Shown here: one piece after another, positions 1-64,000 of the stretch
Layout of the letters: each line of letters starts with the position of its first letter
Position numbering within the stretch: position 1 is the first letter of the stretch
Assembly: GCA_943704425.1 (NCBI GenBank)
Contig: CALSCP010000013.1
Coordinates: forward strand, 11,236 to 75,235
Length of the DNA stretch: 64,000 nucleotides
From: Ministeria vibrans ATCC 50519
Lineage: Eukaryota > Protista > Filasterea
Direction: 5' to 3'
Program-made: the position numbers and the translations under genes
Notes under the pieces: generated by a model
Seen by the model: only the letters and a program-made list of their open reading frames with translations
Databases searched by the model: none
What the model was told of the DNA's origin: nothing

Positions 1-212
1 GGGCGGCGGTGAAGTGGGCAGGGGACGGTGTGTCGCGCTCGCGTTCAACGCGTTCGACGCGCCCGACGCGTTCGACGCGCTTCGTCTCGTCAGCTTCTTC
101 TTCAGCAGTGCCGCTTCCCGACGAAGCTTGTCTTCCATTTGTCTCAAGTCGGCATCGCTTTTGCTGGCATGGAGCTTTTTCAGCGTCTCCTTGTCGGCCG
201 TGACTACTTTGC
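1..212 (-). CDS. Exon of an unidentified protein running off the window start
   Basis: CAG acceptor at 213-215, then an open frame KVVTADKETLKKLHASKSDADLRQMEDKLRREAALLKKKLTRRSASNASG... to the window edge; a possible upstream exon lies at about 297-389. Confidence 0.45.
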
Positions 213-518
213 CTGCGCGTTTCATAAAAGAATAAAAAAAATAGTAAAAATATGAAATGTGAATACGAGTAATGAATAATGCGAACAATGCATAACGTCT
301 GGCGATATGACGATTGATCGGCTGAGTGGCACAACTAAGCGCTTGTGCGGCTGTGCGACCAACTCAAACGTTGCAGTGACATTCCAAACTGTGTGTGTGT
401 GGGACCCCGCCAGAATTTTAGTGTTTCAGCGACTAAAGAAGTGAACTCTGTCCATCTAACGTTGCTACACTGAAATTTTATTTCAAAACTGCATAATTAT
501 ACATATTCGCTGGTTCTC

Positions 519-1467
<949 letters not shown>

Positions 1468-1700
1468 TTAGACTGTCAACTGAGTCTACTTCCACTACGT
1501 ACAGCAACAATACAAGAACAAAAACAATTTTGTCTAATTTTTTGATTTTTTGTCGTGTTCTTTTCCTATAATGAATGTGAGTAGAGAGACATGCCACTTA
1601 TTACTTGAGATAGTATTATTTTTTTGTTTATATCACTTGTGCGTCACGTTGGTTTCTTTGAATTCTCCATCCCCTGCCATTGCAGCTCTAACCTCATAGA

Positions 1701-4450
1701 ATGGCGTCGGGCTGGTGGTCGCAGAGCGGGATCAGTTCCTTTGCGACCTCTGCATTACAAAAGGCCCAAAAGCAAATCGACAAGGCTCTCGACATCCCAC
1801 CGTCCACCGATCCCAATGCGCCCAAAGTGTCCGACTTGAGCGCGTTGCCCTCCCTCTTTTCGCCTTCCAAAGGTTCACACCGCTTCGCTTCATTTTCCCT
1901 CTTGCCCTTTCGCTAACCCCCACCCCGTCTCTTACATTCCTTCTACTCACCATAGCCACCACTCCAGCTTCAACACTCGACGTAAAAGTCCCCGAACAGA
2001 CTCGTAACCCTCTCGAAACGACCGGTATAGACCCAACACAAGTGCTCAGCACGTAAGAATTCTCATCATTTCCATTTACAGTTCCCGCCGCGCTCGCCTC
2101 GACCTCGCCTGCCGCGACCGTGCCTGGAGACGCCAGCAAGGCGACCAATGACCGCATTGAGAACGCCACCAGCGACGCCGATGCCGATCACGACGACACC
2201 AAGGACGACGAGAGTGCGTGGCAGACAGCTGCGCTTGTGTCGCCTGGTCGACCCCGCCCCATGCGCCATTCTAAAACCACTGTCGTCCACGCTGAGGACC
2301 AAGTCGACCCCAAGCCTGCGACCAATCTCGAGCTCGTTGCTCTGTCTCCGCCCGAAACCGAGACCAACTCTTCAGTGATTGAGTCTCGAGAGGCAACTGG
2401 CGACGCCCGCACCAGAAGTCCCTCCCCTTCTCCTTCACACATTCCTCTTCATCCTCTTTCCTCTCCTTCTCCTTCCCCTGATCCTTCTTCTTCTCTTGAT
2501 CCTTCTCCTGCTTCTGCTCCTGTTGATGCTCCTTCTCCTTCTCCTTCTCCTTCTCCCTCTCCCGCTCCTTCTCCTTCTCCTTCTCCTTCTCCCTCTCCCG
2601 CTCCTTCTCCTTCTCCTTCTCCCTCTCCCGCTCCTTCTCCTTCTCCTTCTCCCTCTCCCGCTCCTTCTCCTTCGCCTTCGCCTTCTCCTTCTCCTCCTGC
2701 TTGCGAGCCAAAACTTGAAGACGTTGAGCCTGAAATTCGAACGACACCACGCACCGCCCCTGTGGATGCACAGCTGCTCAAATTTGTTGGAGAGCGCGAC
2801 GCATTCCTTATGCAACTAGAAGACGCCAAGGTGGAGCTGGAACAAGTTCGTGGGCGCATCGCAGCAGAGTACGAGGAGCGACTAGGCGCGCTGCAGAGGG
2901 AGTGCGCGCGCTGGAAGGACACGGCAGAGGCACTGCGCAGCACAAGCGATGGAGCCACGCGAACGGCCGCCGAGTTGGTCGAGGCACGCCAGCAGATTGC
3001 CGAGTTTGTCAAGGAGGGCGAGAAACTGAGTCGTCAGGAGCTACAGACGAACACGCGCATGCGCAAGGCAGTGACGCAAATCAAGGAGCTCCGCGAGCAG
3101 GTCAAATCCCTCGAGGGAAAACTCGAAGGATCGGAGACCCAGGTGGCGTCGTTGAAGAAGTCTCTTGCAGACGCACGCGAAAATGTCGTGGCAGCAGACG
3201 CACGGGCGGCCGTAGCGGCAGCAGACGCAGCCAGTGCTGAGAAAGATCGCGAGCGAGCGACACGCGACGCACAGTCAGCGCAGGCAACGGTGAGCACGCT
3301 GGAGCAGACTGTGGTGACGCTGCGGAGCGAAGTCAGTCAGCTGCGTGTGGCCAATGCCGAGGCACTCGCCACTGCTGAGGCAGCACAAGAGGCGGCGCGA
3401 GGCACCGCCACGACCGAGCTGCGCGCGACACTGCAGGAGCACGAGCAGCAGAATCGGGTGGAGAAGGCGGCACTTGAGGAACAGGTGACGACCCTCACCG
3501 AACAGTTGTCTCGCGAGGCAGCGACGGCCGCCAAACGCGAAGACGCTCTCCTTGCCCAAGTGGCCGAGGCACGCCAGCGCGTGGAAGACGCTGCGGCGCG
3601 CAACGAACAGCTCAGTGCCAGCGTGACGGAGGCCACGCAGCCACTGCTGCGGCAACTAGAGGCACTCGATCGAACGCACAAGGCTCGCAGTCAGGCGTGG
3701 GAAGCGGCCGAAAACGCCCTGATGGGTCGCGTCGAAGACGCAGAACAACAGGTGGCGAACGCTGAGGAACGCGCACGACATGCCTTGACGACACAGACAG
3801 CCATGCAGACGCGACTGTGCGAGGTGGAAGCGCGCCTTGCTGACGAAGTGCGCGCACGCGCCGAAGCAGAGAGTCTACGGGAGTCGTTGCAAGCGACTGT
3901 GGACGTGCAGGTTGCCGAGAAGGCCGCGGCCGAGGGGCGTCTTGCGGCGCTGTTGCAGTCGTCGGATCAGGAGCAGCAGCGACTGCGCAATGCGTGCGCA
4001 CAGACTCGCCAAGAGTGCACAGGACTGCGCGAAGACATGCAACGACGCGACGACACCGTCAAGCGATTGCGCACACAGCTCGCGGAGGTGTCGCACGAGC
4101 TAAACACGCTACGACGACGCACGCAGGAGGAAAGCGAACAACAGGCTCTACAGGCGGAGCGGCAGCACAGCCAAGGGGTAGTTGACGGAGAGGAGGCTAA
4201 CGAAGCGCTCGCAGGTGAGAGTGCGCAGAGTATTCTCACGAGTGCGACCACTTCCAGTAGTGCGGCTCAACCAGCGTTCTCGGCGTCGTCGTCGTCGTCG
4301 TCGTCGTCGGTGGCACATCTCTTGCCGGAACTCGAGCGGTTGCGAGCGGCACTCAAGCGCAAGGAGGGCGAGTGTGCTGCGCTGAGGGAACGTCGCGCCG
4401 AGTCAGACTCGCAAACTGCACGGTACTCTAAATTAATCATTATTGTATAA
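1701..4450 (+). CDS. TMF1: TMF1/Sgm1 golgin (coiled coil), C-terminus apparently truncated
   Basis: N-terminal [22 protein letters not shown]; [10 protein letters not shown] motif; [16 protein letters not shown]; [11 protein letters not shown]; short 5' exons then a large exon from about 2082. Confidence 0.85.
2419..2697 (+). repeat. Coding (Pro-Ser)n / PSPSPSPA repeat in TMF1
   Basis: Tandem CCTTCT units with a recurring CCCTCTCCCGCT unit. Confidence 0.9.
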
Positions 4451-4527
4451 ATTTTAATAATGAGTATACAAAAAAAAAAAAAAAAAAAAAAGTGTGTGTG
4501 TAAAGAGATAGTTCGAGAAAGAGTGAG

Positions 4528-6547
4528 TTAGTTTTGGGATTGGTCGTAATACTGCGCGAGCCACTTTGCGAGCGTGTCACGTTCCGTCTTGCGGGCCTGA
4601 GTGACGGCAGGAGGGTCATGCGGGTTGGAGAAGCGCAGGTCGAGATGGTGGGCACCGCCAGGCACAGGGATGGAGATGAGCGTGTCGGACAGCGATGACT
4701 GAGTTACAGCGTGAGAGTGTGTGAGAAAAATGTGTGAGTCGTGCAATCGACTGAGCGAGTCACATGGACAAAAAGAGGACTCAGGAGTGAGGAGTGGAGG
4801 GAGGGGAGAGTGTGTGTCACAGACACACAGGCACACAACATCATATAGAGACATGCAATTAAGACTACCTTGACGCAACCAGCCGTCCAAGGATCAACGG
4901 AACCCCATGAGAACATAATGTAGGAGGAATGGGAGACATCAAAGTTGAGGGGACACCAGTGGGGCCGAGGGGTCACCTGCCACTTGGCCTGACAGTACTC
5001 AGTCAGCTAAGTGGAGAGAGAGAGGCAGAGAATCAGTAAGAGAGATAATCACTCAGTAAGTTTTTGAAATTGCATGAGAGGGAACAGCACAGAGCGATAC
5101 GCACAAACACAACATACTCGAGGAAGAGACCACATGTCAGCGGGAAACATATCAGTAACACCATTAGTGCCAATGTTATGCAGGATCTCAGTACACGCCT
5201 GGTAGTCCCACGCACGCGAGTTGGAGTCGGTGGGCGCACCACAGCCTATCGTTCAAGTACAAGAGTGAGTAAGATGCAGTGACTGGATGGTGAGTAGGAG
5301 AGGCATTCTGTGCGTGAGACATACATGTGACAGGATTGAACAAGTCACAAGAGAGAGAAAGAGAAAAAAGGAAAAAAGAAAAAAGTCATAGAGAGAGAAA
5401 TATGTGATGATAGTATACCAGTAGAGTCACTGCACGGGAAGAATTCCACGGAGACATCGTGGCATTGGAGGGCACCCGTGTTGTTGTAGTACAAATCAAC
5501 GGGTCCCTGGTGCGCCACGAGACGCGCAAGAGGGGTCAGCGACGATGCAGTGGCTGCCAGCGTCGCACATGAGACGTTGACCGGATTGGCTGGCTGAAAG
5601 ACACAATCTCAGTTAGTACGGAGTCAGTCACTTGCAACACCACCGACACGCACATGCTGTATAATAATATTATGATATCCATATCACTGCATATCTCAAT
5701 ACCAGGGGACCGAGGAAGGTGGTCGCATAAGGATAGTCGCCCATGGCAAGGTTGACAAACGCATTGCGGATCCACTGATTCAAAAAGTCAATGTCGCTCT
5801 CGTTCTTGGGCGCATTGCACAGTTTAAGTGTCGACGCAATCTCCGCGTAGTGCTTCTCTTGCGCCATGGATGACAACTGATTGAATGCGCCGGTAACTGA
5901 GTCGCGGCAGTTGGGCAGGGCCTGGTCAAAGTCGTTGGTGACGAGGCGGTAGAACTCGGTCGAGGGAGTGATTCCGTCGTAGAGAAGAATTGGCGCACTG
6001 GCCGCCAGAGAAAAGTCCACCACGTTGGGGTAGCGCACACGCATCCATGCTGAGAGAGTACCGCCGTAGCTGCCGCCAAAGGTGACAACAGGCGAACCGG
6101 CAAACTCAGTGTTGCGCTGCTTGAAATCAACGAGAAACGTCGCGTAGTCGGCCAGTGCCTGCTCGGGCGACAGAAATCCCACCTTGCCATGATCAAAGGA
6201 CTTGTCTGGACCAAAAGGAAGCGATTCACCGTAGTAGCGATGCTCAACAAAGATGATGAGCGCGCCAAACTAAGAGGGAGGGAGAAAGAAAGTGAGTGAG
6301 TGAGAGTGAGTGAGTCAGTGAGTCAGTGAGACATACATACAGACAGAAAGAGAGAGAGAGAGAGAGAAANNNTGATGAGCGCGCCAAACTAAGAGGGAGG
6401 GAGAAAGAAAGTGAGTGAGTGAGAGTGAGTGAGTCAGTGAGTCAGTGAGACATACATACAGACAGAAAGAGAGAGAGAGAGAGAGAAACAAAGTGATAGA
6501 GAGAGAGAGAAACAAAGTGATAGAGAGAGAGAGAGAAACAAAGTGAT

Positions 6548-6581
<34 letters not shown>

Positions 6582-6971
6582 AAGATTGAAGAAATAACGA
6601 GATGGATGACATTTTCCAGTGTCGCGTTGTACCTGCTCAGCGAGCTCCCACATGGCGCCGGTATTGTTGTAGAACTGGTAGATGGTTCCTTCGTTGCCGG
6701 TGTAGAAGAAGAGAGGAGCGTCCTGAGCGGAGTGCGCAGTCAGAATGACGAAACGACAAACGGAAACCCACCAGAGTCACATGAATACCTTTTTGTGGTT
6801 GTAGTGCGCATCGCTGATGAGCACACGTTGATCAAAGGTGATGTCGGCACTCGCCTGCACGTTGAAATGGTCCAGAGTCTGCTTGTACAGGTAGCTGGCG
6901 GACGGAGCCGGTGGATACTCTGTGGCGCACGCAACGGCGATCAGACAGGCAAACAAGCAAGCCTTGATCAT
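4528..6971 (-). CDS. Secreted/lysosomal S28 serine peptidase (DPP7/PRCP family)
   Basis: Signal peptide; QTLDHF; FFYTGNEG; [12 protein letters not shown]; GGSYGG (catalytic Ser); AMGDYPY; WDYQACTE; DPW (Asp); GAHHLDLR (His); multiple GT-AG introns. Confidence 0.93.
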
Positions 6972-7079
6972 ACTGAAACTACGACGTATTGAAGTGAGTG
7001 CAGACTGATCACTGAATAGTGATTGACACTGAAGACTGAACTCACTCAAGTGAGAGATCTAATTATTTCAACTTATTTT

Positions 7080-7968
7080 ATGACAGTCTGCGCTCGCGCT
7101 GCTGTTGCCCTCCTTTGCTTGTCGACATTGTGCTATGTTTCCTTTGATGCGTTGGATGACCATCGCGTAGCCGAGTGGCTTGGAGACTTCTTGTTTCCCG
7201 TCGATCCATCCGAGTGCTCTTCCCCGCCCACTGCAGGCTTGCCGTGGGCAGCGCGTCTTCGTGAACACCACCAAGAGATCATGGACGAGTTTATCTCGTA
7301 CCAGCGTGCACGTGGTGCCGCTCCATTGGCTCCCTTTGACCTACTCGACGAAACAGGCTGGAGACTCAATTCACACCTGGAACAGCAAAAGTGGCGCGCC
7401 ATCATGCTCTCTGTGTACGGCCGCACGACCAGGGCCGCCCACGCCTTTCCGTTGACCATGTCCCTTCTTGCCAGGTGACCCGCAAAAACGGCATCGGATG
7501 TGGATGTGACTGACTCGTTTCCTGTGTTTGTGTTGCAGTGTCCCCCACAGCACTGCACTCTTTTCTGTTCTCGACGCACACAAGGAGATCCCCTACCACC
7601 GTGGTCCCTACCGCGGGGTTCTTCGCTATCACTTGGCTCTCTCGGTGCCCCACAAGTGCTCTCGCGCCGCATCTTTGTCACTCCTCCCGGACCGCTCTCT
7701 GGCACTGCCGCATCACCTTGAAGATGTGCTCTCTCTGGTGTGGCAAAATGGGTCCGACTTTCTCTTCGACGACACACTCTCACACTCCGCATCAAACCCG
7801 TGTGATGCCCAGCGTGTCGTTCTCTTTCTCGATATCCCTCGAGACAATCCAAATTCGAAAATAGCGTCATGGCTCAATCACGTTGCGCTCTTTTCCGTTG
7901 CTCCTCACCTGCCTGTCGTGCAAAACATTGTGTCCCGTGCGAATGATGATCATCTGTTGAAGCTGTAG
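7080..7968 (+). CDS. Aspartyl/asparaginyl beta-hydroxylase-domain 2OG/Fe(II) oxygenase with N-terminal hydrophobic segment (2 exons)
   Basis: ALFSVL..IPYHRGPYRGVLRYHLAL, FDDTLSH, RVVLFLD; one intron at about 7475-7538. Confidence 0.85.
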
Positions 7969-8471
7969 CTGGCCATTTGTTGCGATATTGTGTGGTTTCG
8001 TTTACTGTTGTCGGCGTGGCGCTGTACTCTTATTTGTTGATGGTCCTTCCTACCCAAGTTTGCATCTGGCCGTGCTGTCTCTTCTTGCTACTTTTTCTTG
8101 CGATCACAGCGTTTCCTAGATACGTGACTACAGTGGGTATCCACGTGCACCCAAATGTGTACGTGCTGCATGTGCGCACACACGTCGGTGAACATCATCA
8201 CAATTTTCCATCGTTCAGAACCTAGTGCATGTTGCATGTCACTCGGACCAAGAGTAACACACTACCAACGTCATGAAAAAATACAATTCTTCCGCTTTTT
8301 AGGAATAAAATAATAGTAATAATATCCGATCAATGACAAAACTTGCTCATCTACTACAAAAAAAAAGATGTAATTCTATCCTTTGAAAGAAAGCAACAAT
8401 GAAGAAGAAAGCACCTCTATGAATTATGATCAATCACAAAGGAAAAAAGTAAAATATTCAATATTTTATTC

Positions 8472-9320
8472 ATGACTCACCTTCCTGATGAACTATGGGT
8501 CGCCATCTTCTCTTTCTGTGACCCCCACACAGCTGTTTGCCTTCGATGGTGTTCACAGGTGCCGTTTTGTGTGAGCAGATCAGACGGATGGCGCGCAATT
8601 GCGAATGTCGCGACAAATGACGCCATCGCAGTGCGCCACTGCATCGCGCTCGTACGCCCCATGTCCGACGCGAACAAAGACCGTCTTCTCAACTCGCCTG
8701 GTGCGCTGCATTGCTTCTCTTTGCCTCAAGAGCTCTTCGCTTTTGGCTCTGAATGTCTGACTCAAAAGTCCCGCGACTTGTTCAAGATTGTCGTTGCAAA
8801 TCGCCTGACAGAGCGCCTGCCCGTCTCGATGGCCGCCCCGCTTCTGGGTTTGGCATTAGTCACGGTGGCATTGAAGGCATCTGAAAACGACCTTGCCTTA
8901 TGGCTGCTGCGCCGTCTTGGCAGCGACGTCTCTTCCGCACAGCTCCTCAGACTGTTTGAGAGTGCGTGTCAATCCGACAAAACACTCCCCGTAGCACAGT
9001 GGATTCTGCACGGACATCACTTGCGCGTGCACCATCTACCTTGTTTCTTGTACGCGTGCATGCGTGGCCAGATTGCCATTGTACGTTTCCTCCTAGAAGA
9101 GGCACAATGCGATCCGACGGAGAATCACAATGAAGCATTGCAGCTCGCTAGTGAACAGGGCCACCTTGAAGTGGTCCGTCTGCTTCTCAGCGACCCTCGT
9201 GTCGACGCAGCCGACGACGGACAGGCAGCCTATCGTGTGGCTGTCGAGAATGACCACACTGCAGTTGCGGAGTTACTCAAGGCACACGGTGGAACAATTC
9301 AAAGGAGGCGCAATCAGTGA
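8472..9320 (+). CDS. F-box-like N-terminus plus C-terminal ankyrin repeats
   Basis: LPDELWVAIFSF; ACMRGQIAIVRFLL, ASEQGHLEVVRLLLSDPRVD, AVENDHTAVAELL; intronless ORF. Confidence 0.8.
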   Translation: MTHLPDELWVAIFSFCDPHTAVCLRWCSQVPFCVSRSDGWRAIANVATNDAIAVRHCIALVRPMSDANKDRLLNSPGALHCFSLPQELFAFGSECLTQKSRDLFKIVVANRLTERLPVSMAAPLLGLALVTVALKASENDLALWLLRRLGSDVSSAQLLRLFESACQSDKTLPVAQWILHGHHLRVHHLPCFLYACMRGQIAIVRFLLEEAQCDPTENHNEALQLASEQGHLEVVRLLLSDPRVDAADDGQAAYRVAVENDHTAVAELLKAHGGTIQRRRNQ

Positions 9321-9350
9321 AAATCCACAACATTTTCTCTCTTTATTCAC

Positions 9351-11224
<1,874 letters not shown>

Positions 11225-11598
11225 TTTTCTGCGCGAAAAGAAAACAATGGCGTAAAAACAGTATTGTGTGAGCTGAGTGCTGCATTTCTCATCGGTTCAT
11301 GATTAAACGCAATGATTGCGTGGCGACGGTCAAACTTGCCGCAAGTTTCAGCCGAATTTAGGGCTGAAGGAAAGTTCAAGTGAAGTTCAAGAAAATAATT
11401 GAGCATTCGAATATTGAATGGTGAAAGCCAAGTCAGCCAACGCATTACTCAGCCAACAACTATACCTATTGAAGAAGAGAAAATGATGAACGAGGATCGT
11501 AATTATTCTGAAATTTGATTGTTCGGTTTATTTCAATTTACATTCCAATCGAACACAAAAAAGAATAATAATACTAAAATGACCTAATGATCACTGTT

Positions 11599-13613
<2,015 letters not shown>

Positions 13614-14018
13614 TTCAAAAATGGCGCTCAGCACCGCCTCGTACTTCACCGTCAGCGGTCACGCACACGATCCCTTGAGTGTTTAGCGCGCGTGCTTCCA
13701 CGACAAAATACGAATTAATAATGAATGATTAGTTGATTATTGGTATTGTAATTTGTAACGAGAACGATTATGATGATTAAATTATGATGATTATTCCCCT
13801 TCACACCTTGAAAAATGAAAATGGCCTCTACAGATCCTATCTTTACTTGGCCATTGGGAGCCTAGGCGAGTGGCCGGGCCCTGGCCATCCACGCATTACC
13901 GCTGCTTCAGATTTAACCACATTTACATTCGTTCTCGCTTGATCGCCCAGTCTCGCTTATTCACCCTCTCACTCCACTTCGTCCACTACGACTCATACGA
14001 GTCACCTTATTTTCTCCA

Positions 14019-16209
14019 ATGATTCTCCCGTTGCTTCTTGCTGCCCTTGCAGTGATCGGCCCCTGCGCCACGTCGGCTGCGTGGACGCAGGTGAACGCGG
14101 ACCGCAGCAACTCCGGGCGCTCGTCAACAACGTCAGTGTGGACGCCCTTCGTGTCCTGGCTCGCCAACGACTTCCCCGCCAATCAACAGAGCGTAGACAT
14201 TCCGTTTTCTGCGGCGCCTGTCGTCGCTGGCGGTCGCGTTTTTGTTTGGCAGACGCAGTCAACGGAAACACTCTCCCAAACTCTTTTTGCACTGAATGAG
14301 ACAAATGGCGCGACCCTGTGGACCTTTATGTGTCCCTATGATGATTCATGGGCAGATACGCTTCTAACACTGCCGATCACGTCGCATTCGGGCGGACGGC
14401 TGTACTTGATCTGCACAACAGGTCTCGGCCCACTCGCGCTTGAGACGCGCACGGGCGCACTGCTGTGGAGCCGCCCGGATTTGGCCCCAGTCGTGGTGTG
14501 TGACTATATCACCCCCTGCTTCTGGTCGTCAACAAGCCCTGATGAGTCGATCGTGTACTTTGGCCCCACAGGCACCCTCCTGGCTCTGAACACGTCGACG
14601 GGAGAGACCCTTGCCCAAATCCACGACAGCCAACTCTCGTCGCAGCACGCTCTGGATTCTCATGGGCGAGTCTACACATCAAGTCTGGGCGGTTCGCAAT
14701 TTCGCAAGATGCATCAGCCTATTCTGGTGCACGATGCGATGCTTCGGCCTATAGCAACATCACTTCCCCTCCAATCTTTTGATTGCTCCAGTAATTTCGC
14801 CAACGCTCCGTGCTTCATCACCGTGGACAGCAGTCACAGCACCCCCAATGACTCCTCTAGTGTGCTTGTTTTTCAATCCTTGGGCTCTAGGTTGGCCCTT
14901 AGTATTACCGCTTTACGATTTGAAGGAAAAAACAGTACCGTGACCATCATTCCCTGTGACCTTCCTTCCAAGCCGGGCTGGATGTGGACCCCAAATGGCC
15001 CCCTTGCTGTTGGAGCACGCAACCGCACCACTGGCTCAAGACTCGTCTATGCGTTTGGAAGCGGTCTGATTGTGCAAGTGCTAAACGTGAGTGACAGTGG
15101 TGTCGTGTTGTCCGTGCTGCTGCAGGAAGGGAATAGCTAGTGGTATGTCACCTGTCCTCACTGATTCTTTTCTTCTCGGGTGCGTTCTCACTTACAATCC
15201 TACGTCTTTTTCTACCGACACTATTTTAAACGCTCTCGATCGTGTAAACGGCACCCTGCTCAACAGCATTGAGGTTCCTCTCAAAGCCTATATTCGACCT
15301 GCAAATTACGACTATTCACCCAATCTGATCGCCGTTGGTGACAATGCTCTCTACATTGCTAGTGGATCGGAAAGTGGCCCTGGACCAGCCGTTGCGCGAC
15401 TCACCGCCGGCTTTGTCGTTTCCCTTGAACCGCCCGCAGCAATATTTGACGAAACCCTTGCGACTGTAACGCTTCGTCTGAATGTGCTTGCACAACAACC
15501 CAAAATGGAGCGTCAGCTGGTATGCTGTGTGAATGGCACTGAGCCATCTTCTTGCCTTGCGGCCACTACCAGTCCTTCTGATTCTTACGGCGTTGTGTGC
15601 ACCTTTCCTCGCACTGTACTCTCTATGGGCGTGAATCTCACGAGAGTGTCAGTGGGATTTGTTCGGGAAGTTAATGTGCCCTCGACAAGCGACCGTTGGC
15701 TTCCGCCCGTTGCAGTTCCCTCTGCAGGCATATCCAATACTGTGGTAACGGGCACAACAGGTGATCTTTCTCTGTTCCATACCTACTCTATTGTGATGAG
15801 TGGCTGGCAGTTGGATCTGATCTGTCCCGATATTGACGTGTGCTCGTGCGAACTTGTCTCCTCCGCACATGACGTGAGTACTCTTCTTGACCATGGAGCA
15901 GTGCAGTCGGTGCGTCTGGTGATGTTAAACGCCACGCAGGCGATATGCTCTCTCACGACCGGTTGGAGTCTGCACGACGCGACATTGAAAGTGCAACTGA
16001 CTGGCCCCGCTTGCGCCGCCACATCCACGCTGACCCTTCACGTGTCTGTGCAACTGGCCCAAGTGATACTCGGTGTATCGCTGGCTATCCTGCTACTGGT
16101 GGTGGTTGTTGTTGTCACACTCATTGCCGTGCGCCGTCGTCGTCAACGGGCGTCCGACATGGCCCACCAGCCTCTCTTGAATGCACAATCGACTGCCATT
16201 CAAAAGTGA
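14019..16209 (+). CDS. Type I membrane protein with PQQ-like beta-propeller repeats; frame break near 15130
   Basis: Signal peptide; WTQVNADRSNSG; repeats LFALNETNGATLW, LALETRTGALLW, LLALNTSTG, LNALDRVNG; C-terminal TM followed by RRRR and QPLL; the two ORFs can be joined by a 43-nt intron 15087-15129 or by a frameshift. Confidence 0.7.
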
Positions 16210-16648
16210 ATCTTTTCCCAACTTGGAGCATTAAATATTAGTCATATAATAGTTTAACCACTGTGTTTTCTGGTAATTGTATCACAACAAATGGATTTGA
16301 TACATTAGTCGACAGGTAAGTGCTCTCCAACTATCATCAGAGTTGCTCCAGTGCAGACGAGAGAGATTTTGCTCGACCGTGCAGACGAGAGGGGTTTTGC
16401 TCCACAAGCTGATAATAGGCAACCAAAGTAAGGGCGTGCTGTGATCATGTCAACGAGAAGGAGAGCGATGCCATTGTGTGCGTTGCAATTAGAGGTCTTC
16501 AAACGTTTTTCGACTTTTTTTTTCTCATATGTATTTGATTCTCTCTCCCTCGCTCGCTCATTCTCATTCTCTCACTCACTCACTCTCTCTCTCTCCCACG
16601 CTCTCGCTCTCCTCAACCCTCTTCATAATCGCGCTGATTTGGTGTTGT

Positions 16649-18162
16649 CTACTTGGAGTTCATGATCTCAATGAACTCTGCATAGGTGACGCCATCACCC
16701 TTCCTACACGCACAATTGAGTTACTTGTCTTCTGAGTGTATGTACGTGCGTGTGTTCTTACGTTGCATGGGTCATCATCTCGTCGATCTCCCCGTCGTCG
16801 CACCCCTCACCGAGTGTCGTCAGGATCGTCTTCAGATCACCCTTGCTGATCTTACCATCCTACAAACACACACATACCCATTCAATCCAGCTTGCGCCTT
16901 CCTCCTCCCGTTCCCTCACCTTGTCCTTATCGATGAAGTTGAAGGCTGCCTGCAGTTCCGACTCCGCCTCTCCCTCTCGCATCTACTCACATTGAAAGCG
17001 AGTTATATGTAATATTATATTGATAATAATATTATAATAATAATAATAATTATTATTATTATTTTGCCGATGTGTTGCTTGTAGATTACCTTGCGCATAA
17101 GCATACCAAGGAATTCCGGGAAATCAATTGCGCCGTTTGAGTCTGCGAATAACAAGATACATAATAATTAAAAATAATTCCTTATCATACTACATGTTTA
17201 GTCTTCTTCTGAGACCCAAACAGAAAACAGTAAAGATCAAGATCGAACCTGAATCAACCTCCGCAAGCATGTCACTGAGCTCTGTCTCGTTCGCATCAAG
17301 CCCAAGAGACTTCATAATAGAACCGATGTCCTGTTCCAACAAAAACAACACACAATGAGTCATTTCCGTTCCTTCACATTTCGTATTGTGTGTTGTTCGC
17401 GTTTTGAAACCGCACACAAAATGCGCAAAAAAACACACTCAAGTCGGAACGAGGCACGCCAAGCTTCGTTGAAACAACAACACGCGTGTCTCCATCGCCC
17501 TCTACGCCCGCAAACTTCCGACAAATTGCTCATTTTGAGCCTCACAGACAAACAAATCACACAACGCATATTATAAGAAAAAAAAAACGCCAGTGATCCG
17601 CAAAACTAACAAAGGAAAGAGAGACAGGGGCACGATGACGACACGCACAGCGCCAGGCGGGCCTGCGGCGGCACAGGCGCCCGGCGTGGCCGCACAGGGC
17701 GCGGCAGAAGTGCCAAAAAAAGGCAAGGACAAAAAAAAAAAAAAAAAAAAAAAAGGAATATGTCGAAGAGAAGTTTGAAGACTTGTCTGAAGCCCTGTAC
17801 AACGCATGCGGCAGGGGTGGTTTGCAGCCGGGAGGGCATGGGGCAGAGGGTTGGGTTGAATTGGGGTGTTTGGTGGGAGTGATGACGGCAACATGAGCGT
17901 TTGCCGCTGCCACACGCGCTACAAGGCACCCACGCTGAGCCGGCGCCCTCGAACACGGCTCAGAGAGGCAGGCGAGCGCAGGGGTGGAAGAAAAGGGCCA
18001 GATCGCAAAGGGGAAAGGGTTCGTTTTGAGGGGAAAGGACGCGAAAAGTTTTCAAAGGACCTTGGTGGTGATTTGACCGGAGCCGGACTTATCAAAGATG
18101 GTGAAGGCCTCCTTCAACTCTTGCACTTGCTCGTCCGAGAAGTTATGCTCCGGGGCGGACAT
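16649..18162 (-). CDS. Calmodulin-like EF-hand protein (6 exons)
   Basis: Spliced: MSAPEHNFSDEQVQELKEAFTIFDKSGSGQITTK|DIGSIMKSLG..ELSDMLAEVDS|DSNGAIDFPEFLGMLMRK|..AFNFIDKDK|DGKISKGDL..EIDEMM..|GDGVTYAEF; EF-hands are partly degenerate. Confidence 0.88.
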
Positions 18163-18236
18163 TCTGTCTGTATATGTGTAATGTGTCAATTAAAAATGTG
18201 ACTATTCATATCAATATGATAATCATTTTACTGATC

Positions 18237-19643
18237 ATGTCGACTGTGGGGCGAGCTCTCCCGCTCGTCGTCGTAATCGTGCTTCTCTCTGCATGTTTTG
18301 TGGAATCCCGTGTCGTTCGCGGTGCAGGCGCCAACAACGGAACGATTGCGGTTAACAACACCGGTTCGTTTTTTTTTTTTTTTTTTTTTTTTTTTCATTC
18401 TGTCTCCCGTTTCTCTCTGTCTCTTCTGACCTTTGTGCGCAGTGGTAAACAACAACGGAACCGCGCACCACAACGGGACGTCGCCCATCGCCCCCAAGAC
18501 GGCGAGTGTCGTGGGTGCGTGTCTCGCTATCATGGGAAATCTGCTCATTTCGGTGAGCCTGAACATCCAGAAGAAGGCGCACGTTAAGATTCAGAAGGCA
18601 CACGACGCCAGCGGTACGGGCGATGCGGCCAGCGGGCGTCAGGGGGACGATCACAAGCAGAGCCGCAAGAAGAAGAAGAGGAAGCGTCGGGGAGGAGTCG
18701 GCAGCGGCAGTGGCGGTGGGCCGTCGGGCGGATCGTCGTCGGCGGCGTACCTGTCGAGCGATCGGGGCCTCATGTCGCGCCTGCGGTCTGTCTCGGCACA
18801 GCGGCGCAAGAAGGCCGGCTTGCCGCGCTTGCCTTATTCTGATGCGGAGCGCTCGGGTCTGCTGCGCTCGGAAGACGACGAGGACTTGGACGACGAATGG
18901 CTTGCGGGCGACCACGACGGCGACCAGATCAGCAGCGGAAACCAACTTCGCCTGCGCACCATCGACGACCATTTTGAGGGTGATGGAGATAATGAGGCTC
19001 GGCTGGGCGACGACGACGACGACGACGACGACGAGGGGGAGGAGGAGGGGGAGGACGACGAAGAAGGGGAGGACGAAGAGGAGAGCGACGATGAGTTGGT
19101 GCAAGCGGCGCAGTTGCGTGCGTTGCACACTCAGAACGATGGCATTGACCTTTCCGACATGGCCAGCGATATCAACAGCCGCGATACCGGTCAAATTTCC
19201 ATCGCAGCCGCAAGTACGAAGCAAAAGAAGGACAAGAGCAAACAGAAGCACTACACCAAGTCCTCCGTGTGGTGGCTCGGCCTAATCTTGATGATCACGG
19301 GTGAAATTGGCAATTTTCTGGCATACGCGTTTGCGCCGGCGTCACTTGTGGCACCGATGGGCACTGTGACGGTCGTCAGCAATGCGATCATTGCGCCCGT
19401 CTTCCTCAAAGAGCCCTTCCGTCTGCGTGATGTCTTGGGCGTTTTGTGTGCTGTCTGTGGCGCAGTAGTCATTGTCGTCTTCTCGCAGAGTGAGGACCCT
19501 GCCCTCAACGCCGACCAGTTATGGGCTCATCTTACTGCACCCCAGTTTCTTGTCTACGTCACTCTCCTGATCATTCTTGGCGCCATCATGTTCATTCTTA
19601 ACGTACATCCCACCCAACCTTCATCCCATACTCTCAACTTATC

Positions 19644-19729
<86 letters not shown>

Positions 19730-20702
19730 GCTCTCTCTCCTTAGCGCAAGTACCCTGGACGTGCGCTGCTGTACCCCCTGCTGGTCTCGGCCGTCCTCGG
19801 CTCCTTTACCGTCCTCGCCGCCAAGAGTGTCACCATGCTCTTGGCCGTCTCAGTTGCCGGTGACAGTCAGTTTGTCCATCCCCTCATTTATGTCATGGCC
19901 ATCCTTTTGGCTGTCACTGCCATTTCTCAAGTTCGTTTCTTTTGGTTTTTGTTTCTCAATCTATATCTAATCTTCTGGGTATGTTGCAGGTTCATTTCCT
20001 TAACACTGCAATGCGCCACTTTTCTGCCACTGAAGTTGTTCCCACATTCTTTGTACTGTTTACCATTGGTGCAATTTCAATGGGTGGAATTCTCTTCGAT
20101 GATTTTGCCGGTCTTCCCGCCAAAAACATTGTCTTGTTCTTTTTTGGGTAACGATTGTGGGTTGTTTTAAGATTGTTATGAATGTTCGGTTGTTCTGAGT
20201 GGCATTGTGAGTTGTTTTGAGTGGGATTGTGAGTTGTTTTGAGTGGGATTGTTGTAGGATTGGACTGACGTTTGTGGGAGTGTATTTGATCACGTCAAAG
20301 CGAAAGAAGGCATTGGGGGCAATTGACTCTAGCGACGACGAATCAGAGTCAGACGGAGAGGGACGCGTGGACGACGCGCGATTGGACTTGGGATATGTGA
20401 TTGTGGATGAGCCAACAGAACAGGGGGGTAGCAGTGGAATGACAGTGGAGCAAAATGGTACTGAGCAAGGGAGTGCAAGTGGTGCAAGTGGTGTGTTTGC
20501 AGTAGCAGTGGATGAGAGTGGTGTCCGTGTGGCACTGAAGACGCCCTCTGTGGTCCATGCCACCCCTGTGCTTGCGTCCACGTCTCTGTCCGTGCCACAT
20601 GTCTACACGGCTTCTGCTACTGCTGATGATGACGACGACGATGATGATGCTCCGCTCTTGTTTGGCCATTCCAGTTCCCGTCCTTCTTCTTTTGTCGAGT
20701 AA
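18237..20702 (+). CDS. NIPA-like Mg2+ transporter (NIPAL2/3-like)
   Basis: GACLAIMGNLLISVSLNIQK; WWLGLILMITGEIGNFLAYAFAPASLVAP; QVHFLNTAM; VVPTFFVLFT; multiple introns. Confidence 0.9.
19650..19728. repeat. (GT)n intronic microsatellite
   Basis: Seen directly. Confidence 0.95.
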
Positions 20703-20744
20703 AATCTCTCTTTTCCTTTCTTTAAAATGGTTCATGTTTTTATC

Positions 20745-22121
20745 TTACAAACAATACTTTAGCGCATCGCAAATGGTCTCTTCTTTGAACCATCTCTCAA
20801 ACTGCGGATGACCAGTCACTGTTAAAAGAAAGAAGTTCACATGCGTTTGTGTGTGTTTCTTTATATAAATGTTGTACCTTTGTTAGACTGTGAAACAGAA
20901 GAGACGGTCACCGAGCTCGGCCGTACGGCAGTGAGTGATTCATAAGCCAATTTGGCCTAAAAATGGTGTACAAAACAGATGATTAGAAACAGCGATTTGA
21001 CACACTTCACATACTGTGAATGCGGATCGGCCTGACACCCAATTGAGCTCAATTTCATCAAAGGATCGCGTTGCAACGGGCTCGCGACTCAATCTTTCCT
21101 CATATTCCCGCTTAAGGTAGAAGAGGAGGTTGTGAGAGTGGGTGGGGGAGAGAGAATATTTGTTTGCTCGTTTACTTGTGACTGAGTGAGCTGTTCTCTG
21201 CGACTGACAAATGCATTGAGTTGTTCTCCGACAACATTTAAGAACATCTAAAGAGGATATAGAGAGGAGATGAGACATATTTTGCGAGACGCAACTTACC
21301 TTGATGTTGGTGTTGAGGTACTTTTGGGCGAGATCTGCAATAGGCATGAAATAGGGGAAAGTGTGTTTGTGCAGTGAGAGGTGCTGTGCGCCGTCGGTGT
21401 TGTCGTCCTCTGCTGGATTTGCAGCGGTGCTTGTGAGATTCACAATGGCATAGTACGGCTCGAGGTAGCGCCCGTCGGCAAACGTGTCGAATCGAAGGCC
21501 CACACGACTCTTGGAGAGGGGAAACACGGAGCGACCGGCAAGACGGTAGGCGACGCGAGTCTACAAAACGAGAAACATACGGGTCATAACGGACAGAGAA
21601 CGACACGCCATCAACGGCAGATTGTATGTAGCAACCTCCTGGGCGGCGCGAAACTTGACGCGGCGCACAGCGCTCTCTGCAACGCTTTGGCGTTGGGTGT
21701 CGTCGAGTGCGTCGGCGCCTCGCTTCCCGCCCCGCCCGCCCCTCGGCTGCAGGAGCATGTCTGCCACCGAGGAGCGCGCCCGTCGATGCTCGACTTCCTG
21801 TGCAAGCGACGCCTTGCGTTCCTCCAGCTGTCCGAGTCGAGCAAGAGAGAGAGAGAGAGAGAGAGAGAGAGTGTTGTATTATTATTTTTTCAAGTTGGCG
21901 CCAATTTCAAAATCGCAAAAGTCAGAGACATCTGTCGGGCGAGGCGATGCTACATCGCATAGACAAGAGCATACCTGGCGGCACTTGAGTCGGAGGTCGG
22001 CGAGATTCTCTTCTTTGGACGCAACGCCCTTCTGAAGGGACGCCAGCCGCTTGGCCTGTGCCTGCAGCTGCATCAGCGTCCGCAGCGAGCCCTCTCGCAG
22101 GTGGGAGCTAGTCTCGGCCAT
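20745..22121 (-). CDS. CENPO: Centromere protein O / Mcm21
   Basis: N-terminal coiled coil; AYRLAG; RFDTFADGRYLEPYY; HKHTFPYFMPIADLAQKYL; LNAFVSRREQ. Confidence 0.82.
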
Positions 22122-22535
22122 GGTGCGCAGTTTACAACAGAGAAACCAAAATGAATTTGTAATCTGTTTCGCTGTTGTATTCGAATTTCGATTCATGATC
22201 AATCAAAACACTAATTAATCCCGACTCAGGAGTTCTAAAATAATGCCGAGCAGCCCACCGCTTGCCACAACACCCCAAAAGTCTAACTCTCAAGTCTTAC
22301 GGCTTACGGCAGCTCCCAACTGCTAATGAAGAAATTGACTCTCCTACCAATCAACCCAACTCACTCATTACGACGAGGAATCAACAGTGCTAATAATTTC
22401 AAAAATTATTCATTTTTGCTTTCTTTGGCAGCCAGACAGGTGCCCGTGCAACACAGCGCCACCGCGATCGCCCCCCCATGACCCCACGTTTTTCTTATCG
22501 CGNNNNNNNNNNCCCCCCCCCGTGTCCGCCCCGCC

Positions 22536-25013
22536 ATGGTTTCGCTTGTGTGGGCGCGACGCGATCTCTTTGCGTGCGCCCTCCTCCCCCTGCCATCCTC
22601 CGCCCGCATCGACCTCAGGAGCCTTCTCAAGCTGGTCTTCTACTGCCGCTCCAAGAACCACCTCCCTCGCTTGCCGTACGCAGTCATTCCCTTTGTCTCT
22701 TCGTCTCTTTTCGACCTTTCTTACTTTCAAGTGTTGGTTTTTTCCTTTTTGAAATTCAGTCGATCTGTCTGGTGTACTGTTGCGACCAACCACCTGCTGC
22801 TCACGGAGGACCAGGCAACGGTGTACTTTGACGTGATGCAGGTAAGACGAGCGGGGTCGCCGCGAGACCGACGCACTGTCGTTTGAACTTGTCGCGTAGG
22901 GAATGGACGCGCAGAACCCCTCAGCGCATCGCCAAGACGACGCCAGTGCACACGACACCGTAGACACCCTCAGATTTGTCCTGCTCCTTTTCATCCAGCA
23001 GCTCTCGCGAACCTCTCTCAAAGATCGCTTTGTCACACCAACGGCCTTTCCAGAGGTGACATGCACTATTTTTCATCCACTGCACTGCTCTAAACTGTTC
23101 GTCTCTTAGATGGACGATTCGGCTGTATCCTCGAGTTCTGTTGCTGGGGGCAGCGGCGCTTCTGTGGCCAAGTTTGTAGCGCAAGAGGACTTTGATGTCC
23201 AACAATTTCTCCACCGACACATCACCGACATACTTCAACTGCTCTCGCGACCCGAGGATGGCGACAAACTCGACGCTACCACAACCGCAGGTGGTGGAGG
23301 GGGAACGAAACAAGTCATGAGCATGACGGAAACAGGCTTAGCCGCCCTTGACTTTCTTCTCATGGCCGGCACATCCAACGCTCCCCCCACCACAACAACA
23401 ACGACCACTGCGACGTCACCTACCACTCGTCGCACTCCCTCCCTGGCTCACATCACCTCCGCTCCATTCCACTCTATTGCTCGCTCCAAAAGCAATGCCT
23501 TCCGTGACCCCCCACACGCAACTCTTCTCTCCCGCTCCAAACTCGCCTCATGGATCCGGTATCTTACAAGCACAACCAACTCCTATCCCTAAAGACAATT
23601 TCCATCTAGCGATCGACTGTGTGCGCCACCTAGCGAGTCCGTCTCCATCCCTCTCACTGCCCCATCGTTGGTGTCCTCTCCGTCTATGGTCCTCTCTCCT
23701 TCCTCCACTCCCAAATCACTCTCCATTGTTGATCTTGTCCACTCTGCCTCGGATCACTCTCCCCTTCTCATCGTACGCTAGCACCCACACAAAAGAGTGA
23801 GTGTGTGTAAGAGAGAAAGGCGTTGATGCATTTTGTAGATTAGCGGAATCAACAAGAAGACAGTCGTGCGTGCAGAAGGGACACTCGATGGTGCACTTGT
23901 GCGCATCCACAAATGTCGCAACAGCACTGTGTATCTCTTGGGCGCACTCCGCTCGGTCGTCATATCACAGTGTCGGTATAGAACATTTACACATCACAAA
24001 CATATGCACACACACCGCAAAAAAAAAACGGCACATTCACCACAAAGATACACACACACACACATACCACACACACACATACCACACACACACGCACTCG
24101 CCACACACTTACACACACACTCATCCGCTTTGCAGTGACATGACCATCTACATTGGCGCCACCGAGACCCTCCACATTACCCGCACGCGCACCAGCCACA
24201 TTCACACCCACACGTCCACCCTCACCACTCTTTCTCATTCCGACTCCTCCCTCGCCATCCACTCCGCCTCAAACGCCCCCCTTGTCCTCCTTGACGCGAA
24301 CCATGGCCCTCTTCTTGCGCCGCACTCCTCAGCTTTTTATCGCGGTCAGCTGGTCCATTGGGAAAGTGCCAATTTCGATCCGGAAAAGAACTTTTGGAAC
24401 AAGTACCATTCTTCCTTCTTATTTCCAATAGTTGAATCTATGTCTTTTTTCGTTCTTAGAGCTGTTTATTTCATGGGTCAGAGCGCGAAAAACACGTGTG
24501 TCATTCAATCCCCAAAGGTACATATTCGTTCACCAACAATACCAAATTAATTCCGATTTTGTTGTGTTAGGATTATCAGCCGTTTTGTGTTCCGTTTTCA
24601 CTGACCAGCGGACCTCCAACTGAAATCTCACTGGCACTCCCAATTGAGTTTGAACGCTCTCTTGAAGAGAGAACTGCGCAAATCAGAGCATTCCAACGGG
24701 AACTCAGTGAAAAAGCAGATTCAGCGCATACGGACAAATCACTTTTGGAGGTCAGGCAGGCCTAAATAGACTAAGAGAGAAAAAGACTGATTTTTTGTCA
24801 TCTTTTTAGGCTTCAATTGTGGCTCGTTTTGAGGTGAGTGGGTAAAAATGTAATTGAATATATGTTTGGTGATCTTGTGATTGTGACAAGGCATTATTAT
24901 CAATTTTGAAATGTCTTCTTTTCTCTCTTTCACTCTTGTAGGAATGGCTCAGTTCGACTGGACACCTGCGAGAATTGAGTGATTTGGTTACTCTTTCGTC
25001 TCTTTCCTACTGA
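22536..25013 (+). CDS. TBCCD1: TBCC domain-containing protein 1
   Basis: LVWARRDLF..LPLP; YPRL-like segment; VDTLRFVLLLFIQQLSRTSL; CARP/TBCC beta-helix VRIHKCRNSTVYLLGALRSVVI; PLVLL..LAPH; C-terminal EWLSSTGH. Confidence 0.85.
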
Positions 25014-25072
25014 GGCGAACGTCACGAAAAATGTTTATGTATTTGTACAATCATTTTCAGTTTTTTGAGTAT

Positions 25073-29052
<3,980 letters not shown>

Positions 29053-29259
29053 TCAGGGGAAATGAAGTTCAAAATAAATGAAGAACTAAGAAGATTAGAA
29101 GAATAACTTTGAACTTTGAATGACACCCAAAATATTAACCATTTGTATTATTTATTTATTATTATTCGCTCTTTCCCGCTTCTCTTCAGTCGAAACGTGC
29201 TTTCCGTGACTGGCTGTGTTTTGCGGGGTCATTTTCCACCGTCGTTTTTCTCTCAGTTG

Positions 29260-30642
29260 ATGGATCTGCCCGATCTACGAGCGCGCCGTAAAAACCCCCT
29301 CTCACAGTCGTCGGTCGCGTCAGCCGAGAAACTATCCGCACGTCTTTCTTTGCCACCGCCACCAGTAGTCGCCGCAGCGTCGCCCCCGCTGCCGTCGTCG
29401 TCGTCGCCGTCGTTGTCTTCGTCGCGAGTCGTTCGTCGTCAATCGGCTGCTATCGCGTCGCAGTCCTCTTCTGCCTCCCCCGCCGCCCCCGCCGCCCCCG
29501 CCGCCGCCACCTCTGCTCGCACCCGCTTTTCCGTCGCGTCTCCCTCCCGTTCGCGCCGCAAGCGTTCCCTCAGCGATCTCCTAGAGCCGCACACCGCCGC
29601 GCTCTCCGGTCGAAACACTCTCGCTCCCAACTCGCCCAACTCGGGCCACAAGTCTCTCAGGCGTAGCCCACGCTCCGTCCCTTCATCCACCTCTACCTTA
29701 CAGCCGAGCACCGCCTCTCCGTCGTCCCTCACAAAGGTACAACAGCACACACCAAAAAAAAAAAAAAAAAAAAAGATGTAAAAAAAGCGAGCTGGCCATC
29801 TTGTCAACTGACCATTCGCTCTCCCCATTGCGTCACATTTTCCTTCCCTCCCTACTTCCCCGGCGATCGTTTTTTCTCTCCGTACACCCCACCAAGTTCA
29901 CTTTTTCCCCCCTCTTCTTTTCTTCTTTGTCCCGTTTCGCTGACCCAAAGAAAAAAATTTCTTCTCTTTTTTTCTTTTTTTTGTTCACTTAGCGCCCAAA
30001 GCGAAAGGCTTCGGTGATGTCTGGCGATCACCATGCTAAGAAGAGCAAGGAGGACTCGCGTACCCCCAACAAAAAACGCTCGCGACTGACTGGGCTGTCG
30101 AGCAAGGAACGGAAAGCTTTGTCGACGGACCAATCGTCGACCACGCCGCGCACAGCCAGCAAGACTGCCGCTGCCGCGACAAGCACCACCACCACTACGA
30201 CAACTGGCACAGTCGGTGATGGCGACAACGGCGACGACGCATCAGCCACTCAAACCCCATTTTCCGAGAGTGGCAGCAGCAGCAGCAGTGGTGGCGAGAG
30301 CGACGGCGCAATCAAGCTGAGCAATGCAAAAGCGAGTCGCAACAACCGTGACGAGGATTGCGACGAGGACGACGAGGACGACGAGTTCCTTGCACCCTTT
30401 GACGACTGTGACTTCCATGCGAACAAGGAGGACGAAGAAGACGATGACGAAGATGAAGACGATGAGTCACGCCGGAAAAGCAGCAGCAACAACGATGATG
30501 AAGAGAAAGCGTCGCAAGATGCCGTTGCACAGCGTCTCAGTACTCTTCAAGGTCTCCTTCGTCAGTTTGGGAATGGCGGCAATGGTGGCGACAATCCAGG
30601 CATTTTCAACTTGCAATCGCAACGCAGCAACAGTAATAATTA

Positions 30643-30718
<76 letters not shown>

Positions 30719-30726
30719 TTAGTATT

Positions 30727-30786
<60 letters not shown>

Positions 30787-32626
30787 CAAATTATTTGTAG
30801 ATTCTTCGTCTCGCATGAGTGCCCTTTTGGAGGGACTGCAGGCGATCGGCGATGACGAACGACAGTATCTAGCGCTGACGGAAGCTAGCGAGATGCTGTC
30901 AATGGGCACGGAAGAGACATTGGGCGGATTCAAGGCGGAAGAGTTTGTGCCGCCGCTATTGGAGCTGCTCACTCACGAACACCAGCCTGAGACAATGCTC
31001 ATTGCTTGCCGTGCGCTTACCAATATGATGGAGGCGCTACCGGGCTCGGGTGCGCTCGTGGTGCAACAGGATGGTGTGGGCATTCTCTGTGCCAAACTCC
31101 TCACCATTGAGTACATCGATTTAGCCGAGCAGTCGCTTACGGCACTGCAGAAACTCAGTGCCGAATTTGGCCAAGTGCTACTCAAAGCGGGCGCCCTCTG
31201 CGCCGTGCTCACCTACATTGATTTTTTCAGCATGTCCCTGCAACGCTCGGCGCTCCTCACCGCCAGCAACATTTGTCGTATGGTTCCCTCCGACTGTGTT
31301 CCCCTTGTGCGCGACGCCATTCCTTTGCTCACCAACCTCCTGCAATACCAAGACGACAAAATTATCGAGCGCACCTGTCTGTGCTTTGCGCGTCTCACTG
31401 ATTGCTTCCGCTCCAACAAGACTCACCTCGCACTTCTCGCCTCCCACGGCCTCCTCCCACGTCTCGTCGCCCTTGTCTCCGCCACTCCCTCCGCTATTAC
31501 TCCCGGCACGTACACCATGATCGTGCGTACTCTTGCTACGCTCTGTAGCTACTGTCCAGAGTAAGACGTAACATAACAAACCAACAAAAAAAATTAAAAC
31601 AAAAAAATTATGATGTAGCCTTGCTTGTGACCTGGTGCGCGACGGTATAGCACAAACGATACGAAAAATGCTTTTGGGCGACGCTGAAACGTACCAGTCG
31701 GGTGCACACTCGGCCGAACAACTGTATGAGATTCTGTCGTTGTGCAGCGAGGTTTTGCCTGTGCTGTCATCGACGGGAGAGAGTCCCGTTAGCGACAAAG
31801 TCGTCGATGTGCTCAAGGCGTCGCCATCGCAGCAGCGTGATGGCCGCCATCACAGCGGTGCGCGTCTTTTTTTTGGCCGTGGCGCTGCTGTGGCGCGACA
31901 GTCGGAGGTGCCGCAGATTGAGCAGGCAGACGACGCGCGCTTTGCCTTTTTGCGCGAGAACGCCGAGACACTCAAGAATCTCACCGAAGCACTGTTGGGC
32001 CCACTCTTTGGCGTATACCAGGCGACTGTTAGTGGCCCGGTGCGTCGACGTTGTCTTAGTGCCGTGCTCAAAATGATTCATTTTACAAGTGCGGAACACC
32101 TGCGTGCGATTCTCTTTGATCTATCCGTCTCGAGTTTTGTGGCGGGTCTCCTGGAAAGTCCCGACGAGATTCTCGTTGTGGTGGCTCTGCAGCTTGCTGA
32201 CGATCTTATGAGCAAGTTACCGGACATCTTTCCCGTGTACTTTCGTCGCGAAGGTGTCATGCACGTCATGGAGCGTCTTGCGGGCACTGCAGCTCCACCA
32301 TCGCCTACAGCACCAACTGATCCCTCATCGCTCTTACCCTCCTCTCACGCATCCACAACGACATCGACCACCACCACTACCACCACTACCACAGCGGCAG
32401 CAAGTGACAATGCTGCGGGTGTTCAAACGCCCGCTCGTGACAAACCTGTTGGCGCCAACCCGTTTGCACAGTTTACCACACCGCCTCACGACCGTCGTCT
32501 GAGTGATACATTCAACGAGACGCCGCCGAGTTCGCGTGCTTCACGTAAACTCAATTTGCGTTTCACTCGCTCCAAACATCAACCGCCGCCTCCGTTGACC
32601 TCATCCGCATCCGCCACCGCTGCTGC

Positions 32627-32663
<37 letters not shown>

Positions 32664-35600
32664 GCTACTCCTTCTCCTTCTGCTCCATCGTCGTCCGTGT
32701 CGCCGTCGGCCGAGTCGTTCAAGTCGAAACGACAGCGCTTCGAGGACTCGTCGTCTTACAGCATTTTTGAAAAGGTCCTTCAGGAGCACATGCGTTCGAG
32801 TAGTTCTGCTGCAGCAGCTGCCGCCGCTGCCGCGGCAGCTGCCGCGATTGAGCCCGCGTTGGAGGCTGGTGCTGACACAGACGAAGCGTCCAAGCCGGCC
32901 GAGCCGCCTCTCTCAGATTGGATTTCTTTGCGCGCCAAGGAGTTTTGCAAGAACCACGTTGCTGCAACGGGCGCGACCAAAGTGATGGGTGATTTGGGTG
33001 CACTGGCGAGCAGCTTGGAGCAGGCGACAGGCGACAAGGAGATGAATGCGATACGTATCACGCTTCACGAGGAAACTCTGCGCAGTATCTGTGTCATTTT
33101 GAATGATGCCACACTCAATGTGTCGAGTTTTGAGGTGCACAACTCGGGCCTGGCGCGTGCTCTTCTGCACTACCTCAGTGACACGGGTGCGGGTCAACTT
33201 GAGCGTCTGCGATGCTTTGCGCGTGTATTCATGGGACGTCCCGCTCGTGCCGACGCCACGATCGAGCAGCAGAGCGAGGAGACGGGCACGGTGCTTGCTC
33301 ACCTTGTCCAGCTTCTCCATGGCTCCATCAACATGCTTGAAAAGTTCCCGGTGGCCATTTCCGAGGGAGGGGCATCTGGTAGTGGTAGTGGAACCAGTGT
33401 GGGGACGTCGCCGGACTCGGTGGTGAACCGATTGCGCTCGCTCACGCAGCCTGTCAAGTTGTGTCTTCAACGTGACGAGTCAGCCGACGCGTCGCAAGTG
33501 GGCGTCTTCGACACAAACACCGTCATGATTGAGCCGCTTGCGACCGTGCAGGCCATTGAGGATTTCCTTTGGACTCGCGTTGGCAATGGCGGAGGTGGGG
33601 ATGGTGAAATGTCCAAGCACAAGGAAGGCCGAAGAGGGCGAAAGGGCGTCGACGAAGTGGAAGAGGAGGAAGGAAACGACGAAGAAGAGGAAAAGGACGA
33701 GGAACGGGGTGAGGAAGAGGAGGAGGTGGAGGAGGAGGAGGAGGAGGATGATGATGATGACGAAGAAGAAGATGAGGACGATGAAGATGGTGAGGGCCGC
33801 AACTACGTTCCGCTGACACCTGGCACGTCGGCGACGAGCATGGAAGTGCAGCAGGCCATGCATATGGCTATGGCATCGTCTCGGCGCCGTCGTCTCGACT
33901 CTGGTCCCGCTGAAGATCTCCTCCTCGACGACGACCAGTCCTCCAAACGCACCGAGGCAAAGTCCACGACCACCTCGTCTACTACTTCTTCGTCTCCTGC
34001 AGCAACAGCAGCAGCAGCAGCAGCAACAACAACAACGAGTGCTTCATCCGATGCTGGCAAGAAGGCAGACAGGTCGACTGGTGATGCTTCGTCAAAGAGC
34101 TCTCGACGCCTCTGTTTGACACTCAATGGACACGTATTGTCAACGAGCGAATCGGTGTTTCAGGCGCTGCAAAAGTACGGCATGTCGCGTGACAGCAGTG
34201 CGAGTGGTGGTGGTGATGCCACCACGATTGAAGAACATCGCGCAACGCAGTTGCGCCATTCGTTGCTGATGCGCCTGTTGGGTCGTCATGGAGGACCGAC
34301 AACAACCATTACGTATCGTGAATGGCGTGCGTCGGACGACGCTGACGAGGCGGCCAAGGTGCGCGTGGACGAGGCGGCGCTGGCGCTTGCCAAGGCAACT
34401 CCTCCGCGCACCCTTGATGACGGTGTGAACCAGGTGCCGCGCTGTATTGCCTCCGTGCTATCCATGTCATTACCGGGTCGGTCGAGCGGTGCGAGTAACA
34501 GCGAGGGGAGCGACGATGTGGCGACGGCCGAGCTGCTTGCACTGTTGCGTGCCATTGAGATTCTCAACCGCAAATGGGTGACGTTGTTTGGCATTGACGC
34601 GCGGCCGCATGGAGGCGCTGTGTTGTCACAAGGGGACTTTGTCAATGCGAAGCTGACGGCCAAGCTGACACGACAGTTGCAGGATCCGTTTACGTTGTGC
34701 AGTTCGACGCTGCCCGAGTGGTGTGCGACACTGACTCACGCGTGTCCTGTCGTCTTTTCGTACGACTGTCGTCGTCTGTACTTCTCGTCGACTGCCTATG
34801 GTGTGGCGCGTGCCTTGACTCGACTGCAAGAGCGCTCGGCGGACGCCCTGCAAGGTGTCACCTCAGAGCAGCTGCGGATTGGGCGGATATCGCGCACCAA
34901 GGTGCGCATTGGCCGCGACCGCATTCTCAAGTCGGCCATTAAGGTGATGGAGGCATACGGCACGCAAAAATCCATTCTCGAGATTGAGTACTACAATGAG
35001 CAGGGCACGGGTCTGGGACCGACGTTGGAGTTTTACACGCTGGTTTGTCGTGAGCTGCAACGACGTTCGTTGCGTTTGTGGCGCGGTGCTCTTGGGGCTA
35101 CCGACAAGAACGCCTCGGAGTGGGTTGAGCGCGGGCAGGGACTGTTTCCCGAGCCACTGTCACCGAGTGCGCCCAACGAAGAGGTGCAGCGTCGCCTGGA
35201 GCTGTTTCGGACGGTGGGACGGTTCGTGGCCAAGGCACTACTGGACTCGCGTCTGCTGGATTTGCCGCTGAACCCGCTGATGCTACAGCTGCTTGCGGGC
35301 GGACGCACGGCTGCGAACACGCTGGCCCTGCGCGACCTGCATCTCGTAGACGAGGCTTTGGCGCGACAGTTGGCAGGGCTGGCAGAGGTGGCAGAGCAGT
35401 GGCGCACGCAAGGCCGAGTGGGCGACGAGGTACTCGTGGACGGAACGACGCGCGTCGAGGACTTGTGTCTCGAGTTTGTGTTGCCTGGACGACCCGACTA
35501 CGTGCTGAAGGCAGGAGGCGATGTGGAGGTGGTAACGTTGTCGACGCTGGAGGAGTACCTTGATTTGGTGGTGGAGGCGACGCTGCGCACCGGGGTGATG

Positions 35601-36143
35601 CGACAGGTGGAGGCGATGCGCGAAGGGTTTGCGGCGGTACTGCCGGCGGGATCGCTGGTGCCGTTTGACGCGAACGAGGTGGAGGTGCTTGTGTGTGGAA
35701 GTGGGGTGTGGCAGTGGGACGTGAAGACGCTGAGTGACTGTTGCCGACCCGACCATGGGTACACGTCAATGTCGCGTGCTGTTGTGTGGCTCTACGAGGT
35801 GCTCACGGAGATGGACGTGGATGCGCAGCGTGCCTTTCTCACGTTTGCGACGGGCAGTCCTCGCTTGCCCGTTGGCGGCCTCAGTGCCCTGCGCCCACCG
35901 CTGACCATTGTGCGCAAGACCATGGCCGACGAGGTGGAGGATAGCAGTCTGCCCAGTGTCATGACCTGTCAGAATTACCTGAAGCTTCCAGGTACGCACA
36001 TGCAAAGCGCATGGAACAACTTGTTTTAAATGTTTTTTTTTGTGTGTGTGTGTGCGTCTTTAGATTACTCGAGCAAGGATGTCTTGAAGGAAAAGTTGTA
36101 TTTGGCGATGAGTGAGGGTGTTGGGAGTTTCCATTTGAGTTAA
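29260..36143 (+). CDS. TRIP12: HECT E3 ubiquitin ligase TRIP12/UFD4/UPL3
   Basis: ARM region (LSMGTEETL, ACRALTNMMEALP, IEYIDLAEQSL); FRREGV; KLTAKLTRQLQDP; GTGLGPTLEFY; TGSPRLPVGG; LPSVMTCQNYLKLP|DYSSK..GSFHLS*. Confidence 0.95.
30643..30783. repeat. (ATT)n intronic microsatellite
   Basis: Seen directly. Confidence 0.95.
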
Positions 36144-36460
36144 GAAGAGGGGTGTGTGTGAGAGTGGAAATGAAAGAGAGAGACCATTTTGAAAGGAAGT
36201 CTTTTTGTTATTTTAGACCATTTGATATAGAGAACGTTTGAAAATAATTCCTTTTAGGCTATTTGAAAAGAAGGTTTTTTAGATCATTTGAAAAGAATGG
36301 CATTCAATCGCTAAAAAGAAGTAGGCAGTAGACACTTGACTACTAAATCAGCAGTAAATAATGATTATAAATCAATGATGAATGAAAATATGAAAATAAT
36401 ATGAATGAAAATTAAATCATTATTTTTCTTTGCACTATCGATTTGATCGACTGACGCACC

Positions 36461-36568
36461 ATGACTGAGTCAGTCAAAGGGCGAGCAAAGGGCTGGGATG
36501 GTTTGATCGTGTTGACTGGTGTGTATCGCGCGCAGCGAGTTGTTTCCCCTCTCACTCTCTCTCTCTCA

Positions 36569-36623
<55 letters not shown>

Positions 36624-39600
36624 NNNNNNNNNNNNNNNNNNNNNNNNNNNNNNNNNNNNNNNNNNNNNNNNNNNNNNNNNNNNNNNNNNNNNNNNNNNNN
36701 NNNNNNNNNNNNNNNNNNNNNNNNNNNNNNNNNNNNNNNNNNNNNNNNNNNNNNNNNNNNNNNNNNNNNNNNNNNNNNNNNNNNNNNNNNNNNNNNNNNN
36801 NNNNNNNNNNNNNNNNNNNNNNNNNNNNNNNNNNNNNNNNNNNNNNNNNNNNNNNNNNNNNNNNNNNNNNNNNNNNNNNNNNNNNNNNNNNNNNNNNNNN
36901 NNNNNNNNNNNNNNNNNNNNNNNNNNNNNNNNNNNNNNNNNNNNNNNNNNNNNNNNNNNNNNNNNNNNNNNNNNNNNNNNNNNNNNNNNNNNNNNNNNNN
37001 NNNNNNNNNNNNNNNNNNNNNNNNNNNNNNNNNNNNNNNNNNNNNNNNNNNNNNNNNNNNNNNNNNNNNNNNNNNNNNNNNNNNNNNNNNNNNNNNNNNN
37101 NNNNNNNNNNNNNNNNNNNNNNNNNNNNNNNNNNNNNNNNNNNNNNNNNNNNNNNNNNNNNNNNNNNNNNNNNNNNNNNNNNNNNNNNNNNNNNNNNNNN
37201 NNNNNNNNNNNNNNNNNNNNNNNNNNNNNNNNNNNNNNNNNNNNNNNNNNNNNNNNNNNNNNNNNNNNNNNNNNNNNNNNNNNNNNNNNNNNNNNNNNNN
37301 NNNNNNNNNNNNNNNNNNNNNNNNNNNNNNNNNNNNNNNNNNNNNNNNNNNNNNNNNNNNNNNNNNNNNNNNNNNNNNNNNNNNNNNNNNNNNNNNNNNN
37401 NNNNNNNNNNNNNNNNNNNNNNNNNNNNNNNNNNNNNNNNNNNNNNNNNNNNNNNNNNNNNNNNNNNNNNNNNNNNNNNNNNNNNNNNNNNNNNNNNNNN
37501 NNNNNNNNNNNNNNNNNNNNNNNNNNNNNNNNNNNNNNNNNNNNNNNNNNNNNNNNNNNNNNNNNNNNNNNNNNNNNNNNNNNNNNNNNNNNNNNNNNNN
37601 NNNNNNNNCCTTTCTCTATCTTTTACTTTTTCTCTTTCTCTATCTTTCTCTCTTTCTCCCTCCTTTCTCTCTCTTACTTTTTCTCGTTTATCTCTCTTTT
37701 ACTTTTTTTTTCTTCTCTACCTTTCTCTTTTTCTCCCTCCTTTCTTTCTCTCTCTTTCTCTCTCTCTCTCTCTCGTTTTCCCTTTACGGTGATTGTGTAG
37801 GTTTGGCGAGTACGAAACGTTGAGTCGTAAGTTGAACGAATCGTCGATGGGAGGGGAGGCGCTCGTGCCGCTACTGGCACGTGTGGATGCGTGCATTGCG
37901 TATACCGGAAGCCACGGGCAGTACAAGGATGCGCTTGTTTATTTGACGAGGTAGTAGCAACGTCTCTCACGCTGTGGGGCGGGTGGGTGTTGACTAAACA
38001 AGTGAGTGTAGGTTTCGTCAGTGTCTGTCACGTGCACTGGACATGGTGCGCAAGTACATCACAACGACTCTCAAGGACGCAACAACACAGTGTTTCGCAC
38101 AGGCGAGCGTACAACGCAAGGGTGCCGCTTCCGCCGCCGCCACGGGCACTACCGCATCCGCCTCCGCGTCGTTGTCGTCGTCGCAGGCGGCACATCCCGC
38201 CCAGTCTGGGCCCCTTGCCGATCTTGTTCTCTACTATGGTCGTTTCCGCACCCATGCTCCGCGTGTCAGTCCCCTTCTCGCTGAGGTCTCGTTTTTGTTC
38301 ATCTGTATTTGTTAGTATTGACAGTGGTTTCTTTTGTGTATTTAGCTGCGTGCTCGAGGAGAGTCGCAGGGTGGAGTTTATCGTGCATGTTTGGACGACT
38401 GTCGCTCGTGCTATCTCAATCAGGTCCTATCCGTTTATTGCTTTTGTATAGTGTGTTGATTTTGTGGTTGGCTGTTTAGAGACACGCTCTTATTGGTCCA
38501 ATCATCGCCTCTCGAGCAGCTGCTCTTCAATCGTACGGAACTGGCTTTTGCTTCTTGGTTTTACTTTTTGTTTCTATCTCTTTTCTTATTTTTTTGTTTT
38601 TATCTTTTATCACTTTCTTTTCAATCGCTTTCTTCGCTCTATCACTGTCTTGTCGCTATCACTTTCTTCTCTCTGCCACATTCTTCTTTCTATCACATTC
38701 TTCTCTCTCTGTTCTCTGTCACTTTGTTCTCGCTATCACTTTCTTCTCTTCACCACTTTCTTTTATCACATTCTTCTCTCTCTATCACTTTGTTCTTTTT
38801 TCTCTCTTTATCACTCACACTGCTTTTTCCCTCCTTTCTCACCTCCTTGTATGTTGTGTGTTTTGCAGTGACGGAACGACTCTCGTTAATGTGATTCGGG
38901 TGGGGTGCGATGCACTGGTACGCATTGCTCGCGATGAGTATGATCTGTATGTGCACTTCTTTGCTCAGCCCGATGAGCATTTGGATTCGCTTTTGGACTC
39001 GCTTGCACAGCCCTTTTACGATTTGTTTCGGTACTACGAAAAATGGACTGGTCGCGTGTGTTTTAACTGTGTGTTTCTTTCTTCTTGTAGACCGTTGATT
39101 ATCAAGCAGAACAGCATCGAGACACTGTGCGAGGTGTGCATGGTATTGCACAGCGAGATCCTGAGCAACCAGCACACATCGAGTGGAGTGGGTAGTGGAG
39201 GTGGAAGTGGAAGTGGCAGTGGGGGAGAGGGCAGTGCCGTCGTGTCGACGGTGACGCAGATGCTTGAGGATGTCCAGCAGCGCCTTGTCTACCGTGTGCA
39301 GGCGTATCTGGACACGGAAGTGCGTCGGTTCAAACCCGCTGCTGACGACCTGTCTTACCCCGATCGGCTGTTGGCTCAACAGCGCAGTGGCGATGGCACC
39401 CTCTCCGACAACACTGCGTCTACCGATGCCTATGCCAAGTGGTACCCGACCGTCCAGCGCACTCTCGTCTGCCTCCACAAACTCTATCGTTGCGTCGACG
39501 TAAGCCACAGTCTAACTCTACGTGAACGTACTGTCGTTATCTGACACTCATCCATATCTACAGCGGGATGTGTTTTCGGGAATTGCAGACGAGGCTCTGG

Positions 39601-40681
39601 CGTACTGCACAGCCTCTCTGCAACGTGCTAGTGCCGCCATTGTCTCTCACGTCGACTCTCAACTTTTTCTCATCTCCCAACTTCTTGTCGTTCGTGAGAG
39701 CATTTCCGCCCTGCACAACATCGACTTTACCGCCCGCGAACAAAAGATCAACTTTTCGTCTCTCAGAGGTATGTTTTTATTATTGCATCCTGTATGTGCA
39801 ATTTTGCGTTTTCTGGGACTCACCTGTCTCTCATGTTGCGCCAGATGCGGCGGCCAGTCTCATCCAGCACCGCAATCGTCTGTTTGCCTTTGACCGCTCC
39901 AATGCACTTCTTGAGTTTCTTCTCGAGGGTGCTCCCCAAGTCACCCTCAGTGTCCACGACTCAAAGAAGGTCCTCACTTTCCTCCACTGTTACTCCGATC
40001 AACTGACTTGTTTCGTTTCTCTGTTTATAGGAGATTGATGTTCTGTTGAAGTCAGTGTGTGAGCGGTTCATTGAGGATACTATCAAATCGATGATCGCGC
40101 CTCTCTCGTCATTTCTCACCAAGGTAGACAGATTCTGTGTTACTGACACGCACGCTCCATCTCATCTTTGTTTTGTGCATAGGTCGATGCGTTTATGCGA
40201 GTGCGTGCCGAATCAAAAACTGGCACCGGCTCGCCCTTGCGCGATCAGCCTTTTGCCCTTCCCGGTACATCAATATTGAATCACTCTCGTTTCGTTCTTC
40301 TCTTGCTCCTCCTCATTTTATTTCTTTTTGTGTTTGATTCGTGTTGACAGAGAAGGTAAAGGTGATGGTGAACGAGGCGTATTTGCTGCTCCGCGCACAG
40401 AGTGACCTGACACATCGCTCGCTCTCTGTCTATCTGTCCAATGCCGATACCGAGTTTATCCTGTTTCGCCCAATCAAATCCGCCATTCTTCTTCAGGTGC
40501 ATATTTTCTGTTTTTTTTTGTGTGTGTCTTGACAGTCACTCTCTTACTCTTTGTACAGTTTGAGCGACTGTGTGCGCTGATTGAGAGCCCCGAGTACACT
40601 GACGACGACCGTTTGGTCATTATGTGTCCGCCTGTCGAACAGATTCGCCTTGAGCTGCAGCCTTCCACCGACCAACCCTAA
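36461..40681 (+). CDS. COG3: Conserved oligomeric Golgi complex subunit 3; 5' part interrupted by a gap
   Basis: LARVDACIAY..YKDALVYLTRFRQCLSRAL; YYGRF; RPLII..IETLCEVC; MLEDVQQRLVYR; WYPTVQRTLVCLHKLYRCVD; YLSNADTEFILFRPIK; start codon uncertain. Confidence 0.9.
36624..37608. other. Assembly gap (N run)
   Basis: Ns flanked by (CT)n. Confidence 1.
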
Positions 40682-41374
40682 AAAAAAATTGTATATCGCG
40701 CCTTTATTAAAATTTTTCTTTTTTCTTTTTTCAGAGAAATGTACTCTCGGTTAACATCTCGTTATTTTCCATCATACGAGATATTTGACAAGCTGTGCAC
40801 ATACCCAACGCCGCAAGAGACGGTGGGAAAAGTGGTAATGTTTGCTCTGCGCTCGTCACTTTCATCTTTCGACGGTGACGTAGTCGCGCTCTCTCATCGC
40901 ATCTGCTCCTGCTCGATTCCGTGGTTTAGAGTAAACTTTCAGGTGACTTCGTGGTCCGATCACAACGAGTCGTCTCGCGGACTTTTCTTTTCTTTTTTTG
41001 AAAACCTAGGATGAAAGCTTCATTGTTCAAGACAATCTAGCCTTTTTTTAATCAAACCTTCAGTTTGGTGCTACTTGTTTGCGTCCAGACACACGTTTGC
41101 TCGTTCATATATGTTATCGTTTCCCTAGAGCGGCTTTCGTCTCGTTCCGCGGGCACAAAAGGCTGTCCGCTCCCGTGCCCCACCAGACTTCTTTTCGAAA
41201 TTAAGCCGTATAAGTTCAAATTTTATGTTTCACATTTCGCGGCTTATAAATGTTTTTTTATTTTTGGCAACCTAAGCACGACATACTGCGAAATACAACA
41301 ATATTTTTACTGTTAATACAACATTATAGACAGCGAAAAACAATATCAAACATTGAAATTTGTTTTGACTGACC

Positions 41375-42253
41375 NNNNNNNNNNNNNNNNNNNNNNNNNN
41401 NNNNNNNNNNNNNNNNNNNNNNNNNNNNNNNNNNNNNNNNNNNNNNNNNNNNNNNNNNNNNNNNNNNNNNNNNNNNNNNNNNNNNNNNNNNNNNNNNNNN
41501 NNNNNNNNNNNNNNNNNNNNNNNNNNNNNNNNNNNNNNNNNNNNNNNNNNNNNNNNNNNNNNNNNNNNNNNNNNNNNNNNNNNNNNNNNNNNNNNNNNNN
41601 NNNNNNNNNNNNNNNNNNNNNNNNNNNNNNNNNNNNNNNNNNNNNNNNNNNNNNNNNNNNNNNNNNNNNNNNNNNNNNNNNNNNNNNNNNNNNNNNNNNN
41701 NNNNNNNNNNNNNNNNNNNNNNNNNNNNNNNNNNNNNNNNNNNNNNNNNNNNNNNNNNNNNNNNNNNNNNNNNNNNNNNNNNNNNNNNNNNNNNNNNNNN
41801 NNNNNNNNNNNNNNNNNNNNNNNNNNNNNNNNNNNNNNNNNNNNNNNNNNNNNNNNNNNNNNNNNNNNNNNNNNNNNNNNNNNNNNNNNNNNNNNNNNNN
41901 NNNNNNNNNNNNNNNNNNNNNNNNNNNNNNNNNNNNNNNNNNNNNNNNNNNNNNNNNNNNNNNNNNNNNNNNNNNNNNNNNNNNNNNNNNNNNNNNNNNN
42001 NNNNNNNNNNNNNNNNNNNNNNNNNNNNNNNNNNNNNNNNNNNNNNNNNNNNNNNNNNNNNNNNNNNNNNNNNNNNNNNNNNNNNNNNNNNNNNNNNNNN
42101 NNNNNNNNNNNNNNNNNNNNNNNNNNNNNNNNNNNNNNNNNNNNNNNNNNNNNNNNNNNNNNNNNNNNNNNNNNNNNNNNNNNNNNNNNNNNNNNNNNNN
42201 NNNNNNNNNNNNNNNNNNNNNNNNNNNNNNNNNNNNNNNNNNNNNNNNNNNNN
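41375..42253. other. Assembly gap (N run)
   Basis: Ns. Confidence 1.
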
Positions 42254-42760
42254 CATATGATATGCGTTGGCCCCACTCCCTCCACAGACGCTGCTCAAGG
42301 TCCGCCGCCAGCTTGTCCGAAATGGGCTCGTCGATCACACAGAGTGTCACTTTGCGATCATCGCGTGCCACACAAGTGTACATCATCAGCCTACTCGAGG
42401 CAAAAATCGCGCCAATGGGAAGCATGCCAGGTTCCAGCGTTGCTGCGCGAGCTCGTTTGGCCAGTGCGTCCGCTCTATTGTTCCACGCCTCTTCCTGTCG
42501 AGTTGGGGGCTGCACGTGTGCGCCTTCACGTGCTTCAATCGGGTCGGCGAGCAACGCTGCTGCGCTGCTCTCCACAGGAGTTCTGTGGTCACAGGAGCCT
42601 GCCGTAGCGGCTCAAGGGCGACACACAGCAATCCGTGATTTGAGCGTCCCTGAGGCTTTCACTTCCCCAGTGACGCCACATGTCTCCACGCTATATTCGG
42701 CTATGATTAACAATTCAAGCGCCCCCGCCCAATTATCGGCAGGGTTACGAGTGATCGGGT
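42254..42760 (-). mobile_element. Degenerate RNase H-like fragment, probably a decayed retroelement
   Basis: RLKHVKAHT and WNNRADALAK (RNase H C-terminal HVKAH..N..AD.LAK motif) lie in different frames; ITDC upstream; adjoins a gap. Confidence 0.45.
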
Positions 42761-43100
42761 TGAGGTGTTGGCCCAACAACGTCCACCACAATTCACAAAT
42801 AGGTTCTGGTCACTTATGGCCTGCAAGATCACAGATATGGAATTTGACGAGAAGAGAGAGAGAGAGAGGAAGAAAGAGAATGAGAAAGGTCGCGCCAGGA
42901 CGAGACGAACTATTTATTTTATTTTAGCATTATTATTTTTTTGTTTTTGTTATTACTATTATAGTATTAATTTTATTATTAGTATTATTCAGCGTGTTAC
43001 TCCCCCACACACTTCACAAGAACGCCTTCCATCGTCTATGCCACTTTTTACGCACACAGCTATCTGCTTAACACCCTACTAGTGTTTGATTCCGTTGGAA

Positions 43101-44439
43101 ATGGACGCAAACGAACAATTTGGCGTGTTGAACGCCAAAGCATCCGCCGCCTTTGCTGCGCTTCGTGAGCTGCCCGCGTACGGCGCTACGCACTGGGAGG
43201 CTCAGTTCAAGACAGCCTTCAAGCACTACACTGCCGTATGGCAGTTTCAGCGTGCGCACCGGCCGGTACGTGCCCCAACGGAACCGAACGACCGCCGCCC
43301 ACACAGTTCCATAGACGCTCGACTTGCAACGCTACGAGATTGGCGACGTAGCCTCCATGATTGGCCAGCTGTACTTTCTCTTCTACCTGCGCAGCTCGCA
43401 GACAGAACATCTGCGGCAGAGCTTCGTGTGGTATCGTCTGGTTCTCGAGCACGAATACTACACGCACGACGCACACACACTCGATGTGGTCCGACTGACC
43501 GAGCTGCTCAGCAAGACGCTGCGCTTCCACGTACGCTTTCTTGTGGTCTGCATTCTCTTGCAGCTTCCCAATTGGGCGGCGCGTGTGCAGCAGTGTGCCC
43601 GTGCGTGCAACTCCACGCTGCACAATCATGCGACCAGCGACGATTCGCCCTTTCGCAAGTTCGAGGCCATTCTGGATGAAATGCAGACGTTTGTCGAGGC
43701 CGACAGCACGACTCAGATCGGAGACAGTCCCACTGCATGCCTGATGCCCCTTCGACAGCCCTTACTAACGGACTTTGCGCGAGAGAGTCGTCCACGTCTT
43801 CGTCTGGTCGATTCTATACTTGTTGGTGCTCATGCAACTCAGTCCAAGGTCAACAGCGAACGAGTCTTGCTTTAGGCTGCTGCACCTTTTGAACCAGGCA
43901 TGTCTATCTATTTGTATACATAGGCATCGCAAATGACATTGGATGTGTTTCATGTGCTCTGTGCGCTCGAAGTGCCCCTTGAGCGCAATGTGGTGGATCG
44001 CGGTGCACATACAGACATAGACTCACATCCCAACGTACACCGTAATGCCAAATCTATTATAGAGCCACTGAATCATGTCACACACAGGAATCGCATCTGG
44101 TACGACATGCCGCCCACCGCAACCCCCACAAGTACATCATGCTCTCTCCCTCTGCCCCTGAGTTGCTCATGTTTCTTGCTGTGGCCACCCACGTATAAGA
44201 AAAAAAAAAAACGCTCAGGTGACTCACACGACATATATACAACACCAATACCTATCATAGGACCTGTCGCGCGTCACCACCACTCCTGCACCGGCTCTTC
44301 TGCTATACCTCAGTCTGGGTGGGCTGCATCCCTCGTCCGCCCCTCTCCAGCGCACTTCTCTCCTCCTCAACCCCCATTGTCCTCACGAGCCTTCAGTACG
44401 AAAAGTTACATTCATATTAGAATATAATAGAACTGATGC

Positions 44440-44473
<34 letters not shown>

Positions 44474-44646
44474 CAATAATAATAAAACAATAATAATAAT
44501 AAAACAATAATAATAATAAAACATAATAATAAAACAATAAAACATAATAATAAAAAATAACAAGAATAAAACAATAATAATAATAAAACAATAATAATAA
44601 TAAAACAATAATAAGAATAAGAAAACAACAATAACAATAAAACAGC

Positions 44647-44688
<42 letters not shown>

Positions 44689-45475
44689 GTAATCTAATTA
44701 CTGTATCATGAATAAATGGGTTGTATTCTTCTTCTAATTAATTTTATTATTATTTTTTGTCGCTTTTGTCGTCATAGGAGCAACTGAGTGCACAAGACTT
44801 GATGCCGTTTACGCGCCATGCACTGCTGCTGATCATCGATGACCAGTCGGCACAGGACCCTCCTTTGGAGTTTCTCAGTCTGACAAGTGCTTACTGTGCA
44901 CCCCTTCTTGTCATTGGGGCCCCCGTTCACACCATCCCGCTTCCCCATCGCCCCTCCGACCATCCTACCTCCCTCATGGCCCTCTTTCTACAATCTCCTC
45001 TACAGGCACGGCACTTTCCATTCTCTCTCACGCATGCATGTACACACACAATCTTATCCTGACGACTTTCAATTTTATTTAGGGTCTCTGTGTCATGTGC
45101 GGTGTTCGACAACTCAGCAACACTCAACACGACCAGAGTGAAGCGCTTCTCACATCCCTCTTTTCCCTCATGCACCGCACTCTTGCACACACACAGCCGC
45201 CCCCTCCTGCTTCCCTCTCACACTTTCTCGACGACCCTTTCGCGGCGCGTCTTCTCCTGCGCTCCATCTTCTTCCACAATGCTCTCCTCCTCCACTCCTC
45301 CATCCCCTGCGACACCTCTTCCCAACACAAAGACCTTTACTACCTACCCTCCTTCTCAGTGCCTCTCCCCCCGTTCATTGTCTCCTTGCCCGAGCACACT
45401 CTCACCCTCTCCCAAATAATTGCCATCATTTCTCCCGCTCAAGCCAATCCCTTTTCCCTAGCACACACACTGTAG
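43101..45475 (+). CDS. SCAI: Protein SCAI homolog
   Basis: LRELPAYG..WEAQF..YTAVWQFQ; RYEIGDVASMIGQLYFLFYLRSS; LRFHVRFLVVCILL; NPHKY; DLMPFTR..LLIID; FLDDPF. Confidence 0.88.
44440..44690. repeat. (AAT/AAC)-rich intronic low-complexity repeat
   Basis: Seen directly. Confidence 0.9.
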
Positions 45476-45516
45476 AATAGAATACAGCCGTCACTCAACC
45501 CACGACACACCACCTA

Positions 45517-47111
45517 CTAACAGTCGGAGCGAAAAGCAATGCGTGCGCGCAGCTCCTTGGGTTGGAGCGATAGATGAAGGCACTCCCGAACAGGTTCCGT
45601 GACAATGTCGACTGTAAAGAAGCGCACAATGCGACTCAGTGCCAGTGCGGTCTCCACCCCGACAAACTTATACGCTGGGCAAATACGCGGACCTCCACCA
45701 AACGGCAAGAAGGCCTCTTCGTTGTGCATCTTTAGTCCCAGAGCGTGACGATCGTCGGCACTGAGGAACCGGCGTGGAAGAAACTGGGGCGCGCGCGAGA
45801 AATGCGCCTCGTCCCTCTGATTGGCACCCATCACCAACAGCATTGGGACTCCCGCCGGCACTACCACACCTCCCACCAATTCGGTCTCGCACGTTGTTTC
45901 CCGCGCCATCACTGGCACAATGTGGTGCAATCGAGATGTCTATTCAAAAGCTCCTGTTCATCACCATGGCCCATGCATATGGGAATTTTTCTTTTGTATA
46001 CACTCACCTCGTGTATGACAGCCTGGGCAAAGGGAAGCTCTTCGAGGACACTGCGTCCGTTGTGGACCTTGCCCGAAAACGCACATGCTTCAGAGATCAG
46101 GCGCGCTTGGGTGTCGGCACAGCGGCTCACCTCGTAGAGGGCCCACGAGAGCAAATCCGAGCTCGTCTCGTGACTCGCCGAGATGACATTGTAGATGTTG
46201 CCCAGCACCTCGTCGTCAGTGAGTCTCCGCGACTCACTGGTGTCCGTCGACGAGCGCTCTTCAAGACGCCTCACGAATATGCTTCCGGCGGCCGACTCAC
46301 GCAGCTCCTGGCAAAAATTGACCGCAATGGCATGCTGTTCGTCGTCGAGCCGGTCGCGCTCGGTGCGCAGCTCCGCCGAACGCCATGTGGGGTGGTTGGC
46401 GCGCCGAAACCGATCCCAAAACGATCGAAAGTCACTCATAAATGCTCGCACGACGCGCTCCATGTACAATTGGCGCTCGTTCCCATCGGTGTCTAAAAGT
46501 GCGGAAGGAGGTTGCTGTAACACAGCGACAAGAAAGATTTCAAGCGCCAACCGCGCCATTTCGAAGTGGAGGTCCACCTCACACGAGTCACACCCGCCCA
46601 GAAGCAACCGCCAGCGCTGCTCAAAGGCAACTGCGACCTGCAGCATGCCGGGGGTGAACGTCGTGTACACAAGCGACGAATTCAGCGTCCGCCCTACAGC
46701 ATTCCTGCTGCGCCGCCACTGCTCGCCGTTGGTCGACGTCACGCCCACAAAAAGCTCCTGAAACACTCTTGCTTGCACTGGCGGACGCTGAAAGGTGCCA
46801 ATACGTGTCTGGACCCGTCGGATAAGTTCAAGATTGCACGAACAGACACCAGCAATTCCGGCGATATCCATGCGCGCCGTTCGAAGTGGCACGTCGCGCA
46901 AGGCATCCCAAAGCAACGTGTGTGCATTGGTTATGTCTTTCACGAGCACGGCTGCCGTGCTGGGATCGAGGGGCGGGAGAGACGAGAGTGAGTTGACCCG
47001 TCGTCGAAAAAGAAGCAACATGGCTGGTAAGGCGAATGTCGCAAGGAAGTTAGAGACAAGCGTCTCTGTAGAAACCGCGAGAAGATTGAACAAAAGGGGG
47101 AGCAAGACCAT
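45517..47111 (-). CDS. Cytochrome P450 (2 exons)
   Basis: N-terminal hydrophobic anchor; GEQWRRSR; I-helix ASHETS; ExxR (E|TSR across the intron); FLPRRF; heme loop FGGGPRICPA. Confidence 0.92.
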
Positions 47112-47606
47112 GGCAGAGTTGGGGGTTAAAAATTAAAATATTGATAATTGAAGAAGAAGAAGAAGTTGATTGGAAAATAAAGAAAACCGAGAGCTGTACT
47201 CAATGTCAAAGCAAGACAATATATAAAACAAAGAGCAGCACAGTACTTCCGCCGTAGACTTCAAGACGAGAATACCCCGAAAGAATTGATATTGAAGAAA
47301 AAGAAGAAGTATTACAATATAAATGATAATAATTATTCATTATTATTATTATTAATATATTATTACATATTGAAGGGACGCCGATCGAACCGGCTGACCC
47401 TCAGTTCTCAGTCGTAAACTCTGAAAGTGCATTTGCATACAGCCTCACTGCCCTCACACCACACAGTTGAATCCATGTGATTGTGGATTAGCGTTTGTTT
47501 TGCGACGCACGATACTAACGTTGATTGATGTAAGCATCCTGAGAAGAATGAGATCGAAAAGAACGCAAAAGTGCAAACCTGAGACTCTGAATAACAAGGG
47601 GTTCAT

Positions 47607-48099
47607 TTATTTCATTGGGGAAAACGGAGCGGGCGCAAAGAGAGCCGAGGAATGACCTGCGGCAAACGTAGAGTTGAGGAGGGACTGGTAGGTGGGGGCA
47701 GCGGAGAGGAGGAGTTTGGTGCCGACGGGCCCGGTGACAAAGGAGAAGGCACCGCGCACGGTGGTCGCGCCGCGGTTGGCCTGCACCGTCGCTTCCTCAA
47801 GCTGCGTGGGGCTGTCGGCGTCGAAGATGGCGTCGCCGTTGGCCAGCGGCACGGGTCCCGTGATCATCTGTACCTGGTAGAAGTGGTTGGCGGTCGCCTC
47901 GTCCTCGGTGAACGGTCGCAGGGCACCCACGGCCATGGCCGACGACTGCGACACGAGCCACGGCTTGATCTTCGTAAAGTACTTTTGGAATGGCTTGTTC
48001 TTGGCCAAGGCAGTGCGCACCTCAGTGCGGTGATCGAGACTGTCATATCTAGATAGAGAGAGAGTTTTATAATAATAATATTATTATAATCGTGCGTGC

Positions 48100-48132
<33 letters not shown>

Positions 48133-48673
48133 GCATGCATGTGCATAGAGGAGTCCGCCTCACTCTCGTTCTCTCTCTCTCTCTCTCACGCGTGTGTGAG
48201 TCTGTGTGTGTATTTTTCTGTGTGTGTGAGGAGAAAGATTGAAACTTTTCCACTTTGATCAAATCAAAACACCCGCAAAGGCGTGGGCGCACGTGAACCC
48301 ACACACCCAGTCAAAAAGAAACAGGGGGGTGTGGCGACAAGGGCCACCAAAGCCTTCTACTGAGTCTTACTCCCAAATGTGTAAGACTGAATTGAGAGTC
48401 GCTCCAGTCTCAGTCACAAAGAATCCCGACAGCGTGGACGCCTCCAGCCGCGGGTGGAACTCAGGACCTCCCGTCAGCGCAAGGTACTTTGACATTTTAT
48501 CTGAGGAAAGAGAGCAGGAGTGAGCGGCGAGGGTGGCCCATCGAGCGCGAACCGGGATGGAGCTGATACTGTCGGATCTCATAGACCTTGGTCCTTTTGA
48601 AATCCTCCACAAAGATCGAATGGTACCGGCGACCCACAACGGAGCGAGCGGCGCGAACAGAAGCTGCAAGCAT
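47607..48673 (-). CDS. NIPSNAP-family protein, likely mitochondrial (3 exons)
   Basis: Arg-rich presequence MLAASVRAARSVVGRRYHS; VYEIRQYQLHP; GFFVTETGATLNSVLHIWE|YDSLDHRTEVRTAL. Confidence 0.8.
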
Positions 48674-48984
48674 GACAAAAAGAGTGTGAAAGAGTGATCC
48701 TGAATAAATTATTCCTGATTTTAAAAGAGTGAGTTATCTGTTCCTGAAGCGACTGACGTTTCAGTTTCAGTTTGGCAGAGTGGAGCTTTATCAGATAGGT
48801 AGATCGAGAATTCAGGGTACACTCCAACACGATTTTTGGGACACTCACGAGTCACAGCGCTTTTTTTGGAGGGACTTTCCATCGTTGACTTCTGGTTGAA
48901 CACTCGAATGTGAAATGTTTAGAGCTTAGTCACTTTTCAAAAGACTCAAATAAGGCAAATTCCTTCTAATTATTATTATTATAC

Positions 48985-51900
48985 ATGGGAAAGTTTCGTA
49001 GTCGACGATCCATGGGCGCGCAGCAGGGCAGTCCGCTTGTGAGCGGGCGCCCCGCTCCGTCGGTGTGGTTTGTCGAGCCGGGCATTATGCCCAAAGTTGC
49101 TCGTCTCGTGGCCGACGCCAGAAGACCGCAAATGGACGACGCCTCGGGCGCGTCGGCCGCTGCGAGAGGTGCAGTCGACGTGAACGCATTGGCGGTAAGC
49201 CAAAACCCTTCTGAATTGCGTTTGTGTGCGCGTTTTTTTTGCTCATGCCGACGCATCTCCTGTGGCGCAGTTTAAGCTTCTCAAGCACGCCGAGTACCGG
49301 GGACGCTCAACAACGATGCTTGCACGAGCCATCACGCGGGTTGTTGCGGCCATCGACAGTGGTACACAGGGAGCACACTCTCGCGTTGTCGTTCCCTCTC
49401 GCTCACCGCTCTCTTTTTTCATGCACAGGTCTTCCGACAACGGCAGAGGGCATCACGTTTGAAACGGCACGCCAGCGAAACCTGGACGGCTCTTATTCGG
49501 GCAGCAGCAGTCGTGCGGCCAGCAGAGAGCCACCGGACGTTGAGGATCGCGTTGGACATGACGGCGACCGAGACGCTCTGGCCATGGCACGCGCCGTCGC
49601 CAATGGCAGCCACAACGGACAAACGAATGACAACACCGAGGACGGAGGCGACAATGGCGACAACGACGATGACGACGACGACGACGACGAGGAGGAGGAG
49701 GAGGACGACGACGAAGCAGCGTATGGATTTGCGTCCAACGGCGCGCTTCAGTTGGTCGAGGTGAAGGACAGCAACGCACTGAATCGTGCCATGCAACGTC
49801 GCTACGCGGCAACTACAGCCGCAAGTGCCGCTTCCACACCTGCACCCTCACCACCTGCCACACCCGCACTGACACCCGCACGAAGAAAAGCGCCAACACC
49901 AGCGCGCGCAGCAAAGCGACCGCGACGCAGCGGGCGTTCAGACGCCGACGACGACGACGACGTCGTAGGCGGCGCAGATGACGACATCAGCAACCGGAAG
50001 AAAAAGAAGTCGTCGTCGTCGATGGTTACGGTGCCCACAGCGACGTTTGCAGACCTGGGGGGCGTCGAGACAATCTTGGGAGATCTGCGTGAGTTTGTCG
50101 AGAGACCGATGCAACACCCTGAGATTTATGTGCATTTGGGGATTGATCCGCCGCGTGGGATTCTGCTGCACGGACCACCGGGCTGTGGCAAGACGACGCT
50201 GGCCCGTGCCATTGCAGGCGAAATGCAAGTACCCTTTTTGAGCATTTCGGCGCCGGAGATTGTCAGTGGGATGTCAGGCGAGAGCGAAGCCAAAATCCGC
50301 GAGCTGTTCCAGTCGGCGATTGACGCCGCGCCATGCATTGTGTTCATCGACGAGATTGATGTGATATCGGCCAAGCGCGAAAATGCCCAGCGTGAGATGG
50401 AGCGACGTATTGTTGCACAGCTGTTCACGTGTATGGATTCGCTGACAATGGAGCGTACAGGCAATCGCATGGTGATGCTTCTCGCGGCGACCAACCGCCC
50501 GGACGCTCTTGACGCCGCTCTGCGTCGCGCCGGTCGCTTTGACAAGGAGATTTGTCTTGGGGTGCCGGATCAGGGTGCGCGCAAGCGGATTCTGGAGGTG
50601 ATCACGCGCAACATGACCGTCGACACTACCGTCGACTATGGCGAGTTGGCCCGTCGCACGCCGGGCTATGTTGGGGCGGACCTGGCGGCCCTTGCCAAGG
50701 AGGCTGCTGTGCTTGCCGTGAACCGCATTTTTGAGCATGTGATGGAAGACGGTGGTGGCAGTGATGGGGCTGGGGACGCGACTAGTACCAGTGCGACCGT
50801 GAGTGTGAATGCTGATGCAACTGCGACTGCTATGATGGATGTGTCGATGGAGAGCAACGCGAGCGACGGGGCAACAGCGACCATTACAAGGAGCATGGAC
50901 GAGACGCTGACGCTGGCCGACGCAGAGTGTGCTGGCAACGAAGAGTCGGCGTTTCTGTTGTCACTTGCCAAGCGCAATCGCGTCCACGACCGCCTACGGT
51001 TGCATCGCGAGACACTGACGCCGCAAGAACTGGCGCCACTCAGCATCAATATGGTGGACTTTGAAGGAGCCCTGTCGCGTGTGCAGCCGTCAGCCAAGCG
51101 CGAAGGGTTTGCCACGACACCCGACGTAACCTGGGCCGACGTGGGTGCGCTGACAGACGTGCGTTCCGAGCTCGAAACGGCCATTCTGCAGCCTATTCGC
51201 TTTCCCGCCGCCTTTTCGCTGCTGGGCATCTCGGCGTCGGGCGTGCTGCTGTACGGGCCGCCGGGCTGCGGCAAGACGCTGCTGGCCAAGGCGGTCGCCA
51301 ACGAGAGCGGCGCCAACTTTATCAGCGTCAAGGGCCCCGAGCTGCTCAACAAGTATGTGGGCGAGAGCGAACATGCGGTGCGTCGAGTGTTCCAGCGTGC
51401 TCGTGCCAGTGCTCCCTGTGTCATCTTTTTTGACGAACTTGATGCACTGTGTCCACGTCGTGCCAAGGACGGCGGCGGAGACTCGCGTGCTAGCGAACGG
51501 GTGGTGAATCAACTGCTTACTGAGATTGACGGAGTAGACTCGCGTCGTCAGGTCTTTGTCATTGGCGCAACCAATCGCCCCGACATCATCGACGAGGCCA
51601 TGATGCGACCTGGTCGTCTCGACAAGCTTCTCTACGTGCCTCTCCCGGCGCCCGAGGGTCGTGTACAGATCCTACGGACGTGCACGCGCAAGACGCCACT
51701 CGACCCCGACGTCGATCTCGAGCAGGTGGGTCGTCTGCCGCAGTGTCGTGGCTTTAGTGGCGCCGACCTCTCATCGCTCGTGCGCGAAGCGTCCGTATCG
51801 GCACTCCGTCGCCACTTGGCCACTGCGTCGCACGCCTCACTCGACCAACTGCGCGTGTGCTCCGCTGACTTCACCTACGCCTTCACCAAGGTGCTTCCTT

Positions 51901-52046
51901 CCGTCTCGCAGCGCGACGAACAGCTCTACTTACGTCTCCAGGGCAAACTGCGCGGCGCTCGCGCACGCCTCAGCACCGAACCCACCGCGTCGCCAGCATT
52001 GAGCGCCGATGCGAGTCAGTCGAGCAAACCTGATGTAAAAATTTAA
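48985..52046 (+). CDS. NVL: Nuclear VCP-like AAA ATPase NVL/Rix7
   Basis: Two AAA domains (GPPGCGKT x2); EIVSGMSGESE; QREMERRIVAQL; VQPSAKREGF; ELLNKYVGESE; two 5' introns. Confidence 0.95.
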
Positions 52047-52775
52047 TGCAAGTTCGGTATTTTGGATATAATTAATTAGTGTTCATGTGACGTGTGTTGT
52101 TGACCATATTAAACTCCAGTCAACTCTCGAGTCCTGTTAACTGTTTTCGTGCCCTCTCAATTTTTTATATTATTTTTTTATTTTTATTTTTTATTATTTT
52201 TGAGGGGTTCGCTTTTATTTAGGCACGATTGATCTTCTCTCTCTCTCTTTTTTTTTTTTTTTGCCGGTTGTGAACTTCTTGTGAACTCTCTGCAACATGC
52301 GCAAGGGCGGGCGCCCACTTGGACTGAGCCGTACCAACTAGAGACTTGAACTTTCTTTTAGCGAGTCGCAAAACAGCAGCGTCAGCGGGAGAGTGGCTTG
52401 TTTTGCGGGTGTCGAACCAATTGCAAGCACGTCGAAATAATCCCCTCATCTTTTTCCATTAATTGTTGTTTTTTTTGAGGGCCCTCTTTTCTTTTCTCGC
52501 AGGCGTTTCGGTACCACAACTCGCGTCATCCGTCAACAGCGTTTGTCTTGACAACTTTCTAACAAAGGGCACCAAGGGAGCTCAATGGCGTTGTAACAGC
52601 CGAGATTGAGCTTGTAGATGGCGCGAAGTGGTGACCCTCAAAATTTTTCTGGCTGGTCGAATACCCTGCGTGTCGATGTCGTCGAAAACTGATTAAACTT
52701 CAAGTCACTTTTTTTTTGTCTCTTTCTCCCAGCGACTCTTTAAGAAATTTCAACACAACTGACAACAGTGGCAAT

Positions 52776-54725
52776 ATGACGACGACGACGACGACGACGG
52801 ATGAGATCATCTTTGCAAACCAGCAGCTTTCCGACTTGTGCAGTCAAGTTGGTCGACAACTCGAAAAAGTCCATCCGCACAGCGCGGCGCTCCTCTTCGC
52901 GTACAAGAACCATCCTCATCACGCCTACCAGTCGGACTTTACCATTCCCATGGTATGTACCTGAGTATGGCGGGGTTTCGCGTCGAAAATGGTTTTCCCG
53001 CTTTTCTCCCTCAAACCCCTATTGCGCGTTGTATTGGTTGCTTGTAGCTTTTTTGTATCGCATTTGCTTGTTGGCTGGCAAATTTTATGCACGTGTTTTA
53101 TTCTCCGCTACTTGTCGCCGAAAACTCAACCCCAGAAGAGTTTTCTTAACCCCAGAAGAGTTTTCTTTCTTGGTAGCGAAAGATTTGCGGGTGACCCTCA
53201 AAAATTTGATGTTGGCTTAAAAAAAGAATAATTTTATACAATCACCCCCACCACTCTCGTGCACAATGACATACCCATCACTTCATGGCCCCACGCCCAG
53301 TTCTCCACACCAATAGTCCGGCGCTGTTTAATTTTTTTTTACCTGCATTATAATTGTTTTTTTTTGTGGAACTGAAAATTGAATTGGTTAGTGGACATTG
53401 AACTGCGTTTCCGTACGGTGCCTGCGAATGCCCTCTTCGCGCGTTCGTAGCCTCACTGGTGCAGCCGAGACCAAATCACAAGTTGTTGCGTATGTGTGCA
53501 GTCACTGCGGAATGTGGATTGATCGGTAAGTGCGTAATAATAGTAACAATTTATTATAACAATAACAACAATAATAATAATGTTTTTTTTTGTATTTTTG
53601 TTTTCCAGATACGTTCGAATTGTGGCCCACTTGCGAGACACTCACCATATCCTTACTGGGCACTACAGCCAGGAAAAACGCACACTTGCTTGCAGCCTGT
53701 GCCACGTGAGCTTGGCCACACACAAGGAGGCCTTGGCCCACCTTGCCACTGCTCACGGGACGCAACACCTCGCGCCCGGTCAGGAACACCCCGACGACAG
53801 CAAGGATTTTCCGCCGTCGGAACGCGACTGGAATACCGAAAAAGCTATTAAAGCTTTGCAAAAGTACAACGGCAGCGAAGACACGAACGAGAACGAGGAC
53901 GAAGAGAAGGCGGGGATCGGCAGCAAGGGGAACAAGAAGGAGGAAGCACACAGCGTCGCAAAGGTCTCGCGCGCGTGTAAGAGCTACAGCAGACGTCGCA
54001 TCCGTAGCGCCAGCTCAACTCTCTCCGGCTCTGTGCCCTCCTCTACGTCACCGACACCCGCCACGCGCACGACACTCGAAATGGTGCACGATATGCTGCC
54101 CCCAAAGGGACGCGGCCGCCCGCCTCGCAGTTGGTACGACAAGCGCGACGAGCTCTACCGCCAACACGGAATCCCAGTCCCCCCGTCGCGCAAAAGAAAG
54201 AGTACTAGCGACAGTGATTCGTTGGCGGCATCATCTGAAGGAGAGGATTGCCCGTCGGGAGTACTGGAGCCGCGCAAACGAAGCAGGTCCACGCCTGAGC
54301 CCTCCTCAGACTGTGACTCTTCGGCTGTCGAAGACTTACTCAAGATGCTTGGGCTTGACAACGCGTCGTCTGTCAATGCCGACAGCACCACTGTCAATAA
54401 TGTCATTGGCGCTCAACTCCAAGAAGAAGACGCCGTCAGGGGTATCGAGCGTGACCTCAGGCTCATGCAACCATTCTCCACCGGTTGTGTTGCAGTTGAC
54501 CCGGTCGGTCCTGAGCACACCGTGCCCGACTCACTACCCGTACTATCGGTACAACACATAGCCGAAGACTTGATAGACCTCCACAGCGTCGAGGCTGACC
54601 TCGCTCTGGGGATATGCACGCCAGTCTCCAAGACAACCACAACAACCGACGACGATTTGTTTTCAGTTGCCGACGATGCGAGCACCCTTCCCGGAGTTGT
54701 TCCCGACCTTTTTTTGAATTATTAA
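52776..54725 (+). CDS. C2H2 zinc-finger + AT-hook protein, putative transcription factor (3 exons)
   Basis: Spliced YVCSHCGMWIDR|YVRIVAHLRDTH and LACSLCHVSLATHKEALAHLATAH; KGRGRPPR; basic NLS-like patches; acidic C-terminus. Confidence 0.72.
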
Positions 54726-54792
54726 ATATTAATCGATACACAATCAACATGTAACAATAAAATCTTACTTCTTCTAAGATCTGATTGATGGG

Positions 54793-54796
<4 letters not shown>

Positions 54797-54823
<27 letters not shown>

Positions 54824-54866
54824 TTATTATTATTATATTAATTTATTTTTTTTATTTTTATTTTTA

Positions 54867-54918
<52 letters not shown>
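54797..54918. repeat. (ATT)n AT-rich intergenic repeat
   Basis: Seen directly. Confidence 0.9.
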
Positions 54919-54919
<1 letters not shown>

Positions 54920-54965
54920 ATGGAATCAATCAGAACTTCAATCTTTTACACTTTTTTTTTTTTAA

Positions 54966-57314
<2,349 letters not shown>

Positions 57315-57363
57315 GCCACTCTTTATAATAATACAGCTGTTACGTTGTATTAAAATGGATTTC

Positions 57364-58078
57364 TCAGTCGTCGTCGCCCGCAAATAGCCACTTGATGAAC
57401 TTGATTGGTCTGCAGGACAAAGAAAAATTGCGAAGTCAAGGTAAGGGCGATTTGTCTCATGTCTCATCTCAGATGAAATATTCGTACGCTTTAATCAGGT
57501 TCTCGAGAATGTCCGCCTAGAAAAATTAATAATGAAATTTTAGGAAATTTGTGGTTTAGTGTGTAAGTGGTCTGTCTGGTCCTTTCCCGCTTACCATGCA
57601 CTGTATCAAGCAAGCACAAGGGCAGCACAGAAGTTTGACTACAGAGAGAGAGGAGAGAGAGAGAGGAATGTGGTCGAGAATGGAGAGAGCAAAGTAAGAG
57701 TGAGAAGAGCAAAGTAGGAAGGGAGTGGCCAAGAGAATGCATCCGCGCTGCTTCTGAAGCCACTTCTCAGTTCTCGCTTCACACTCCACACACGCGAGGT
57801 GCCTCTCGTCGCGTGCGCAGCAGGGAAGTTCTCATTCAGTCAAAATTCAAAAAAAAAGGCTCCAGACTAAAATGCACTCTGGACTCTGCAGCAACCCGAT
57901 GCTATACTTACACGGCAGGAGAATAATCCAAATGAGAATGCCCAGAAGACTGCAAAAGAGAAAGAGATTAGGAAGTTTTTTATTTCGTCAAAAATACAAC
58001 TTACGAAATAATGCACAAAAGTGGCACGCAAATGAGCAGCGCAATGACCTTGAGAAGGCCCGTAATACAAAAGCACAT
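57364..58078 (-). CDS. 76-aa hydrophobic Cys-rich peptide, Taximin-like (5 micro-exons)
   Basis: Exons 58078-58005, 57949-57912, 57638-57595, 57516-57488, 57409-57364; all introns GT-AG with compatible phases; product MCFCITGLLKVIALLICVPLLCIISLLGILIWIILLPFKLLCCPCACLIQCMADILENLIKAPIKFIKWLFAGDDD. Confidence 0.82.
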
Positions 58079-58257
58079 ACTGAGAGAAAAAAAAGTTATA
58101 ACTTTTGAGTTTTGTCTCATGAGTTCAATCTCAATAATTCAATATCAACTCTCATTGATGAATGACTCCGGAATTCCTTCTTTCAGAATTCAGAATTCTG
58201 AATTGAGACGCACTCTTATAAGTTATAACTTATTTTTCTGATAGAATCTAAACCATC
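58079..58257. promoter_or_regulatory. Putative bidirectional promoter with twin AAGTTATAACTT palindromes
   Basis: Perfect 16-bp palindromes at 58091-58106 and 58218-58233 between divergent ATGs. Confidence 0.5.
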
Positions 58258-59295
58258 ATGTCAAAGGCTACTGTTCGCAAGGCTGCCCCCGCTTTCTCGG
58301 CCACCGCTCTCGTCAATGGCCAGTTCGAAAGTAAATCAAGAAACAGCCGCCATCGCTCTCTTCCCGACTCCCATCCAACTCGACAACAGACACCCTTTCC
58401 CTCCCACGCCATCTCCGTCGCCTTCCATCCTGCTGATTTTCGTCGTGTTTTGCTTGTCATCTCACAATTCACATGTGAATGCGTTTCACGCATCGAATTC
58501 TCTCTCACACCTCCCCGCCCTGCTTACCGATGACACGATTACAGAGTCCTTATGTCATCTATCGATCTGCCCACTACTCGATCGGCTCTCATCCTCTTCC
58601 CTTTCCCCTCTTTTTTTTTTCCAGCAATTTCCCTCGATCAATTCAAGGGCAAGTACGTCGTGCTCTTCTTCTACCCGCTCGACTTTACCTTTGTGTGCCC
58701 CACCGAGATCATCGCGTTCTCGGATCGCGTCAAGGAGTTTGAGAAAATCAACACGATCGTGCTCGCGTGCTCGGTTGACTCGCACTTCTCGCACCTCGCC
58801 TGGACCAACCTCCCCCGCAACAAGGGCGGCCTCGGCGACATGGCCATCCCCATCATCAGCGACCTCACCAAGCAAATCTCCAAGGACTACGGCGTGCTCA
58901 TCGAGGGCGACGACGACGACGCCGGTGTTGCTCTCCGGTACCCACACCTTGCTTGCTTAGTGCGTGTGTCTCACCCATCATCTCATTCTTAATAGCGGAC
59001 TCTTCATCGTCGACGACAAGGGCGTCCTTCGCCAGAGCACCATCAATGATCTTCCGGTGGGCCGCTCCGTCGACGAGACGCTCCGTCTTGTCAACGCATT
59101 CAAGTTTACCGATGAGGTAAATAATAATAATAATTTACAATAACAATAATATAATAATGTTTTTTGGTCTTCTTATTTTTTCATGCATTTGTGTTTTTGC
59201 AGCATGGTGAGGTCTGCCCGGCAGGCTGGACCCCTGGCGCGCCCTCCATGAAGGCCGACCCCAAGGGCTCGCTCGAGTACTTTGGCAAGAAGTAA
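58258..59295 (+). CDS. Typical 2-Cys peroxiredoxin (4 exons)
   Basis: [15 protein letters not shown]; GGLG; [11 protein letters not shown]; HGEVCPAGW; C-terminal YF. Confidence 0.97.
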
Positions 59296-59617
59296 ACTTC
59301 TTTCACAATGCACATAAACAATTTTTCTCTTCTGTACCGAACAAACGACGTGACGATTGAGGAGTGGTATTAGTGGACACTACGATTGTCACAAACATGT
59401 GTGTGTGTGTGTGTGTGTGTGTGGTTNNATGTGTGTGTGTGTGTGGTTTTATCGTCACTCAACAATGCCATGATTATTATTTTTAATATTGTTTAATTAT
59501 TATTATCATTGACTATTTATTTTAACATTATTATTATCTTGCGAGCGTGTGTTTTCACTGCATTGTTGCCTCGTCCATGCGCGAATGCACTGAGAACATG
59601 TGTGATTGTTATTATTA

Positions 59618-60104
59618 TTATTTTCTATGATACGCCTTCCGGTTGAGATCGCGCAGGGTGGGCCCGTCATCATCGTCCACGACAGGCTTGCCAATCGTTG
59701 CCGCTCCAAAGCCACCGGCGGACTCGTTTACTTTGATCACCTTGACGGAGCCGCGCAGTGAGCGTTTGCGACTCAGTTTTGATTTTGCTTCGCTGTCCTC
59801 AAGCAAATCATCTTCGCTTGTCCCCTCCGATTCTACGCCTGGCCGCACCGCCACCTTAGACGCCACACCCGCTCCTCCATTCTTTACATTTTCCACGCCT
59901 ACACTAGTTGAAGGTGTGCGCTTTGGCTTGGGCAGTGTCTTTGGGGGATGCCCGGTAGTGTCTTCGTCGGGCACCACATTGCCTTGCATTGACGTTTGTG
60001 CGCCGGCCGTTGAAAAGAAGACGGGCGTCGGAATGGTTGGGGGTGGGGGTGGGGGTGATCCGGCAGCGGCACGTCGGGTCGGCTGCTCGTCGTTGCCTTG
60101 GGAG

Positions 60105-60141
<37 letters not shown>

Positions 60142-62791
60142 GTGGTGGTGGTGGCTTGGGACGTTTCACGGAACGTTTCAGTTTCAGCGGCCGATCGTCG
60201 TCGCTTGTCACAACGCTGTGCAACGACACACGGAAGGGTCGCTCGGGGACCTCTTCGTACTGAGGCTCGTCGTCATGATTGCGTCCGCCACCCGACAAGT
60301 TTGAACTGCTCTTGGCCACATTGCGCTTGTTGAGGCGCGAATCGTACCCTTTGAGGGCGCTCTTGAACGGCATCGCCGAACTCGCCCGACGGCCCGTGTG
60401 TAACACGTCGTATTGGTCCGAGTGTGTGAGCACCTCGGGTTCACGAAGCAAGTCGGGCACCTGGTCGTCGTCGAATCCGTCCTCCATCGACGCGTATCGG
60501 GGCTCTTCCGCGATCTGTTGGGGGCGTTTCTTCTGTTGGGGCGCACTGTTGGTCGACCGCGTGTTCTGATGCTTGGTCGTCAGGCTCGGCTGCGACATGG
60601 CCAGGTCCGAGTACACCGTCGGCTTGCTAGGCTCGCGCGGTGGCGAACGAATCACCTTGGAGTAGGTGCGGTCCATTTGGGAGAGCATGGGTGCCGGTGG
60701 TCGTTGGTGGTCGTCCTCGTTGTCTGTATACTGTGACGCTGGCGGTGTCTTGGGACGCGTGTCGGGCATGCAACTCTGTGTGAACGCGGACATTCTGCGT
60801 TGAGACGACGCCTGCTGCTGTCGTGTCGGCGCCACAGGCTCATAGGACACGTTGCCACTGCTGCGTCTCCCACCCCAATTCGCGCCAGGCGACGGTGATT
60901 GGACCTCCTCCTCCTCAAAGAGATACCGTCCACTATGAGCGACACCCGACGCGGGCGGGTAGCGGTCTTCAGGCAATACAAACTCGTCGGTGGACCATTC
61001 GCGCTTGCGCTCGGTCACATGCTGACGCGGTGGTCGCTCAGGCAAGTGGTTCAGATGGGGATGATCGGCGCGCTGTTGCTCGACATTTCGCGACTGCACC
61101 GTCTCCTGGTGATGCGAGTGGATGTGCAATCCGAGCGACTCGTGTGTGGGTGGCGGTGCATTTGAAGCAGAGGATGTGGTGCGTGACGCAGGACGGTGGT
61201 GCTGCTGCTGTTGCTGGTGATGTTGTTGAGGTTGTTGCTGATGATGATAGCGATGGGGATCGCTGGTGCTCTGACGGCCTTGCTGGTGGCTGTAACGTTG
61301 ACGATGATTGCTGTGGCGGGAGTCTGTTTCGCTCTCGTCGTGAGTCCAGTCGTCGCCGAGGAGCCCACCACGCCCGCCGCGTGTTGACTCACTGCGCAAG
61401 CTGTTTTTGTAGGTGGTCGATGGATGTGGTGGGGGGTAGATGCGACGGCGGGACGTGTCGCCACGTTCGCGATGCTCATCAAGAATCTCCTTGAGCACAT
61501 CGTCGACGGACTGATCAGGATCGGCACGCGCGTCCAGCACTCGCTCCAGCTCCATTTCGTTAAGTGTGTGTGAATGTTCGGTGACGTTCACCTCGGGCTC
61601 TTTGCCTCCGTCGACAAACACAGTGCGGCGCTCCCACACGACTGGATGGTATGGGTCGTCGTCGTGGAAGGTGATTTTCTGCTCGTACACTTCGTCGCGA
61701 TAGCCACGAGGCACCACAATGGTACCAGGCAAAAGCGATGCTGGGTTGACGGGCATTGATGGCTCGGCAGCGACCGAGCGACTTGCCGAGCGTCGTGAAC
61801 GCGACATAGGCCGGCGGGGCGAGCGGCTGGACGTGGGGACCGCGTCAACCGTGTCCGTTTCCTCCTCCGAGTTGTAGTACTCGTCGATCGAGTAGACACC
61901 GTCGTTGTCGTGCTGTTGCACATGCCCCTGGTGTCGACTGTTGTTGCTGCCGCTGTTGTAGTGGTGGTGCTGGTGGCGTGGTCGTGTGCTGCTCTCCTCG
62001 CCCGACTCCCACGGGATGTTTGCCTGCGCGCGTTGGTGATGGGGATGTTGGCGCTGATGATGTTGGTTCTGCTGCTGTGTGTGGTGTGTGTGCAAAGGCA
62101 CCGATTGCGAGTTGCCGTGGTGTGCCGAGAGGTGTCTGCTGTGCACAGGCGCGTCAATACTGCTCTGTCGCGACGCCGTGTCCCGTAGTCTTTGGCTGCT
62201 TGTGGAGCTGTGTGTTTTGTCAGCCCGTCGATGCGACGGTGGCTGCTGTGTGTGGTGGTAGCGTTGAGAACCGCCACCGTCGTCGCTGAACTCGTCTGCG
62301 TGGAGTCCGCCGCTGCGGGTGCGTTCGACGTCGTGTCGATGGGCAGTGGACGAGGTGGAGGACGTCGAAGGCGCTCCCGTGTTCACCGACGGGTTGCGCA
62401 TGGCCGTGGTGTGTGCAAAGGCTGCATTGCCAAACTCAAGTAGCATGTTTGAGTTGTCCATGGTTGCAAAAGTCTCGTGGATGCTCTCACCCGAGAGCAT
62501 GGCACCCAAACCGCTCGGGTCGCCACCGCGTTCCATTGTAGACGCCGCCGAGCGCCCATTGGCGTACGGTGCTGAGCCACGCGCCTTACTTGCACTGTTG
62601 CTACTACCATTGCTGCTGTACGTGTTGTTGTTGTTGCTGCGGCGCATGGCGCGAGTGACCGCCGCGGGCGACATAGCCATGGCCTCGGCACGCTTCTTGC
62701 GGTAGCGACGCCGACAAACACAGAACACAATGAGCAGCACAATCCCCGCTGCGACTGCCGACACTGCGATGATCAATCCCAAGCTCACCAT
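59618..62791 (-). CDS. Single-pass membrane protein with ~1000-aa disordered tail (transmembrane-adaptor-like)
   Basis: MVSLGLIIAVSAVAAGIVLLIVFCVC-RRRYRKKR; tail with Tyr motifs and poly-Pro; the ORF upstream of 62791 looks non-coding; 3' end uncertain. Confidence 0.75.
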
Positions 62792-64000
62792 TGTGAAGCC
62801 GTGCTCTTGAAAGAGAGAGAGAGAGAGCGCGCGCGCGAGAGGAAAAAATAAAGACGCGCTGCACAAGTTGAGGAATGAACGAGAGAAAAAAAGGTCAGTT
62901 GTGGATAGTATCAGCGACACATTCACTTGCGCACACCGCAAATAGGCAGACGGGCACGGCAAAGAGTTCGTTGCGAGTGCGGTAGTATCGGGGTAGCACT
63001 TGAGTTTGCGTTCATGAGTTTTTTTTGTCGCAGTTGCAAAGGGTTCTTTTTTTTCTTTTTTTTTTTTTGCCGAGGTGACAAACTTGTGGGAATGCATGTG
63101 TGCGGGAGAGCGAGCGACGCCCACACCGGCACCGACTGGAACACCAGTGATGTTGAGGGGCGCCACGTGGTGGCTCTGCAACCTTCACACTTTCCCATTT
63201 GGGAGAGTCTCAGGAATGCTAAAACCGCTCGGTATTTTATTTGTTGAATGCTGAGCAACAGAAAAAAAAGAGAAACAATCAAATGCTGTGTGGATGTACC
63301 TGCGTGATAAGGAAGTAGCAGGGGGAGTCGAAGAAAGGGATAAATCTGTATTCACGATAATTTTGTAATTGTTATCGGACCATTATCTGAAGTGAAAGAA
63401 GACGTATCGGACCATTATCATCAACACTCATCAACCACCCATCACCTATTAGAACATCAATCGACATTTGACAATAAGACATCAGACACGCGTCACCCAC
63501 AGAGTCACAGATAATAGCAGACGACAAATCATCAGACATAACGCAGCCCACAGTCAAAAACTTCACAAAAATTCACGTTTCGGTAAAAAATACTATCACC
63601 TCGTGCAACATGCTAAAAACTCAAACAATCACAAATCAACGCCATTAAAACCCTACAAGACATACTGTAAAACATATTCACGGGCACTAAACTGCAGATT
63701 TCTCTTGCCACGTATGTAAACCATTTCCAAATCTATTCAAAAAATCAAATTTTGCCAAAACTCAAACTCATTCGAATGTCACCCCTTTCAAACGCACTCC
63801 CAACACTACTTCCACACCCTCCACAACCCCTGGCCTTCTTCATGGGGAGAGTGAAAAGAACTCTTCCAGGAGAAATCTAAAGCAAAAAACACTTTAAAAA
63901 GAACGACTTGAAGCATTAGATTGGACACGGTGAAGCGTGACGGCCCTGCAAAACAGAGCCCACGCAGCGCTGCGTTCGCCTAACGCCGATTAGACGAAAA

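Follow-up and report, generated by a model that had tools for sequence, protein, structure and literature searches.

The TAXIMIN (TAX) peptides are known from plants, and include TbTAX of Taxus as well as TAX1 (At2g31090) and TAX2 (At2g20562) of Arabidopsis. As described by Colling et al. (2015; PMC4526920), these peptides are 73–75 residues long and combine an N-terminal hydrophobic segment, which is predicted to be a signal peptide, with a 46-residue C-terminal part that contains six conserved cysteines. According to the same source the Arabidopsis TAX genes have one intron, and a TAX1-Venus fusion is seen at the plasma membrane only when the N-terminal segment is present; membrane targeting of this kind, or secretion, is documented there for TAX1-Venus and TbTAX. 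The title of the founding paper (Onrubia 2014, as cited in PMC4526920) terms the family conserved and plant-specific, and a PLAZA survey, as given in PMC4526920, places it in land plants only. The literature that we searched on the family also reports it from plants only.

Three complete tomato proteins of 76–79 residues are available in print (Solyc10g008050, Solyc10g008730 and Solyc07g062800; PMC10515272, supplement file 3). Fragments of the Arabidopsis proteins can be decoded from the cloning and qPCR primers of PMC4526920, namely MCDGDC, IIWIVGLLLSCIC and VMEWFMSKIPC for TAX1, and IIGTVLSC and LRWFTHSIPC for TAX2; the mature TAX1, as derived from a primer, begins with IIWIVG. From the three tomato proteins and these fragments we drew a plant signature that comprises an M-C start, followed by S-x-x-G-x-x-[IV]-W-[IL]-[IV], the cysteine cluster C-x-C-P-C-C-x-C, [LM][IV]K[AL]P, W-F and a terminal I-P-C. 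The first block takes the forms SIIGVIVWII, SIVGVIIWIV and SLLGALIWLI in tomato.

Here we describe a gene with five micro-exons, located in the genome of a unicellular, non-plant eukaryote, which probably encodes a divergent homologue of these proteins.

Structure of the gene and its surroundings

The gene occupies 715 bp of the minus strand of the window (the whole 64-kb stretch of DNA that was analysed, to which all positions refer), and is made up of the following exons and introns:

58005..58078, minus strand: exon 1, 74 nt; ATG at 58078, 24 whole codons, end phase 2; encodes the M-C-F-C N-terminus and then a hydrophobic helix
57950..58004, minus strand: intron 1, 55 nt; GTAAGT...TTTTGCAG; GC 0.29
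57912..57949, minus strand: exon 2, 38 nt; S/LLGILIWIILLP/F; bears the S-x-x-G-x-x-I-W-I-I block
57639..57911, minus strand: intron 2, 273 nt; GTAAGT...CTCTGTAG; GC 0.50; acceptor preceded by a long CT-rich tract
57595..57638, minus strand: exon 3, 44 nt; KLLCCPCACLIQCM; cysteine cluster, including the CPC core
57517..57594, minus strand: intron 3, 78 nt; GTAAGC...TTTTCTAG; GC 0.35
57488..57516, minus strand: exon 4, 29 nt; ADILENLIK plus GC; first half of the LIKAPI block
57410..57487, minus strand: intron 4, 78 nt; GTACGA...GTCCTGCAG; GC 0.41; interrupts the Ala codon of LIKAPI
57364..57409, minus strand: exon 5, 46 nt including the TGA stop (57366-57364); A/PIKFIKWLFAGDDD

Reading of the minus strand, translation of each exon and a script agree on these exons, which add up to 231 nt, i.e. 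76 codons and a stop. The codons split at the exon junctions, which were resolved by hand, are TC/T (Ser), T/TC (Phe) and GC/A (Ala), and all four acceptors consist of an AG that follows a pyrimidine-rich tract. If intron 1 is retained the frame runs into an immediate stop (TCG TAA). Exon 4 supplies the LIK of the hexapeptide LIKAPI and the GC of the split codon, and exon 5 the A of that codon and PI, so that LIKAPI exists solely when intron 4 is spliced out. The five exons with canonical donors and the in-frame product of 76 residues had been proposed in an earlier, sequence-only reading of this DNA, and hold exactly to the base; the motifs quoted there (SLLGILIWII, LCCPCAC, LIKAPI and the W) are each found in the spliced peptide, and the TAXIMIN pattern given there is supported at the level of motifs by the real tomato and Arabidopsis sequences. 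Besides its long CT-rich tract, intron 2 has a short hairpin, rich in GC, near 57788-57818, and neither matches an Rfam family.

The gene sits in the 945-bp spacer between the stop codon of a malic-enzyme gene and the ATG of a peroxiredoxin gene, and fills this spacer exactly. The other features of the locus are:

ORF end at 57314, plus strand: malic-enzyme gene, Malic_M domain with E 2e-82, convergent with the TAXIMIN-like gene
58085..58239, unstranded: divergent promoter common to the peroxiredoxin and TAXIMIN-like genes, with a 25-nt inverted repeat
58118..58120, minus strand: alternative upstream ATG, in frame, adding 14 residues for a total of 90
58258-59292, plus strand: 2-Cys peroxiredoxin gene, ATG at 58258, four exons and three introns, divergent from the TAXIMIN-like gene

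As the stop codons of the malic-enzyme and TAXIMIN-like genes (57314 and 57364) have 50 nt between them, the 3' UTRs of the two genes must overlap or be extremely short. On the other side, the arms of the inverted repeat (58085-58109 and 58215-58239, with a GTTATAAC core) are 88% complementary and lie 7–31 nt upstream of the TAXIMIN-like ATG and 19–43 nt upstream of the peroxiredoxin ATG, thereby forming a symmetric element within a 179-bp divergent promoter. The start is more likely to be the ATG at 58078 than the upstream one at 58120, since the latter is on the far side of the GTTATAAC promoter element and its use would hide the plant-like M-C start inside the protein. Between the arms of the repeat there is a perfect palindrome, TTCAGAATTC-n-GAATTCTGAA, and positions 58182-58202 are also listed with this element. 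A search of the locus against Rfam gave nothing near any gathering score; at the promoter repeat there was a weak hairpin-type match to MIR5998 on both strands, far under threshold. Elsewhere in the window, which has 1879 N in total, the GC content falls to 0.21-0.30 per 2-kb bin at 36001-38000 and 40001-42000, which might reflect a gap in the assembly or an AT-rich insert.

Comparison with the plant TAXIMIN proteins

The peptide was compared with the three printed tomato proteins by eye and by means of short motifs, a procedure that yields no E-value. In the by-eye alignment with Solyc10g008050, 17 of the 45 aligned pairs between S-x-x-G and W-F are identical, a count to be read in the light of the inflated similarity of short hydrophobic peptides; about 10 further pairs are conservative, and two gaps of one residue each are required. 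Identity to plant TAX amounts to ~36% in the best-conserved part.

The peptide matches plant blocks one, three and four and the CPC core of block two. Its length of 76 residues falls within the 73–79 of the plant precursors, and it shares with them an M-C start and a cysteine-rich N-terminus (MCC…C in plants, MCFC in the protist), followed by a long hydrophobic N-terminal half that ends in S-x-x-G-x-x-[IV]-W-[IL]-[IV]. The version of this block in the peptide, S-L-L-G-I-L-I-W-I-I, agrees with that of Solyc07g062800 in 8 of 10 positions, while LIKAPI is identical to its counterpart in Solyc10g008050 over all six. The spacing is also the same in both, with 13 residues from CPC to LIKAP and 5 from the proline to the tryptophan.

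The differences are concentrated in the cysteine cluster and at the C-terminus. In place of C-x-C-P-C-C-x-C the peptide has CCPCAC, with the CPC core kept, and its C-terminal part contains five cysteines (those of CCPCAC and one five residues on) as against six in plants. Of the cysteines conserved in plants, two out of six have an exact counterpart and a further three are displaced by one position. The terminal I-P-C is replaced by A-G-D-D-D, so that the sixth cysteine and the third proline are absent, leaving two of the three conserved prolines (those of CPC and KAP). The peptide has one additional residue ahead of the cluster and one more between the W and the F, which gives W-L-F. The gene itself has four introns and five micro-exons as opposed to the one intron of Arabidopsis, and its host is a non-plant protist, whereas the family has been placed in land plants only. 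Since the six-cysteine and three-proline features, which the plant literature takes as defining, are present only in part, we classify the peptide as a divergent TAXIMIN-like homologue and not as a plain member of the family; what is new is probably a divergent, non-plant variant of a known family.

A putative membrane hairpin

Residues 5–47 (~43 in all) form a nearly unbroken hydrophobic stretch that could accommodate two helices and has the conserved S-x-x-G at its midpoint. We infer an S-acylated membrane hairpin, in which this stretch would insert as two helices that turn at the S-x-x-G, stay uncleaved and leave both ends of the protein in the cytosol. The M-C-F-C at the N-terminus and the juxtamembrane CCPCAC would then both lie at the cytosolic face and be S-acylated. 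In the C-terminal segment (ADILENLIKAPIKFIKWLF) hydrophobic residues recur at i, i+3/4 with K/E/D/N between them, and this spacing suggests an amphipathic helix, which might lie on the membrane surface. The uncleaved hairpin is favoured by the conservation of the N-terminal cysteines even though they fall within the supposed plant signal peptide, as a discarded leader would not be expected to keep them. S-acylation would also tolerate the one-position shifts of cysteines better than would a disulfide framework. Alternatively, the first helix may be cleaved as a signal peptide after S-x-x-G, which would yield a single-pass peptide of 48 residues with the same cytosolic cluster and helix. In either form the product would stay in the membrane, consistent with the plasma-membrane location given for TAX1-Venus in PMC4526920; the need of that fusion for its N-terminal segment also counts in favour of the hairpin. 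The hairpin that we prefer over the cleaved form would be a small membrane protein that acts inside its own cell, and not a diffusible hormone.

Two other types of membrane protein offer points of comparison. The CYSTM proteins (PF12734) of eukaryotes are tiny membrane proteins in which a cysteine run lies beside or inside a hydrophobic helix, and the peptide resembles them in its small size and in having a cysteine run by a hydrophobic helix. In CYSTM proteins, however, the cysteine-rich transmembrane segment is at the extreme C-terminus, after a soluble part rich in Pro, Gly and Tyr, whereas in the peptide, as judged by eye, the cluster lies in the middle of the protein and is followed by the predicted amphipathic helix. 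The IFITM/dispanin (CD225) proteins possess two short hydrophobic helices, palmitoylated juxtamembrane cysteines and an amphipathic helix. This is the architecture proposed here for the peptide; the likeness is one of functional analogy, and no sequence similarity was detected or is claimed. Pfam searches with the open frames of exon 1 and exon 3, at E up to 10, returned noise only and no CYSTM match.

The host and the origin of the gene

The contig belongs to a genome assembly of 29.7 Mb in 2860 contigs, which encodes three integrin-beta genes and gives 28 SH2 matches, both spread over contigs C749, C376, C2390 and many others; no LHC (chlorophyll a/b-binding protein) was found in it. The window itself contains further eukaryotic genes, coding for a HECT ligase, TMF, NIPA, a P450 and a PLOD glycosyltransferase domain. 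The integrin-beta genes and SH2 matches, the PLOD domain in the window and the lack of LHC identify the host as non-plant, and it is a unicellular organism of holozoan-like (filasterean-like) type, not a plant or alga. The taxonomic side of the sequence-only reading, that a homologue would here lie outside plants, therefore stands.

The introns of the adjacent peroxiredoxin gene, which could be deduced from the well-known protein sequence of peroxiredoxin, provide a local standard for splicing. These three introns have the donors GTAAAT, GTACCC and GTAAAT, T-rich CAG or TAG acceptors, and lengths of ~50–290 nt; donors in this genome are GTA-biased and otherwise loose. All four introns of the TAXIMIN-like gene match this local style, in that they share GTA-type donors with those of peroxiredoxin, and three of the four are clearly more AT-rich than the exons. 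Codon usage is likewise that of the surroundings: GC3 is 0.63 (over 73 whole codons) as against an exon GC of 0.45-0.50, and codons ending in A make up 8% of the gene, compared to 8% of the flanking malic-enzyme exon and 3% of a peroxiredoxin exon. In a DNA search of the 29.7-Mb assembly the locus matched only itself, which makes it a single-copy gene; searches of this genome for paralogues with the patterns G-x-x-[IV]W[IL][IV] and L[IV]K-GC/GTA gave chance matches only.

Two scenarios might account for a true homologue in such an organism. In the first, which we put forward tentatively and at rather less than even odds, TAXIMIN would be a micro-membrane protein of ancient eukaryotic origin, older than the divergence of plants from the animal/fungal lineage; it would have been overlooked outside plants because its genes are tiny and made of micro-exons, and its "signal peptide" would in fact be the first helix of an S-acylated hairpin. 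Vertical descent of this kind would go along with many copies that were lost or have escaped detection. In the second, the gene would have been acquired horizontally from a land plant or streptophyte (or passed in the reverse direction) and not inherited from an early eukaryotic ancestor. This agrees with the title of Onrubia 2014 and with the PLAZA survey, in so far as these report the family from plants and from land plants only, respectively, and with a single copy that lacks paralogues in the genome. The absence of the family elsewhere is nevertheless weak evidence, as micro-exon genes are so small that annotation easily misses them. Moreover, the identity of ~36% in the best-conserved part, the four host-style introns in place of the one in Arabidopsis, the host-like codon bias and the host genes on both sides all speak against a transfer, or at least imply that any transfer would be old and not recent. 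We consider horizontal acquisition unlikely. Contamination of the contig by plant DNA was ruled out by the same features, namely the host flanking genes, intron style, codon bias and low identity.

Homology, convergence and chance

The extent to which the plant-like blocks might recur fortuitously was estimated from block frequencies in the six-frame translations (~396,000 residues) of the window and unrelated loci, a sample that is biased toward the motifs since many of the loci had been retrieved by them. On this basis the blocks would occur together, spaced as required, with a frequency of ~1e-16 to 1e-17 per start position. At the level of DNA, the signature W-I...CPC...L[IV]KxP...W was sought in 596 Gb of prokaryotic genomes, JGI metagenome contigs and IMG/VR, and found at four loci that represent two independent sequences. 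These matches are bacterial and due to chance, look non-coding, and none of the four is a small hydrophobic ORF. Even when alternative splice paths and the many families to which a likeness might have been noticed are allowed for, chance is not a credible explanation of the TAXIMIN match.

Protein databases were searched exon by exon. A word-index search, whose queries were the open frames of 44, 46 and 77 residues that surround exons 1, 2 and 3, recovered no candidate that shared three words; its length windows of 24-77, 25-80 and 42-135 residues would have made a 76-residue product visible to all three queries, and one of 90 residues to the exon-3 query only. With the 39-residue exon-1 frame, phmmer against 1.84 billion representatives gave one chance match (P0001, a repeat protein of 452 residues), and the ESM Atlas gave bacterial hypothetical proteins at 0.80-0.81, which is noise. 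Thus, for queries from exon 1 to exon 3, the product was not seen in collections of 5.8 billion and 1.84 billion proteins, which shows that it is not present in public protein collections in recognisable form and that the gene is unannotated. These exon-wise searches found no relative anywhere, and hence no second non-plant member. On more remote relatives they are silent, since the conserved blocks either cross splice junctions or are too short.

These results bear on the notion that the gene is real and codes for a small cysteine-rich membrane protein, with a resemblance to TAXIMIN that is convergent or generic (a transmembrane segment, cysteines and an amphipathic helix). The peptide is indeed short and of low complexity, its CCPCAC departs from C-x-C-P-C-C-x-C and the I-P-C end is gone; in addition, no intermediate relatives emerged from the exon-wise searches, and the comparison was one made by eye. 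A generic resemblance would, however, scarcely be expected to include the exact LIKAPI, the S-x-x-G-x-x-I-W-I-I block, the identical spacings of 13 and 5 residues, the M-C start and the length. With a joint chance of ~1e-16 per position and a signature that hardly occurs in over 600 Gb of unrelated DNA, we regard convergence as quite improbable.

Evidence that the gene is real

A more radical view is that there is no gene at all, and that open pieces of the 945-bp intergenic spacer have been joined through chance GT...AG pairs. Four free introns allow many in-frame models in any sequence, the hexamer GTAAGT is not the dominant donor of the genome, and the product is absent from the protein collections queried with exons 1 to 3; the model is built on sequence. 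Against the no-gene view, GTAAGT is rare, occurring 7 times on the minus strand of the 64-kb window, and 2 of these 7 instances are inside the 715-bp stretch of the gene. The four donors all start with GTA like those of the verified neighbouring introns, the four acceptors all follow pyrimidine tracts, the third-position bias matches that of the genes nearby, and a unit with its own promoter element takes up exactly the space between the malic-enzyme and peroxiredoxin genes. Furthermore, a family-specific hexapeptide arises only across a splice junction: as LIKAPI depends on the joining of exons 4 and 5, gene model and homology back each other. A mere juxtaposition of open pieces is therefore highly improbable, and the observation of a five-exon gene beyond what chance would yield is confirmed. 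Taken together, we think it quite likely that the locus is a genuine nuclear gene of a non-plant eukaryote, present in one copy and unannotated, whose five micro-exons would encode a hydrophobic, cysteine-rich divergent homologue of TAXIMIN, 76 residues long, with a predicted S-acylated hairpin.

Implications for the TAXIMIN family

If true, the presence of the family in a single-celled relative of animals would mean that it either goes back much further than land plants or moves horizontally. The motifs kept over such a distance (S-x-x-G, IWI, CPC, LIKAP, W-F and the N-terminal cysteines) would then mark the functionally essential core of these proteins, and the supposed signal peptide, being conserved, speaks for a protein that resides in the membrane over a secreted ligand. 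Should TAXIMIN prove to be an ancient hairpin protein, the "peptide hormone" phenotypes of plants would reflect a cell-autonomous membrane function. These points concern mainly researchers on plant peptides and micro-proteins, and are of moderate general interest. Genes for micro-proteins that are built of micro-exons escape standard annotation, and the "lineage-specific" labels given to such families are accordingly fragile; the TAXIMIN family, hitherto termed plant-specific, is probably older or more widespread than has been thought.
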